This document shows, piece by piece, positions 1-64,000 of a DNA stretch of 64,000 bases (positions are counted from its first letter, which is position 1; each line of letters starts with the position of its first letter). Made by a program: the position numbers and the translations under genes. The stretch spans positions 87,274-151,273 of the forward strand of contig NZ_JAYRDA010000006.1 in the NCBI RefSeq assembly GCF_041909655.1, in the 5' to 3' direction. Origin of the DNA: Dongia sp. (GTDB lineage Bacteria; Pseudomonadota; Alphaproteobacteria; Dongiales; Dongiaceae). Under the pieces are notes generated by a model. That model had not been told where the DNA came from. It ran no database searches and saw only the letters and a list, made by a program, of their open reading frames with translations.

Positions 1-1434
1 TCGGCCGCGGAATTGATGGCTGAATCCGGTCCCGACAGCATCGTCTTCGACATGCAGCACGGTTTGTGGGACCGCGTCAGCCTGGAACATGCGATCGGCC
101 TGGTGCGGCATCGCACCGTGCCGGTGGTGCGCAGCGCCGATGACAGCGATTTTGCCATCGGCTCGGTGCTCGATGCCGGTGCCCGCGTCCTCATCGTCCC
201 CATGGTCGATACGGTGGCGCAGGCAAAGGCGGTCGTGCGCAAGGCGAAATATCCGCCGATGGGCAGCCGTTCGGGCGGCGGCACCCGGCCGATGCTCGAT
301 TACAAGAGTTATATCGGCGGTGCCAATGAAGACATCCTGGTCGCAGTGATGATCGAGACCGCCGAGGCGGTGGCGAGCGCAGCCGAGATCGCCGCCATTC
401 CAGGCATCGACATCCTCTTCATCGGCCCGTTCGACCTTTCCATGTCGCTCGGCACCTTTCCCGATTTCGGCCCGAAGCACGAAGCGGCGGTGCAATCGGT
501 CCTCGCCGCGGCCAAGGCCCATGGCAAGACCTGCGGCATCTTCACCCCCTACGCGACCCAGGCCGCCGACCGGCGCGCGCAGGGTTTCCAATGGGTGGTG
601 CTGTCCTATGACCAGAGCCTGGTGCAGGACGCGGCCAAGGGTGCCGTCGCCCGCGCGGCGATGGGCACGGGACCAGACCTCGTCAAGAACGCCATTGCCC
701 TGGTAAGCGGTGCCAATGGCGGTATCGGCAGCGAGACCGTGCGTGCCCTGCTGCGCGGCGGTGCCGCGAAGATCTATTGTGGTGCGCGCAATGTCGATTC
801 CCTGCGGCAACTGACAGCGGTGGCGCCGGACAAGCTCGTGCCGGTGCAACTCGATGTGACTGATGCCGGCAGCGTCGCCAAGGCGGCATCAGCCTGCGGC
901 GACGTGACCTTGCTGGTCAACAATGCCGGCTGGAATTCGAATGAGGGTCTGTTCACGCCGAACGCCATCGACAATGCGCGGCGCGAGATGGAGATCAATT
1001 ATCTGGGGACGCTGGCGATGGCGCAGGCCTTCCAGCCGATCCTCGCCAGGAATGGTGGTGGCGCGATGGTCAACCTCATCACCGTGGTGGCGCATGCCAA
1101 TCTGCCAGTGATGTCGACCTATGCGGCCTCGAAAGCGGCACTGCTGTCGCTGACGCAAGGGCTGCGAGCGGAGCTGAAGCAGCAGGGGACCCATGTGATG
1201 GGGGTGTTGCCGGGGGCGGTGGATACGCCGATGACGCCGGGCTTCGAGGGCATGAAGATGCGTCCGTCGGCGGTGGCCGAGGCGATCATCCAGGGGCTGC
1301 GTGCCCGCATGGAAGACATCTATCCCGGCGCCATGGCGGCGGGTGTGGCCAGCGGCATCGCCCTCAATGCCAAGGGCGTCGAGCACGAATTTGCGAATTA
1401 TCTGCCGGAGCGTTCCGCCGCGCGGCCAAAATGA
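1..1434 (+). CDS. HpcH/HpaI aldolase fused to a short-chain dehydrogenase/reductase (5' end lies outside the window)
   Basis: Frame is open from base 1. N-half has HpcH motifs (FDMQHG, VMIETAEAV, FIGPFDLSMSLG). C-half has SDR motifs (VSGANGGIG, LVNNAG, YAASK). No stop between them. Confidence 0.85.
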   Translation, partial: SAAELMAESGPDSIVFDMQHGLWDRVSLEHAIGLVRHRTVPVVRSADDSDFAIGSVLDAGARVLIVPMVDTVAQAKAVVRKAKYPPMGSRSGGGTRPMLDYKSYIGGANEDILVAVMIETAEAVASAAEIAAIPGIDILFIGPFDLSMSLGTFPDFGPKHEAAVQSVLAAAKAHGKTCGIFTPYATQAADRRAQGFQWVVLSYDQSLVQDAAKGAVARAAMGTGPDLVKNAIALVSGANGGIGSETVRALLRGGAAKIYCGARNVDSLRQLTAVAPDKLVPVQLDVTDAGSVAKAASACGDVTLLVNNAGWNSNEGLFTPNAIDNARREMEINYLGTLAMAQAFQPILARNGGGAMVNLITVVAHANLPVMSTYAASKAALLSLTQGLRAELKQQGTHVMGVLPGAVDTPMTPGFEGMKMRPSAVAEAIIQGLRARMEDIYPGAMAAGVASGIALNAKGVEHEFANYLPERSAARPK

Positions 1435-2222
1435 TCCAGGTCGATAACATCGTGAAGCGCTTCGGTGGCATCCGCGCCGTCGATGGTTGTTCGCTTGCCG
1501 TGGCGAAGGGGTCGGTGACCGGCCTTATCGGACCCAATGGGGCGGGCAAGTCGACCCTCTTCAACATCATCGCCGGCATGCTGGCGCCCGATGGCGGATC
1601 GATCATGCTCGACGGCAGGGATGTGACTGGTTGGCCCGCACATAGACTGTTCCGCGAGGGTCTCGCCCGCACCTTTCAGATTGCCCATGAATTTGCCCGC
1701 ATGACCGTGCTGGAGAATCTGATGGCGGTGCCGGCGGGCCAGTCGGGCGAGCGGCTGGTGAATACCTGGCTGCGCTGGGGCGCGGTCAGGGAGGAAGAAA
1801 AGAAAATCCGGGCGCGCGCCGAAGAGGTTCTCGACCAACTGCGCATCGATCACGTGAAGCACGAACTTGCCGGCAACCTTTCCGGCGGGCAGAAGAAACT
1901 GGTGGAACTGGCACGGACCATGATGTGGCATCCCAAGGTCGTGCTGCTCGACGAGATCGGCGCCGGCGTCAACCGCACGCTGCTCGCGGAAATCGCCGGG
2001 GAGATCGAGCGCTTGAACCGGGATCACGGCTATACCTTCTTTGTGATCGAGCATGACATGGATTTGATCGCGCGGCTTTGTGATCCGGTGATCGTGATGG
2101 CCGAGGGCCGCGTTCTTACCCAGGGCTCGATGGCCGAGATCCGTGCGAATGCGGAGGTGATCGAGGCCTATCTCGGTGGCGGCAAGGGGAAGCCAGGCAA
2201 GGTGCAGCATGGCGCTGCTTGA
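1431..2222 (+). CDS. Branched-chain amino acid-type ABC transporter ATP-binding protein (LivG-like)
   Basis: Walker A GPNGAGKS, signature LSGGQKKL, Walker B LLLDE-type VVLLDE, H-loop IEHDM, C-terminal VIEAYLG. Confidence 0.92.
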   Translation: MIQVDNIVKRFGGIRAVDGCSLAVAKGSVTGLIGPNGAGKSTLFNIIAGMLAPDGGSIMLDGRDVTGWPAHRLFREGLARTFQIAHEFARMTVLENLMAVPAGQSGERLVNTWLRWGAVREEEKKIRARAEEVLDQLRIDHVKHELAGNLSGGQKKLVELARTMMWHPKVVLLDEIGAGVNRTLLAEIAGEIERLNRDHGYTFFVIEHDMDLIARLCDPVIVMAEGRVLTQGSMAEIRANAEVIEAYLGGGKGKPGKVQHGAA

Positions 2223-2913
2223 GGCATCCGGGCTGGTCGGTGGTTATGGCGGCATGGATATCCTCAATGGTGTCGATCTCAATGTCGATACGCCGGAAAT
2301 AGTGGTCATCATCGGTGCCAATGGTGCCGGCAAATCGACCGCGATGAAGGCTCTCTTTGGCCTTGTTGCCTTGCGCAGCGGCAAGGTGGTTTTCGACGGC
2401 GCCGAGGTGACGGGCCAGATGCCCAATCAATTGGTCGCACGCGGCATGGGCTATGTGCCGCAGGAGCGCAATGTCTTCCGCAATCTCACCGTGCGCGAGA
2501 ATCTGGAGATGGGGGCTTTTCTGAAACCCGCTTCCCAGGCGCGCATGCTGGAGCAGGTCTTCGCGCTGTTCCCGGTGCTGATGGAAAAGGCGAGACAGCC
2601 AGCGGGCGAGCTGTCCGGCGGGCAGCGCCAGATGGTGGCGGTCGGCCGCGCCTTGATGGCCGAGCCCAAGCTGCTGATGCTGGACGAGCCCACGGCAGGG
2701 CTTTCGCCGCTGGTGATGGCGCAGATATTCGAACGCATCGTCGCCGTGAATGCCGCCGGGATCGGCATCCTGCTGGTAGAGCAGAATGCGCGCCAGGCAC
2801 TCAGCATCGCCCATCGCGGTTACGTTCTGGCGACGGGGCGCAATCGCTTCACCGGAAGCGCGGATGCCTTGCTCGCCAATCCCGATATCGGCCAATCCTT
2901 TCTGGGCGGGTGA
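2209..2913 (+). CDS. ABC transporter ATP-binding protein (LivF-like)
   Basis: GANGAGKST, LSGGQRQM, LMLDEPTAGLSP. Start moved to ATG 2209. Confidence 0.92.
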   Translation: MALLEASGLVGGYGGMDILNGVDLNVDTPEIVVIIGANGAGKSTAMKALFGLVALRSGKVVFDGAEVTGQMPNQLVARGMGYVPQERNVFRNLTVRENLEMGAFLKPASQARMLEQVFALFPVLMEKARQPAGELSGGQRQMVAVGRALMAEPKLLMLDEPTAGLSPLVMAQIFERIVAVNAAGIGILLVEQNARQALSIAHRGYVLATGRNRFTGSADALLANPDIGQSFLGG

Positions 2914-2921
2914 GGGAAGAC

Positions 2922-3812
2922 ATGGCCGAGTTCATCAATCTCTATCTTCTTCCCGGCATCGCGGTCGGCTGCATCTATGCCTTGGGTGCCGTCGGTATCT
3001 CCTTGATTTTCGCGATCCTGCGCTTCGCCCATTTCGCCCATGGCGATCTCATGACGCTGGGCGCCTATATCGCCTACAGTTTGGTGGCCGGTCTCGGTTG
3101 GTCGGTCTATGCGGCCTTGCCCTTTGCGCTGGTCGTCGGCGCGGTGGCGGGCATGAGCATCGACCGTGTCGTCTACAAGCCGTTCCGGCGCTCGGCCGGC
3201 ATCATTGTCGTCATCGCCTCGTTCGGCGTGATGCTGGTTCTGCGCTCGCTCATCCAGCTCATCTGGGGTGTTGAAACCCTGTCCTACGAGACCGGCATCC
3301 GCCGACCGGTGCCGCTTTTCGGCGACATCAAGCTGGCGCAGAAGCATATCGTCATCATTATCGTCTCCCTGGCGATCGCTGCCGCCCTGCACTGGTTTCT
3401 GAGCCGAAGCCGCATGGGCAAGGCGATGCGCGCGATGAGCGACGATGCCGATCTCGCCCGTGTCTCCGGCATCGATACCGAAAAGGTCGTACGCTGGACC
3501 TGGATCATCGGCGGCGGCCTTGCGGCGGCGGCGGGGATCTTTGCCGGCATCAATACCAAGCTTCATCCCAGCATCGGCTGGGATCTGCTGCTGCCGCTCT
3601 TCGCGGCGGCGATCCTGGGCGGGATCGGGCGGCCCTATGGTGCCATCGTCGGCGGGCTGGCGATCGGTGTGGCGCAGGAGGTTGCGACCTATCCCTGGTT
3701 CAGCGATTTGCCGCTGGTGCCGCCGGCCTACAAGAATGCGGTCGCCTTCTTCGTCATGGTGGCGATGCTGGTCTGGCGGCCGACGGGACTCTTCAAGGGC
3801 AGGGTGCTCTGA
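2922..3812 (+). CDS. ABC transporter permease (LivH-like)
   Basis: YALGAVGISLIF..HFAHGDLMTLGAY, GKAMRAMSDD..LARVSGID; hydrophobic. ATG 2922 follows GAGGGA. Confidence 0.92.
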   Translation: MAEFINLYLLPGIAVGCIYALGAVGISLIFAILRFAHFAHGDLMTLGAYIAYSLVAGLGWSVYAALPFALVVGAVAGMSIDRVVYKPFRRSAGIIVVIASFGVMLVLRSLIQLIWGVETLSYETGIRRPVPLFGDIKLAQKHIVIIIVSLAIAAALHWFLSRSRMGKAMRAMSDDADLARVSGIDTEKVVRWTWIIGGGLAAAAGIFAGINTKLHPSIGWDLLLPLFAAAILGGIGRPYGAIVGGLAIGVAQEVATYPWFSDLPLVPPAYKNAVAFFVMVAMLVWRPTGLFKGRVL

Positions 3813-4756
3813 TGGACATCCCGATGTTCGGCCTCTTCATGTACGCGCTCAGCTTGCTGACCATGATCGGGATCTATGGCGTGCTGACCCTGGCGCTCAA
3901 TCTGCAATGGGGTTTTGCCGGTCTCTTCAATGCCGGCATCGCCGGCTTCTTCGCCGTGGGTGCCTATGTGACCGGTATCCTGACGGCGCCCGAAAGTTCC
4001 AATCATCTGGGCGGGTTCGGCTGGCCACCGCTGGCGGCGCTGCCGGTTGCCATGCTGATCAGCGGCATCATCGCCTGGCCGATCGGGCGCATCTGCCTGG
4101 GCCTCAAGGGCGATTACCTCGCCATGGCCTCGATCGGCATCGCCGAGATCATCCGCCTCGTCTTCAAGAACGAAACCTGGCTTGCCAATGGGACGATGGG
4201 GATATCGACCGTGCCGCGACCCTTCGAAAGTCTCGGCCAGCCCTGGGGCAACATCGCTTTCCTCGCACTCGTCGCCGCATTGGTGCTGGTGCTCTACCTT
4301 GCCGCCGAGCGCGCCTGGACTTCACCCTGGGGCCGTGCCATGCGCTCCATCCGCGACAATGAATTGGCGGCAGCGGCGATCGGCAAGGATGTGGTCCGCT
4401 TCCGTCTCGAAGCCTTCGTGATCGGGGCGATGGTGATGGGATTGGGCGGGGCACTCTCCGCCATGTATTTCAAATTCATCGGCGCCAGTGCCACCGAACC
4501 CCTGCTCACCACCTTCCTCGTCTGGGTGATGCTGATCATTGGCGGCAGCGGCAACAATCGTGGGGCGTTGCTGGGCGCGGCCCTGGTCTGGCTGATCTGG
4601 TCGGGGACCGAGCTCTTCACCAATCGCCTGCCGGCGGAATGGATTACCCGCTCGTCTTACCTGCGGGCACTCCTCATCGGCGTGCTGCTGATTGTCGTGC
4701 TGCAGCGCTTCGCCAAGGGCGTGCTGCCGGAACGTCCGCCAAAGCGCATCGATTAG
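3812..4756 (+). CDS. ABC transporter permease (LivM-like)
   Basis: LNLQWGFAGLFNAG, GDYLAMASIG, WGRAMRSIRDNE, IIGGSGNNRGA. Confidence 0.92.
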   Translation: MDIPMFGLFMYALSLLTMIGIYGVLTLALNLQWGFAGLFNAGIAGFFAVGAYVTGILTAPESSNHLGGFGWPPLAALPVAMLISGIIAWPIGRICLGLKGDYLAMASIGIAEIIRLVFKNETWLANGTMGISTVPRPFESLGQPWGNIAFLALVAALVLVLYLAAERAWTSPWGRAMRSIRDNELAAAAIGKDVVRFRLEAFVIGAMVMGLGGALSAMYFKFIGASATEPLLTTFLVWVMLIIGGSGNNRGALLGAALVWLIWSGTELFTNRLPAEWITRSSYLRALLIGVLLIVVLQRFAKGVLPERPPKRID

Positions 4757-5418
4757 GGAAGGTTGGATGCGATTTCGGTCAGGCTTGCGATGGGAGTCGT
4801 GCGCCTGAGCAGATCGTATTCGAGCGGCCCATCCTGACGTCGCAGCCAGAAGACACGGAAGCCGAAGCGCGCGGCCCCCATGGCGTCCCAGGCATTGCTG
4901 GAAACAAAGCCGATGCCGGAGGCTGGCAGGCCGAGCTGTTCCACAGCCATGGCATAGACTCGTGGATCGGGTTTGTAGAAGCGGAGGCGCTCGACCGAGA
5001 GCAAGGGGTCGAGTTGGTTGATGAGGCCGGCGCTGGCAAAGGCTTCGCGCAGCATGGCTCCCGTACCGTTGGAGAGGATACCGAGCCTGAGCCCGCGCGC
5101 CTTCAGAATTTCCAAAACGGGCGCCACATCGGGGAACGGATCGAGCCGGCGATAGGCTTCGAGGAGGTCGCCGCGCAAGGCCGCATCCGTGACGCCATGC
5201 TGTGCCAAGGCGAAGTCGAGTGCCTCTGCGGTGAGGATGTCGAAGGGCCGGTAATCGCCGGCAAGCGAGAGCGTCCAGGTATATTCAAGCTGCTTCTGGC
5301 GCCACAGGGTCGAGATCGCCGCGGCGTCAGCGCCCAGGCGAGCCTGGTGCCTGGCGACACTCGCATGGATGTCGAGCAGGGTCCCGTAGGCATCGAAGAG
5401 CAAGGCGGAGAGGGCCAT
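4753..5418 (-). CDS. Haloacid dehalogenase, type II (L-2-haloacid dehalogenase-like)
   Basis: FDAYGTLLD, WRQKQLEYTW, ILSNG, YKPDPRVY, VSSNAWD motifs. Confidence 0.9.
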   Translation of the reverse strand: MALSALLFDAYGTLLDIHASVARHQARLGADAAAISTLWRQKQLEYTWTLSLAGDYRPFDILTAEALDFALAQHGVTDAALRGDLLEAYRRLDPFPDVAPVLEILKARGLRLGILSNGTGAMLREAFASAGLINQLDPLLSVERLRFYKPDPRVYAMAVEQLGLPASGIGFVSSNAWDAMGAARFGFRVFWLRRQDGPLEYDLLRRTTPIASLTEIASNLP

Positions 5419-5439
5419 TGGCGTTCCCCTCGAAATGCG

Positions 5440-5473
5440 ATCGGCCCGTCTCTCGAGAGAAAGACGGGCCGAT
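5440..5473. terminator. Intergenic hairpin 3' of the substrate-binding protein gene (terminator or stabiliser)
   Basis: ATCGGCCCGTCT-N10-AGACGGGCCGAT perfect inverted repeat; no clear U-tract. Confidence 0.55.
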
Positions 5474-5491
5474 GCGGTGGATGGCTATCCG

Positions 5492-6706
5492 TTACGGGTT
5501 GACGAGGCCGATTTGCTTGTAGCCGTCGCCCTCGACCACGAAATGGCCGATGACGCCGGGAATGTCGCCATTGGCGTCGAATTCCATCTCGCCGGTGGCG
5601 CCGGAATAGTCGATGTCCTTGCCGGCGGCGATCAACTCCTTGGCCTTCTTCCATTCGCCGGGCAGGATCTTTTCACCCGGTGCACTGGCCACCTCGCGCA
5701 AGGCATCGCGCACTTTGGCGCGGTCGGTGGAGCCGGCCTTCTCGACCGCGAGGGCGGCCAGCATGACCGAGTCATAGGTCTGGCCGATGAAGATCTTGTC
5801 CTTGGTGGTCTGGAACTTGGCCGTATAGAGGGCCTCGAAAGCCTTCGCGGCATCGCTTTCCGGAGCAGAAGGCGAGGTGAAGAACGAGCCCGCCAGATTC
5901 TCGGCGCCGATCTGCTCGATGAGCTTGTTGTCGCGCAGACCGTCCGTGCCGACGAAGCGGGTGAAGAGATCGTTCTCCAGCGCTTCCTTGACGATGGTGG
6001 TGCCGGAATCGCCGGCATAGGCGATCAGCACGAGGGCTTCCGGCTTGTCCTTGGCGAGGGTGCCGAGTTCGGCCATGTAGCTCTGCTGCTTTTCCTCATG
6101 CTTCACCTCGGCCGTGATCATGCCGCCGCCGGCCTTGTAGGCCTCGGCGAAGCCGGTCGCGAGCGGTGTCGCGTAATCGTTGTTGGCATAGGTAAGGGCG
6201 ACCGTCTTGATGCCCTGGTCCAGTACCAGCTTTGCCAGCACGACGCCCTGATAGGCATCCGAGGGCACGATGCGGAAAACGGTGTCGTTGTCCTTGAGCC
6301 CGGTGAAATCCGGCGAAGTCGCGGTGGGCGAGATCAGGGGGACGCCGGCCGGGATGGTGACGGCATTGGCGGCGGCCAAGGTCGTTCCCGACATGAGCGC
6401 GCCCGCAACGATCGGCACATTCTCGATATTGACCAGCTTGGTGGCGGCGTCGACGGCGCCTTGCGTGGCGCCGGTCGTGTCGCCTACCACGGTCACCATC
6501 TGGCCGTCGAGCAGGCCGCCACCGGCATTGACCTCGTCATTGGCCAGGGTCACCGCATCCATCATCGGCGGGATGAAGCTGGCGATCGGGCCGGTGACGT
6601 CGAAAAGGATGCCGATCTTGGTATCGGCGGCGAGGGCCGGTGTTGCCGTCAGGGCGGCGAGAGTGGCGAGGCTCGCGGTTGTCAGCAGAATGCGACGCAT
6701 ATTCAT
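5492..6706 (-). CDS. ABC transporter substrate-binding protein (Leu/Ile/Val-binding family)
   Basis: Signal peptide (ALA-AD), KIGILFDVTGP, ISPTATSP, FRIVPSDAYQG, DYSGATG. Confidence 0.9.
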   Translation of the reverse strand: MNMRRILLTTASLATLAALTATPALAADTKIGILFDVTGPIASFIPPMMDAVTLANDEVNAGGGLLDGQMVTVVGDTTGATQGAVDAATKLVNIENVPIVAGALMSGTTLAAANAVTIPAGVPLISPTATSPDFTGLKDNDTVFRIVPSDAYQGVVLAKLVLDQGIKTVALTYANNDYATPLATGFAEAYKAGGGMITAEVKHEEKQQSYMAELGTLAKDKPEALVLIAYAGDSGTTIVKEALENDLFTRFVGTDGLRDNKLIEQIGAENLAGSFFTSPSAPESDAAKAFEALYTAKFQTTKDKIFIGQTYDSVMLAALAVEKAGSTDRAKVRDALREVASAPGEKILPGEWKKAKELIAAGKDIDYSGATGEMEFDANGDIPGVIGHFVVEGDGYKQIGLVNP

Positions 6707-6753
6707 GATGTCATGTCTCCCAGTTTTCTGGCTTGCCGTTTATTCGGCAAATC

Positions 6754-6996
6754 TCAGGTGAAGGCGTTGAAGGTGATGAGGGTGAGGGTGTCCTTGACGA
6801 AAGGCAGGGTCTGCAGTTCCGATGTGACGAAACGGCCGACATCCATTTCGGTCGGCAGATAGCATTTCACGAGCAGATCGTATTGCCCCGAGATCGAATA
6901 AAGCTCGGCGATCTGCTGGACCGTATCGAGGGCCGTTTCGGCCACCTCATAGGCCTTGCCGGGGTCGCATTTGACCATCACGAAGATCGGCCGCAT
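6754..6996 (-). CDS. Stand-alone Lrp/AsnC ligand-binding domain protein (no HTH)
   Basis: 80 aa, MRPIFVMVKC..ELYSISGQYDLLVK..VKDTLTLI. ATG 6996 follows GGAG. Confidence 0.85.
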   Translation of the reverse strand: MRPIFVMVKCDPGKAYEVAETALDTVQQIAELYSISGQYDLLVKCYLPTEMDVGRFVTSELQTLPFVKDTLTLITFNAFT

Positions 6997-7113
6997 GGCT
7001 GGCAACTCCTTGTTCTCGGGTAAAATCCTGGCGGCATGTTGCCCCGCCGGCCAGCCAAAATCCAGTCCCGGCAAAATCCAGCCCCGGCAAGGCACAATCC
7101 GGTGATGGGTCAA

Positions 7114-8355
7114 TCAGGTGACGGCGGCCCGCCGGTTGAACTCGGGGCGGCGCCATTCCTCCTGGGCCAGGACCGTCTTCAACACGGCCACGGCATCCCA
7201 GATGTCCTGATAGCGGAGATAAAGCGGTGTGAAGCCGAAGCGCAGGAGATCGGGGGCCCGGAAATCGCCGATGACACGACGCGCGATCAGGGCCTGCATG
7301 ATCGGATAGCCGTGGTTATGCCCATAGCTGACCTGGCTGCCGCGCTGGCGTCCATCGGCGGGGCTGGCGAGGCCCAATCCCGTGCCACCGCATTCCTGTG
7401 CCACCAAACGGATCATGAGGTCGCCGAGCGCCAGGGATTTCGCACGCAACTGGCCAAGATCGATCCCGTCGAAGGTTTCAAGGCCGCATTGCAGCGCCGC
7501 CATGCCGATCACCGAGGGGGTCCCCACCAGATAGCGCTCGATCCCGTCCCGTGGGCGGTAGGCGGTGTCGAAATCGAAGGGCTGGGCATGGCCGAACCAA
7601 CCGAAGAGGGGTTGCTGTGCCGCGCCCAGCCAGCGCCGGGCGACATAGAGAAAGGCCGGTGCCCCCGGGCCGCCATTGAGATATTTGTAACCACACCCCA
7701 CCGCGAAATCGCAGCCATGGCGGTCGAGTTCGACCGGCATGGCGCCGGCGGAATGGGCAAGATCCCAGAGCGTGAGAGCGCCCACATCGCGGGCGCGGGC
7801 GTTGATCGCCGCCATGTCGTGCCGGCGGCCGGTGCGGTAATCCACATCAGTCAGCATGACGATGGCGACATCGTCATGGATGCGGTCGAGCACTTGTTCC
7901 GGCCGGACCAGTTCCAGACGGTGATCGCGCCCCAGCAATTGCGCCAAACCCTGCGCCATGTAGAGATCGGTGGGGAAATTGCCGATATCAGACAGGATGA
8001 TCTTGCGCTTGGGCCTCAGGCTCAAGGCCGCACTTAGGAGCTTGAAGACGTTGAGCGAGGTCGAATCGCAGACCGCCACTTCGTCTTCGCTGGCGCCGAT
8101 CAGCGGTGCCAGCTTGGCGCCCAGCCGTTTCGGCAGATCGACCCAGCCATGGGTGTTCCAGCCGGTGATAAGATCGTCGCCCCATTGCCGGCGGATCACC
8201 TGATCGACATGTGCCGCCGTTGCCTTGGGCAGGGCGCCCAGCGAATTGCCGTCGAGATAGACAACGCCTTCGGGCAGATGAAAGCGGTCGCGCGCAAAGG
8301 CGAGCGGGTCGTCGCGATCCAGCTGTTCGCAGTGAGCGCGGTCGAGAGACTGCAT
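7114..8355 (-). CDS. kynU: Kynureninase
   Basis: YLDGNSLGALP, WDLAHSAGA, GCGYKYLNGGPG (PLP Lys), GDFRAPDLLRFG. Confidence 0.95.
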   Translation of the reverse strand: MQSLDRAHCEQLDRDDPLAFARDRFHLPEGVVYLDGNSLGALPKATAAHVDQVIRRQWGDDLITGWNTHGWVDLPKRLGAKLAPLIGASEDEVAVCDSTSLNVFKLLSAALSLRPKRKIILSDIGNFPTDLYMAQGLAQLLGRDHRLELVRPEQVLDRIHDDVAIVMLTDVDYRTGRRHDMAAINARARDVGALTLWDLAHSAGAMPVELDRHGCDFAVGCGYKYLNGGPGAPAFLYVARRWLGAAQQPLFGWFGHAQPFDFDTAYRPRDGIERYLVGTPSVIGMAALQCGLETFDGIDLGQLRAKSLALGDLMIRLVAQECGGTGLGLASPADGRQRGSQVSYGHNHGYPIMQALIARRVIGDFRAPDLLRFGFTPLYLRYQDIWDAVAVLKTVLAQEEWRRPEFNRRAAVT

Positions 8356-8981
8356 CAGAGGCTCCGCAGAATGGCGCGCACCGGGCTCGAATCGGCGCCG
8401 GCGATCTTGAGTGGCAAGGCAATGAGTTCATAAATCCCGAACGGCACCGCGTCCAGCACCAGTCCTTCCAGGATCGCCATGCCATGCCGCGCCACGGCGA
8501 GATGTGCGTCCATGGTCTTCGACGTTTGCGGATCGAGCGATGGCGTGTCGGTGCCGATGAGGCGCACGCCGCGCGCGGCCAGTTCATCGATGAGAGTGGC
8601 ATCGATGGCGGCGAAGTTCGCGTCCCAATCCAGCTGCGGGGCGCGGTCATAGGTGCGGATGAGAACGCGCTCGATGCCGGGCTCGATCTGCGGGAGGATC
8701 TCGGCACAGCCGATCAGCGCGCCGGCCTGCCGGCCGTCGACGACTAGCGCGGGGCCGAGATAGCGGGCGGGATCGACCGCGTCGATGGGTGCGCCCGCGG
8801 CATCGTAGTGGAACGGCGCATCGGCATGGCTGCCGCTATGGGTGGAGAGGGTGAGGGCGGAGACATTGACCGGAACGCCCGGCGCCATCGCCCAAATCCG
8901 CCGGAGATCGAACGCGGTATCGCCGGGCCAGACCGGCAGGCCGACGCGCAGGGTTTGGGAAATATCGTAGATCTGGGACAT
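8355..8981 (-). CDS. kynB: Kynurenine formamidase (arylformamidase, cyclase family)
   Basis: HSGSHADAPFH metal motif, GTDTPSLDP, LEGLVLD; abuts kynU. Confidence 0.93.
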   Translation of the reverse strand: MSQIYDISQTLRVGLPVWPGDTAFDLRRIWAMAPGVPVNVSALTLSTHSGSHADAPFHYDAAGAPIDAVDPARYLGPALVVDGRQAGALIGCAEILPQIEPGIERVLIRTYDRAPQLDWDANFAAIDATLIDELAARGVRLIGTDTPSLDPQTSKTMDAHLAVARHGMAILEGLVLDAVPFGIYELIALPLKIAGADSSPVRAILRSL

Positions 8982-9038
8982 GGGGCGCCTTGACTAGGCG
9001 CAACCATAGCCGAGGGATGCTGGATACGGAAGCCGGCG

Positions 9039-9236
9039 TTACTTGGGCGCCAGGACGAAGAAATAGACAGCCGCCAAGCCGCCGCCCACCAGGACCAGCA
9101 GCCACAGCAGAATGCCCATCATCTCCATCGCGCCCAGCCCCTTTTTCACGGGCTTGACGGCGGCAGTGTCGCCGCCGCGTCCAGCCACGATGTCCAGCGC
9201 TTTCTGTTCGTTTTCCCGGCGGCTCATATCGTTCAC
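9039..9236 (-). CDS. Small hypothetical protein with a single C-terminal transmembrane helix
   Basis: 65 aa ORF filling the kynB-hisI gap; hydrophobic ILLWLLVLVGGGLAAVYFFVLA. Start may be ATG 9227. Confidence 0.65.
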   Translation of the reverse strand: MNDMSRRENEQKALDIVAGRGGDTAAVKPVKKGLGAMEMMGILLWLLVLVGGGLAAVYFFVLAPK

Positions 9237-9281
9237 TTGCGGCGGGATGCCGCTTAGAGGGAAAGTCTAAGTCCTGCCGAC

Positions 9282-9297
9282 TTAACAAGAGCTTAAC
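9282..9297. promoter_or_regulatory. CtrA-binding box
   Basis: TTAA-CAAGAGC-TTAAC, an exact TTAA-N7-TTAAC, 46 nt upstream of the small membrane protein. Confidence 0.65.
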
Positions 9298-9321
9298 CCT
9301 GCTCCAATCAGGGTTATGATC

Positions 9322-9735
9322 CTATTTCGCGGGATAGAGCTTGTCGGGATCGGCGACGATCTCGGCGACGATTTTGGGGGCACCGTCACGGATCGCGGTG
9401 AAAAAACAGGAGCGACGTCCGGTATGGCAGGCGACGCCCACCTGATCGACCATGAGGAGCAGGCAGTCCCGGTCGCAATCGGCCCGCAACTCGACCAGGC
9501 GCTGAATTTGACCCGAAGTATCGCCCTTGCGCCACAAGGCCCGGCGCGAGCGCGACCAATAGACGACACGGCCGCCGGTCAAAGTCTCGCGCACACTCTC
9601 GCGATTCATCCAGGCCATCATCAGGACCTCGCCACTGTCGTGCTGTTGCGCGATCGCGGGAATGAGGCCGTCGGCATCGAATTTGAGGCCGTCGATGAAG
9701 GCGGCAAGGTCGGGCGTGATGTCGGTCGTCGTCAT
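9322..9735 (-). CDS. hisI: Phosphoribosyl-AMP cyclohydrolase
   Basis: GLIPAIAQ, YWSRSRRALWRKGDTSG, DCDRDCLL, ACHTGRRSCFF. Start moved to ATG 9735. Confidence 0.93.
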   Translation of the reverse strand: MTTTDITPDLAAFIDGLKFDADGLIPAIAQQHDSGEVLMMAWMNRESVRETLTGGRVVYWSRSRRALWRKGDTSGQIQRLVELRADCDRDCLLLMVDQVGVACHTGRRSCFFTAIRDGAPKIVAEIVADPDKLYPAK

Positions 9736-9740
9736 GGCGA

Positions 9741-11066
9741 TCACCAAATGGACATGGGTTGCTTCACGTCGCCCTCGGCATAACGCGAGAGACGGAAGGC
9801 GCGAAGCGGGAGATTGCTGTTCTTGCCGGTCGCCAGATCGCACATCACGCGCCCGACAATCGGCCCCAGCGCAAAGCCATGGCCGCAGAAACCGGTGGCG
9901 ATCAGCAGGCCGGGATGATCCGATGGCGCATCGAGAACGGGGATGCCGTCGGGCAAGGAATCGATGTTGCCGGCCCATTGCTCGGCGATGCCCACGCGCC
10001 CGATCCCGGGAAAATCCCGCTGCAGCACACTTACCGCGTTTTTGAGGCGCTGCTGCTGCGGCAGGATCTGCGGCTCGCGCTCGTGGATTGCCGGGAACTT
10101 CGCCTCGTCACGCCAGGGCATGCGTTGTGCGAAATCGCGCAGCATCGGCGCGCCGATATGGAGGTCGATACCCTTCTTGCTGTCGAGATAGGGCTTCCAA
10201 TACCAAGGCGTCAGCCGCAGATGATCGAGCGTCAGATCGACATCGCCGTGGAGGCTGGAGGCGATGTTGAAGGAGCCGTCCTTGCGCTTCCGGAAGGCGA
10301 CATTGTCACCCACGAAAGCCGCATCGGTCAGATGCGGCAATATATTGGTGCGGGCGACCGAGGCGCGGATATGGGATTGCGGCAGGAAGATGCCGAGCCC
10401 CTTCAGGATGCGCCAGGAACTGGCACCGGCCGAGACCATCACCTTGTCGGTCTTGATGCGGCCCCATTCGGTGACGATGCCGACCACCTTGCCCCCGGCG
10501 CGTTCGATCTCGACGGCGCCGCAGCCTTCCAGCACAACGGCGCCCAAGTCACGCGCGCGTTGAGCGAAGGCAGGCGCCACCTTGCGCGGTTCGGCATGGC
10601 CGTCGCTGGCCGTGAAGAGACCACCCAGAATGGGGCCGCTATGACCCGGCAGCAGATTGGCGGTTTCGGCCGGCGACAGCAATTTTGAATCGAGGCCCAT
10701 ATCCCGCGTGTCCTGGAACCATTTCTCGCGATAGGCCATGGTGGCTGGGCGATTGGTGACATAAAGCGCGCCGCCCGGATTCCATTCGAGATCGGTATTG
10801 AGCTCGGCCTCGAGCCCGCGCCAGATTTCCTTGCAGGCCTGCATCAGGGGAATTTCGTCGGGGTCGCGCATCTGCACGCGCACGAAGCCCCAGGCGCGCG
10901 AACTCTGCTGCGCAGCGACGCGGGATTTGTCGATCAGCACGACTTTGAGGCCGGCTCGGGCCATGTAATAGGCGCTGGCGCAGCCTTGAATGCCGGCGCC
11001 GACGATGACGATATCCGCAGAAGCGGGAACGGCATTGGGGGCAGGCTGGGCAGGGATGCTGGTCAA
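9741..11066 (-). CDS. FAD-dependent oxidoreductase (DadA/D-amino acid oxidase family)
   Basis: IVGAGIQG dinucleotide motif, QSSRAWGFVRVQ, TGFCGHGFALGPIVG. Confidence 0.88.
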   Translation of the reverse strand: MTSIPAQPAPNAVPASADIVIVGAGIQGCASAYYMARAGLKVVLIDKSRVAAQQSSRAWGFVRVQMRDPDEIPLMQACKEIWRGLEAELNTDLEWNPGGALYVTNRPATMAYREKWFQDTRDMGLDSKLLSPAETANLLPGHSGPILGGLFTASDGHAEPRKVAPAFAQRARDLGAVVLEGCGAVEIERAGGKVVGIVTEWGRIKTDKVMVSAGASSWRILKGLGIFLPQSHIRASVARTNILPHLTDAAFVGDNVAFRKRKDGSFNIASSLHGDVDLTLDHLRLTPWYWKPYLDSKKGIDLHIGAPMLRDFAQRMPWRDEAKFPAIHEREPQILPQQQRLKNAVSVLQRDFPGIGRVGIAEQWAGNIDSLPDGIPVLDAPSDHPGLLIATGFCGHGFALGPIVGRVMCDLATGKNSNLPLRAFRLSRYAEGDVKQPMSIW

Positions 11067-11277
11067 GCGGTGACTCCTCGGAAGCGCGGCCGGATATTGG
11101 GGCGGGTTGGCAAGGGAATGTCCGGTTTCGGCGCATGACTGTCAATCGGGCCACATCGGGCGACATGCGCAAATGGACATCACGGCATGCGGCGCGGGCA
11201 TTTGACGCAGGTCGGGGCCTTCTGGGAGAGTGCCGCGCCGCCCGAGGTCAGTCATGCCCGGGCCTGCCGGGGGGTAT

Positions 11278-12198
11278 ATGGGTCGTTGGACGGGAATTGC
11301 GGGGCTGCTGCTGGCGGCTCTTTTCTGGGGCGGCATGATCCCACTGACCAAGTATCAATTGGAACGCTGGGATCCCTATTTCCTGGTCGCGGTGCGCTCG
11401 CTGGGGGCGGCACCCTTGCTGTTCCTGATGATGCTGTGGACCGACCGCAATCGCCCCGCGCCGGTACATGTTCCGGCTTCGAAGGTCTGGTTTTTCGGTG
11501 TCGTCGGCAATGGCGGCTTTGCCATCCTCTATACCGTGGGCGTGCAATTCAGCGATCCGATCCTGGCGGCAATCCTCACAGCCGCGGCGCCGGCCGTCGC
11601 CGCCGTGACCGACCGTGTCTTCTTCCGTCTGCCTTTCAACAAGCTGATGGTGCCCGGCATCATCGCCAGTGTTGTCGGCTGCGCGCTGGCCTCGATCGAT
11701 GGCAGCGGCGAGGGCGGCATCGCGTTTGGTGGCGGCGAGCTGCTGGTGCTTGCATCAACCGTGTGCTGGGCGTGGTACTCGACGGTGGCACAACGCTGGT
11801 GCCCGGACTGGTCGCAGGTGCGCATCACCTTCGCCACGATGGCGACGTCGGGGACGGCTATGTGCGTGATCTATGCCGTGCTGGCGCTGGGCGGCTGGGT
11901 TTCCTTCCCGCCGTCGCCGCCGGAAAGGTGGGAAGAGGCGTTCAGCCTCGGCTGGTATATCGTCACCGTGATGGTGCTGGGTGTCGTTCTATGGAATGCG
12001 GGCGTGCGCGCAGTCGGCGTCGTCACCGCCTCGCTCTATATCAACCTCACACCCTGCGTCGCCATCGTGATCCTGGTCATGTTGCAAGGCGCGCAGCCCA
12101 CCACCCAGCAATTGCTGGGTGGCGTCCTGGTTCTTGCCGGCATCGTCTATTCGGAATGGCGCATCCTGACGGCGAAACAGCCGGTCAGGTCCGTTTGA
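11278..12198 (+). CDS. DMT/EamA family transporter
   Basis: About 10 TM helices, LAALFWG start, SLYINLTP near the C-terminus. Start moved to ATG 11278. Confidence 0.85.
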   Translation: MGRWTGIAGLLLAALFWGGMIPLTKYQLERWDPYFLVAVRSLGAAPLLFLMMLWTDRNRPAPVHVPASKVWFFGVVGNGGFAILYTVGVQFSDPILAAILTAAAPAVAAVTDRVFFRLPFNKLMVPGIIASVVGCALASIDGSGEGGIAFGGGELLVLASTVCWAWYSTVAQRWCPDWSQVRITFATMATSGTAMCVIYAVLALGGWVSFPPSPPERWEEAFSLGWYIVTVMVLGVVLWNAGVRAVGVVTASLYINLTPCVAIVILVMLQGAQPTTQQLLGGVLVLAGIVYSEWRILTAKQPVRSV

Positions 12199-13177
12199 AC
12201 TTTCCTGCCGCCTTCCGCTTGGCCAGCAGGCAGATGAGGTCGCAGGCGAGATGGGCGGCGGCGAGGGCCGTGATCTGGCTCTGATCGAAAGGCGGGGCCA
12301 CCTCGACCACATCCATGCCGACCAGATCGAGTTCGGTGAAGCCGCGCACGATTTCCAGCGCCTGCGCACTGGAGAGACCGCCCGAGACCGGCGTGCCGGT
12401 GCCGGGTGCGAAGGCCGGGTCCAGGCAATCGATGTCGAAGGTGAAATAGGCCGGGTGATCGCCGACGATGCGGTTCACTTCCTTGATCACCGCCTGCGGT
12501 CCGTTGGCATGCACCCATTGCGCATCGAGGATGTTGATGCCCATGAAGTCGTCGTTCCAGGTGCGGATGCCGATCTGCACCGAACGCTTGGGATCGATGA
12601 GGCCGTCCTTTACCGCCTTGTAGAACATGGTGCCGTGGTTGAGGGAATCAGGCGTATCGTCCGCCCAGGTGTCGCAATGGGCGTCGAAATGGATGAGCGA
12701 GAGCGGCTTGCCGAATTTTTCGACATGCGCCTTCAACAGCGGATAGGTGACGTAATGGTCGCCGCCGAAGGTCAACATGCGCGCACCCGATTTCAGGATA
12801 TGGCGTGCATGATCGACGATGGCGTCGTGGATCGTCATCGGGTTGTGGACGTCGAGATAACAATCGCCGAAATCGATCACGGCCAGATTCTCGAAGGGAT
12901 CGAAACCCCAGGGATAGGGTTTCAGCGAGGCCACTTCGGCGGAAGCCAGCCGGATGCCCTGCGGCCCAAGCCGCGCGCCGGGGCGATGCGTGGTGGCGAG
13001 ATCGAGCGGCACGCCGCTGATCACCAATTCCGCATTGGCGAGGTCCTTGCTGTAATTGCGGCGCATGAAAGAAAGCACGCCGGCGAAGGTGGGTTCGAGG
13101 GCGAGGCCGTAGGGTGATTTGCGCGCGATGGCGCCGTCGATCTTGATCTCGCTGTGGTCATGCTGGTCGGTGGCCAT
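12185..13177 (-). CDS. speB: Agmatinase (ureohydrolase family)
   Basis: GGDHYVTYP, HFDAHCD, FDIDCLDPAFAPGTGTP, DVVEVAP Mn-binding motifs. Confidence 0.88.
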   Translation of the reverse strand: MATDQHDHSEIKIDGAIARKSPYGLALEPTFAGVLSFMRRNYSKDLANAELVISGVPLDLATTHRPGARLGPQGIRLASAEVASLKPYPWGFDPFENLAVIDFGDCYLDVHNPMTIHDAIVDHARHILKSGARMLTFGGDHYVTYPLLKAHVEKFGKPLSLIHFDAHCDTWADDTPDSLNHGTMFYKAVKDGLIDPKRSVQIGIRTWNDDFMGINILDAQWVHANGPQAVIKEVNRIVGDHPAYFTFDIDCLDPAFAPGTGTPVSGGLSSAQALEIVRGFTELDLVGMDVVEVAPPFDQSQITALAAAHLACDLICLLAKRKAAGKFKRT

Positions 13178-13208
13178 GTTGATGTATTCCGTTCCTGGGT
13201 TTGCTCAT

Positions 13209-13334
13209 TTGGGGATCTCCCCCAATGGTCGCCTGGGATAGCTCGTCGAAAAGATGTCGGATTATCCGGGGCTCTCCCCCGATGGTCGGCTTTCAGCGCG
13301 TCTCAAACTTGCCGAGGCTCTCCCCCGGCTGGTC
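13209..13334 (-). promoter_or_regulatory. Three tandem GACCA-stem-GAGA(G/U)-stem hairpin repeats in the agmatinase 5' leader; candidate cis-regulatory RNA
   Basis: Plus-strand copies at 13209-13230, 13266-13287 and 13311-13334; conserved loop, covarying outer stems. Confidence 0.55.
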
Positions 13335-13457
13335 TCATGCTCGAAACAGTGTCGTTTGCTGCCGCGAACTTGACGAAGATAAGCAAGCTTTAGCAGAGTG
13401 TCGAGCCATTGTTTGCTGGCGGCCCGTTCCCACCTTCGCCCGGATTACTGCAAAATC

Positions 13458-14408
13458 ATGACCAAATGGATTGGCTATTTCGGCCTGCTGCTCCTGGCGC
13501 TGCTCTGGGGCACGATGGTACCTGCCGTGGCGCATCTCCTCCATATTTGGGATCCCTATTTCCTGGCAGCCTTCCGTTATGTGGGCGCCGTGCCGCTGAT
13601 GTGGGTGGCGCTTTCTCTGATCGACCGGCGCAAGGCACCGCCGGCATCGGGCGCCGCGGTTACGCGCCCGGGTTGGCGCATCTGGCCGCTGGGAATCATC
13701 GGTATCGGTATCTATTCGGCGCTCTATACGGTGGGCGTGCAGCATTGCCATCCGGTGACGGCGGCGATCCTCAGTGCCACCAGCCCGGCTGTCGCGGCGA
13801 TCGTCGATCTCGTCGTCTTCCGCGTGCCGCTCGATAAGCGCATGCTGCCCGCCATCCTGCTCGCCATCATCGGCGGTGCGCTGGCGACGGTGCATTTCGG
13901 GGCCGGCGACATGTTCGATTTCCGCGGCGGCGAGATCCTGATCGTGACCGCCTTCGCCTGCTGGTCCTGGTATTCGACGGCGGCCCAGCGCTGGTGCCGC
14001 GGCTGGAGCCAGTTGCGCATCACCACCACGACGATGACCACCGGCGGCGCCGGCCTCATTGTGATCTATCTGGTCGCGGCGGCCTTAGGTGCTGCTATCC
14101 TGCCGCCACCCATGGCGACCGATCCGGTTGATTGGCTGGTGCTCGCCTGGGTCACCGTCGTGCTGGTGGCCTTTGGCGTCTATCTGTGGAATTTCGGCGT
14201 GAAGCGCACCGGCGTGGTGGTGGCCAGCCTCTATCTCAATCTGGTGCCCGTGGTGGCGATTGGCATTTTTGCACTTTCCGGCACGCTGCCCACCTGGCCG
14301 CAGATTCTGGGGGGCGTGCTGGTGATCCTGGGCGTGCTAATGTCGGAACTGCAATTGCTGAAGGCGAAGAAAATGGATCCGGCGCTCAATGCCGCGCAGC
14401 CTTCCTGA
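13458..14408 (+). CDS. DMT/EamA family transporter, paralogue of 11278-12198
   Basis: Shares WDPYFL, WYSTxAQRWC, SLYxNLxP with the upstream DMT. Start ATG 13458. Confidence 0.85.
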   Translation: MTKWIGYFGLLLLALLWGTMVPAVAHLLHIWDPYFLAAFRYVGAVPLMWVALSLIDRRKAPPASGAAVTRPGWRIWPLGIIGIGIYSALYTVGVQHCHPVTAAILSATSPAVAAIVDLVVFRVPLDKRMLPAILLAIIGGALATVHFGAGDMFDFRGGEILIVTAFACWSWYSTAAQRWCRGWSQLRITTTTMTTGGAGLIVIYLVAAALGAAILPPPMATDPVDWLVLAWVTVVLVAFGVYLWNFGVKRTGVVVASLYLNLVPVVAIGIFALSGTLPTWPQILGGVLVILGVLMSELQLLKAKKMDPALNAAQPS

Positions 14409-14421
14409 ACGGAGGAAAATC

Positions 14422-14772
14422 ATGGCCGACGTGAAACACTACAAGCGTAGCGAAATGACATTCGAGACCTATGGCGGCCCGCCGGGCACGGCCGAGATCA
14501 GCCGCCTGGTGGGGCCTGACGTCTCGCATACGATGGGCGTCGGCCTTGCTAAATTCGACGGCTGCTCGATCGAATGGACCGTGCTCTATGACGAGATGAT
14601 CATCGTCATCGAAGGCTGGTTCCGCCTGAAGCATCCGGGCGGCGTCATCGAAGCCGGTCCCGGCGATGTGATCTGGCTCCCGGAAAAGACGCCGATCACC
14701 TATGAGGGCGAAAAGGCCATCGTCTGCTACGCGCTCTATCCGGTGGATTGGAAGAAGCGGCATAATTTGTGA
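14422..14772 (+). CDS. EutQ-like cupin
   Basis: WTVLYDEMIIVIEG, AGPGDVIWLP; strong GGAGG Shine-Dalgarno. Confidence 0.8.
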   Translation: MADVKHYKRSEMTFETYGGPPGTAEISRLVGPDVSHTMGVGLAKFDGCSIEWTVLYDEMIIVIEGWFRLKHPGGVIEAGPGDVIWLPEKTPITYEGEKAIVCYALYPVDWKKRHNL

Positions 14773-14794
14773 GGACCACTCTACCAGTGTAAAT

Positions 14795-14884
14795 TTGTCA
14801 TCCCCGCGAAGGCGGGGATCCACGACTTACTTTCTTCGATGGCAAGCGAACTCGTGGATGGTCGGCCTTCGCCGACCATGACAA
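14795..14884. repeat. REP-like palindromic element, copy 1
   Basis: TTGTCAT-CCCCGCGAAGGCGGGG-ATCCACGA..TCGTGGAT-GGTCGGCCTTCGCCGACC-ATGACAA. Confidence 0.85.
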
Positions 14885-14899
14885 GAATTTTAGATTTCC

Positions 14900-16060
14900 C
14901 TACCCACTCATCTTCTCCACCAGCCGTTCCAGGAACGCCTCGCATTGCGCGATCTGGTCTAGGGTGACCCATTCATTGGGCTTGTGCGCTTGTTCGATCG
15001 AGCCGGGGCCGCAGATCACGGTCGGGATGTCGATCTGCTGGATGAGGCCGCCTTCGGTGCCGAAGGCGATCTTGATCGTGTCGTTGGTCTTGGCGAGCGC
15101 CTTGGCGATCACCGTGATCTCGGCATCCTCGGCGGTGTCGAGGCCGGGGAAGGCCGAGATGGGCTCCCAGGAGAAACCGCTCTCGCCGCTGATCGCACGC
15201 ATTTCCTTGGCGAGTTCCTCATCGGCGAAGCGCTTTACTTCGGCCACCAGATCGTCGGGGCTCTGGGCCGGAAGATAACGGAACTCGAAATCGAAGCTGC
15301 AATCCTTCGGCACGATGTTGAGCGCGGTGCCGCCTTTGACGATGCCGGTATGAACGGTCGTGTGCGGCACGTCGTAATCGGGGTCGAAGGGGCCTTCCTT
15401 GGCGAAACGCCGCCCCATGCGCTTCAGATAGCCGATCACTTCGGCGGCGTATTCCACCGCATTGACGCCCTGGGGTGCCAGCGACGAATGGCATTCCAGG
15501 CCGTGGACATGGCAGCGCAGGCTCTTTTTGCCCTTATGCGCGATGGCGACCTTCATCGAGGTGGGCTCGCCGATGATGCAGCCCCGGGGTTTCACCGGAA
15601 AGTCCTTGATGATCTCCAATGCCCGTCGCACGCCGACGCATCCCACTTCCTCATCATAGGAGAAGAGAAGATGTACCGGCGTGGTGAGCTCGCGCTTGGC
15701 AAGCTCGGGCACGGCGGTGAGCACGACGCCGACGAAGCCCTTCATGTCGGTGGTGCCGCGGCCATAGAGGCGGCCGTCTGATTCCTTCACTTTCCAGGGA
15801 TCGCTTGCCCAATCCTGGCCGTCCACGGGGACCACATCGGTATGGCCGGAAAGCGCATAGCCGGCCCTGTCATCAGGACCGATCGTTGCGTAGAGATTGG
15901 CCTTCTTGCCGGTCTCGTCCTTCATCAACTGGCTCTTGATGCCGAAGCCGTCGAGGTAATCCTGGACAAAGGCGATAAGGTCGAGATTGGAATTGCGGCT
16001 GGTGGTATCGAAGGCCACCAGGCGGCGGATCATCTCCAGACTCTCGGGGCGCGGGGCCAA
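14900..16060 (-). CDS. argE: Acetylornithine deacetylase (M20 family)
   Basis: LSGHTDVVP, GRGTTDMKG, YDEEVGC, GTEGG, QAHKPNE. TTG start follows AGGAG. Confidence 0.88.
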   Translation of the reverse strand: MAPRPESLEMIRRLVAFDTTSRNSNLDLIAFVQDYLDGFGIKSQLMKDETGKKANLYATIGPDDRAGYALSGHTDVVPVDGQDWASDPWKVKESDGRLYGRGTTDMKGFVGVVLTAVPELAKRELTTPVHLLFSYDEEVGCVGVRRALEIIKDFPVKPRGCIIGEPTSMKVAIAHKGKKSLRCHVHGLECHSSLAPQGVNAVEYAAEVIGYLKRMGRRFAKEGPFDPDYDVPHTTVHTGIVKGGTALNIVPKDCSFDFEFRYLPAQSPDDLVAEVKRFADEELAKEMRAISGESGFSWEPISAFPGLDTAEDAEITVIAKALAKTNDTIKIAFGTEGGLIQQIDIPTVICGPGSIEQAHKPNEWVTLDQIAQCEAFLERLVEKMSG

Positions 16061-16136
16061 GATGGTAACTCCTATTGACGGGTCCGTCCGGAGAGCATAC
16101 CGGGGAGGCTGATAATGGCAAGGCGAGGCGAAAAGT

Positions 16137-17021
16137 TTGTCGGCGCAGGAAAAGCATCTGACGGTGAAACATCTGCCCGGCATTCTCGTGCGATACGAGC
16201 CGGTGCCGGCGATTGTTCCTGCGCCAGTGGTCTTCGATTCACCCCATAGCGGGTATGCCTATCCGGAGGATTTCGATCATGTCGTGCCGCGCGACATGCT
16301 GCGCCGTGCCGAGGATGCCTTCGTCGACGATCTATATGAGGCCGCCCCCGGTTCCGGTGCCGGATTCCTGAAGGCCCTGTTTCCGCGCGCCTATATCGAC
16401 CCCAACCGGCATGAGGACGAGATCGATAGCGGTATGCTGGAAGGCCCCTGGCCGCGCCCGATCCGCGCCAGCGAAAAGGCGGAAATGGGCCTCGGGCTGG
16501 TGCGGCGCCTGATCAAGGGCCGGGTCGAGATCTATGACCGGCCGCTGCGGGTGGATGAGGTGATGGCGCGGATCGACAGCTATCACCGGCCCTATCATGC
16601 TGAGCTTGAAACTATGCTCGACGAACGCCTCGCGCGCTTCGGCGCGGTCTGGCACGTGAACTGCCATTCCATGCGCACCACGGGACGGCATCAGGGCAAG
16701 AGCATCCCGCGAGACGATTTCGTCCTCGGCGACCGGGAGGGGGCGAGCTGCGATCCGGCCTTCACCGAATTCGTGGCGGCCCGCTTGCGTGCGCTGGGCT
16801 ATTCGGTCCAGCTCAACCACCCCTTCAAGGGCGCGGAACTGATCGAACGTTTCGGCCGACCGCTGGCGGGGCGGCATTCGCTGCAGATCGAGGTCAATCG
16901 CGGCCTCTATATGGATGAGGACCGCATCGAGAAGCATCAGGGCTTCGGTGGCCTGAAGGCGGATATCGAACGCCTGATCGCCGATATCTGCGCCTTCGCA
17001 CTGGGGCAGGTTAAGGGCTAG
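16137..17021 (+). CDS. N-formylglutamate amidohydrolase family protein
   Basis: FDSPHSG, RAYIDPNR, YHRPYH, VNCHSM, HSLQIEVNRGLY. Start uncertain. Confidence 0.88.
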   Translation: MSAQEKHLTVKHLPGILVRYEPVPAIVPAPVVFDSPHSGYAYPEDFDHVVPRDMLRRAEDAFVDDLYEAAPGSGAGFLKALFPRAYIDPNRHEDEIDSGMLEGPWPRPIRASEKAEMGLGLVRRLIKGRVEIYDRPLRVDEVMARIDSYHRPYHAELETMLDERLARFGAVWHVNCHSMRTTGRHQGKSIPRDDFVLGDREGASCDPAFTEFVAARLRALGYSVQLNHPFKGAELIERFGRPLAGRHSLQIEVNRGLYMDEDRIEKHQGFGGLKADIERLIADICAFALGQVKG

Positions 17022-17033
17022 CGCGTCGCTCTT

Positions 17034-17123
17034 TGTCATGGTCCGCGAAGGCGGACCATCCACGAGTTTCAGCGAGACTGATGAAAGAAACTCGTGGATC
17101 CCCCGCCTTCGCGGGGGATGACA
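17034..17123. repeat. REP-like palindromic element, copy 2 (inverted relative to copies 1 and 3)
   Basis: TGTCAT-GGTCCGCGAAGGCGGACC-ATCCACGAG..CTCGTGGAT-CCCCCGCCTTCGCGGGGG-ATGACA. Confidence 0.85.
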
Positions 17124-17138
17124 GCTGGAATGGGGCCT

Positions 17139-17903
17139 CTAAGCCTGAAACTGCTCCTGCAAAATCCGCTCTTCCAGATGATGTTCCGGGTCGAACAGCA
17201 GGTTGAGTGCGATGCTGGGGTCCTGGCGGACGGTGACTTCGGTCACTTCCCGGACTTCGTTGTAATCGGCCGTGGCGCTGACCGGGCGGCGGCTCGGCTC
17301 GCGGATGATGAAGCGCAGTTTCGCGCGTTGCGGCAGGATGGCCCCGCGCCAGCGCCGCGGCCGGAACGGACTGATCGGGGTCAAAGCGAGGACTGCGGAG
17401 GAGAGCGGCAGGATCGGGCCATGGGCCGAGAGGTTGTAGGCCGTGCTGCCGGCGGGCGTCGCCACGATGACGCCGTCGCAGACCAGTTCGCCCATGCGCT
17501 CCTTGCCGTCGATCTCCAGATTGATCTTGGCGGCCTGGGCGGATTCCCGCAGCAACGAGACCTCGTTGATGGCGACCAGTTTGTGTTCGATCCCGTCGCT
17601 GGTCTTGGCGATCATCTGCAAGGGGTGGAGGGTGACCTGCTCGGCCCGGGCGAGGCGTTCGGGGAGGCCCACGGCGTCATAGCGGTTCATGAGAAAGCCG
17701 ACTGTGCCGCAATTCATGCCGAAGATCCGGACCGGGCGGTTCATGGTGTCGTGAAGGGCGCGCAACATGGTGCCGTCGCCGCCCAGCACCACGATCACTT
17801 CGGCATTCTCGTCGCCGGCGCCATAGCGGGCGGTGAGATCGGCCAGGGCAGCTTGGGCATCCGGTGATTCGGCCGCCACGAAAGCGATGCTCGGAATGCT
17901 CAA
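17139..17903 (-). CDS. NAD kinase
   Basis: [36 protein letters not shown]. Confidence 0.93.
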
Positions 17904-18041
17904 GACGGTAATTCCCCCTGCCCATGTTCATGAATGGCGGGCGCAGTATAGCCACTGCCCGAATAAGTCACTAGTGGGGCGCTTGCCAAAGTGCTTTTGA
18001 CACAGCACTCTAGGCCGATAGCGGGGAATGTGGGGGATCAC

Positions 18042-18584
18042 ATGCGATTGGCGGGTTTCACCGGATTGATGATGGGGTTGTTGGTCTGTGCCGGCCCCCT
18101 GTCGGCGCAGGAGACGGCGCCGGAGACGATGGCTCCGGATGCCATCGCCCTTGAGCAATTCGAGGATGAATCCGGCGATCTGCACGAGGGCTATTACTAC
18201 CCGACGCCGCAGACAATCGAGCATTACACCAGCCGCGTCGTCACCCTGCCGGAGAGCGATGAAATCCGCCGCCAGGGCTTTGTCATCGGCATGGCGCGCC
18301 AGCAGATGGCGGCGCAATACACGCCCGATTATGCGATCTTCGCCAAGGGCGACGATTCACAAAAACTGATCATCACGGGCCTGCGCGACGGCTCGCTCGA
18401 CACGATCTACCGGGCGCGGGCGCTCTTTGCCAGCATGACCTTGATCGCGCGCTCGACGCCGTTCTTCCAGAAGAACACTCAGCCGGAAGAAGCGACGTTC
18501 TTCGATCTTCTGAAACTGCTGGGCTTCACCCAGGTCACCATCTCGGACGGCAAGGAATTCTGCCACCAGGTGATTATCGATTGA
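18042..18584 (+). CDS. Hypothetical exported protein
   Basis: Signal peptide (LSA-QE), good codon bias, GGGGGA Shine-Dalgarno; family not recognised. Confidence 0.75.
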   Translation: MRLAGFTGLMMGLLVCAGPLSAQETAPETMAPDAIALEQFEDESGDLHEGYYYPTPQTIEHYTSRVVTLPESDEIRRQGFVIGMARQQMAAQYTPDYAIFAKGDDSQKLIITGLRDGSLDTIYRARALFASMTLIARSTPFFQKNTQPEEATFFDLLKLLGFTQVTISDGKEFCHQVIID

Positions 18585-18597
18585 GGGGTTCTCTCAG

Positions 18598-18689
18598 TTG
18601 TCATCCCCCGCGAAGGCGGGGGATCCATGAGTTACTTTCTTCAGTTTTATGCAAACTCGTGGATGGCCCGCCTTCGCGGGCCATGACAA
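18598..18689. repeat. REP-like palindromic element, copy 3
   Basis: TTGTCAT-CCCCCGCGAAGGCGGGGG-ATCCATGAG..CTCGTGGAT-GGCCCGCCTTCGCGGGCC-ATGACAA. Confidence 0.85.
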
Positions 18690-18696
18690 CGACGCA

Positions 18697-19722
18697 TTAC
18701 CCGCCCGTCACACTCATATGCCGTTCGACCGCGGGGCCTGTATGGCGGCGGTCGATGATGAAATCGTGGCCCTTGGGCTTCCGGGTGATCGCTTCGCGGA
18801 TGGCGGCCACCAGAACCTCGTCCGACTCGCTCTGGCGCAAGGGTGCACGGAGGTCGGCGGCATCGTCCTGCCCCAGGCACATATAGAGCGTCCCCGTGCA
18901 GGTCAGGCGCACGCGGTTGCAGGATTCGCAGAAATTATGGGTAAGCGGGGTGATGAAGCCCACGCGCTGACCGGTCTCGGCCAGGGTCACATAGCGGGCA
19001 GGGCCGCCGCTCCGGTGGTCGTTCTCGATGAGCGTCCAGCGCTGGGCGAGATGGCTGCGCAACAATGAGATCGGGTAGAACTGGTCCAGCCGGTTCTCGC
19101 CGCCGATATCGCCCATGGGCATCACTTCGATGAAGGTGATGTCGTGGCCGTTTTCGCCGCACCATTCGATCAGGTGATAAAATTCGTCGTCATTGACGCC
19201 CTTGAGCGCCACCGTGTTGAGCTTCACCCGGATGCCCGCATCCTTGGCCGCCTGGATGCCGTCGAGCACGGGGCCGAGCTTGCCCCAGCGGGTGATGCGG
19301 GTGAATTTCTCGGGATCGAGAGAATCGATCGAGACATTGACTCGCTTCACCCCGCAATCGGCGAGTTCCCGGGCGTACTTCCCGAGCTGGCTGCCATTGG
19401 TGGTGAGGGTCAGTTCCTCGAGCGTCCCGGCCTCAAGGTGACGCGAAAGGTTCCGGATCAGCTGCATGATCCCCTTCCTCACCAGCGGCTCGCCGCCGGT
19501 CAGGCGCAGCTTCTTGACCCCCAGGGCCACGAAGGCACTGCACAGGCGGTCGAGTTCTTCCAGGCTGAGGATCTCGGCCTTGGGCAGGAAGGTCATGTCC
19601 TCGGCCATGCAATAGACGCAGCGGAAGTCGCAGCGATCCGTGACGGAGACGCGCAAATAGGAGATATGGCGACCGAAGGGGTCGATCATGGGCGGTTTGA
19701 CGGGCGTCTCGAGGCTGGTCAT
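18697..19722 (-). CDS. moaA: GTP 3',8-cyclase (molybdenum cofactor biosynthesis)
   Basis: [17 protein letters not shown] radical SAM motif, [12 protein letters not shown]-terminal GG. Confidence 0.97.
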
Positions 19723-19934
19723 CCGTGGAATATAGGGGGCTTGCCGCCGATTTTCCTCCCCAAATCTTGGATGGGCTTTGAGCTATGCGCGGGAGCGAGG
19801 GGCCGCCCGCCCAAAACGGAGGCGAATCCGAGGCTAAAACGGGCTCAAATGCCTTGTTTTGCCTAGAAAAACTCTAAATAATCGCGTTTCGCGCCGCAAC
19901 ACAGCCAGTAGCCACGCATTTCGGGTTTTTGAGC

Positions 19935-22607
19935 ATGCAGACCGCCAAAGATATTCGCCGCGTTTTCCTCGATTACTTCCGCAAGGAAGGGCACGAAATC
20001 GTGCCCTCGTCGCCGCTCGTCCCGCGCAACGACCCCACCTTGATGTTCGTGAATTCGGGCATGGTCCAGTTCAAGAACGTCTTCACGGGGCAGGAAAAAC
20101 GCGATTACGTCCGCGCCTCGACCGCCCAGAAATGCGTCCGCGCCGGCGGCAAGCACAATGACCTCGAGAATGTCGGCTATACCGCCCGGCACCATACGTT
20201 CTTTGAAATGCTGGGGAATTTCAGCTTCGGCGATTATTTCAAGGAACGCGCGATCGAGCTCGCCTGGAACCTCATCACCAAGGAATACGGCCTCCCTAAG
20301 GACAAGCTGACCGTCACTGTCTTCATCGACGATGACGAAGCGCATGGCCTGTGGAAGAAGATCGCCGGCCTCTCGGATTCCAAGATCATCCGCATCGCGA
20401 CCTCGGACAATTTCTGGGCCATGGGCGATACCGGCCCCTGCGGCCCCTGCTCGGAAATCTTCTACGACCATGGCGACAAGATCGCCGGTGGTCCCCCGGG
20501 CTCGCCGGATGCCGATGGCGACCGCTTCATCGAAATCTGGAACCTGGTCTTCATGCAATATGAGCAGGTCTCGAAGGAAGAGCGGGTGAGCCTGCCGCGC
20601 CCCTCGATCGATACCGGCATGGGGCTGGAGCGTCTCACCGCCGTGCTCCAGGGGAAGCACGACAATTACGACATCGATCTGATGCGCAATCTGATCGAAG
20701 CCTCGGCCCATGCCTCCAATACCGATCCGGATGGCCCGCTCAATGTCAGCCACCGGGTCATTGCCGACCATCTGCGCTCCAGCGCTTTCCTGGTGGCCGA
20801 TGGCGTGATGCCGTCGAATGACGGGCGCGGCTATGTGCTCCGGCGCATCATGCGCCGGGCCATGCGCCATGCGCATCTCCTGGGCTGCAAGGATCCCTTG
20901 ATGTGGAAGCTGGTCCCGGCGCTGGTTGCCGAAATGGGGCTGGCCTATCCGGAACTCGGCCGCGCCGAATCCGCGATCACCGAGACGCTGAAGCTGGAGG
21001 AGACGCGTTTCAAGCAGACGCTGGAAACCGGCCTTAAGGAACTGGAAGGTGCCATCGCCTCGAAGAGCGGCCTCACCAATGACGGCAAGCTTTCGGGCAG
21101 CGTCGCCTTTGCGCTCTCCGACAGCCGCGGCTTCCCGCTCGATCTCACCCAATCCATCCTGCGCGACAAGGGGATCGAAGTGGATGTCGAGGGGTTCAAC
21201 GCCGAGCTCGAGAAGCAGCGCGAGCGCAGCCGCGCCGCCTGGTCGGGTTCAGGCGAGGCTGCCACGGAGAAGATCTGGTTCGAGATCCGCCAGCGCCTCG
21301 GCGCCACCGATTTCCTCGGCTATTCGACCGAGAAGGCGGAAGGGCAGATTCTCACTCTGGTCAAGGGCGGCCAGGAAGTCACGGAGGCGAAGACCGGCGA
21401 CGAGGTCGCGATTGTTGCCAACCAGACGCCGTTCTATGGTGAATCCGGCGGCCAGATGGGCGATGCCGGCAAGCTGGTCACGGCGAGCGGCGCGGTGATT
21501 GACGTGACCGACACGCAGAAGAAGCTGGGCGATCTCCATGTCCATCTGGGCCGGGTCGTGAAGGGCAGCGTCAAGACCGGCGAGGCGGTCGAGATGCTGG
21601 TCGATCACGGGCGCCGCGCAGGGTTGCGGGCGCATCATTCAGCGACCCATCTGTTGCACGAGGCCTTGCGCCGCCGCCTGGGGACGCATGTCACCCAGAA
21701 GGGCTCACTGGTGGCGCCTGATCGCCTGCGCTTCGATTTCTCGCATACCAAGGGCATGACGCCCGAGGACATTGCCTGGGTCGAGCATGAAGTGAACAAG
21801 CGCATCCGCGCCAATGCCGATGTAGCCACAAAGCTGATGACGCCGGATGACGCCATCGCCGCCGGCGCCATGGCGCTCTTTGGCGAGAAGTATGGCGAGG
21901 AGGTGCGCGTCGTTTCCATGGGTGGCCGTGAAGAGGTTGAGCCCAAGGAATTCTCGACCGAGCTCTGCGGCGGCACCCATGTGCATCGCACCGGCGATAT
22001 CGGATTCCTGAAGATCGTCTCTGAAGGCGCCGTCGGCGCGGGCCTGCGCCGGATCGAGGCGGTGACGGGTGCTGCGGCGGAAAACTTTGTGGCTGAACAG
22101 CAGAAGCAGCTCGCGGAAGCCGCTGCGGCGATCAAGGCATTGCCGCAGGAATTGCCGCAGCGCATCGTCAGTCTGCTGGAGGAGCGCAAGAAGCTGGAGC
22201 GGGAACTCGCCGAGGCGCGCAAGACCATCGCGACCGGCGGCTCGTCGGCGGCAGCCGAAGTGCAGGATGTTGGCGGTGTCAAGTTCTCCGGCCGTGTGCT
22301 GGAAGGCGTGCCGGCCAAGGAACTCAAAGGCATGGCGGACGAGTTGAAGAAGAAACTCGGCTCCGGTGTCGTGGCGCTCGTGGCGACCGCCGACGGCAAG
22401 GCCTCGATTGTGGTCGGTGTCACTGACGATCTCACCGGCCGCTTGAGTGCGGTCGACTTGGTGAAGGCCGCAAGTGCTGCGATCGGCGGGCAGGGCGGCG
22501 GCGGCCGGCCGGACATGGCGCAGGCGGGTGGTCCCGATGCGGGGCGCGCGCAGGACGCGGTGAGCGCCATCGAAGAGATGCTGCGCGGCCACGTGAAAGC
22601 GGCATGA
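19935..22607 (+). CDS. alaS: Alanine--tRNA ligase
   Basis: [19 protein letters not shown], editing HSATHLLH and [20 protein letters not shown]. Confidence 0.98.
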
Positions 22608-22635
22608 GGTCCGGCGCGGCGGAGAGTTCATCAGC

Positions 22636-23433
22636 ATGACCGCCGCCGCGATCGCCATCGTTCTCACCCTCACGGCCATCTGGGCCATGGGCACGCAGTT
22701 CCTGCTGCCCGGACGCCTCAAATGGCGCGTGGTGGGGCTTGCTTTGGCGTTGGGCGCCCTGTCGCCACTGCCGATCTTCCTGGCGCTCAATCTGCGCGAT
22801 GCCTTCAGTTTCCCCGACAATCCCGGGCTCGGCGATGCGCTGGCGGCGAGCTTTCTGCTGGCGGCGCTGCCGGAGGAATTGGTCAAGGGCATCGCCGTCC
22901 TCATTGCCATCCTGCTGCTCAGGCATCTCTCGGTCTTTCATCAGGATGTCGATCAGGCGACCGCCTTCCGCTTGCCGATTCTCTGCGGGCTTGGTTTCGC
23001 CGCGGTCGAGAACGTGGCCTACAGCCTCAATGCGGGATTGGCCGAGATGGCCGGCAAGCAATTCGGCAACCCCTTGATGATCCCCTTCGCGCGGACCATC
23101 ATGGCCAGCCTGCTGCATGCCTCGCTGGGCTGCCTGATGGGATATTTCCTGACGCGCTTCGTGACGAACGGCCGCCTCAACTGGCTAGCAGCGCTGGCCG
23201 GCTACGCCGCCGCAGTGATCGGCCATGCCGCGGTCAATTGGGGCCTCATCGCCGTGGTCTTCCAATTGGTCAAGGACGGGCACCAGATCGACGAGGTCGA
23301 TCTTGCCGCGCTGGCGCCGCACATCATGCTGGCGGCGGTGTTGATTCCCAGCGTCATCGCGGCGGCGGTGATCTGCGTGGTGCTGATGCGCCGGCGATTG
23401 CGGCGGCAAGCGCTTCAGGCGATCCCGGCCTGA
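22636..23433 (+). CDS. PrsW-family intramembrane metalloprotease
   Basis: PEELVKG (EExxK), GLGFAAVEN (FxxxE), LLHAS (H), GHAAVN (HxxxN); multi-TM. Confidence 0.8.
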   Translation: MTAAAIAIVLTLTAIWAMGTQFLLPGRLKWRVVGLALALGALSPLPIFLALNLRDAFSFPDNPGLGDALAASFLLAALPEELVKGIAVLIAILLLRHLSVFHQDVDQATAFRLPILCGLGFAAVENVAYSLNAGLAEMAGKQFGNPLMIPFARTIMASLLHASLGCLMGYFLTRFVTNGRLNWLAALAGYAAAVIGHAAVNWGLIAVVFQLVKDGHQIDEVDLAALAPHIMLAAVLIPSVIAAAVICVVLMRRRLRRQALQAIPA

Positions 23434-23499
23434 AGCGGGGGTGATCCATTCCCGTTTTCAGGCCGTAAAGCTCCGGTGATTCCATCCCGGAGATCTTCC

Positions 23500-24132
23500 A
23501 TGAACCTGCATCGTCCCCTTGCCCTCACAGAAACCCTGACTGCCGAGCGCTCGCAGGCCTTGGCGCGCCGGCCCAGCAAGGCGGCGGCGGAAGAGGCGAT
23601 CCGCACGATCATCGCCTATGCCGGGGACGACCCCGATCGCGAGGGCTTGCTGGGCACGCCGGAACGCGTGGCGCGCTCCTACGACGAATTTTATGCCGGC
23701 TATTTCGACGATCCGGTGGCGATCCTGCAGCGCACCTTCGAGGAGATCGAGGGCTATGACGAGCTTGTCCTTCTCAAGGACATCCCCTTTGTCAGCCACT
23801 GCGAGCATCATCTGGCGCCGATCGTCGGCCGCGCCCATGTCGGCTATCTGCCGAAAGCGCGCGTGGTGGGAATCAGCAAGCTCGCGCGGGTGGTCGAGGT
23901 CTATGCCCGCCGCATGCAAATCCAGGAAAAGATGACGGCGCAAATCGCCAACACCATCCAGCAGGTGCTGGAGCCACTGGGCGTCGGCGTCGTGATCGAG
24001 GCCGAGCACCATTGCATGACCACGCGCGGCGTCAACAAGCCGGGTGTCACCATGACGACGTCGACCTTGCTGGGCTCCTTCCGCGACAATCCGGAAACGC
24101 GCCGCGAATTCCAGCGCCTGATCGGGCGATAG
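23500..24132 (+). CDS. folE: GTP cyclohydrolase I
   Basis: [38 protein letters not shown]. Confidence 0.96.
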
Positions 24133-24141
24133 AACATTGCG

Positions 24142-24169
24142 TTGACAGCTACCGGAGCCGCATTAAACT
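24142..24169 (+). promoter_or_regulatory. Sigma70-type promoter of the thi operon
   Basis: TTGACA-N16-TAAACT immediately upstream of the TPP aptamer. Confidence 0.6.
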
Positions 24170-24179
24170 GCCTGCCGTT

Positions 24180-24265
24180 GTGACGCGGGGTGTCCGTTCT
24201 CGAAAGGGACGGGCTGAGATCATACCCGAAGAACCTGATCTGGATCATGCCAGCGAAGGGATCGT
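24180..24265 (+). ncRNA. TPP riboswitch aptamer
   Basis: GGGGTG..GCTGAGA..TACCC..GAACCTGATCTGGATCATGCCAGCGAAGG consensus, upstream of thiamine genes. Confidence 0.95.
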
Positions 24266-24315
24266 TGCACCGCCCGGCAAGCGGCTGATCTATTTCCCCT
24301 TGTCTGCTGGTGTTC

Positions 24316-24339
24316 CTCCCTTTCATGCGCGCAAGGGAG
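24316..24339 (+). promoter_or_regulatory. Anti-Shine-Dalgarno sequestering hairpin (riboswitch expression platform)
   Basis: CTCCCTT pairs with AAGGGAG, the Shine-Dalgarno 10 nt before the thiM ATG. Confidence 0.65.
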
Positions 24340-24348
24340 ATACGACCG

Positions 24349-25152
24349 ATGCCGACTTTACCGACCGAAGCCGATTTTGCCGATGCGCTAGGCGCCATCC
24401 GCGCGACGGCGCCACTCATCCACAATATGACCAATATCGTTGTGGCCAATGTCACGGCGAATGCGCTGCTCGCCATCGGTGCCTCGCCGGCGATGGTCGA
24501 GAATACCGAGGAGGCGGCCGAGCTTGCCGCCATTGCCGGTGCGGTGGTGGTCAATCTCGGCACTTTGTCGCCGGATTGGGCGGCGGCGATGCGCCTGGCG
24601 ACCCAGCGGGCACAGCAGGAAGGGCGGCCCTGGCTGCTCGATCCGGTGGCGGTGGGGGCACTCGGCTATCGCACGCGATTGGCGGCGGACCTCATCGAAC
24701 ATGGCCCGGCCATCATCCGCGGCAATGCCTCCGAAATCGTGGCGCTGGCAGGCGAGGCATCGGGCGGCAAGGGCGTCGACAGTACGCTTGGATCGGACGC
24801 CGCCATCGATGCCGCGAAATCTCTGGCGCGGCGTTATCACACGGTGGTGGCGGTCAGCGGCGCAATCGATTACGTGACCGACGGATCGCGCCTTGCCGGC
24901 ATTGCCAACGGCCATCCCATCATGACGCGTGTCACCGGCATGGGCTGCACGGCCAGCGCCATCTGCGGCGCCTATCTCGCCGTGCTCGAGGACCCGTTCA
25001 TGGCGGCCGTGCAGGGCATGGCGGTAATGGGGGTCGTGGGCGAGATCGCACAAGGCATCTCGGCCGGCCCCGGCTCGTTTCAGGTGGCCTTCCTCGACAC
25101 GCTTCACGGCATCGATGCCGGTCGATTGGCGCAGAGGGCGAGGCTGTCATGA
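24349..25152 (+). CDS. thiM: Hydroxyethylthiazole kinase
   Basis: PLIHNMTN, LLDPVAVG, IIRGNASEI, TGMGC. Confidence 0.93.
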   Translation: MPTLPTEADFADALGAIRATAPLIHNMTNIVVANVTANALLAIGASPAMVENTEEAAELAAIAGAVVVNLGTLSPDWAAAMRLATQRAQQEGRPWLLDPVAVGALGYRTRLAADLIEHGPAIIRGNASEIVALAGEASGGKGVDSTLGSDAAIDAAKSLARRYHTVVAVSGAIDYVTDGSRLAGIANGHPIMTRVTGMGCTASAICGAYLAVLEDPFMAAVQGMAVMGVVGEIAQGISAGPGSFQVAFLDTLHGIDAGRLAQRARLS

Positions 25153-25784
25153 CCGCGTTCAATCCCGCGCTCTATCTCGTTGCCGATCAGCAATTCTGCC
25201 GGCAAGGCGGCATCGAGGCGATCGTGGCCGAGGCCATCGCTGGCGGTGTCACCATGGTGCAGTTGCGGGGCGATCGCCGCGATCTCCGGCAATTGCTGGC
25301 CGATGCCCAGGCCTTGCGCAGGGTGACGGCGAAGGCCGGCGTTGCCTTCGTCGTCAACGATCATCTGGACATCGCACTCGCCGCCAAGGCCGATGGCGTG
25401 CATGTGGGACAGGCCGACATGCCGGCGCCTTTCGCCCGGCAATTGCTGGGCAAGAACAAGATCGTCGGGCTCTCGGTCACCAATGCCGCGGAACTCGTGG
25501 GCATTGATCCGGCGCTGGTTGATTATGTCGGTCTCGGCCCGGTTTTCCCGACGCAATCGAAGATCGACGCGGCACCCGCTTTGGGGCTCGAAGGTTTCAG
25601 CGATCTCTGCCGCTACATCCCGCTGCCGGTCGTCGCCATCGGCGGCATCAAGCCCGAGAACGCGGCGGATGTCGTCGCAGCCGGCGCCGATGGCATCGCT
25701 GTGGTCTCGGCGATCTGCAGTGCCGCCGACCCGCGCGCGGCGGCGGCGGCGCTTGCGCAATCCATGGCGGGAGCGAAAAAATGA
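25149..25784 (+). CDS. thiE: Thiamine-phosphate synthase
   Basis: GVTMVQLR, VNDHLD, GVHVGQAD, PTQSK, VAIGGI. It is the 3' part of track ORF 24012-25784. Confidence 0.93.
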   Translation: MTAFNPALYLVADQQFCRQGGIEAIVAEAIAGGVTMVQLRGDRRDLRQLLADAQALRRVTAKAGVAFVVNDHLDIALAAKADGVHVGQADMPAPFARQLLGKNKIVGLSVTNAAELVGIDPALVDYVGLGPVFPTQSKIDAAPALGLEGFSDLCRYIPLPVVAIGGIKPENAADVVAAGADGIAVVSAICSAADPRAAAAALAQSMAGAKK

Positions 25785-26596
25785 TCCCCAATGTTCTCAG
25801 CATCGCCGGCAGCGATCCCAGCGGTGGGGCCGGCATTCAGGCGGACCTCAAGACCTTCTCGGCGCTTGGCTGCTATGGCGGCGCAGTACTGACGGCGCTC
25901 ACCGCGCAGAACACGCGCGGCGTCTTGGGCGTCGAAACCGTTTCCGCCGGTTTCGTGGCGCAGCAGATCGACGCGGTGTTCGACGATCTTCGCATCGACG
26001 CGGTGAAGATCGGCATGCTGGCGAATGCCGCGATCATTGCGGCGGTGGCGGATTGTCTCCGGCGCTGGCAGCCGCGCTGGATCGTGCTAGATCCCGTCAT
26101 GGTAGCCAAGAGCGGTCATCATCTGCTCGATGCGGACGCGGTCGACGCCCTGCGCCGCGACTTGCTGCCCTTGGCGAGCATCGCCACACCCAATTTGCCG
26201 GAAGCGGCGGTCCTGCTGGACATGGACGAGCCGGTCGATTGGGCCGGCATGGAGCGATTGGCCGATACCTGGCAGGCGCGCTTTGGTACAGCCTTGTTGC
26301 TCAAAGGTGGCCATCTCACCGGGGCAGCAAGTCCGGATCTGCTGGCCATTGATGCGTCGCGTCATCGCTTTGATGCGATCCGGATCGGCACCGGCAACAC
26401 GCACGGGACCGGCTGCACCTTGTCATCGGCCATCGCCGCCTTGCTGCCGCGGCACGCCGATATCGCTGCGGCGGTCGGCGCGGCCAAGGCCTATCTCACC
26501 GGCGCCATCGCGGCGAGCGGCGAGCTCGACGTGGGCCATGGGCATGGACCGGTCCATCATTTTCACCAGCTCTGGAAGACGGGACATACATCATGA
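25781..26596 (+). CDS. thiD: Hydroxymethylpyrimidine/phosphomethylpyrimidine kinase
   Basis: IAGSDPSGGAGIQADLKT, AVKIGML, TPNLPEA, THGTGCTLS. Confidence 0.95.
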   Translation: MIPNVLSIAGSDPSGGAGIQADLKTFSALGCYGGAVLTALTAQNTRGVLGVETVSAGFVAQQIDAVFDDLRIDAVKIGMLANAAIIAAVADCLRRWQPRWIVLDPVMVAKSGHHLLDADAVDALRRDLLPLASIATPNLPEAAVLLDMDEPVDWAGMERLADTWQARFGTALLLKGGHLTGAASPDLLAIDASRHRFDAIRIGTGNTHGTGCTLSSAIAALLPRHADIAAAVGAAKAYLTGAIAASGELDVGHGHGPVHHFHQLWKTGHTS

Positions 26597-27270
26597 GCTC
26601 CTTCATCGCGACCGCGCGCCAGCAGAACGCCGATCTGCGCCAGGCCATCCACGCGCTGCCGTTCAACCGGGAACTGGGGCAGGGCGTGCTGCGCCAGGGC
26701 CGCTTCCAGCATTACCTTATCCAGGACGGTCTCTATCTCACCGATTATGCGCGGGCCCTGGCAGCGCTTGCGGCGAAGGCGCCTGATGCGCGGCTGATCG
26801 CCCAATTCGCCGAGAACGCGGCGGGCGCGGTGCATTTCGAGCAGGCGATGCAGCAGACCTATCTCGCACAATTCGGGATTGATGCCGCCACGGCGCAGGC
26901 CGCCGAACGCTCGCCGACCTGTCTCGGCTATACCAGCTTCTTGCTGGCCGAGTCCGTGACGGGTTCCTATGAAACCCTGCTCGCCGCCGTCCTGCCCTGT
27001 TTCAGTATCTACGCGGAAGTGGGCTTGGCAATCGCCGCCGATGCGGTGCCCGACAATCCCTATCAGGCCTGGATCGACACCTATGCCTCGGATGAATTCC
27101 AGGGCGCCGTGCGTGCGGCCGAGGCAGCGGCGGAGACGGCCTTTGCCCATGCTGGTTCGTTATGCCAGGCGCGAATGCTGGCGCTCTTTCAGCGCTCGGT
27201 CGAATTCGAATGGATGTTCTGGGACGCCGCCTACCGCCTGGAGACCTGGCCGACGGCGCAATATCGCTAA
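26593..27270 (+). CDS. tenA: Thiaminase II / TenA
   Basis: YLIQDGLYL, LPCFSIY (catalytic Cys), WIDTY, EWMFWD. Confidence 0.88.
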   Translation: MSSFIATARQQNADLRQAIHALPFNRELGQGVLRQGRFQHYLIQDGLYLTDYARALAALAAKAPDARLIAQFAENAAGAVHFEQAMQQTYLAQFGIDAATAQAAERSPTCLGYTSFLLAESVTGSYETLLAAVLPCFSIYAEVGLAIAADAVPDNPYQAWIDTYASDEFQGAVRAAEAAAETAFAHAGSLCQARMLALFQRSVEFEWMFWDAAYRLETWPTAQYR

Positions 27271-27278
27271 AAAAGAAA

Positions 27279-27311
27279 ACGGGCGATGCGAGGGGTTCCC
27301 GCATCGCCCGT
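27279..27311. terminator. Intrinsic terminator between convergent tenA and the cyclophilin gene
   Basis: ACGGGCGATGCG-N9-CGCATCGCCCGT, with an A-run 5' (U-tract on the minus strand). Confidence 0.8.
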
Positions 27312-27322
27312 GAGACGTCGAT

Positions 27323-27862
27323 TTACTTCGCGTCGGCGGCGACCTGGACTTTCACGATTTTGTCCGGGTTGGTGACGGCGCCGTTATTGGCTTCCGTGCC
27401 CGGCGTGATGCGGTCGACGAAATGCATGCCGTCGATCACCTGGCCCCAGATGGTGTATTTGCCGTCGAGGAACGGGGCGTCGCCGAAGCAGATGAAGAAC
27501 TGGCTGTCGGCGCTGTTGGGGTCCTGCGCGCGGGCCATCGAGACGGTGCCGCGCACATGCTTCATGCTGCTGAACTCGGCCGGCAGGTTCTGGCCAGAGC
27601 CGCCCGTGCCGGTGCCCGTGGGATCGCCCATCTGCGCCATGAAGCCCGGGATGACGCGGTGGATCGGCGTGCCGTCGAAGAAGCCCTGGCGCGCCAGTTC
27701 CTTCATGCGGGCCACGGTCTGCGGCGCCACGTTCGGCAGCAATTCGATCACCACGCGGCCGTCCTTGAGGTCGAGGAAGAGCGTGTTCTCGGGATCGGCG
27801 GCAAAGCTTGGTGCGCTGGCGCCGATGAAGAGGGTCAGAGCCAGGAGGAGTCGTTTCAACAT
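27323..27862 (-). CDS. Cyclophilin-type peptidyl-prolyl isomerase, exported
   Basis: Signal peptide; HRVIPGFMAQMGDP, SMARAQDPNSADSQFFI, YTIWGQV. Confidence 0.92.
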   Translation of the reverse strand: MLKRLLLALTLFIGASAPSFAADPENTLFLDLKDGRVVIELLPNVAPQTVARMKELARQGFFDGTPIHRVIPGFMAQMGDPTGTGTGGSGQNLPAEFSSMKHVRGTVSMARAQDPNSADSQFFICFGDAPFLDGKYTIWGQVIDGMHFVDRITPGTEANNGAVTNPDKIVKVQVAADAK

Positions 27863-27867
27863 GATGA

Positions 27868-29082
27868 TCAGCCCATCGCTTTCTTGAGGTTCTCGTCGAG
27901 CTTGTCGAGGAACTGGGTGGTGGTCAGCCATTTCTGGTCGGGGCTGATGAGAAGGGCGAGATCCTTGGTCATGAAACCGGATTCGACCGTGTCGACGCAG
28001 ATCTTCTCGAGATTTTCGGCGAATTTCTGCAGCTCGGGCGTGTTGTCGAACTTGCCGCGATACCAGAGGCCGCGCGTCCAGGCATAGATCGAGGCAATGG
28101 GGTTGGTCGATGTTTCCTTGCCCTTCTGGTGCTCGCGGTAGTGACGCGTCACCGTGCCATGGGCGGCCTCGGCTTCCACCGTCTTGCCGTCCGGCGAGAG
28201 CAGGACCGAGGTCATGAGGCCCAGCGAGCCGAAGCCCTGTGCCACGGTATCCGATTGCACGTCGCCGTCATAGTTCTTGCAGGCCCAGACGAAACCACCG
28301 GACCATTTGAGGGCCGAGGCGACCATGTCGTCGATCAGGCGATGTTCGTAATGAATCTTCTTCGCCTTGAACTGATCGGCGAATTCCTTGTCATACACTT
28401 CCTGGAAGATGTCCATGAAACGGCCGTCATAGATCTTGAGGATCGTGTTCTTGGTCGAGAGATAGACCGGCCAGCCCAGCATCAGGCCGTAATTGAAGCA
28501 GGCACGGGCAAAGCCACGGATCGAATCGTCGAGGTTGTACATGCCCATGGCGACGCCGGCGCCGGGGAATTTGAAGATTTCCTTCTCGATCGGCGCGCCG
28601 CCGTCTTCCGGCACGAAGGTCATGGTGAGCCGGCCCTTGCCCGGCACGATGAAATCGGTGGCGCGGTATTGATCGCCGAAGGCATGGCGGCCGATGACGA
28701 TCGGCTGCGTCCAGCCCGGGACCAAACGCGGCACGTTCTTGCAGATGATCGGCTGGCGGAACACGGTGCCGTCGAGGATGTTGCGGATGGTGCCGTTGGG
28801 CGACTTCCACATTGATTTGAGATTGAACTCCTTCACGCGGCCTTCGTCCGGCGTGATGGTCGCGCATTTGACGCCGACGCCATATTGCTTGATCGCGTTG
28901 GCGGCATCGATCGTGATCTGGTCGCCGGTCTTGTCGCGGCTTTCGACGCCGAGGTCGTAATACTTCAGGTCGATGTCGAGATAGGGCAGGATCAGCTTGT
29001 TCTTGATGAATGCCCAGATGATGCGAGTCATCTCATCGCCGTCGAGCTCGACGACCGGAGTCTTGACCTTGATCTTTGCCAT
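27868..29082 (-). CDS. icd: NADP-dependent isocitrate dehydrogenase
   Basis: [49 protein letters not shown]. Confidence 0.97.
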
Positions 29083-29306
29083 GAAGCGATTGTCCTTCTG
29101 ATAGAAGCGCCTAGCAGGCGGCGGAATGCCGGGAATGACGCAAAATCGGCGGCAGTCTAGTGGGTGGCCCGGCCGATTTGAAGGATTTTGCTAGGCCATT
29201 GTCGACAGATCTTGTGAGAAACCTTACTGACTCCTGACATTACAATTGTTATACAGGTGAGCCATCCGGGCGGGGAGGCGACAGAGAAACTATCGAGCGC
29301 ATTACT

Positions 29307-30599
29307 ATGGCCTATCTTCGGTTGCCGTTTTGTTCACCGTATAAACTGTTCTGGTCCCTCGGCCCCGCCAAAACCCCCGCTGCCATCATCCATAAATCCT
29401 ACGCCAGATATGTCTGGCGGATGCATGGCAAAAGCGCCTGGCCGCGTATCGCTCTCTACAGCGTCACCTGGCCGGTGATGTTCGCCTATCTCTCCTGGAA
29501 GCATACAACCAAACTGGGGGACAAGGTCCGGGAGGTGTCCGGCAAGGGAAAACCGCGCCAGGTCTGGGAGCAATGGGTCGTTGCCTTCCGGCATTCGATC
29601 TCGCCGAAGAAATATTACGTGTTCGAGCTGTTCCGCCCCGAGCGCTATGCCAATGCCGGCGCCTATATCGCGCGCTACGAATTCAAGGGCGGCCTTCACA
29701 ATCTGATCGAGTCGCGGATCGATCAGTCCAGCCGCCGTATCCTCAACAACAAGGCGGCCTTCTTCCTGCATTGCGAGAAGGCCGGTGTCACCACCATTCC
29801 CTCGTTCATGCTGGTGCATGACGACGGCCGCATCGAGCGACTGGCGACGTTCGAGGGCGATCTGCCGCCCGTCGACATTTTTTTCAAGCCGTTCCGCGGG
29901 CGCGGCGGCCGTGGCTGCGAACGCTGGCTGCGCCAGCCCGATGGCAGTTATGCCGATCAATATGACACGCGCAAATCACCCGCCGATTTGCTGGCCCATA
30001 TCCGCGCCCAGGCCAAGATCGAACCGGTTATTGTGCAGCAGGCGCTGTTCGGCCACAGCGCGCTTCGTGACCTTTCCATCAACGTGCTCACAACCTGCCG
30101 TGTGATGTCGGTCAAGAACGAGAGCGGCGGCTATGAAGTGACCCATGCCGTCTTCAAATCCTCGACCCGGTCGGATTCCGTGGTCGATAATTTCCACAAG
30201 GGCGGCATTGTCAGCCGGGTGGATGTGACGAGCGGGAAGCTCGGCCCGGCCTCTGATGCAGGCACCAAGCAACCCTGCGTGTGGTTCGACAGGCATCCCA
30301 CCACCGGGGCGATGATCGCCGGGCGTCAGTTGCCGTTCTGGCAGGAAACTAAGGAATTGCTCTGCCGCGGTCATGCCGCCTTCTCCGACCGCATCACGAT
30401 CGGCTGGGATGTCGCCATCACCGATGACGGTCCGGTCATCGTGGAAGGCAATGTGCAATCGGGCTGCGACATGATCCAGCGCACGCATGACCTGCCGGCC
30501 GGTATCGGGCGCCTGGCGGAATGCTATGCGCACCATATCCAGATCGCCGAGCGCCAGCCGATCAGCGAGAGCTGGAAGGCACGCCGCGCGCGGGCGTAA
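29307..30599 (+). CDS. Sugar-transfer-associated ATP-grasp domain protein
   Basis: LNNKAAF, FFKPFRGRGGRG, TCRVMS, DNFHKGG, IGWDVAIT..IVEGN. Confidence 0.75.
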   Translation: MAYLRLPFCSPYKLFWSLGPAKTPAAIIHKSYARYVWRMHGKSAWPRIALYSVTWPVMFAYLSWKHTTKLGDKVREVSGKGKPRQVWEQWVVAFRHSISPKKYYVFELFRPERYANAGAYIARYEFKGGLHNLIESRIDQSSRRILNNKAAFFLHCEKAGVTTIPSFMLVHDDGRIERLATFEGDLPPVDIFFKPFRGRGGRGCERWLRQPDGSYADQYDTRKSPADLLAHIRAQAKIEPVIVQQALFGHSALRDLSINVLTTCRVMSVKNESGGYEVTHAVFKSSTRSDSVVDNFHKGGIVSRVDVTSGKLGPASDAGTKQPCVWFDRHPTTGAMIAGRQLPFWQETKELLCRGHAAFSDRITIGWDVAITDDGPVIVEGNVQSGCDMIQRTHDLPAGIGRLAECYAHHIQIAERQPISESWKARRARA

Positions 30600-30629
30600 G
30601 ACCCGCGACGATTGAAGGTGCAATGGCGC

Positions 30630-31214
30630 TTAGAGGCGCTCGGGGAAATCCGGTTCCTGAGTGTCCGCGGGTGCCGCCAGAAGATCGAACAGGCGACCGA
30701 CTGAATTGGCGACCGAGAAGTATTGGCGCACGGCGGGCTTTGCAAAGCCATCATCGATGATGCCGTCGATCATGCCGACCAGTCGGTCCCAATAGCCATC
30801 GGCATTGAGCACGATGATCGGCTTGTCGTGAATGCCGAGCTGCCGCCAGGTCACGACCTCGAACAATTCCTCAAGGGTCCCCAGCCCACCCGGCAGAACG
30901 CAGAACGCGTCCGACAGGTCGAACATCATGCGCTTCCTGGTATGCATGTTGTCGACCACCTTCAACTCGGTGAGGCCGGTATGGCCGACTTCGAGATCCT
31001 GGAGATGCTGCGGGATGATGCCGATCACCTCGCCGCCGCCGGCCATGACGGCATCGGCGCAAGCGCCCATCAGGCCGACTCGCCCGCCGCCATAGATGAG
31101 GCGGATGCCGCGCTGGGCCATGTCACCGCCGAGTTCCTGGGCGAGCTTGAAAAAAGCGGGGTTGGTGCCGCGGGATGACCCGCAATAGACGCAGAGTGAG
31201 GTGATCGGAGTCAT
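30630..31214 (-). CDS. LOG family protein (TIGR00730-type nucleotide monophosphate nucleosidase)
   Basis: VYCGSS, YGGGRVGLMG, MHTRKRMM, LPGGLGTLEE. Start moved to ATG 31214. Confidence 0.92.
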   Translation of the reverse strand: MTPITSLCVYCGSSRGTNPAFFKLAQELGGDMAQRGIRLIYGGGRVGLMGACADAVMAGGGEVIGIIPQHLQDLEVGHTGLTELKVVDNMHTRKRMMFDLSDAFCVLPGGLGTLEELFEVVTWRQLGIHDKPIIVLNADGYWDRLVGMIDGIIDDGFAKPAVRQYFSVANSVGRLFDLLAAPADTQEPDFPERL

Positions 31215-31491
31215 TCCGATTTCATTGCTCCTGAAAATGGGTGGTTGGTCACGGCCAGATTGGGCCGGAGAGATAATCGTCGCGTTTTCATTGCCACCAA
31301 TATGAGCCAGCTTCCGGGACAGTTCAATGACGATACCGCCGCCGGGGACGCGCCGGAATAATGTCCCCGGGGAGGCCGAGCGCCCGGCATGGGAGTGATT
31401 GCCTGAATCTGCGCCGAGGATTAGCTTTCCTTGAGGCAAATCACATGTCCGGGCCAGACGGCACGGAATCGGGCCGGAACGGGGTAGAGAA

Positions 31492-32607
31492 ATGTCGAGA
31501 CTGGCACTGATTGGGGCGGCGGGCGCCGCCGTGGTGATCCTGGCGGCCGGCCTCATCTACGCGATCGGGCAGCAGGAACAGGAAGATGCCCTGGATGCCC
31601 CGCCTGCCACCGAAGCACCGGCCACCGCCGAGAGTTCCGATTCCGCCCCGGCGACGAGGGCTCCCACGGATAGCACGGCGGTTGAGCAAGGGGGCGAAGC
31701 AGCGACCACGAGCGGTTCAGCGGCGAACCCCGCCGCATCGCCCGAGAACGAGGCCGATGATATCCTGCCCAGCTTCGACGTGGTGCGTGTCAATCCCAAT
31801 GGCGATGCGGTGATCGCTGGCCGCGCAGCGCCCGGTGCCGAAGTCGAGTTGCTTGATGATGGCCAGGTCATCGGCCGTGCCGAGGCTGATGACCGCGGCG
31901 AATGGGTTCTGCTGCCCAACAGTGCGATCGAGCCGGGCGAGCATAAATTCACGCTGCAGGTTCAGCGCCCCAATGCGCCGTCGCTGCAATCGGAGCGCAT
32001 GGTGATCGTCATGGTGCCGGCGCCGGCCAAGGATATTGCCGGCAGCGCGGTCACCGAGCCGGCGGGCGCCTTGGCGCTCTCGGTCCCGCGCGACGGCGAC
32101 GGGCCCAGCCAGATTCTGAACCTCCCCAGCGCGGGATCCGGCGGCGAGGCGGCGACAGGACCGGTGACGGCACCCGTGCTCGACGTTCTCGATTTCGATC
32201 GCGACGGCCGCATGGCCCTTTCCGGCCGCGCCCCGGCGGACGGCAAGATCGCCCTTTATCTGGACGACAAATTGCTGGGCGCGGTCGATGTGGACCCGCA
32301 GGGGCGCTGGGCCTTTATCCCCACCGAGACCTTGCCGGTGGGCGGGCATGAATTGCGGATCGATCAGCTCGACGCTGCGGGCAAGGTTGTTGCCCGTTCC
32401 GCGCAACCGATCGAGCAACCCGATTTCGCGGGCCTGTCGCCCGAGGGGGACAAGATAATCGTGCAGCCGGGCAATTCGCTTTGGCGCCTGGCGCGCCGTA
32501 CCTATGGCGACGGCATGAACTACAGCGTCATCTACGAAGCCAACAAGGATCGCATCCGCGATCCGGATCTTATCTATCCCGGCCAGGTCTTCGAACTGCC
32601 GAACTAG
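31492..32607 (+). CDS. Membrane-anchored LysM-domain protein with Ig-like repeats
   Basis: N-terminal TM, Ala/Pro/Glu linker, two Ig-like segments, C-terminal VQPGNSLWRLA..IYEANKDRIRDPDLIYPGQ. Confidence 0.88.
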   Translation: MSRLALIGAAGAAVVILAAGLIYAIGQQEQEDALDAPPATEAPATAESSDSAPATRAPTDSTAVEQGGEAATTSGSAANPAASPENEADDILPSFDVVRVNPNGDAVIAGRAAPGAEVELLDDGQVIGRAEADDRGEWVLLPNSAIEPGEHKFTLQVQRPNAPSLQSERMVIVMVPAPAKDIAGSAVTEPAGALALSVPRDGDGPSQILNLPSAGSGGEAATGPVTAPVLDVLDFDRDGRMALSGRAPADGKIALYLDDKLLGAVDVDPQGRWAFIPTETLPVGGHELRIDQLDAAGKVVARSAQPIEQPDFAGLSPEGDKIIVQPGNSLWRLARRTYGDGMNYSVIYEANKDRIRDPDLIYPGQVFELPN

Positions 32608-32633
32608 ATCCGGCTGCCAGATCCGGCTGTTTG

Positions 32634-33092
32634 TCAGGAGCTTTGGCGCGACGGCCAGGCCGGCAGGATTTCGGCCAGCATCTGCAGATAGGGGCTGATT
32701 TCAAGGATGACGCTGGTGGCGGCCGCGATCAGATCGACCGGCGCCCAGGAATCTCCGATCGGCGCCTTGCCGACGCACAGGATCGTCTTGTGCTTGCTGA
32801 TGGCAAGGCGCGTATGCGGCAGATGCTGGCTGGCGGCGATGATGGCCATGGTCGAGCGGCGGACCGTGATGCTTTCGGCGGAATAGGGCAGGGGTGCGAC
32901 CTCGCCCGAGATCTGCACAATGGGGCCGGATTGAATCTGCCGGGTGTTGGCGCTGAAGGGCACGTCCATGAAACGGAACTGGAACTGAACCAAGCCGCCG
33001 CTGCGCCCGACGCGAAGCTTGCCGCCATCATCGATCCGGACATGCTCCACATCCGACGGCAGCATCTTCTTGGCTAACATCTCCATGGTCAC
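32634..33092 (-). CDS. Hypothetical protein
   Basis: 152 aa ORF with strong codon bias filling the gap; family not recognised. Confidence 0.7.
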   Translation of the reverse strand: MTMEMLAKKMLPSDVEHVRIDDGGKLRVGRSGGLVQFQFRFMDVPFSANTRQIQSGPIVQISGEVAPLPYSAESITVRRSTMAIIAASQHLPHTRLAISKHKTILCVGKAPIGDSWAPVDLIAAATSVILEISPYLQMLAEILPAWPSRQSS

Positions 33093-33316
33093 GGTCGGGC
33101 GCCCCTTCTTGCACCGTCCAATGCCGCGGCGCGAAAATGGATGCTAGGGCAGTACGTTTAACGATTTGTAAAAACTCCGCGCCATCACCAGATTTTCATG
33201 TGATGCCGCGGTTGCGATTTCATTCGTGACGCGCCTCCCGTTCTGTGGCAAATCAAACTGTTAGTCGTCGGCGCTGCGTTCTTTCCGAAGGTGCCGCATG
33301 GAAAAGAGAGCCTATT

Positions 33317-34003
33317 TTGACGCCAAAAGTCCTCTGCCCGATCCACCGCGCCGGCTGGCCGTTTATCGGCATCTTTGCCGCCGTCACGATTCTGCTGTGG
33401 TGGCTCTGGATGCCGCTGGGCCTTGCCGGTGCCGTTCTCACGCTATGGTGTGCGTATTTCTTCCGCGACCCGGACCGTGTGACGCCCACGCGCCCCGGCC
33501 TGCTGATCAGTCCGGCCGATGGTGTCGTGCAGATGATCCAGCCGGCGGTGCCCCCGGCCGAGCTCGGCCTCGACCAGCGCCCGCGCACACGCATCAGCGT
33601 CTTCATGAATGTCTTCAACGTGCATGTTAACCGCTCCCCGATCGATGCCGAGGTGATGGCCAGCGCCTATCGCCCGGGGAAGTTCGTCAATGCGGCCCTC
33701 GACAAAGCCAGCGACGAGAACGAGCGGCAATCCCTGCTTCTGCGGACCGCCGACGGCCAGGATATCTGCACGGTGCAGATCGCAGGTCTGGTGGCGCGGC
33801 GCATCATCTGCTGGACCCAGGTCGGCCAGCGCCTGAAGGCCGGCGAACGTTTCGGCCTGATCCGGTTCGGCAGCCGCGTCGATGTCTATCTGCCCGATGG
33901 CGTGCAGCCGCTGGTCAGTGTCGGCCAGATTGCCATTGCCGGTGAAACTGTCCTCGCCGATCTGCGTTCTGAAGAAGCCACCCGCCTCGGCGAGATGCGC
34001 TGA
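33317..34003 (+). CDS. psd: Phosphatidylserine decarboxylase proenzyme
   Basis: [34 protein letters not shown] cleavage motif. Start estimated at TTG 33317. Confidence 0.93.
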
Positions 34004-34019
34004 GAGATAGGAGAGTAGG

Positions 34020-34811
34020 ATGATTCGACGCCATCGCCTGCGCGACCATTCGATCAACCGCCTCATTCCGAACATGCTGACGCTCTGCGCGCTCTTCGCG
34101 GGGCTCACCAGCATCCGCTTTGCGCTGCTCGAACGCTGGGATTACGCGGTTATTGCGATTCTGATCTCCGCTGTCTTCGACGCCCTGGACGGTCGTATCG
34201 CGCGCCTCCTCGATTCCGCCAGCAAATTTGGCGCGGAGCTCGATTCCCTGAGCGATTTTGTGAGCTTTGGCGTGGCACCCGCGGTGATCATGTTCCTGTG
34301 GAGCACGCAGGAAGTGAAAGGCGTCGGCTGGGCCCTGGTTCTTGCCTTCAGCGCCTGCATGGCGTTGCGCCTCGCCCGCTTCAATACGAAGCTCGACAAT
34401 GCGGATCTCCCCGCCTGGCACAGCCGCTTCTTCACCGGCGTTCCGGCGCCGGCTGCCGCCGGCCTTGTGCTGATGCCGCTCATCGCCTGGCTGGAATTTG
34501 GCTTCACCTTCCTGCGCTCGCCGGCTTTCGTGGGGCTGGTCATCATCGGTGTCGCGGGGCTCGCGGTGAGCCGTCTGCCGACTTTCTCCTTCAAGCGGGT
34601 ACGCATAAGCCAGCGTCTGGTGCTGCCCACCATGACGGCGGTGGCGATCTATGCCTCCTTGCTGGTGAGCCTGCCCTGGGCGACCTTGTTCTTCACCTTG
34701 CTGGCCTATATCTGCACCATCCCCGTCGCCTATCAGACTCACCATCGCCTGCAGGCGCAACGGCCGGCCAACGCGCCGGTCGAAAACAGCGTCGACATGG
34801 ATCACGACTGA
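34020..34811 (+). CDS. pssA: CDP-diacylglycerol--serine O-phosphatidyltransferase
   Basis: PNMLT, DALDGRIAR..SKFGAELDSLSDFVSFG, LRLARFN, FTGVPAP; follows psd. Confidence 0.92.
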   Translation: MIRRHRLRDHSINRLIPNMLTLCALFAGLTSIRFALLERWDYAVIAILISAVFDALDGRIARLLDSASKFGAELDSLSDFVSFGVAPAVIMFLWSTQEVKGVGWALVLAFSACMALRLARFNTKLDNADLPAWHSRFFTGVPAPAAAGLVLMPLIAWLEFGFTFLRSPAFVGLVIIGVAGLAVSRLPTFSFKRVRISQRLVLPTMTAVAIYASLLVSLPWATLFFTLLAYICTIPVAYQTHHRLQAQRPANAPVENSVDMDHD

Positions 34812-35413
34812 TGCTGGATCGCGCCGTTCGCCGGCGCATCGATCCGGTTTTGGAACGCGTGGCAGCCAGGCTCGCCAGACAAGGCATCGCCGCGGATGCC
34901 GTGACGTGGTTCGGGTTCGCTCTCGGCCTTTGCGCCGCTGCTGCAATCGCCGCTGATTGGCGCGTCTTGGCCTTGTTTCTTCTTTTCGGGAACCGTCTTT
35001 GCGATGGCCTCGATGGGGCGCTGGCGCGTCTCTCCGCGCCGACCGATCGCGGCGCCTATCTCGACATCGTCCTCGATTTCCTGTTCTACGCGCTGTTCGT
35101 GTTTGCCTTTGCCTGGCGCGATCCGGCGGATGCGTTGGCAGCGGCTTTTCTCATCCTCAGTTTCGTGGGCACCGGGACCAGCTTTCTGGCCCATGCCATC
35201 TTCGCTGCCAGGCATGGCGGTGCTGCCGCCACCCCACGCAAGGGCATCGCCTATATCGGCGGCCTCACGGAAGGGACCGAGACGATCTTCGTCTTCGTGC
35301 TGATGCTGTTGTTGCCCGGGCATTTCGCCTTGCTGGCCTGGATCTTCGGCGCGCTCTGCTGGGCAACGACGGCCAGCCGCGTGGTCACGACGCTGGACAT
35401 GCTACGCCGCTGA
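34811..35413 (+). CDS. CDP-alcohol phosphatidyltransferase family protein (YnjF-like)
   Basis: ADAVT, DGLDGALAR...RGAYLDIVLD, GLTEGTET. It is the 3' part of track ORF 34298-35413. Confidence 0.88.
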   Translation: MLDRAVRRRIDPVLERVAARLARQGIAADAVTWFGFALGLCAAAAIAADWRVLALFLLFGNRLCDGLDGALARLSAPTDRGAYLDIVLDFLFYALFVFAFAWRDPADALAAAFLILSFVGTGTSFLAHAIFAARHGGAAATPRKGIAYIGGLTEGTETIFVFVLMLLLPGHFALLAWIFGALCWATTASRVVTTLDMLRR

Positions 35414-35447
35414 CGGCGCGCTTATTTGTGACGGCGCGCTTACGCGC

Positions 35448-36170
35448 CTACTTGTGATTGTGATGCGCCTGCAGGGTCTGGACCAGTTCTTCCAGCTTGC
35501 TGCGGTCCATCAGATAGAGATTGCGGCCCTTCCGCTTCAGGAGGCCGCTCGGATAAAGCTGGCTGATGGCGCGGTTGACCGTTTCGCGCGTGGTGCTGGT
35601 CATGCCGGCGATCTCGTGCATCGGCGGCAGGGGGCGCACGACCCAGAGGCCGGGCACGGCCGCTTCAGGCTGGGCCATGCGCAGCAATTCGGCATAGACG
35701 CGCTGTGCGGCCTGCAGCGTCGAAAGCTCCATGATGCGCAGGCCGCTTTGCCGGACCAGGCGCGCCATGCGCTGCATCAGATGGAACGAGACGGCGGCAT
35801 TGGTGCGGACCAACTCGACGAAAGTGTCGGGCGGCATGATGCACAATTCCGACTTTTCGATCGCCGTCACGCTGGCCGAGCGGGGCTGCTCGTCGATCGC
35901 CGCCAACTCGCCGAAGGATTCGCCAGGCTTTACGGTCGCCAGGGTGACTTCCTTGCCGGTCGGGGAAAACGTCACCACCGCAACCGAGCCGCGCAGGACG
36001 AAGAACACGTCGCGCGAGGTGGCGCCCTTGTCGAGGATGGTCTGTCCCTTCTCGTAGATGCGCCAGCGGCAGCGCCCTTCGAGTGCCTTCAATTCGGCTT
36101 CGGACAGGCCCTCCAGCAGCGAAAAGGTGCGTAGAGTCCGTTCCACAATTTGTGTCTGAGTCGTTCCCAT
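35448..36170 (-). CDS. Crp/Fnr family transcriptional regulator (cNMP-binding type)
   Basis: FGELAAIDEQPRSASV cyclic-nucleotide pocket; HTH EIAGMTSTTRETVNR; no FNR Cys cluster. Start is 36170 or 36206. Confidence 0.9.
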   Translation of the reverse strand: MGTTQTQIVERTLRTFSLLEGLSEAELKALEGRCRWRIYEKGQTILDKGATSRDVFFVLRGSVAVVTFSPTGKEVTLATVKPGESFGELAAIDEQPRSASVTAIEKSELCIMPPDTFVELVRTNAAVSFHLMQRMARLVRQSGLRIMELSTLQAAQRVYAELLRMAQPEAAVPGLWVVRPLPPMHEIAGMTSTTRETVNRAISQLYPSGLLKRKGRNLYLMDRSKLEELVQTLQAHHNHK

Positions 36171-36248
36171 GGCGGGCAGCATAATCGAAACATGCGGCGG
36201 CGCCAACCGGGGCGCGCGCCTGCGTCGCGATGGAACTCTACGGGAACA

Positions 36249-36887
36249 CTACCAGCGCAAGTAGCGCCGGCCAATGAGGGCACCCAGAAGTGTCACGATG
36301 GCGATGGCTCCCAGATACCAGATCGCGACATAAAACGGCGAATCATTGTCGCAATGGATGGCGAAGATCAGGGCGCCGATGCCGCCGGCGGCCAGCCCCG
36401 CCGCGGCACCGCCGGCCAGGGGCGATTGCGGGGCCCCCCGGCCGATGGCCCAGAGTGTCGCAACGAGTGGTGCCAGCGAGAGCAGCGGCACGAAGATCAG
36501 GCAGAAATAGGGCTGCTGCCCTAAAGCGGCCGTCGCCCATTGCTCGCGCGCCAGGAGCGAGCCTTCGGCGGCAAAACCGGCCAGCAAGGGCAAGGCGAGC
36601 AAGGGGAGAAAGCGGAAGGCCGCACGCGGCGCATGGAGCGGGTTGGCGAGATGCAGGACGAAGACCGTGGCCGTGACGGCGATGAGCGCCGCCATCAGCA
36701 CCTTGAGCAGATAGCGCCAGGTGGCAAGGGCGTCGGCAAGGTCCGGGCGCATGTCCAGGAAATAGGCAAAGATCATCATCGACAGGATAATCGCCGGGGG
36801 CAGGGCATAGAGAATGCCATGCCCGGCGCGGAGCGGCTTGCGGTCCTGATCGGCCACCAGGCTGTCGATGAGTTGGTCGGTCTTCAT
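36249..36887 (-). CDS. nrsF: NrsF-family anti-sigma factor (DUF1109)
   Basis: MKTDQLIDSL start, multi-TM, GAPQSP..AG..AGL.AG, AIHCDNDS..Y..WY. Confidence 0.9.
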   Translation of the reverse strand: MKTDQLIDSLVADQDRKPLRAGHGILYALPPAIILSMMIFAYFLDMRPDLADALATWRYLLKVLMAALIAVTATVFVLHLANPLHAPRAAFRFLPLLALPLLAGFAAEGSLLAREQWATAALGQQPYFCLIFVPLLSLAPLVATLWAIGRGAPQSPLAGGAAAGLAAGGIGALIFAIHCDNDSPFYVAIWYLGAIAIVTLLGALIGRRYLRW

Positions 36888-36897
36888 GTCATTTGCT

Positions 36898-37452
36898 TCA
36901 TGTTATCTCGCCGCTGCGCGCGGCCTTGGCGAGGGCGGCCAGCCCCCGGTGCAAGGCGACGCGCACGGCACCTTCCTTCATGGTCAATCTCTGTGCCGTC
37001 TCGCTGATCGAGAGGCCCTCTACCGAGATCGAGCGGACCACCTTTTCCTGGCCCTTGGGCAATTGCGCGAGATGCTTGTCGAGGGCGTCCGAGGTCAGCG
37101 TCTCCTCCGGCTCCGGCGCCGGCAGGAATTCGGCAAAATCGTCGATCGGCACCATCACCCGGCGACCGCGGCGGCGCAGGCTGTCGATCATCTTGTGCCG
37201 ACTCACCGCGCGCAGCCAGGGCAGGATCGGCCGTTCCCTATCCCAGGTCGCCCGCTTCAGGTGAATGGCGATCAACGTTTCCTGCACGATATCCTCCGCA
37301 TCCGCGACATCGTAACCCTGGCGCGACAATTCACGCCGGGTCCAGCCCCGCAGCAGACCCGCCAAGGCGCCGAGCAAACGGCGATACGCGGCCTCGTCGC
37401 CAGCCAGGGCAACCCGCATCGAACCCGCCAGTTCTTGCTCCAAATCACTCAC
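36898..37452 (-). CDS. sigF: ECF sigma factor, SigF/ECF16 type
   Basis: GDEAAYRRLL, AEDIVQETLIAIHLKRATWD, AVRVALHRGL; directly upstream of nrsF. GTG start at 37452. Confidence 0.9.
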   Translation of the reverse strand: MSDLEQELAGSMRVALAGDEAAYRRLLGALAGLLRGWTRRELSRQGYDVADAEDIVQETLIAIHLKRATWDRERPILPWLRAVSRHKMIDSLRRRGRRVMVPIDDFAEFLPAPEPEETLTSDALDKHLAQLPKGQEKVVRSISVEGLSISETAQRLTMKEGAVRVALHRGLAALAKAARSGEIT

Positions 37453-37466
37453 GCCTTTCCCCCTTC

Positions 37467-37492
37467 TTCGGCGCCCGGCCAGGATTGTTACA
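37467..37492 (-). promoter_or_regulatory. Sigma-F (ECF16)-type promoter for sigF-nrsF
   Basis: TGTAAC-N16-CGAA on the minus strand, 15 nt upstream of the sigF start. Confidence 0.75.
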
Positions 37493-37574
37493 CTTTTTCC
37501 CAAGCCATGATGCCGCAGGGTGTGCGGCCGGTAAACCGCCCATCCACCGGTCGCTGGATTATGGCGGCCGGTAC

Positions 37575-37601
37575 TGTAACGCCCCCGACGAGCGCGGCGT
37601 A
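37575..37601 (+). promoter_or_regulatory. Sigma-F (ECF16)-type promoter for the DUF2282 operon
   Basis: TGTAAC-N17-CGTA on the plus strand, 47 nt upstream of the precursor ATG. Confidence 0.75.
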
Positions 37602-37648
37602 ACTCCCTGTAAGCCGATCCCGGCCCAACTTCAATCGTGAGGAACCCC

Positions 37649-37936
37649 ATGAATCGTCGCACTGCCGGTCTCGCCATTGCCGGCTCTCTCCTTTCCGCGC
37701 TTGCTCTCTCTGCCGGCCCGGCCGCCGCCGAGGGTACCGAGAAATGCTATGGCATCTCATTGGCCGGTCAGAACGATTGCGCCTCGACCGGTGGAAATTC
37801 CTGCGCCGGCACCTCCAAGGTCGATTACGACAAGGCTGCCTGGAAACTGGTGCCGGCTGGTTCCTGCGAAACCACGATGGTGACCTTGCCCGACGGCAAT
37901 ACCCGCGCTGGTTCCCTGAAGCCGATCGAATCCTGA
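37649..37936 (+). CDS. DUF2282 bufferin-type (BufA1) metallophore precursor
   Basis: Sec signal, then EKCYGISLAGQNDC-N7-CAG...W..VPAGSC with four Cys; GAGGA Shine-Dalgarno. Confidence 0.9.
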   Translation: MNRRTAGLAIAGSLLSALALSAGPAAAEGTEKCYGISLAGQNDCASTGGNSCAGTSKVDYDKAAWKLVPAGSCETTMVTLPDGNTRAGSLKPIES

Positions 37937-37957
37937 TTGGTCATTGCCGTGCCGCCC

Positions 37958-38854
37958 ATGGTCCCTCCCCAGATCGATGGCATGGTTCCGATGCCGGCCG
38001 GGCTTCAAGCCCAGGCCGGCATCGGCTTGCGCCCGCAGCATTACAATGATGCTCTGGCGAATCCGCGCGATGTTGCCTTCGTCGAGGTGCATCCTGAAAA
38101 CTATCTCTGCGCCGGTGGCCCGCAGCATCATTATCTGACGCTGGTGCGCGAAATTCTGCCGGTCTCGTTTCACGGCGTCGGCCTTTCCTTGGGGGGTGAA
38201 ACACGTCCCGACCGGACACATCTTGAGCGCCTGCGCGGGCTCATTGATCGCTATCAGCCGTTCCGGTTTTCCGAACACCTCGCCTGGTCCAGTCATGGCG
38301 GGCATTTCTTCAACGATCTGCTGCCGCTTCCCTACACGCAACGCAATCTTGCGCGCATGGTGGATCATGTCGTCGAGACGCAGGAAGCGCTCGGCCGGCA
38401 GATCCTGATCGAGAACCCTTCGCTCTATCTCGGTTTCGCCGAGAGCGAAATGAGCGAGCCGGAATTTCTGGCGCAATTGGCGGCGTGCAGCGGCTGCGCC
38501 TTGTTGCTGGATATCAACAACCTTTATGTCTCTGCGATCAATGCCGGGACCGATCCATGGGCCAGCCTCGCCGCGTTTCCACTGTGGCAGGTTGGTGAAA
38601 TTCATCTCGCCGGCCATGCACGGCAGGTGGATGCGGATGGCGATGTCCTGCTGATCGATGCGCATAACGCACCGGTCGCGGATGCCGTCTGGCAGCTCTT
38701 TGCCGAGGCGGTCGCGGTGATGCCGCCGGTCCCGGTCCTGATCGAATGGGACAATGATCTGCCGGCCTGGGCGGAACTGACAGCCGAAGCGCACAGCGCC
38801 CAAAGCATTCTCGATCTATCGCAGCCTGGAGGCCGTCTTGCCGCCATCGCGTGA
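37958..38854 (+). CDS. DUF692 multinuclear non-heme iron oxidative enzyme (BufB-like)
   Basis: GIGLRPQH, EVHPENY, HGVGLSLG, SEHLAW, IENPS, LDINNLY, EIHLAGH, LIEWD. Start uncertain (37958-37991). Confidence 0.93.
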   Translation: MVPPQIDGMVPMPAGLQAQAGIGLRPQHYNDALANPRDVAFVEVHPENYLCAGGPQHHYLTLVREILPVSFHGVGLSLGGETRPDRTHLERLRGLIDRYQPFRFSEHLAWSSHGGHFFNDLLPLPYTQRNLARMVDHVVETQEALGRQILIENPSLYLGFAESEMSEPEFLAQLAACSGCALLLDINNLYVSAINAGTDPWASLAAFPLWQVGEIHLAGHARQVDADGDVLLIDAHNAPVADAVWQLFAEAVAVMPPVPVLIEWDNDLPAWAELTAEAHSAQSILDLSQPGGRLAAIA

Positions 38855-39602
38855 TGATTTCGCGGCTGCCTTGCTGGATCGCCGCTCCGTTCCACCGGCC
38901 GGACTCATCGCGCGCCCAGACGTGTCGCCCGCCAGCCGTTTTGCCGTTCATCGCAATCATATCTTTGCCAGTTTGAGCGCACTCCTGCAGGCGCGTTTTC
39001 CCGCGATCCACCGGCTCGTCGGCGCGGATTTCTTCCATCATCTCGCCCGGGAGTTTATCGTGGTGCATCCACCGGCCTCGCCGGTGCTGATGGAATATGG
39101 CGGCGCTCTGCCGGGTTTTTTGCGCAGCTTCGCGCCGGTCCGGCATCTCGCCTATCTGCCGGACGTGGCGCTGCTGGAATGGTCGTGCCACACGGCGGCG
39201 CATGCTGCCGATACCGTACCGGTGGATCTTGCCGGGTTGGCTGCGATGGCACCGGACGAGATGGCGCGACTAAGTTTCAGCCTCCATCCCAGCCTGGCGC
39301 TTTTGCCCTCGGACTTTCCAGTCGTCTCGATCTGGCGGACCAATGTCGAAGATGCCGAGCCGCAGCCGATACCGGCAGATCTGCCGGCGGAAAGCGCGCT
39401 GATCGTGCGGCCGCATCTCTCGGTCCAGGTCCATCCCGTTCCACGCGATATCCTGCGTTTCATCGCGCGCCTGCAAGCGGGTGACAATCTGGGCGATGCC
39501 GCCGCGGCGTCGGATGCCGCTTTCGATCTCACGGCCGCTCTCGCCTTTCTTTTCCGCGCCGGTGCCGTCACCGGATATCGCTTGGTCCAACCATCCAGCT
39601 AG
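38838..39602 (+). CDS. DUF2063 partner protein (BufC-like)
   Basis: RFAVHRNH...L..RFP....LVGADFF, YLPDVALLEW; typical third gene of this cluster. Confidence 0.85.
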   Translation: MPPSRDDFAAALLDRRSVPPAGLIARPDVSPASRFAVHRNHIFASLSALLQARFPAIHRLVGADFFHHLAREFIVVHPPASPVLMEYGGALPGFLRSFAPVRHLAYLPDVALLEWSCHTAAHAADTVPVDLAGLAAMAPDEMARLSFSLHPSLALLPSDFPVVSIWRTNVEDAEPQPIPADLPAESALIVRPHLSVQVHPVPRDILRFIARLQAGDNLGDAAAASDAAFDLTAALAFLFRAGAVTGYRLVQPSS

Positions 39603-39614
39603 GAGTTGCTCATC

Positions 39615-40079
39615 ATGATAGCCCGCATTCAACGTCTCAACGGCTTGCTCGGTCTTGTTCCCGCCGATCTCGTTGTCCTTCTGGCGCGGCTTGGCATCGG
39701 TGCCATCTTCCTGCGCTCCGGCTTACTGAAGCTGGATGGCTGGGAGAGCGGCCTCACTCTGGCGCTGTTCGAAAGCGAATACCGCCTGCCGTTCCTGCCG
39801 CCGGAACTGGCCGCACCCCTGGCGATGGGCGCCGAACTCAGCATGCCGTTCCTGCTATTCCTCGGCCTCGGCACGCGCTACGCGGCGCTGGCGCTGTTCG
39901 GGATGACGGCGGTGATCCAGATTTTCGTCTACCCCAACGCCTTCGACACCCATGCGGTCTGGGCCGTGGCGCTGCTCTGCCTGATAAAGTTCGGCGCCGG
40001 GCGTTTCTCTCTCGACCATCTTCTCAAGCTGAAGATGGGGACGGCTCAGCCGGCGCCTTTCGGCCGGGGGATGGCATAG
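39615..40079 (+). CDS. DoxX family membrane protein (BufD-like)
   Basis: ARLGIGAIFLRSG, LFESEY.LP, AELSMP.LL.LGL.TR, GAGRFSLD. Confidence 0.9.
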   Translation: MIARIQRLNGLLGLVPADLVVLLARLGIGAIFLRSGLLKLDGWESGLTLALFESEYRLPFLPPELAAPLAMGAELSMPFLLFLGLGTRYAALALFGMTAVIQIFVYPNAFDTHAVWAVALLCLIKFGAGRFSLDHLLKLKMGTAQPAPFGRGMA

Positions 40080-41269
40080 CGCCCCATCAGGTACCAGAGG
40101 AGGGCGGCAAGCTGAAACACCAGCAACCCGCCGAAGGCGATCGCATAGCCGCTCTGCCGGTCCGCGCCGGCTTGGTCGAGAATCCAGCCGATGCCGGATT
40201 GGAACAGGGCCGAGGCCAGGAACAGCAGCAAATTCGCCGCCGATTGCGCGCGTCCGGCAAGTTCGCGCCCGAAATGGCCGGCCAGCGTCGCATAGCCGAG
40301 ATTGGCGGTCTGGCCGGTAAAGCCGAAGGCCATCCAGATGAGCGGCAACAGCACGGGGAGGGCGAAGATCATCGCGATCTGGGTCGCGCTGAAAATGACA
40401 AAGGTGCCTGCGATCACCGCCTTCAAGCCGATACCGCGGCGTTGCAGGCGATCGGCGATGAAGCCGGTCGATAAAGATCCGATTGCAAAGGCAAGTCCCA
40501 GGATCATCAATTGCTGATTGGCAGCATGTTGATCGAGACCGCGCACATCCGTCATCCAGCGCGTTGCCCAGAGGGTCTGGATCGCGATCGCGGCACCGGA
40601 GAGGGCTGCAACCATCGGCGCCACATGCCAGAAGACGGGATCGCGAAAGATCTGCCAATAACCGGCCAATTGCTCCTTGAAAGCGACCGGCCGGTGATCG
40701 TCGGGCCGCTTCGGCACGACCAGATAGATCGTCGCCGCGATGGCGAGAATGAAGATGCCGAGGCAGACGAAGAGGGCACGCCAGCCGATGACACCTGCCA
40801 GGAAATTGGCGGGGTAGGTCCCGGCCAGGAAACCGAGGGCACCAAAGGTGATGACGGCTGAATTGCCGAGCGCCAGGCGTTCCGCGGGCAGCCACATCGC
40901 ATTGGCCTTGAAGGCCGACATCAGGCAGCCTGCCAATCCCATGCCGATCAGCAGGCGCGCGATCGCGAGATTGGTCGTGTCTTCGCCGAGCGCGAACCAG
41001 ATGGCACCGATCGCGGCGACCAGCAGCAGGCAGGATTGCACCAGACGCGCCCCGAAGCGGTCCAGGAGCAGGCCGAGCGGCAATTGAAACAGCACGAAGC
41101 CGTAGAGATACATGGCCGTCATCAGGCCGAGATCGGTATTGCTGAGGCCAAGCTCGGCAATGAGGTCGTCGGAGATGGCGGCGTTGACGACGCGAAAGAG
41201 ATAGGACGCAAAATAACCGGCGGCGAAGGGGCCGAGGGCGCGGAGGAGAATGCTGGCGGTCGTGCTCAT
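40046..41269 (-). CDS. MFS transporter
   Basis: 12-TM pattern, GLLLDRFGAR loop motif, GFIADRL in the second half. Confidence 0.88.
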   Translation of the reverse strand: MSTTASILLRALGPFAAGYFASYLFRVVNAAISDDLIAELGLSNTDLGLMTAMYLYGFVLFQLPLGLLLDRFGARLVQSCLLLVAAIGAIWFALGEDTTNLAIARLLIGMGLAGCLMSAFKANAMWLPAERLALGNSAVITFGALGFLAGTYPANFLAGVIGWRALFVCLGIFILAIAATIYLVVPKRPDDHRPVAFKEQLAGYWQIFRDPVFWHVAPMVAALSGAAIAIQTLWATRWMTDVRGLDQHAANQQLMILGLAFAIGSLSTGFIADRLQRRGIGLKAVIAGTFVIFSATQIAMIFALPVLLPLIWMAFGFTGQTANLGYATLAGHFGRELAGRAQSAANLLLFLASALFQSGIGWILDQAGADRQSGYAIAFGGLLVFQLAALLWYLMGRYAIPRPKGAG

Positions 41270-41274
41270 GATGA

Positions 41275-42186
41275 TCAGGCGACGTTGAGCGGCTGCGGCT
41301 GCACCCGGCGCTGGTCGTAGAGCGTGTTGGCTGCCACCGCGCCGATCACCAGCGCGCCGCCGTAAAGCGCATAGATTCCGGGGTTCTCGCCGAGGAACAG
41401 GAACACCCAGAAGGCGCCCAGAACGGTTTCCACCAGCGATAGCAGAGCGGCCTGTGCCGCCGGAATATGCCGCGCGCCGGTGGTGAAGAGGATGAGGCCG
41501 ATCGCCAATTGCACCGCGCCGAACAGGAACAGATAGCCGAAATCGACGAGGTTGATCTGAAGCGCGTCCAGACCTGCCATCAGAAACCCGGCCAGGCCCA
41601 TGAAAGCCGTGCCGAGGCAGGTGGCGGGGGTCATCCGCACGTGAGCGAAGCGCCGCGTCAGCACCGTCGCGAAAGCAAAGCTCACGGCAATGACACCGGA
41701 AAGTGTCAGCCCGATCGCATCGGCATGACCCTCGGCCTTGCCGACCATGAGCAGGATGCCGGCAAAAGCTACCGCCATGGCGGCGATGCGCGCCCAGCCC
41801 AAACGTTCACCCATCCAGACCCAGGCGATGAGCCCGGCGATCAGCGGTGCCGTCGATTGCACGACCAGGATGAGGGCGACCGTCGCATGCTGCAGCGCGA
41901 TCACGAACGAGATCGAGGCGGCGGCGAAGCAGATGGCAACGCCGATGCCGCCCAATCCCATGTTGCGGAAGAGGGCCCAAGTATTGCCGCGGTCGCGGAG
42001 CAGCAGGAAGAGAAGCAGGCTGATGGCGGCGATGGTGCCGCGCCAGGCGACGATGGTCCAGGGATCGAGATTGATCTGCCGCGCGATGAGGCCGCCGAGG
42101 CTCCAGCAGATCGCCGCACCCACCACGAGCAAAGTTCCCAAGCGTTGCGCGTTGGCGTGTTGCGAGCCTGCCGGCGACGTCGACAT
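41275..42186 (-). CDS. DMT/EamA family transporter
   Basis: AAICWSLGG, QSTAP..AG, ETVLG..WV.LFLGENP. Start moved to ATG 42186. Confidence 0.88.
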   Translation of the reverse strand: MSTSPAGSQHANAQRLGTLLVVGAAICWSLGGLIARQINLDPWTIVAWRGTIAAISLLLFLLLRDRGNTWALFRNMGLGGIGVAICFAAASISFVIALQHATVALILVVQSTAPLIAGLIAWVWMGERLGWARIAAMAVAFAGILLMVGKAEGHADAIGLTLSGVIAVSFAFATVLTRRFAHVRMTPATCLGTAFMGLAGFLMAGLDALQINLVDFGYLFLFGAVQLAIGLILFTTGARHIPAAQAALLSLVETVLGAFWVFLFLGENPGIYALYGGALVIGAVAANTLYDQRRVQPQPLNVA

Positions 42187-42282
42187 GATGTTCTCCCCTG
42201 TTGCCGCGGCAGCATAAAGAGGCCGCCCGAGCGCGCAAGCTTGGCGCGCCTCATGGCAGATATGCACGCAGCGGTGACGGCC

Positions 42283-43173
42283 TCACCCGGCGGCTGTGCT
42301 TTGGCTGTTCTGGACTTCCGCCAGCAGCCAATCTCGAAAGGCCGCAAAGGGCGGATCGGTGAGAGCCTCCGGGCGATAGATCAGGTGCCAGGCCTTGCCG
42401 GGATCCACCAAAGCGAGATCGAACAGGCGCACCAGACGACCGGCATCGAGATCGTCCTGGACGTAAGGCGGTCGTACCAAGGCGATGCCGAGCCCGTCGA
42501 GCGCCGCCTGAATGGCATAGGTCGAATAGTCGAAAGAAAGGCGCCGACGGAAGCGCGCGGGGTCGAGACCGCTTTCGCTGAGCCAGCGCGGCCAGGCCTG
42601 GGGCGCATGCGAGACCTCCAGCAGCGTGTGGTGGATGAGGTCGCTCTGCCGCTTGATCGTCGCGGCGACCTGAGGGGCGGCCACGGGAATGAGGGCCGCC
42701 GAGAAAAGCCGCTCGGCCAGCAAGCCGGGCAGGGGAGCGGCACTGAGGCGGATCGTGGCGGCCCAGTCTTGCCGCAACGTGATGTCGTCTTCGATCGCAG
42801 TCACCAGCCGCACCTCGATCCCGGGATGCCGCATCTGGAAGAGATGCAGGCGCGGGATCAGCCAGCGCATGGCAAAGGTGGGGCCGATCGCGACCGAGAG
42901 GCCCGGCGGTGTTGCCCGGCGCACCGTGTCGACCGCCGCATCGAGGCGCCGGAAGGCATCCTCCAGCAGCGGCGCCAGGCTGCGTCCGGCGGGGGTGGGC
43001 GTCAGGCTGTTGGCCTGGCGGTCGAACAAGCGCTGGCCGAGTTGTCCTTCGACCAGCTTCACCAGGCGGCTGATCGCCGTTTGCGTCACGTTGAGTTCGT
43101 TCGCTGCGGCCACGAAACTGCCCAAGCGCAAGGCAGCCTCAACCGCCTTCAGGCCTTTCAGCGATGGCGTCAT
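42283..43173 (-). CDS. LysR family regulator (GcvA-like)
   Basis: PSLKGLKAVEAA.RLGSF..AA.ELNVTQ.AISR, LFDR, WLIPRL, AALDGLGIAL. Confidence 0.92.
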   Translation of the reverse strand: MTPSLKGLKAVEAALRLGSFVAAANELNVTQTAISRLVKLVEGQLGQRLFDRQANSLTPTPAGRSLAPLLEDAFRRLDAAVDTVRRATPPGLSVAIGPTFAMRWLIPRLHLFQMRHPGIEVRLVTAIEDDITLRQDWAATIRLSAAPLPGLLAERLFSAALIPVAAPQVAATIKRQSDLIHHTLLEVSHAPQAWPRWLSESGLDPARFRRRLSFDYSTYAIQAALDGLGIALVRPPYVQDDLDAGRLVRLFDLALVDPGKAWHLIYRPEALTDPPFAAFRDWLLAEVQNSQSTAAG

Positions 43174-43284
43174 TTCAATCCTACCCCAATCTAATATTGG
43201 CCTAGTCTGGCATATTGGCGCTGGCGCGAACAGGGCCGGAATGGCACTCCTGACGCCACCCCACCGGCAATTCCCGAGTCATCC

Positions 43285-44037
43285 ATGGGCACCCTCGCAA
43301 CCCTTTTCGCCGTCATCGCCGCGGTGCTCTCGACCTCCTTCCTCTCCGGCATTTTCGGCATGCTGGGCGGGCTCATTCTGCTGGCGCTACTACTGGTGGT
43401 CCTGCCCGTGCCGGCGGCGATGAGCCTGCATGCCGTGACGCAGATGACGTCGAACGGGTGGCGCGCCGTGTTGTGGCATCGCTATGTCCTTTGGCAGATT
43501 CTGCCCGGCTATCTCGCCGGCTCGTTGGTCGCGTTCGGCATCCTTACCTGGATCAGCTTCCAGCCGCCGACCGCCTGGGTCTATATCGGCCTCGGCATCA
43601 TCCCGTTCCTCGCCCTGGCCATTCCGGCGCGCCTCGCCCCCGATATCCGCCGGCCTCTCGCCCCGTTTTGCCTGGGCTTTGTGGTGATGAGCATCCATGT
43701 CGTGGCCGGTGTCTCCGGGGCACTTCTCGACATCTTCTTTTTTCGCACCGATCTCGACCGGCGCCAGATCGTCGCCACCAAGGCGTGCTCCCAGACTTTG
43801 GGGCATCTGCTGAAGCTCGCTTATTTCTTGCTGGTCGCAAATGCCGGCGAAATCGCGAGCGACGTCCCGGTTTGGATCTTCGCCATCTCAATTGCTACGG
43901 CCATTGCCGGGACCAGCCTCGCGCGACTGGTGATCGAGCGCCTCAGCAACCGCGCCTTCCAGCTTTGGACGCGCTGGCTGGCCGCCCTGGTGGGCGGTAT
44001 TTGCGCCATCCGTGGGATTGTCATGTTGATCGGCTAA
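43285..44037 (+). CDS. TauE/SafE (TSUP) family membrane protein
   Basis: TSFLSGIFGMLGG.IL, GVSGALLD, IVATKA..QT.GH. Confidence 0.82.
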   Translation: MGTLATLFAVIAAVLSTSFLSGIFGMLGGLILLALLLVVLPVPAAMSLHAVTQMTSNGWRAVLWHRYVLWQILPGYLAGSLVAFGILTWISFQPPTAWVYIGLGIIPFLALAIPARLAPDIRRPLAPFCLGFVVMSIHVVAGVSGALLDIFFFRTDLDRRQIVATKACSQTLGHLLKLAYFLLVANAGEIASDVPVWIFAISIATAIAGTSLARLVIERLSNRAFQLWTRWLAALVGGICAIRGIVMLIG

Positions 44038-44121
44038 GTGCCCATAAACAGGTGACTTTCCGCCGGTCTGCCCGTATTCTCGCCACACCTTTCAACAAAT
44101 GATTCGGGTTCGGTGAGCGAG

Positions 44122-45465
44122 ATGTCTGTTAATCGCAGCAAGGGGCGCTGGAGCGCCGCCACAATCCTGGCGACGGTGCTGATGGCTGGATGTGCCTCGC
44201 CGCCACCGCCGCAGGCCCAGGCGGCAGCACCCACCGAGAATGCGCCGGCACCTGCGGCGGAAACGGCGCCGGCCGCCGCCGTGAATGTTCCGGACATCAC
44301 GGCGATCAACCAGACCTCCTGTCCCAAACAGGCCGCGAGCTATGAAGAATGGGTGGCGCGCTTCGGTGCCTATGCTTTGCATCAGGGCCAGTCGGAGAAG
44401 GTGGTGCGCACCGCCTTTGCCGGCGTCTACGAAAACCCCAGCATCCGCGACCGCGCCGGCAAGCAGCCGGAATTCGTGACGCCGGTCTGGACCTATCTCG
44501 AAAAGGCGGTTTCGCCCGAACGCATCGCCAAGGGCCAGGCCAGGCTGCCCGAGAACCGCGCGCTCTTGGCCGAGATCGAGCGCGATTTCGGCACCAATCC
44601 CAACATCCTGATGGGGATCTGGGGCATCGAGACCGATTTCGGCAATAATTTCGGCGACGTCAACGTGTTCGAAGCGCTCTCCAATGTTGGCTACGGCACC
44701 AGCCGCAAGGATTTCGCCTGCACCGAGCTGCTTTCCGCGTTGAAGATCGCCGCCGGCGGCAAGATCGCGCCCCAGGACATGATCGGCTCCTGGGCCGGTG
44801 CGATGGGGCATAGCCAGTTCCTGCCCTCGAACTACCTCACCATTGCCGTCGATCGCGACCGTTCGGGCGCTCCGGATCTCTGGACCTCGATGCCGGATGT
44901 CTTCGCCTCCACCGCCAATCATCTGGTGCGCGATGGCTGGCAGCGCGGGCAACCCTGGGGCTTCGAGGTAAAGCTGCCGGCCGGGTTCCCCTATCAGGAA
45001 GCCGAGCTCGACATCGAAAAGCCGGTCAGCCACTGGCAGCAATTGGGGGTGAAACGGGTGAACGGCCAGGCCCTGCCGGCCTTGTCGGGCGATACCGCCA
45101 TCCTGCTGCTGGCGGGGCATAAGGGCCCGGCCTTCCTCACCACGAAGAACTTCAAGGCGATCCTGAAATACAATTACTCGACCTCCTATGCCCTCGCGGT
45201 GGCCTATCTCGGCGACCGGGTCATGGGTGGTTCGGGCATTCAGGGGAAGTGGCCCGTCGACGAGCCGCAGCTCAGCCTGGCCGAGCGCGAGGAGATCCAG
45301 CAGCGTCTGGTGGACCTTGGCCATTTGAGCGGCAGCGTCGACGGCGTCATCGGCCTGAAGACCCGCAAGGCCATCCGTCTCTTCCAATCCCGGGCGGGCT
45401 TGCCGGCGGATGGATTCGCCACCAAATCACTGCTCCTGGAAATGCGCCGACGCGCGGCTGGGTGA
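44122..45465 (+). CDS. Lytic murein transglycosylase (MltB/Slt35-like) lipoprotein with peptidoglycan-binding domain
   Basis: Lipobox MAGC, IWGIETDFG, GSWAGAMGHSQFLPS, YNYSTSYAL, C-terminal VDGVIG.KTR.AIR.FQ. Confidence 0.92.
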   Translation: MSVNRSKGRWSAATILATVLMAGCASPPPPQAQAAAPTENAPAPAAETAPAAAVNVPDITAINQTSCPKQAASYEEWVARFGAYALHQGQSEKVVRTAFAGVYENPSIRDRAGKQPEFVTPVWTYLEKAVSPERIAKGQARLPENRALLAEIERDFGTNPNILMGIWGIETDFGNNFGDVNVFEALSNVGYGTSRKDFACTELLSALKIAAGGKIAPQDMIGSWAGAMGHSQFLPSNYLTIAVDRDRSGAPDLWTSMPDVFASTANHLVRDGWQRGQPWGFEVKLPAGFPYQEAELDIEKPVSHWQQLGVKRVNGQALPALSGDTAILLLAGHKGPAFLTTKNFKAILKYNYSTSYALAVAYLGDRVMGGSGIQGKWPVDEPQLSLAEREEIQQRLVDLGHLSGSVDGVIGLKTRKAIRLFQSRAGLPADGFATKSLLLEMRRRAAG

Positions 45466-45601
45466 TTGCCGCTAACCGTCTGTAATTCAAGGCAAAGGGC
45501 CAGATTGCTTTTCTGGGCCCGATGGTTATAGTCGCGCCTTTCGGGAGGGTTGGGACGGCGTGCCGGACCCTGACGGTCAATTAATTCCAGGGAGAATATC
45601 G

Positions 45602-46000
45602 ATGTTCGTTTCCGAAGCTTATGCGCAGGCCGCCGGTGCCGCCCCCGGCGGGACCGATATGCTGGCGAGCTTTCTGCCGCTGGTCCTCATTTTCGTGGTG
45701 TTCTGGTTCCTGATGATCCGCCCGCAGCAGAAGCGGATGAAGGAGCATCGGGCGCTGGTCGCCTCGCTGAAGAAGAACGACAAGGTCGTCACCAATGGCG
45801 GCATCATGGGTGTCGTCACCAAGGCGGTCGATGGCGAGAACGAGGTCGAAGTCGAAATCGCCGCCAATGTGCGCGTACGCGTTCTGCGCACCGCGGTGAG
45901 CGAAGTCGTCAACCGCACGCTGCCGGCCAAGGGCGCCAAGGCGGATGCGAAGGCCGAGGCGAAGACGGTCGAGACCAAGAACGGCGCCAACGACGCCTGA
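45602..46000 (+). CDS. yajC: Preprotein translocase subunit YajC
   Basis: VFWFLMIRPQQKRMKEH, DKVVTNGGI.G; precedes secD. Confidence 0.95.
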   Translation: MFVSEAYAQAAGAAPGGTDMLASFLPLVLIFVVFWFLMIRPQQKRMKEHRALVASLKKNDKVVTNGGIMGVVTKAVDGENEVEVEIAANVRVRVLRTAVSEVVNRTLPAKGAKADAKAEAKTVETKNGANDA

Positions 46001-46074
46001 TTTGAGCTGACGAGGCCGCTCGATCGCGAGCGGCCTCGATCCTCTGGCGCAAGTCGCCCAGCACCGAAGGTCAC

Positions 46075-47634
46075 ATGCTGCATTTCTCCAAATTCAAGAT
46101 CACCCTGATCCTGCTCAGCCTGATCATCGGGCTCTATGCGGTGGCGCCGAACTTCTTCAGCGAAGGCCAGTTGCAGCGTATTCCCTCCTGGCTGCCGGCG
46201 CGCACGGTCAGCCTCGGCCTCGATCTGCAGGGCGGTTCGCATCTGCTCTTCGAGGTCGACACCAATGCGCTGATCAAGGAGCGGCTGGAAGGTACCTTGG
46301 GTGAAGTGCGTCAGGCCTTGCGCGGCGCCAGCCTGGGCTATACCGGCCTCGGCATCCGCGACAATCAGGTGGTCGTCACGTTGACCGATCCCAGCGCGGC
46401 TGAGCGAGCGCGGGAGGCACTGGCGCCGGTCGCCACCAACATGGCATTCGACATCGCCGCCGATGGCAGCGTCACGCTGGCTTTTTCGGATACGGCGATC
46501 GAACAGGCCAAGACACATGCCGTCGATCAGTCGATCGAGATCATCCGGCGCCGCATTGATGAGACCGGTACCAAGGAACCGACCATCATCCGCCAGGGCG
46601 AAGATCGCATCGTCGTGCAATTGCCCGGCGTCAAGGATCCGCAGAATCTGAAGGCGCTCATCGGCGCCACCGCGAAGATGACCTTCCAATTGGTGGACGA
46701 GACGGCGGAATCCACCGGTACGGCGGCTGCCACCTCCATTCAATTGCCCATGGCCGAGGGCGAAGGGGCGGCAGGCCAGCGCCTCTGGGTGCAGCGGAGC
46801 GTGCTGGTCTCCGGTGAAAACCTGACCGATGCGCAGCAGAGCTTCGAAGGTGGCCTGCCGGTGGTGCAGTTCAAATTCGACTCCATCGGTGCCCGCAAGT
46901 TCGGCGACGCCACGGCGCGCAATGTCGGCAAGCGCTTTGCGATCGTGCTCGACGGCAAGGTCATCAGCGCACCGGTGATCCGCGATGCGATCCTGGGCGG
47001 CAGCGGCATCATCAGCGGCAATTTTACCGCCCAATCTGCCAACAATCTGGCGTTGCTGTTGCGTGCCGGTGCTCTGCCGGCACCGCTCACCGTGCTGGAG
47101 GAGCGCACCGTCGGTGCCGATCTCGGCGCGGATTCGATCGAGGCCGGCAAGCTGGCGTTCATCATCGCCATTGTGATGATCGTGGTGGCGATGGTCGTGC
47201 TCTACGGCTTTTTCGGCATCGTTGCCAATATCGCGCTGTTGTTCAATGCGGTGTTGCTGCTGGGCATTCTCTCGCTGCTGCAGGCGACGCTGACCCTGCC
47301 CGGCATTGCCGGCATCGTGCTGACGCTGGGCATGGCGGTTGACGCCAACGTGCTGATCCTCGAGCGCGTGCGCGAGGAAATGCGCAATGGCCGCTCGCCG
47401 GTAAATGCCATGGAAGCGGGTTACCGCGAGGCGCAGACCACCATCATCGACAGCAATCTCACCACCCTGATCTCGACCTTGTTCCTGTTCGGCTTCGGCT
47501 CGGGGCCGATCAAGGGCTTCGCTGTGACACTCTCGGTCGGTATCGTCACCTCGGTCTTCACCGCCGTTCTGGTGACCCGTCTCATCACCTCGATCTGGTT
47601 GCGCCAGGCGCGCCCCAAGGTCCTGCCGCTTTAG
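46075..47634 (+). CDS. secD: Protein translocase subunit SecD
   Basis: LGLDLQGG, ERTVGADLG, GMAVDANVLILERVRE, DSNLTT. Confidence 0.97.
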   Translation: MLHFSKFKITLILLSLIIGLYAVAPNFFSEGQLQRIPSWLPARTVSLGLDLQGGSHLLFEVDTNALIKERLEGTLGEVRQALRGASLGYTGLGIRDNQVVVTLTDPSAAERAREALAPVATNMAFDIAADGSVTLAFSDTAIEQAKTHAVDQSIEIIRRRIDETGTKEPTIIRQGEDRIVVQLPGVKDPQNLKALIGATAKMTFQLVDETAESTGTAAATSIQLPMAEGEGAAGQRLWVQRSVLVSGENLTDAQQSFEGGLPVVQFKFDSIGARKFGDATARNVGKRFAIVLDGKVISAPVIRDAILGGSGIISGNFTAQSANNLALLLRAGALPAPLTVLEERTVGADLGADSIEAGKLAFIIAIVMIVVAMVVLYGFFGIVANIALLFNAVLLLGILSLLQATLTLPGIAGIVLTLGMAVDANVLILERVREEMRNGRSPVNAMEAGYREAQTTIIDSNLTTLISTLFLFGFGSGPIKGFAVTLSVGIVTSVFTAVLVTRLITSIWLRQARPKVLPL

Positions 47635-47646
47635 GAGTTACGGCGC

Positions 47647-48585
47647 ATGTGGAAACCACTGCATCTGGTGCCGGCCAATACGCGCATCGACTTTCTGCGC
47701 TTTCATAAATTCACCTTCGTGCTGTCGATCGTGATGGTGCTGGGGTCGATCGGCCTCATCGCGACCAAGGGCCTCAATTTCGGCATCGACTTTGCCGGTG
47801 GTATCGTCATGGAAGTAAAGAGCCCGGATGCGAGTGCCGATCTCGGCGCCATGCGCTCCGGACTCAACAACCTCGGTCTTGGCGAAATGTCGCTGCAGGA
47901 ATTCGGCTCGCCCGATGTGGTGCTGATCCGCATTCCGCAACAGGATGGCGGCGAGACGGCGACGCAGGAAGCCGTCGCCAAGGTGCAAGCCTCTCTCGGC
48001 AGCAATTGGGAATACCGCCGCACCGAGACCGTGGGGCCCAAGGTCGGCAGCGAGTTGATCGAAGGCGCGCTCATCGCCTTCCTGCTCGCGATGGGGGGCA
48101 TCATGGCCTATATCTGGTTCCGCTATGAATGGAATTACGGCGTCAACGCGCTCATCGCTTTGGTGCATGATTGCGTGACGACGGTTGGGCTCTTTGCCCT
48201 GCTCGGCCTCGAGTTCAATCTCACCACCGTGGCCGCGGTGCTTACCATCGCCGGTTATTCGGTCAACGACACGGTCGTTGTCTTCGACCGGATCCGTTAC
48301 GAACTCCGCCGCTACAAGACCATGAATGTGCGCGACGTGATCAATCTCTCGCTCAACGCCACATTGAGCCGCACGACCGTTACCTCGGGCTTGACCATGC
48401 TTTCGGTCCTCGCGCTCGCCATCTGGGGCGGCGAGGCGATGCGTGGGTTCTCGATCGCCCTGGTCTGGGGCATCGCCATCGGCACCTATTCGACCCTGTT
48501 CATGGCGACGCCGCTCCTGCTCTACGCAAACCTGCGGCCCGGTGCCAAGGCGAAGACGGCGGAAGCCGACTCGCCCTCGGCCTGA
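47647..48585 (+). CDS. secF: Protein translocase subunit SecF
   Basis: GIDFAGG, VGPKVGSEL, HDCV, GYSVNDTVVVFDRIR, SRTTVTS. Confidence 0.97.
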   Translation: MWKPLHLVPANTRIDFLRFHKFTFVLSIVMVLGSIGLIATKGLNFGIDFAGGIVMEVKSPDASADLGAMRSGLNNLGLGEMSLQEFGSPDVVLIRIPQQDGGETATQEAVAKVQASLGSNWEYRRTETVGPKVGSELIEGALIAFLLAMGGIMAYIWFRYEWNYGVNALIALVHDCVTTVGLFALLGLEFNLTTVAAVLTIAGYSVNDTVVVFDRIRYELRRYKTMNVRDVINLSLNATLSRTTVTSGLTMLSVLALAIWGGEAMRGFSIALVWGIAIGTYSTLFMATPLLLYANLRPGAKAKTAEADSPSA

Positions 48586-48597
48586 TCGGGAATCCAG

Positions 48598-48978
48598 ATG
48601 GACCTGACGCCCCTCATCCCGACCGGTCGTCAGATCATCGAGAGTTATGGCGATGGTCGCTTCCGGGTGGCCGGTGCCGTCTATGAGGGTTCGGTCCTGG
48701 TCTTCCCGCAAGCGACACTCGCTTGGTCAGTCACGATGATGACTGAGCTTTCGGCCGAAAGCCTTGCCCCCGTCGCGGCCCAGGCCGACGCGGGGGAAAT
48801 CGATCTTCTGCTGGTGGGATGCGGCCCGCGTCTGGCCATGATCCCGAAGGATCTGCGCGCGCAACTACGCGCCAAGGGTGTCGTGATGGAGCCGATGGAT
48901 ACCGGCGCCGCCGCGCGGACCTACAATGTACTGATGGCCGAGGGCCGCCGCGTGGCGGCGGCCCTCATTGCCGTCTAG
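48598..48978 (+). CDS. Mth938-like / NDUFAF3-like protein
   Basis: IESYGDG.F, LLLVGCG, EPMDTGAAARTYNVLMAEGRRVAAAL. Confidence 0.9.
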   Translation: MDLTPLIPTGRQIIESYGDGRFRVAGAVYEGSVLVFPQATLAWSVTMMTELSAESLAPVAAQADAGEIDLLLVGCGPRLAMIPKDLRAQLRAKGVVMEPMDTGAAARTYNVLMAEGRRVAAALIAV

Positions 48979-48984
48979 GCCTCG

Positions 48985-49611
48985 TTACCTGCCGGCCTTG
49001 CGGATGGTCTTGGCCTGGTCGGCCGAGGCATCGGCCAGGTTGTTGGCGGCGAAGCGCCAGTTCACCAATTCCCAGAACGCATTCAGGTAATCCGGACGCT
49101 TGTTCCGGTAATCGATGTAATAGGCGTGTTCCCAGACATCGCAGGTGAGCAACGGTTTGGCATCGCTGGTGAGCGGGGTCTGGGCGTTGCTGGTGTTGAC
49201 GATGTCGAGGTTGCCATCCGCTTTCTGCACCAGCCAGGTCCAGCCGGAACCGAAATTGCCCGTGGCCTGCTTGGTGAACTCGGCCTTGAAGGTATCGAAC
49301 GGGCCCCATTTTTTCTGAATCGCTTCGCCCAGCGAGCCGTCCGGCTCGCCGCCAGCCTTCGGCGCAAGGCAGTTCCAATAGAAGGTGTGGTTCCACACTT
49401 GGGCCGCGTTGTTGAAGATCGGGCCGGACGCCTTCTTGATGATCTCTTCCAGCGGCATGTTCTCGAATTCGGTGCCGACGATCATCTTGTTGAGGTTGTC
49501 GACATAGGTCTTGTGATGCTTGCCGTAGTGATACTCGAGCGTCTCTTTGGAGATATGCGGCGCAAGCGCATCCATGGCATAGGGCAGTTCGGGGAGTTTG
49601 TGGGTCGTCAT
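48985..49611 (-). CDS. sodB: Fe superoxide dismutase
   Basis: [18 protein letters not shown] (Fe-type), [15 protein letters not shown]. Confidence 0.95.
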
Positions 49612-49776
49612 GGCGTGCCTTCCTTGGGAATTGGGCGTTTCAATGACGATTGCCACGCATCGGGGAGGGCAGCGCGGCAACGTGCATTTATCAGACTAGA
49701 ACGGATCGATGACCGATTGGTTCCGCATCGGGCGCGGCGGATTGGCACGTACAAAGAATAGGGAATTACCAAACAA

Positions 49777-49800
49777 AACGGGGCCCCGCAGGGCCCCGTT
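49777..49800 (-). terminator. Intrinsic terminator after the PuuD-like gene
   Basis: AACGGGGCCC-CGCA-GGGCCCCGTT followed by UUUUGUUU on the minus strand. Confidence 0.8.
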
Positions 49801-49823
49801 CGTCGTCGTGATTGTGGCTGAGA

Positions 49824-50408
49824 TCAGCCGGTATAGCCCTGCTGGTAGGCGACCATGCAATAGAGCATGGGAAGCGACAGCATGGTGTTGGTGCGCGAGA
49901 ACAGCATCGCCGTGCGCGCGGCCTTTTTCTTGGTGTCGGCATCCGCCTCGACCAGGCCCAGCGCCTTCTTCTGGTTCGGCCAGATGACGAACCAGACATT
50001 GAACGCCATGATAAGCGCCAGCCACATGCCGATGCCGATCGTGAGGAAGCCCGGCTGGAAGGTCAGGGCCTCGATCAGATAGCCAAGATGCATCGCGGTC
50101 AGCAGGCCGAACACGACTGTGCCCAAGGCCGCCCAGCGGAAGAAGAAGAGGGCAGTCGGCGCAATCACCTTGCCGATCGCCGGCTTGTGCTCGTCGGGAA
50201 TCTTGGGCATCGACGGGATCTGCACGAAGTTGAAGTAATAGAGCAGACCGATCCACAGGATGCCGAACCAGACATGGATCCAGCGGAACAGGAACGCAAA
50301 ATAGCTGCCCGGATCGAAATTGCCGAGATTGATGATCAGAAAGACGATGATGGTGAGAACGATACCTGCCGCCAGCGTGCGGTGCAGGTTTTCCAGAATT
50401 TTGCCCAT
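49824..50408 (-). CDS. Urate hydroxylase PuuD-like membrane protein (N-terminal domain only)
   Basis: FRWIHV..GILWIGLLYYFNFVQ, ALFFFRW.A, MAFNVWFVIWPNQKK, SRTNT.LS.PML; no CxxCH. Confidence 0.78.
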   Translation of the reverse strand: MGKILENLHRTLAAGIVLTIIVFLIINLGNFDPGSYFAFLFRWIHVWFGILWIGLLYYFNFVQIPSMPKIPDEHKPAIGKVIAPTALFFFRWAALGTVVFGLLTAMHLGYLIEALTFQPGFLTIGIGMWLALIMAFNVWFVIWPNQKKALGLVEADADTKKKAARTAMLFSRTNTMLSLPMLYCMVAYQQGYTG

Positions 50409-50526
50409 GGCTATCCCCCTCGATAAGCAAAAGCGGTGTGGCTATGCGCCGCATTCTATAGGATGGCCTTAACCGAAGAAACTGATTCCCCCTAATCCAT
50501 TGGAAAATTATGGGAATGCTGTGAAA

Positions 50527-51411
50527 ATGGCGCCCCCGAATCCAGACGCCGGCTCAGCCCCGGGGCAGAGCGAGGAAACCGCTCTCGCCGCCACTCTGCA
50601 GGAGTTGCGGGCGAGCGACCGAGATCGCTTTTTATGTGCATTGGCGGCCTCGGCCGATCTCCGCGCGGATCTCGCCACACTCTATGCCTTCAACGCCGAG
50701 ATCGCCGGCATCGCCGAAAAAGTCTCCGAGCCGATGCTCGGCCTCATTCGTCTGCAATGGTGGCGCGATGCCTTGGGGGACATCGCCGCCGGACGCAGCC
50801 ATCGCCATCAATTGGTCCAGGCCTTGGGCGATATCAGCCGTCGCCGTAGGCTCGATCTGGCTCTCCTGAATGCGATGCTCGATGCGCGTGAAGGCGATGT
50901 CGATCCGGCGCCGCCGCCGGATCTTGCCGCACTCGAGACCTATGCCGCAGCGACCGCCGGCAATCTTTCCGTGGCCGCGCTCGAAATCTGCCGACGCGAT
51001 CCATCGTCGGCCTTGCGCCAGGCCGCGCGCCAGGCCGGCACCGCCTATGGCCTGGTCGGCCTGATGCGTGCCACTCCCTATCTCGCGCGGCGGCGCATCA
51101 TCCGCCTGCCGCTGGCCGAGATGCAGGCGGCGCAGAGTTCGCTCGACCGGCTCTGCGATTCGAAGCCGGACGCGCAATTGCCCGGCGTCGTGGCAAAGGT
51201 GGCCGACCGGGCTGCGGTATTGCTCGATTCAGCACGTCGCGAAAAGCGCCCGGCCGATGCGGCAGCGGCGTTCTTTCCCGGCCGGCTAGCGCGGGCACAG
51301 CTTGAGCGACTGCGTCGGCACGGCTACGATCCCTTTCGACCCGGGGCAATCGCCGGGTCCGGCCTGGATATCTGGCGGCTGCTTTTGGCGCGCTGGACCG
51401 GACGTCTTTAA
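50527..51411 (+). CDS. Squalene/phytoene synthase-like protein (NDUFAF6-like)
   Basis: DRDRFL, LYAFNAEI, SEPMLGLIRLQWWRD; lacks the DDxxD motifs. Confidence 0.85.
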   Translation: MAPPNPDAGSAPGQSEETALAATLQELRASDRDRFLCALAASADLRADLATLYAFNAEIAGIAEKVSEPMLGLIRLQWWRDALGDIAAGRSHRHQLVQALGDISRRRRLDLALLNAMLDAREGDVDPAPPPDLAALETYAAATAGNLSVAALEICRRDPSSALRQAARQAGTAYGLVGLMRATPYLARRRIIRLPLAEMQAAQSSLDRLCDSKPDAQLPGVVAKVADRAAVLLDSARREKRPADAAAAFFPGRLARAQLERLRRHGYDPFRPGAIAGSGLDIWRLLLARWTGRL

Positions 51412-51443
51412 GAAACTTTTTCGGGAATGGAACGCCAGCCATC

Positions 51444-52274
51444 ATGAGCACGCCAGCCATCATCACCGTCGCCATCACCGGCAGCCAGCCCTCCAAGGCA
51501 CAGAACCCGGCCTTGCCGACGCAGCCCGCCGAGCAGATCGAAAGCACCCATGAAGCCTTCGAGGCTGGTGCCAGCCTGGTGCACATCCATGTCCGCGACG
51601 ATCAGGACAAATCCTCCTCCGACATCGAGAAGTTCCGGCAGGTGCAGGAGGGCATTGCGAAACATTGCCCGGGCATGATCATCCAGTTCTCCACCGGCGG
51701 TCGCGGCCGCGAGGCCTCGGAACGCGGCGCGGCGTTGAAGCTGAAGCCCGATATGGGCTCGCTTGCCACCGGCTCGGTCAATTTCGCGACAATCATCTAC
51801 GAGAACCCGCCGCAGCTGATCGACGATCTCGCCGGCGACATGCTGAAATATGACGTGAAGCCGGAATGCGAATTGTTCGATCTCGCCATGCTCTACAACG
51901 CGAAGGTTCTGGTCGATCGCGGCCTTCTCAAGGGGCCGGCCCATGTGCAATTTGTGCTCGGCATTCCGGGCGCCTTGCCGGCGCGGGAAAAGATCGTCGA
52001 TTTCATGCTGGAAGAGCTCACCGAAATGCTGCCGGATGCCACCTGGACGGCGGCAGCGATCGGCCGTATGCAGCTCGACGCCAATCACTGGGCGCTGAAG
52101 CGCGGTGGCCATGTGCGTACGGGCCTTGAAGACAATATCTATTTTGAAAAGGGCCGTCTTGCTGCCAGCAATGCGGAATTGGTGAAGCGCGTCGCCGATC
52201 TCTGCGGCAAATATGACCGCCATCCGGCGAGCCCGGCGGAAGCGCGCGCCTTGCTGGGCTTGCGCGCCGCCTAG
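51444..52274 (+). CDS. Beta-keto acid cleavage enzyme (BKACE, DUF849)
   Basis: IITVAITG, GASLVHIHVRD, STGG, KPECELFD, GGHVRTGLEDN. Confidence 0.92.
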   Translation: MSTPAIITVAITGSQPSKAQNPALPTQPAEQIESTHEAFEAGASLVHIHVRDDQDKSSSDIEKFRQVQEGIAKHCPGMIIQFSTGGRGREASERGAALKLKPDMGSLATGSVNFATIIYENPPQLIDDLAGDMLKYDVKPECELFDLAMLYNAKVLVDRGLLKGPAHVQFVLGIPGALPAREKIVDFMLEELTEMLPDATWTAAAIGRMQLDANHWALKRGGHVRTGLEDNIYFEKGRLAASNAELVKRVADLCGKYDRHPASPAEARALLGLRAA

Positions 52275-52279
52275 CGCAA

Positions 52280-52293
52280 TTGATTTGCATCAA
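52280..52293. promoter_or_regulatory. FNR/FixK/FnrL box upstream of adhP
   Basis: TTGAT-TTGC-ATCAA, a perfect TTGAT-N4-ATCAA. Confidence 0.85.
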
Positions 52294-52346
52294 GGCGGCG
52301 GCCCTGCTGCGCTGTGATGATGGCCTCCAATGTGAAGGAGGTTGCG

Positions 52347-53378
52347 ATGCCGAAAACCATGAAAGCCGCCGTCGTGCGCAAGTTCGGTGCGCCTCTGGCG
52401 ATCGAGCAGGTGCCTGTGCCGACGCCAGGCCCCGGCGAGGTTCTGATCAAGGTGATGGCCAGCGGCGTCTGCCATACCGATCTCCACGCCGCCGATGGCG
52501 ATTGGCCGGTGAAGCCAAACCTGCCCTTTATTCCGGGGCATGAAGGTGTCGGCATCGTCGCTGCATTGGGTGCCGGTGTTACGCGGCTGAAAGAAGGCGA
52601 TGCGGTGGGTGTGCCTTGGTTGCACGATGCCTGCGGCTGCTGCGAACATTGCATTACCGGCTGGGAGACATTGTGCGAATCCCAGCACGACACGGGCTAC
52701 AGCGTGAATGGCGGCTTTGCCGAATATGTCATCGGTGTTGCCGATTATGTCGGACGCCTGCCCGACAAGGTCAATTTCGCGGAGATGGCGCCGATCCTTT
52801 GCGCGGGTGTCACGACCTATAAAGGTCTCAAGGAAACAGATGCACGTCCCGGCGAATGGGTCGCGATCTCCGGCATCGGCGGATTGGGTCATGTCGCCGT
52901 ACAATACGCTAAGGCGATGGGCTTCCATGTCGTGGCGCTGGATATCGGTACCGAGAAGCTGGATCTCGCACGGAGACTGGGGGCAGATCTTGCGATCGAC
53001 GCGGCCGATGAAGATGCGGCGGCTCAGGTGGTAAAGGCAACCGATGGCGGTGCCCATGGTGTGCTGGTGACCGCCGTCTCGCGTGCGGCCTTCGCGCAAT
53101 CTTTGAGCTATGTGCGCCGCCGCGGCACGGTGAGCTTCGTCGGCCTGCCGCCCGGCGATTTCCCGACGCCCATCTTCGACGTGGTGCTGAAGCGAATCAC
53201 CTTGAGAGGGTCAATTGTCGGCACCCGCAAGGACCTCGCCGAAGCGATCGCCTTTGCCGCCGAGGGCAAGGTCAGGGCGCATATCCACAAGAAGCGCCTG
53301 GAGGACATCAACGAAATCTTCGCCGATCTGAAGGCGGGCCGGGTGGATGGCCGCATCGTGCTCGATTTTGCCGCTTAA
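52347..53378 (+). CDS. adhP: Zinc-dependent alcohol dehydrogenase (AdhP-type)
   Basis: [28 protein letters not shown]...[12 protein letters not shown]; AAGGAGG Shine-Dalgarno. Confidence 0.93.
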
Positions 53379-53380
53379 AT

Positions 53381-53417
53381 GAAACGGGGCGCTACCGACT
53401 GGGTAGCGCCCCGTTTC
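53381..53417. terminator. Bidirectional terminator between adhP and rpmG
   Basis: GAAACGGGGCGCTACC-N5-GGTAGCGCCCCGTTTC perfect 16-bp stem. Confidence 0.85.
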
Positions 53418-53441
53418 GAATCTCTTATCGGTCGCCCGATC

Positions 53442-53609
53442 CTACTTGATCTTGGCTTCCTTGAACGCGACGTGCTTCTTCACCACCGGATCATACTTCC
53501 GGAATTCCAGCTTCTCGGTGGTCGAGCGCGGGTTCTTCTTGGTCACATAGTAGTATCCGGTGTCGGCGCTGCTCACCAGCTTCACCAGGATCGTGGCGGA
53601 CTTGGCCAT
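53442..53609 (-). CDS. rpmG: 50S ribosomal protein L33 (absent from the ORF track, 55 aa)
   Basis: [55 protein letters not shown]. Confidence 0.97.
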
Positions 53610-53680
53610 GGCGGTCTCTCAAAAATACGTTTCTCGGCAAAAGGATGGCGCAAAATAGCGAGGAACGCCCGAATGTCAAG

Positions 53681-54400
53681 TTATTGGGCGGCCCGCATCG
53701 GCCCGGTTTGGCGGGGCTGACTCAACTTCATGATGTTATTGCGATAATTCAATAATTTAGGCGGCTCAGAACCGATCGGAATACGGTCCCGCCAGCGGCG
53801 CAAGGCGGTCTCCAGGACATATTCCGTAACGTCGACCAGCCTTAGATCGGACAGCCTTGCGGCCGGGCACCAGGCCAGATCCTCCAACTCTCCATTCCCG
53901 GCAAGCTCGCCCACAGCCCCGGCCCCGTCGGCCAGGAAAAAGCGGGTATTGAAGCGCCGCCTGGACGTGACCGGGGTGATCGCCCGGCAGAGATAATCGA
54001 AGCCTCCCAGATCCGGGGCCAGGCCCGCCACCCGATAGGCGCGCCAAAGCTCGGAATCGCCTGTGGTTTCCGATTCCGGTGCCGCTGGGCGACCGACCAG
54101 CAAGCCGGTCTCCTCGAAGGTCTCGCGAAGAGCGGCATGGAGAAAGGCTGCCGGCTGCCGGCCCAGGGCGGCGGCAATCTGAGGATGCGGTGCGCTGGCA
54201 AAGCCGCTGGGCAGGGAATCTTCCGGATCGACCCGGCCGCCGGGAACCACATGAATGCCGGGCAGGAAGCCCATGCGCGCCGGGCGCCGACCGATCAGGA
54301 TTTCCGGCTCGCCCTTTCGCGCGGCACGGATCAGGACCAATCCGGCGGCGTCAGTCGGTCGGACTGGATGGCGGCGTTTTGCGGGTTCGGTGTCGGCCAA
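53681..54400 (-). CDS. NUDIX hydrolase
   Basis: DAAGLVL, VVPGGRVD, AALRETFEETGL, AITP..RRRFNTRFF. Confidence 0.88.
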   Translation of the reverse strand: MADTEPAKRRHPVRPTDAAGLVLIRAARKGEPEILIGRRPARMGFLPGIHVVPGGRVDPEDSLPSGFASAPHPQIAAALGRQPAAFLHAALRETFEETGLLVGRPAAPESETTGDSELWRAYRVAGLAPDLGGFDYLCRAITPVTSRRRFNTRFFLADGAGAVGELAGNGELEDLAWCPAARLSDLRLVDVTEYVLETALRRWRDRIPIGSEPPKLLNYRNNIMKLSQPRQTGPMRAAQ

Positions 54401-54402
54401 GG

Positions 54403-56001
54403 TCAGGGGACGAAGGGCAGCAGCGCTTCCGCCGCGTCGTCGAGTTGTGCCGCATCGGGCGGCTGGGCAAGTCCCACCGCGCTGGCATAGAGGCTCGGCT
54501 GATCGATGAGGCGCAAGGCCAGTTCCAGATCGACCGGGTCCTCGGCACGCCGTGCCGGGCAGATGCGCCTGAGCGCATCGAGCGCCTCGGTATCGTCCGG
54601 CTTGGCGGCATTGCGGCGCATCGTGGGGACCTGGGGCAATTGCCCGGATTGCAGCTCGGCCAGCAGCGTGTCGGCGCTGACCTTGCCGCTGGTGCAGACC
54701 GTCGGCAGCACACCGAGGTGATGCAGGGTGTAGCCGGAAGGCGCATGGAAGCGCGCCCAGGTCAGCTTGATCTCGCCCTGATTGGGCAGGGTCTTGATGT
54801 TCTGGACCGTGCCCTTGCCATAGGAGTTGGAGCCGATCAGCACGGCGCGGCCATTGTCCTGCAAGGCGGCGGCCACGATTTCGGCGGCCGAGGCGGAATT
54901 GCCGTCGATCAGAACCGCGACCGGCTTTCCGTCCGAGACATCGCCTTCGCTGGCCTCGAAATATTGATGGCTGTCCGGATGGCGGCCATGGATCGAGACG
55001 ATGCGGCCTTCCTCAAGGAACATGTTGGCGACGGCGACCGATTGCGGCACCAGGCCGCCCGGATTGCCCCGGAGATCCAGGATAAAGCCTTTGAGCTTCT
55101 TGCCGATCTCCGCCTTGGCGTCCTTCATCTCGCGCTTCAGGCTGTTGGCGGTTTCGGAATTGAAGCCGAACAAGCGGAAATAGGCGACATTGCCCTCGCG
55201 CCGGTAGCTCACGGTTTCCGGCACCACATGGGCGCGCTTGACCGAAACTTCGAACGGCTCGTCCTTGCTTTCGCGCTCGACCAGCAGAAGCACCCGGCTG
55301 TCGACCTCGCCGCGCAGCAGGTTGACCACCTGCTGCTGCGTCAGTCCTTCGACGGAATCGCCGTCGATCTCCAGGATGATGTCGTCGCGCTTCAGGCCCA
55401 GGCGCTCGGCCGGGGTGTAATGCATGACCGAGGTGATGCGCACCTGGTCGTCTTCCACCGAAATACGCACGCCGATGCCGCCGAAGCCGTCCCGTGCGGC
55501 GCGTTCTTCCTTGGCTGCATCGGCCCCGGAATAACGCGAGAAACTGTCCAGCTTGCCGATGAAGCCGGTGAAGACGGTCTCGTAGACCTTTTCGTTGCCG
55601 GCCTCGGCGACGGCCGGCGATTTGAGCCGCGCTTCCTTCAGAAGCTCGGCGGCGGCGCGGCCCCATTTCTTGGCATCGGCCTCGTTCCCGTCATCGATAT
55701 GTTCGGCTTCGATCAGGGAATCGTTCCACAGCAATTTGAGATCGTCCTCGTCGCCTTCGACCTTCAGGGCGGGGTCCAGGCTGGACAATTGCTGCAGGCC
55801 GGCAAGGGTGAGATCGCTCAAACGCGGTTTGGTGATGTAGATATTGTCGATGTCACCCAGGCCGCTGACCATCATGTCGCGATCGAGGGCGGCATCGATA
55901 TCCCCCGGCGTCCTGCCGGCATCGCTGGCGCAGCCGGCAATGCCGAGGAGGAGGGGGAGGGCCAGGATCGGCAGCAAGGATTTCCGGGAACGGAAGGACA
56001 C
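54403..56001 (-). CDS. S41 family carboxy-terminal processing protease with PDZ domain, probable lipoprotein
   Basis: FGGIG PDZ loop, ILDLRGNPGG, SASAAE, GKGTVQ; LLGIAGC lipobox. Start uncertain (56001-56109). Confidence 0.88.
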   Translation of the reverse strand: MSFRSRKSLLPILALPLLLGIAGCASDAGRTPGDIDAALDRDMMVSGLGDIDNIYITKPRLSDLTLAGLQQLSSLDPALKVEGDEDDLKLLWNDSLIEAEHIDDGNEADAKKWGRAAAELLKEARLKSPAVAEAGNEKVYETVFTGFIGKLDSFSRYSGADAAKEERAARDGFGGIGVRISVEDDQVRITSVMHYTPAERLGLKRDDIILEIDGDSVEGLTQQQVVNLLRGEVDSRVLLLVERESKDEPFEVSVKRAHVVPETVSYRREGNVAYFRLFGFNSETANSLKREMKDAKAEIGKKLKGFILDLRGNPGGLVPQSVAVANMFLEEGRIVSIHGRHPDSHQYFEASEGDVSDGKPVAVLIDGNSASAAEIVAAALQDNGRAVLIGSNSYGKGTVQNIKTLPNQGEIKLTWARFHAPSGYTLHHLGVLPTVCTSGKVSADTLLAELQSGQLPQVPTMRRNAAKPDDTEALDALRRICPARRAEDPVDLELALRLIDQPSLYASAVGLAQPPDAAQLDDAAEALLPFVP

Positions 56002-56239
56002 AAGCGCCGCCCACCCAGCGCCCGTCAACTCAGCCCCCATCAATTCAGCCGGGGCGCCATGCCGCGCCGTGACGCTGAGACCCGTGTTTGCGATCAACCC
56101 GTTTGGCATCCGCTACAATCCCGGCACCGCGTCAAGCGCCGCGGGCGCTGCCGGTCCTTGTTTGTTCGGCCACAATCTAGCAGAAATCCTGCCCTAGGCT
56201 AGGGCCTCATCTGCTTCAGATTGCATACATATTGGTAGC

Positions 56240-58630
56240 CTAACGCCGTCTTTTCTTGGCTTTTCCGCCCTTTGCGGCCTTGCCCTTTGCGGCCTTGCCC
56301 TTGGGTGGCTGTCCCCGCTGGGTAGGATTTCCGCCCTTGCGCGGCGGCCCCTTGACGCCCCGGGGGCGGCCTCCCGGGCGGCTGGGTGGGGTGGAGCGGA
56401 ACTCGACGCCGTCGAAGGGTTCGGCCGACAGCATCTCAAGCGTGATGCCGCCGGTGAGCGCATCAGCGCTGACCAGCCGGACGGTAGCCGATTGGCCGAG
56501 TTGGAAACGCCGCCCGCTGCGCCGCCCCACCAAGGCATGGCGGTTCTCGTCGTGATCGTAGAAATCATTGGGCAGGGTCGAGATCGGAATGATGCCATCC
56601 GCGCCGCTGCCCCGGAGATTGATGAAGAGGCCGAAGCGGGCGACGCCGGAAATGCGGCCCTGGAATTCGGCATCCACCTTGTCGGCGAGGAAGGCTGCCA
56701 CATAGCGGTCGATGGCATCGCGTTCCGCCGCCGCGGCGCGGCGTTCGGTCGCGGAGATGTGGACGCCGGTCTCGGCGAAATCCTTCGGGTCGGATTTCTC
56801 CAGCGCGCCTTCGCCGAATTCATAGGCGCCGATCAGGGCACGATGCACCAGCAGGTCCGCATAGCGGCGGATGGGCGAGGTGAAATGCGCATAGCGCGGC
56901 AGCGCGAGACCGAAATGGCCGAGATTCTCCGGCGCATAAACGGCCTGAGCCTGCGAGCGCAGAACCAGCGTGCTGATCATCTCGGCAAAGGGCGAACCTT
57001 TTGCCTGTTCCAGAAGCCGCGTGAAATGCTTCGGCAGCAAGACCTGGCCCTTGGCGAGATTGAAATCGAGCGTCGCCAGGAATTCGCGCAAGGCCTCGAT
57101 CCGGGTTTCGTCCGGCCGGTCGTGAACGCGGTACATGCAGGGCCAGCGCTTCTTTTCCAGGGCCTCCGCCGCCGCCACATTGGCGGCGATCATGAATTCC
57201 TCGATCAGGCGGTGGCTGTCCAGGCGCGCGCGCGCCTCGATGCGGTCGATCCGGCCTTCCTTGTCGATGAAGACACGCCGCTCGGGGAGGTCGAGTTCCA
57301 ATGTGCCGCGCGCCTCGCGCGCCTTGAGAAGCGCGTTGAACGCCCCGTAAAGCGGTTTGATCACTGGATCGAGCAGCGGGGCGGTAAGCTCGTTCGAATT
57401 GCCGTCCATGGCGGCCTGCGCCAGCTCGTAGGTCAAGCGTGCGGCCGAGCGCATCAGGCCGCGCATGAATTTGTGATGCAGCTTTCGGCCGTTCGCGTCG
57501 ATGGTCATCTCGACCGCGAGCACGGGCCGATCCTCATGAGGCCGCAGCGAGCACCAGCCATTGCTGAGTTCCTCGGGCAGCATGGGAACGACGCGGTCCG
57601 GGAAATAGACCGAATTGCCGCGTTCCCAGGCATTGCGGTCGAGCGGATCGCCCGGGCGCACATACCAGGCGACATCGGCGATGGCGACCATGATGCGCCA
57701 GCCGCCGGGATTGTTCGGGTGATCGTCGGCGCTGGCCCAGACAGCGTCGTCGAAATCGCGCGCGTCATCGCCGTCGATGGTAACCAGCGGCACTTTCCGC
57801 AGGTCCGTGCGATTGCCGAGCGGGGCTGCCGTGGCGGTTTCCGCCTGTTCGAGAGCTGCCGGCGAGAACTGGAACGGGATGTGGTGTTCGGCGATCGAGA
57901 TGATGCTGACCGCTTTCGGTTCGCCGATCCTTCCGATCCGCTCGACGATGCGGGCCTTGGGCTGGCCGAGACGCCGCGCCGGTTCGACTTCCGCAACCAC
58001 GATCTCGTCTTGTTTCGCGCCGTTGACGTCGCGGGTCTCGACCACGAATTCGGTCTTCACCCTTTTACTGGAGGGAATGAGACGGCCGCTGCCATGCGGG
58101 CCTTTCTCGAAGACGCCGACCACACGCTCGGCGCGGCTTTGCAGGCGCCGGATCGGCCGGGCTTCATAGACATCGGCATCCTTGCGCTCGAGCCGTGCCA
58201 AAATTCTGTCACCCGCTGCCAAGGGCCGATCGAGCTTCTTGTCCTCGATGACGATGATCTGCGGTTCGGCATCGTCTTCCGGAAAATCGATTGGCCGCGC
58301 CCAGATATCGCCATCGGCATCCGGGCCGATCACCTGGATGACGGTGACTTCGGGAAGGGCGCCGGGGGCGGCGAGGCGCTTGGCATGGCCGCGATCGACT
58401 TCGCCTTGCTGCTCCAGTTCCTTCAGTAGCGCTTTCAATGGAATGCGGTCTTGTCCGCGCAGATGAAAAGCGCGCGCGATCTCGCGCTTGCCGACCGGCA
58501 CGGGCGAGGTGCGGATGAATTCCAGTACCTGCTCCTTGGTCGGGAACGGCACCGCCTTGCCCTCGGCTTGCGAGGACTTGGACGACTTACCCTTGCGCGG
58601 CCGCTTCGGTGCGGCTGCGTCGGCGGTCAC
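56240..58630 (-). CDS. rnr: Ribonuclease R
   Basis: TIDGDDARDFDDA, HRLIEEFMI.AN, HFTSPIRRYAD, S1 domain, basic tail. Start estimated at GTG 58630 to avoid overlap with the cupin gene. Confidence 0.95.
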   Translation of the reverse strand: MTADAAAPKRPRKGKSSKSSQAEGKAVPFPTKEQVLEFIRTSPVPVGKREIARAFHLRGQDRIPLKALLKELEQQGEVDRGHAKRLAAPGALPEVTVIQVIGPDADGDIWARPIDFPEDDAEPQIIVIEDKKLDRPLAAGDRILARLERKDADVYEARPIRRLQSRAERVVGVFEKGPHGSGRLIPSSKRVKTEFVVETRDVNGAKQDEIVVAEVEPARRLGQPKARIVERIGRIGEPKAVSIISIAEHHIPFQFSPAALEQAETATAAPLGNRTDLRKVPLVTIDGDDARDFDDAVWASADDHPNNPGGWRIMVAIADVAWYVRPGDPLDRNAWERGNSVYFPDRVVPMLPEELSNGWCSLRPHEDRPVLAVEMTIDANGRKLHHKFMRGLMRSAARLTYELAQAAMDGNSNELTAPLLDPVIKPLYGAFNALLKAREARGTLELDLPERRVFIDKEGRIDRIEARARLDSHRLIEEFMIAANVAAAEALEKKRWPCMYRVHDRPDETRIEALREFLATLDFNLAKGQVLLPKHFTRLLEQAKGSPFAEMISTLVLRSQAQAVYAPENLGHFGLALPRYAHFTSPIRRYADLLVHRALIGAYEFGEGALEKSDPKDFAETGVHISATERRAAAAERDAIDRYVAAFLADKVDAEFQGRISGVARFGLFINLRGSGADGIIPISTLPNDFYDHDENRHALVGRRSGRRFQLGQSATVRLVSADALTGGITLEMLSAEPFDGVEFRSTPPSRPGGRPRGVKGPPRKGGNPTQRGQPPKGKAAKGKAAKGGKAKKRRR

Positions 58631-58634
58631 CGGC

Positions 58635-58943
58635 CTAGGGCGCTTTGAATTCGATTTCGACAAAGACAAACTCGTAATCGTTGGCGTTGATGACATTGTG
58701 TTCGACGCCAACCGGGCGATAATAGGACTTGCCGGCAGCGAGTTCGGCGATGCGCGTCTCCGTGCCGTCATCGATCTGAAGGCGCCCGGTTTTCATCGGC
58801 ACCACCACGTAATCATAGCCGTGACGGTGCCAGGTCGTCTCGGCGCCGGGCGCAAAGCGCCACTCGGTCACACAGACTCGGTCATTGTCCACCTGGACGG
58901 TACCGGTCGCGGCTGGGCGGGAAGACGTCGATTTGTTCGGCAT
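58635..58943 (-). CDS. Small cupin (BauB-like)
   Basis: VQVDNDRV.VTEWRFAPGAET.WHRHGYDYVVVP...GVEHNVIN; it is the C-terminus of shadow ORF 58635-61076. Confidence 0.85.
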   Translation of the reverse strand: MPNKSTSSRPAATGTVQVDNDRVCVTEWRFAPGAETTWHRHGYDYVVVPMKTGRLQIDDGTETRIAELAAGKSYYRPVGVEHNVINANDYEFVFVEIEFKAP

Positions 58944-59042
58944 GTGATGGGATTTCCATTGTGATTGGGGCCATTGAACCCTAGTCATGCCTCCGCTACA
59001 AGGCCCGCCTTTCGCTGATTGTACCGATTCGGGAGAAAACGC

Positions 59043-61364
59043 ATGATTTCCATCGAAGCCAGGATTGCCGCGGAGTTGAATGCGCGCGAAGCGCAGGTCC
59101 ACGCGGCGGTCGAATTGCTCGATGGTGGCGCCACGGTGCCTTTCATTTCCCGATATCGCAAGGAAGTCACAGGCGGCCTCGACGACACGCAACTCCGCAA
59201 ACTGGAAGAACGCCTCGGTTATCTGCGGGAGCTTGAAGATCGCCGCGCCGCCATCTTCAAGAGCATCGAGGAGCAGGGGAAGCTCACCGACGAACTCACC
59301 CGCGAGATCGCCACCGCCGACACCAAGGCGCGGCTCGAGGATCTCTATCTTCCCTACAAGCCCAAGCGCCGCACCAAGGCGCAGATCGCGCGCGAGGCCG
59401 GCCTCGAACCCCTGGCAGACCTGCTGCTCGGCGATCCGACCAAACAACCGCAGACGGAAGCCGCCGCCTATGTCGATGCGGAAAAAGGTGTGGCCGATGT
59501 GAAAGCGGCACTCGACGGCGCGCGCGATATCCTGGTCGAACGCTTCGCCGAGAATGCGGACCTCCTCGGGCGTCTCCGCGATTTCATGTGGGACAAGGCG
59601 CGCCTTGTTTCCAAGGTGATGGACGGCAAGGAAGACAAGGGCGCCAAGTTCTCCGACTACTTCGATGCTGCCGAGCCCATTTCCAAAGTTCCCTCGCATC
59701 GTGCACTCGCCATGTTCCGCGGCCAGAAGGAAGAATTCCTGGCGCTGAGCCTCGCCATCGACGAGCCGGAGGACCGCAAGGCGCTGAACGAGGCCGAGCG
59801 CGCTATCGCGGCGGCCGCGGGCATCGCCGATAAGGCCCGTGCCGCCGATGCCTGGCTGATCGATGTCGTGCATTGGTGCTGGCGCGTGAAGCTCAAGCTC
59901 AGCATCGAGCTCGATCTCATGGGCCGCCTGCGGCTTGTGGCGGAAGAGGAGGCAGTGCGCGTCTTTGCTTCCAATTTGAAGGACGTGCTGATGTCGGCCC
60001 CGGCCGGCGGACGCGCCACTCTGGGCCTCGATCCGGGCCTTCGCACCGGCTGCAAGGTCGCGGTCATCGCCGCCACGGGGAAGGTGCTGGAATTCGCGAC
60101 GATCTATCCGCATGAGCCGATGCGCAAATGGGATGAAGCGATCGCGATCCTTGCTGCCCTCTGCCACCGCCATAAACTCGAGCTGGTGGCGATCGGCAAT
60201 GGCACCGCAAGCCGCGAGACCGACAAGCTCGCCGACGATCTGATGAAGCGTCATCCGGAACTGAAGCTCACCAAGGTCATGGTCTCGGAAGCCGGCGCTT
60301 CCGTTTACTCCGCTTCGGAATATGCTTCGAAAGAACTTCCCGAACTCGACGTCACCATCCGCGGCGCCGTTTCGATTGCGCGGCGCTTGCAGGATCCGCT
60401 GGCTGAACTGGTGAAGATCGACCCGAAATCGATCGGCGTCGGGCAATACCAGCACGACATCGCCGAGTTCCGCCTTTCGAAGGCCCTGGATGCCGTGGTC
60501 GAGGATTGCGTGAACGCGGTCGGCGTCGAGGTCAACACCGCCTCGGCGAAATTGCTCGCCCGGGTCTCCGGCCTCGGCGATAGCCTGGCGCAGAACATCG
60601 TTTCGTTCCGCGATGCCAACGGTCCCTTCAAATCGCGCCAGCAATTGCTGCAGGTGCCACGTTTGGGGCCGAAGGCCTTTGAACAGGCGGCGGGCTTCCT
60701 GCGCATCCGCGATGGCGAGGATGCGCTCGACGCATCTTCCGTGCATCCCGAGGCCTATCCGGTCGTGCGCCGCATCCTCGCCGTCTCGGGCCGCGAGATG
60801 AGTGCGGTTATCGGCGATACCAAATTGCTGCGGAGCCTCAGCCCGGATCAATTCACCGACGAGACGTTCGGCGTTCCCACCGTGAGCGACATCCTCAAGG
60901 AATTGGAAAAGCCCGGCCGCGATCCGCGCCCCGAATTCAAGACGGCGACCTTCAAGGAAGGCGTCGAGGAGTTGAAGGATCTGCGCCCCGGCATGCAATT
61001 GGAAGGCGTCGTCACCAATGTGGCGGCCTTCGGGGCTTTCGTCGATATCGGCGTCCACCAGGACGGGTTGGTCCATGTCTCGGCGCTGGCCGATCGTTTC
61101 GTCAAGGACCCGCGCGAGGTGGTGAAGCCGGGCGATGTGGTCACCGTCCGCGTGGTCGAAGTCGACATTCCCCGGAAGCGCATTTCACTGACCATGCGTT
61201 CGGGCGAAGCGGCGGCGAAACCGCGCGAGCAGGGCGCGCCGAAAGACCGGCCGATGGGCAAGAACGAGCGCAAATTCATGCAGGACAACAAGCCGGCCCA
61301 GAAAAAGGATGCCGGCGACAACGCCCTCGCCGCCGCCTTCGCCAAGGCCGGGTTCAAGAAGTAG
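59043..61364 (+). CDS. tex: Tex family RNA-binding transcriptional accessory protein
   Basis: [44 protein letters not shown]1 [13 protein letters not shown]. Confidence 0.96.
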
Positions 61365-61441
61365 GCCCTCTCGCCAATGTAACAACGGCAGGCTAGGCTC
61401 CTGCTCGCGGCCGATGGAGTCGGGTCGCAGGCGGGGGACGC

Positions 61442-62518
61442 TTGAGCAAGCTGCTGCTGATATCGCTGGGAAAGCTCAACGGCGCGATGCTGGAGGCGGC
61501 GGCGCGCGATGGGCGATTCCCGCATATCATCGTGGCGACGCGGAACGTGGCGGCGGCCCGGATGCGCGCCAATGCCGCCCGGATTGGTGCTGCCCTTGAG
61601 GGCGAATATCCCCGCATCGATGTGGTGGGCTTCGATTTCAATGCGCCCGAGGCGGCCGACGCCTTGCGCAAGATCCAACCCGATCTGATGCTGGCGGCAC
61701 CCACTTTGCTGCCCTGGTGGAAGCTCAGCGGTCACTCCAACCCGAAGGTGCGGGCCTTGCCCTTTGCCGGCTGGCTCGCCTGCCATCTGGCGCCAATGCT
61801 TGCCTTGCGCGCGGCCTGGGACAAGTCCGAACTGCATTGCCCCTGGGTCTCGGCGACCTATCCCGATGTGGTCAATGCGATCCTCCACATGACCGGGTCG
61901 GGCCCGAGCATCGGCATCGGCAATGTCAGCGAATGCCTGCCGAAGATCAGGTTCCTCGCCAGCCAGCATGCCAACGCGCCGGTTTCGGAACTCGCGATCA
62001 AGCTGGTGGGCAGCCATGCATTGTCCAATCTTTTCTATCGCGACGAGGCGGTGAAGGAATTGCCGCCCTTCCTGCTGCAGGTGCTTTGGCATGGTCATGA
62101 CATTTCGCTGGCTGTTAAGGACAAGCTGCGCAGCGTCAAAATGCCGGTCGTGCACGATCAGGAAATCAACCGCATCACCGCTTCCGCCGGGCTCGACGTG
62201 CTGGCAGCTCTTCTGAACGACGAGCCCCACGCCTTGCATGCACCCGCACCCAACGGTCTGGTCGGCGGCTATCCGGTGAAGATCAGCCGCAAGGGCGTTG
62301 CCATCGACCTGCCGCCGGAATGGCCGCTGGAACATGCGCTCGGCATCAACGCCTCGGCACTCACCTTCGACGGCATCAGCGCCATCGAAAAGGACGGCGG
62401 TGTGATCTTCACGGAGAAATGCGCAGCCGCTTTGAAGGCATTATTGGGTGAGGACTGGCCACGCTTGAAGCCGGACGATGCGCCGGCCATGGCCGCGAAA
62501 CTGATCGCCGCCATCTGA
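61442..62518 (+). CDS. Hypothetical Rossmann-fold protein with an LDH/MDH-like C-terminus
   Basis: N-terminal beta-alpha LLLISLGKLN, YPDVVN, GIGN, PNGLVGGYPV; TTG start. Confidence 0.65.
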   Translation: MSKLLLISLGKLNGAMLEAAARDGRFPHIIVATRNVAAARMRANAARIGAALEGEYPRIDVVGFDFNAPEAADALRKIQPDLMLAAPTLLPWWKLSGHSNPKVRALPFAGWLACHLAPMLALRAAWDKSELHCPWVSATYPDVVNAILHMTGSGPSIGIGNVSECLPKIRFLASQHANAPVSELAIKLVGSHALSNLFYRDEAVKELPPFLLQVLWHGHDISLAVKDKLRSVKMPVVHDQEINRITASAGLDVLAALLNDEPHALHAPAPNGLVGGYPVKISRKGVAIDLPPEWPLEHALGINASALTFDGISAIEKDGGVIFTEKCAAALKALLGEDWPRLKPDDAPAMAAKLIAAI

Positions 62519-62583
62519 CTCGTCCCAACCTGACGTTATGCCTGGGCATGACGTCGGAGGCGGAACGATGCTGGTGGGACCCC

Positions 62584-63513
62584 CTAGATTTCGGTCGCTT
62601 TCGCTTCTTCCAGGATCCAGTTGAGGAAGCTCTGCGCCTCCGGCCGTTTCAGCACGTCGGGGCGGTGCACGATGTAATAGGCGAAAGGTGTGACGATGCT
62701 CTTTTCGAAGGGGCAGAGCAGGCGCCCATCCGCGAGGAGATCTGCGACGGCGCCGGTGGTGCCGAGAGCAACACCTTGCCCCGCCACCGCGGCTTGCAGG
62801 CAGAGCGCGAAATCGGTGAAGTGGATGCCGCGCGAGGTGTCGACATCCTCGATCCCGGCGGCGCGCAGCCAGGCCGGCCAATCCGGCCAGATCACCGGCT
62901 GTCCGGTCCAGTCGAGATGAAGGAGGGTGTGGTGCTTGAGGTCGCCGGGCTCGGCCAGGGGGTGGCGCTCCAGCACGCGCGGGCTGAAGACCGGATAGAC
63001 CTCGTCGGCAAAGAGACGGTGCGCAGTGACGCCCGGCCAATCGCCGAGGCCGAAGCGGATGTCGAAATCGAAAGCTTCCGGCTCCATCTGCGCCCAACTG
63101 GTTGCCGTCTCCAGCACCACGTCGACGCTGTCCGGCCGCGCGCGGTAGCGCTGCAGCCGCGTCAGCAGCCAATTGGCGGCGAGTGCCGGGTCCTCGATCC
63201 GCAGGCGCAGCGACAGTCCCTTGAGACCCCGCCGCATGCGATCGGAAACACGTCCCAGCAGGCGAAAGGCGGTGGTGAGGTCGTCCTTCACCTCCTGGCC
63301 CATGCGCGTCAGCACCAGGCCGGTGCCCTGTCGCTGCACCAGGGTGGCGCCGATTTCCGCTTCCAGGGCCTTGACCTGCTGGCTCACGGCCCCGGGCGTC
63401 ACATGCAATTCCTCGGCCGCCTCGCGGACGCTGCCCAGGCGCGCCACGGCCTCGAAGGCGCGCAGCCCGGGGAGGGCGACAAGGCGGCGATAGGGGAGGG
63501 GAGGATTTAGCAT
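62584..63513 (-). CDS. LysR family regulator (GcvA-like)
   Basis: LPGLRAFEAVARLGSV..AAEELHVT.GAVSQQVK.LE, LQAAVAGQGVALG. Confidence 0.93.
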   Translation of the reverse strand: MLNPPLPYRRLVALPGLRAFEAVARLGSVREAAEELHVTPGAVSQQVKALEAEIGATLVQRQGTGLVLTRMGQEVKDDLTTAFRLLGRVSDRMRRGLKGLSLRLRIEDPALAANWLLTRLQRYRARPDSVDVVLETATSWAQMEPEAFDFDIRFGLGDWPGVTAHRLFADEVYPVFSPRVLERHPLAEPGDLKHHTLLHLDWTGQPVIWPDWPAWLRAAGIEDVDTSRGIHFTDFALCLQAAVAGQGVALGTTGAVADLLADGRLLCPFEKSIVTPFAYYIVHRPDVLKRPEAQSFLNWILEEAKATEI

Positions 63514-63519
63514 AGCTAA
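63507..63519. promoter_or_regulatory. LysR T-N11-A recognition site overlapping the regulator start codon
   Basis: TTAG-CATAG-CTAA palindrome at the edge of an AT-rich divergent spacer. Confidence 0.6.
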
Positions 63520-63679
63520 ATATATTCGTTACTACATATCGCGTGTCAATCGGCCTGTTCATCCCTATTTTCAGACCATGAGCGCAGATGTTCGAACCTC
63601 CTGAAAGGTCCGGACGACTGAGATGAGCTAAATAACTCGAGATTGCCGCGTGGCGGCAAAGAGATACCGGAGACGAACC

Positions 63680-63910
63680 ATGTTGACCCGCCTTTTCCTG
63701 CGCAGCCGCGCCAAAGCGATCTCCCCCAGCCTGGAAGTGATCCTGTCCGATTGCGACGACCATATGCTGAGCGATATGGGTTTGCTGCGCGATCCCGCGA
63801 ACCGGCTGATGCGTGCTCCGGCGGAATTCTACGCCTATGACACAACAAAATTCGGTCGTGGCGCCGCCAATGAATTCGCCAGTGAATTCGGGGGGCCGAA
63901 GGCGGCCTGA
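63680..63910 (+). CDS. Small DUF1127-like protein
   Basis: LSDCDDHMLSDMGLLR resembles the L..LDD.LL.DIGL.R core; GGAG Shine-Dalgarno; divergent from LysR. Confidence 0.65.
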   Translation: MLTRLFLRSRAKAISPSLEVILSDCDDHMLSDMGLLRDPANRLMRAPAEFYAYDTTKFGRGAANEFASEFGGPKAA

Positions 63911-64000
63911 GGGCTGCCGGAAAGCCTCGCGATACGGCCGGAATCGGCGTGATTCTGACCGACATCTCCCAAACTGCCCTGACTTCCGCCCGCCGTGCGT

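Follow-up and report, generated by a model that had tools for sequence, protein, structure and literature searches.

A covarying array of GAGA-loop hairpins upstream of the agmatinase gene in a Dongia subclade: a candidate cis-regulatory RNA

Within the window, by which we mean the whole 64,000-nt stretch of Dongia DNA analyzed here, the region upstream of the agmatinase gene speB carries three short hairpins, each preceded by GACCA and closed by a GAGA-type loop. The question that this locus raises is whether the hairpins are a feature of the speB mRNA and, if they are, what reads them. In our best reading, the monocistronic speB mRNA carries them in its 5' leader as a lineage-specific cis-regulatory array of RNA stem-loops. 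Below, we describe the locus and the distribution of the hairpin units, analyze their pairing and covariation, and weigh the candidate readers of the array.

The speB locus and its three hairpin units

The speB product scores 464 bits against the NCBIfam agmatinase model NF002564, whose cut-off is 302 bits. Among solved structures it is closest to the Burkholderia agmatinase 4dz4 (537 bits) and then to E. coli SpeB, and it is clearly more distant from guanidinobutyrase and guanidinopropionase. speB is monocistronic: a second EamA gene converges on its 3' end, and the first EamA-family transporter gene diverges from it across a common intergenic region of 280 bp (Table 1). The setting is a chromosomal amino-acid catabolism neighborhood, and the gene order FGase, M20, EutQ, EamA <> speB, EamA, DAO recurs in two further loci (L118 and L119). 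According to Pfam, none of the neighboring genes adjoining speB encodes an RNA-binding domain.

Table 1. Coordinates of the features around speB, in positions of the window
Feature	Position	Strand	Description
Second EamA gene	11230-12198	plus	convergent on the speB 3' end
speB	12185..13177	minus	agmatinase, 330 aa; Pfam Arginase (4e-89); NCBIfam NF002564
CCCAGG box 2	13192..13199	minus	holds the Shine-Dalgarno-like AGGAA; 15 nt before ATG 13177
Unit 3	13209..13230	minus	GACCA 13230-13226; stem TTGGGG/CCCCAA; loop GAGAT 13219-13215
CCCAGG box 1	13232..13237	minus	directly 5' of unit 3; CCYAGG in orthologues; conserved in leaders
Unit 2	13266..13287	minus	GACCA 13287-13283; stem TCGGGG/CCCCGG; loop GAGAG
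Unit 1	13311..13334	minus	GACCA 13334-13330; stem GCCGGGG/CCTCGGC; loop GAGAG 13322-13318
speB promoter-like site	13376..13404	minus	-35 TCGACA 13404-13399; spacer 17 nt; -10 TATCTT 13381-13376
First EamA-family transporter gene	13458..14408	plus	Pfam EamA; start codon read from sequence

The units lie 32-157 nt 5' of the speB ATG (13177), at 13334-13209 of the minus strand, where a sequence-only reading of this locus had placed them and with the sequences that it gave. Each consists of a single-stranded GACC(A), a stem of 6-7 bp clamped by G-C pairs and a GAGAN loop. The stem of unit 1 has 7 bp with one G.U, that of unit 2 has 6 bp with an outer U.G, and that of unit 3, the start-codon-proximal and most widely kept of the three, has 6 bp; folded alone, the single hairpins come out at free energies between -8.4 and -14 kcal/mol. 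The core pattern matches twice in the window, against 0.02 matches expected. The sequence-only reading had proposed building a covariance model from the units. Our model, R1, was built from orthologous units, and in the 64-kb window it recovered the three copies at 34-44 bits (34.2, 38.4 and 43.8 bits for units 1, 2 and 3) and nothing else, the next best score being 12.5 bits. An upstream open reading frame of 11 codons (13338-13303, minus strand; ATG AGA CCA GCC GGG GGA GAG CCT CGG CAA GTT TGA) overlaps unit 1; it is not conserved and is absent in the orthologous leaders, and a leader peptide was rejected on this ground.

Regex and structure-aware scans found no further copy of the unit in the 4.58-Mb genome (62.5% G+C). 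Hairpins with GAGAN loops are as frequent in the genome as hairpins with control loops (346 versus 179-463), and the combination of GACC with a GGG/CCC-clamped stem is absent from all the others. With no copy beyond the speB locus, the unit is not a dispersed repeat, and the generic genome-wide copies that the earlier reading had reckoned with as a counter-indication were not seen. A cmscan of positions 12000-14500 against 4227 Rfam families gave no relevant match at E values up to 10, in keeping with the earlier reading, which could not match the motif to guanidine-I to IV, glycine, SAM-alpha or cuckoo motifs; the matches at this permissive setting were four, all at chance level and all to unrelated families. 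At gathering thresholds, the Rfam search of the whole window returned nothing but a TPP riboswitch elsewhere (RF00059, 65 bits, 24176-24279, plus strand). In the literature that we searched for RNA motifs linked to agmatinase or agmatine, no counterpart turned up.

A consensus scan located a sigma-70-like promoter site upstream of the units, from which a transcription start near 13369 and a leader of ~190 nt are predicted; given this position of the site, all units would fall within the predicted speB leader. A block GCTCGACACT..AAAGCTTGCTTA..TCGTCA is nearly invariant across 13 orthologous leaders, in which T1, A2 and T6 of the -10 hexamer are also kept. A sigma-54 promoter was considered and rejected, its GG/GC spacing being one off and not conserved.

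The speB promoter region as a whole (13370-13412, minus strand) is near-invariant in 13 species, its 17-nt spacer included (GCTCGACACT..AAAGCTTGCTTA, with an AAGCTT palindrome). That a spacer is conserved points to an operator which overlaps the promoter and which the divergent EamA gene possibly shares, and a DNA-binding regulator thus probably acts at the speB-EamA locus.

Closer to the start codon, RNAalifold pairs CCCAGG box 1 with box 2, enclosing unit 3; since the paired positions never vary, covariation is uninformative about this helix either way. For the ribosome-binding region, folding predicts an intermediate accessibility (mean unpaired probabilities of 0.28-0.65 across orthologues), and no consistent predicted sequestration of the ribosome-binding site was found among them. 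Neither a terminator nor a U-tract was found 3' of the hairpins on the minus strand, for which reason an attenuator was rejected. Two other arrangements were tried and discarded: an alternative pairing between the units and the CCCAGG boxes, because a change in the 5' arm of unit 2 is matched in the 3' arm of that unit and not in the boxes, and a K-turn-like extension, because the GACCA/RYGA arrangement occurs at unit 3 only and has unpaired bases on both strands.

Two orthologous leaders, L007 and L013, carry a 16-17 nt insertion (GGATTTCCCCAGGAGC) with a second ribosome-binding site in the last 40 nt before the ATG. The insertion brings a UUUCCCC that complements GGGGAGA in unit 3, and as this alternative pairing wins in the minimum-free-energy fold, the two leaders may have a genuine switchable structure.

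Distribution of the units

We scanned 185,579 species genomes for the two-unit tandem pattern and found six loci, all in Dongia or Dongia-like MAGs and all upstream of a speB orthologue. The only two-hairpin match outside Dongia (L037, 5864-6183) is a 54-nt tandem repeat in a long open frame and was dismissed as coincidental; the contig on which it lies is full of tandem repeats. Viral contigs gave no match to the two-hairpin pattern. Sixty relatives were examined: speB was present in 23 of 23 genomes of the genus, and the units occurred only in speB orthologues with at least 87% amino-acid identity. One of 80 metagenomic agmatinase loci, at 88% identity, carried the motif. Nine exact-protein look-ups added 14 loci (L118-L131), from which 12 leaders were read and eight joined the model search. 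Cultured species are represented, with proteins named Dongia mobilis and Dongia rigui falling in the same clusters and L128 coming from a D. rigui assembly.

The number of units per leader varies from zero to three, and the spacing between units from 31 to 72 nt. Three units were found in the window and in L002, L118, L122, L125, L129, L130 and L131; two in L003, L004-L008, L011, L012, L038, L119 and L128; and one in L013. Unit 1 is confined to the branch made up of the three-unit loci and L003. Extra copies of (A)CGACC that lack a hairpin were seen upstream of unit 2 in four leaders (L008, L012, L038 and L129). They are short tandem duplications, with, for example, CAATGACGACC repeated two or three times, and they indicate that the GACC box multiplies independently of the stem-loop.

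In a maximum-likelihood tree of SpeB, the array-bearing loci fall in one clade with a support of 97/97. Within the clade, two Dongia loci have lost the array (L009 and L010), and a low-G+C branch nested there also lacks it. This branch consists of Nitrosomonas-type agmatinases (L039, L040, L048; P0008-P0058) of ~81-86% identity; among named homologues, Nitrosomonas agmatinases come closest (~84% identity). The nesting suggests a horizontal transfer of speB without its leader. As L009, L010 and the Nitrosomonas branch have no hairpins, the array is dispensable.

The sister Dongia clade (L014-L021 and L047; SpeB identity 75-78%) has no GAGA units. Its leaders have a conserved sequence of their own, AAACTATAGCATCCGGCC.CGATCGTCCCGG-loop-CCGGG, ~30-90 nt upstream of speB, and the hairpin in it has compensatory variants, among them CCCGGA/TCCGGG and CCCGGG/CCCGGG.

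Pairing, covariation and strand

The model search aligned 47 units, 37 of them distinct, from 20 leaders of the Dongia subclade. Standard pairs make up 98.2% of the cells in the six scored stem pairs of the 37 distinct units; the alignment was fitted to the model, so that the pairing counts lean slightly to structure, and a hand-made ungapped alignment (A1) agrees. Changes on both sides were seen in three of the six pairs (34 cells; C-G/U-A, U-A/C-G and G-C/A-U). The orthologous stems of unit 2 include CTGGGG/CCCCAG, CCGGGG/CCCTGG and CCGGGG/CTCCGG, and an ortholog of unit 3 has the stem TTAGGG/CCCTAA, a compensatory change from G-C to A-U. None of 500 column shuffles reached the observed pairing or covariation score, and sliding the 3' partner by one column brought the pairing down to 68-71%.

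Against these changing outer pairs, all 37 units share the same GACC, the same three inner G-C pairs and, in the loop, the same A2, G3 and A4. Loop position G1 is kept in 36, which have GAGAN loops, the exception being a single AAGAC; at position 5, G, C and U occur but A does not. The contrast between a conserved loop and GACC and outer pairs that change together, first noticed in the three copies of the window, is thus a property of the 37 distinct units. Between the two deep branches, the units are 77-85% identical and the linkers 47% (30-47% when the spacer is included). Between the same branches, the spacer from the ribosome-binding site to the ATG is 30% identical and the first 20 coding bases 43%.

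This pattern bears on a rival account of the hairpins, a constitutive structural element with no regulated partner. Such an element could stabilize the mRNA, for instance by blocking 5'-end-dependent decay, or it could insulate and organize the leader and so keep the weak ribosome-binding site open. The high stability of the hairpins, their flexible copy number and the loss of the array in close relatives are all consistent with it, as is the position of unit 1 in L118, L122 and L125, where it begins a few bases after the predicted start and would be protective of the mRNA. What the account leaves unexplained is the invariance of GACC, of the loop AGA and of the inner G-C pairs across 37 units whose outer pairs covary, and it offers no reason for loop position 5 never being A. 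We regard the structural element as unlikely in either form.

The deviations from standard pairing are informative about the strand. Over the six scored pairs, G.U or U.G on the speB sense strand accounts for 12 cells and non-standard combinations for four; among the latter, the L122/L125 lineage has a C.A in unit 2, and L003 has one as well. The window has two non-Watson-Crick pairs, both of them G.U on the speB sense strand, in line with the earlier remark that its non-canonical pairs are G-U on the minus strand only. The unit is also asymmetric, with GACC on one side only and GAGA at its center. In L130 (947-976), the 3' arm of unit 3 has a single C-to-G change that moves the hairpin into another register and turns its GAGAC pentaloop into a GAGA tetraloop; the shifted stem is a perfect 6 bp. 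The retention of GAGA through the register shift marks it as the constrained core of the loop, and the absorption of the shift by pairing is sensible for RNA folding but not for a DNA half-site.

An alternative at the DNA level has to be judged against these observations: the units would be operators of the divergent EamA-speB control region, and a transcription factor would bind them as imperfect GGGG-N5-CCCC palindromes. The units do lie within the 280-bp divergent intergenic region, their GGG/CCC half-sites are invariant and the nearby promoter spacer is unusually conserved. They are, however, placed downstream of the speB start as predicted, at +35 to +160, with the EamA start a long way off, and covariation of the outer positions is needless for a protein that reads base identity. 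Moreover, the deviations are mostly G.U on one strand, center (GAGA) and flank (GACC) are asymmetric, and the register shift of L130 keeps the RNA pairing. We consider the operator explanation highly improbable. The G.U pairs on the sense strand, the asymmetry of the unit, the promoter-like site upstream and the L130 variant together lead us to treat the units as structure of the speB mRNA.

The array fits the generic class of cis-regulatory structured mRNA leaders: it is a conserved, covarying structure on the sense strand of one gene family, between the promoter-like site and the ATG. Judged by the comparative sequence evidence, the hairpins are a real and selectively maintained RNA-level feature of the speB leader. 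The motif is a conserved covarying RNA motif absent from Rfam and from the literature searched, and it is associated with one gene in one Dongia subclade.

Candidate readers of the array and likeness to known systems

The reading that we prefer, and hold tentatively, is a protein-bound hairpin array that sets the translation or the stability of the speB mRNA. Every unit of ~27 nt would offer the same surface, made up of GACC, the G-C-clamped stem and the GAGA loop with a free base that is never A. A single sequence-specific partner acting in trans would read all copies, most likely an RNA-binding protein that binds several of them, and the occupancy of the array would set ribosome access, mRNA lifetime or both. 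GACC and GAGA have persisted in paralogous copies whose outer stems have drifted, which argues for the same sequence-specific reader and against a generic hairpin; and as the hairpins are stable alone, their stems would be fixed platforms and not switching helices. A copy number of zero to three and variable spacing fit additive binding sites. The start-proximal unit 3 would weigh most, since it lies between the two CCCAGG boxes, the second of which holds the ribosome-binding site.

The nature of the partner, its signal and the direction of regulation are the parts of the protein-bound reading that we infer, and its output step is weakly grounded because the sequestration of the ribosome-binding site is inconsistent among orthologues. 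To suppose a protein dedicated to one mRNA within so narrow a clade is, in addition, unparsimonious. Hfq is present in the genome.

Reading by another RNA was also weighed. A small RNA with UCUCCC-type, anti-Shine-Dalgarno-like loops, or the 3' end of the 16S rRNA, could pair with GGGGAGA. The GGGGAG of the units is Shine-Dalgarno-like, and alphaproteobacterial sRNA families with C/U-rich loops exist; the UUUCCCC insert of L007 and L013, described above, offers a complement to the same stretch. Against such pairing, the stem takes up most of the G run and leaves only four to five loop bases free, and the invariant GACC is unexplained. A search of the genome for a partner sRNA found clustered TCTCCCC motifs only at the antisense of the locus and in REP-like repeats. 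We think a trans-acting RNA very unlikely to be what the array is for.

A small-molecule sensor is the third candidate for reading the array at the RNA level. The array would then be a new riboswitch class that tunes speB translation, with agmatine, another guanidino compound, putrescine or a metal ion as its ligand, and the metabolite would be bound by the single hairpin together with its GACC tail, or else by two or three hairpins docked to one another. Several features would suit this: loop and tail are very strictly conserved in sequence, the element acts in cis on a single gene with no regulator gene alongside, and the G-rich stems beside a GNRA-type loop could conceivably provide sites for loop-helix docking. 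SpeB acts on a guanidino compound, and tiny tandem-hairpin guanidine sensors exist (PMC5486947). The loops cannot pair with each other, however, the number of copies varies from one to three, with L013 having a single unit, and the hairpins are stable without a ligand. There is no conserved alternative structure or terminator that could form an expression platform, no similarity to the riboswitches of Rfam, and the distribution is very narrow. Both forms of the sensor appear quite unlikely to us. A more specific version is a minimal riboswitch class in which GAGA hairpins with their 5' GACC bind agmatine or a related guanidino or polyamine compound and switch on speB, whose product would break that compound down, the loops possibly docking onto the G-C-rich stems of neighboring units; this, too, we find doubtful, and if anything more so. 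Our search of the agmatine and agmatinase literature found no natural RNA that senses agmatine, and we know of none. In proposing a multivalent protein-binding or ligand-sensing element, the sequence-only reading had identified the right class of explanation, while making no choice between protein and ligand.

Provided that the array is regulatory, 27-nt units with 13 invariant positions and one nearly so make up a compact RNA module that controls an enzyme of polyamine/guanidino metabolism, and the module is undescribed in the sources checked. Because the motif occurs in cultured Dongia species, pull-down or a screen of ligands could identify the partner, which would prove to be either an RNA-binding protein with a new specificity, for GNRA-like loops, or the ligand of a small riboswitch of a new kind. 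The leaders with one to three copies lend themselves well, as a natural series, to the study of dose effects when RNA sites are repeated; the narrow distribution of the motif limits its general importance.

Among known systems, the guanidine-II riboswitch (mini-ykkC, RF01068) shares with the array the tandem, near-identical GC-rich hairpins, the four-nucleotide loop core, the variable linkers and the location in the leader of a gene of guanidino-compound metabolism. Its loops are ACGR, however, whereas those of the array are GAGAN and cannot form the loop-loop C-G pairing for the guanidine pocket, and its hairpins come as a fixed pair, whereas the array has one to three copies and an invariant 5' GACC. 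The RF01068 covariance model gave no match at E values up to 10. Docking of the guanidine-II kind, which had been offered as an example of how the array might work, fails because the GAGA loops are neither self-complementary nor ACGR, and it also sits poorly with the variable copy number and with hairpins that are stable alone.

REP sequences, the repeats of the REP/RAYT system, resemble the unit in having a short conserved 5' motif directly before an imperfect palindrome. They differ in their number, which runs from tens to hundreds, and in lying for the most part between convergent genes, whereas the unit is found at one orthologous locus and in a leader.

The sites of CsrA/RsmA are likewise multiple purine motifs presented by hairpins near the ribosome-binding site and variable in number. 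In these sites, though, GGA is central in the loop, whereas here it straddles stem and loop, and one CsrA site usually overlaps the Shine-Dalgarno sequence. A tblastn search with E. coli CsrA found no csrA gene here, its one match (E 0.14) lying inside an unrelated frame, although a very divergent homologue is possible.

The ANTAR target RNAs of EutV, NasR and AmiR also have at least two adjacent small hairpins with conserved loop positions in nitrogen-catabolic leaders (PMC3369931). These targets are protein-bound, with hexaloops marked by A1 and G4 and with a terminator as the competitor of the second hairpin (PMC3369931). The units of the array have pentaloops instead, and the minus strand has no terminator.

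The boxB hairpins in the nut sites of phages lambda and P22, bound by the arginine-rich N peptide, have a short stem and a purine-rich pentaloop able to adopt a GNRA fold, and a conserved single-stranded box lies upstream, boxA in the phages and GACC in the array. The phage loops are GAAGA or GACAA, in contrast to GAGA+N, and the position of the extra base differs. The array is moreover chromosomal and tied to a single gene, with no terminator downstream on which antitermination could act and no match in viral contigs, and we know of no N-like protein in Dongia. By its sequence, GAGA with one extra nucleotide is compatible with a GNRA-type loop and may adopt a GNRA-like fold, and the L130 variant is a plain GAGA tetraloop. 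GNRA-like pentaloops with one base looped out are a recurrent device of protein recognition, as in the complex of boxB with the N peptide (PMC12550061).
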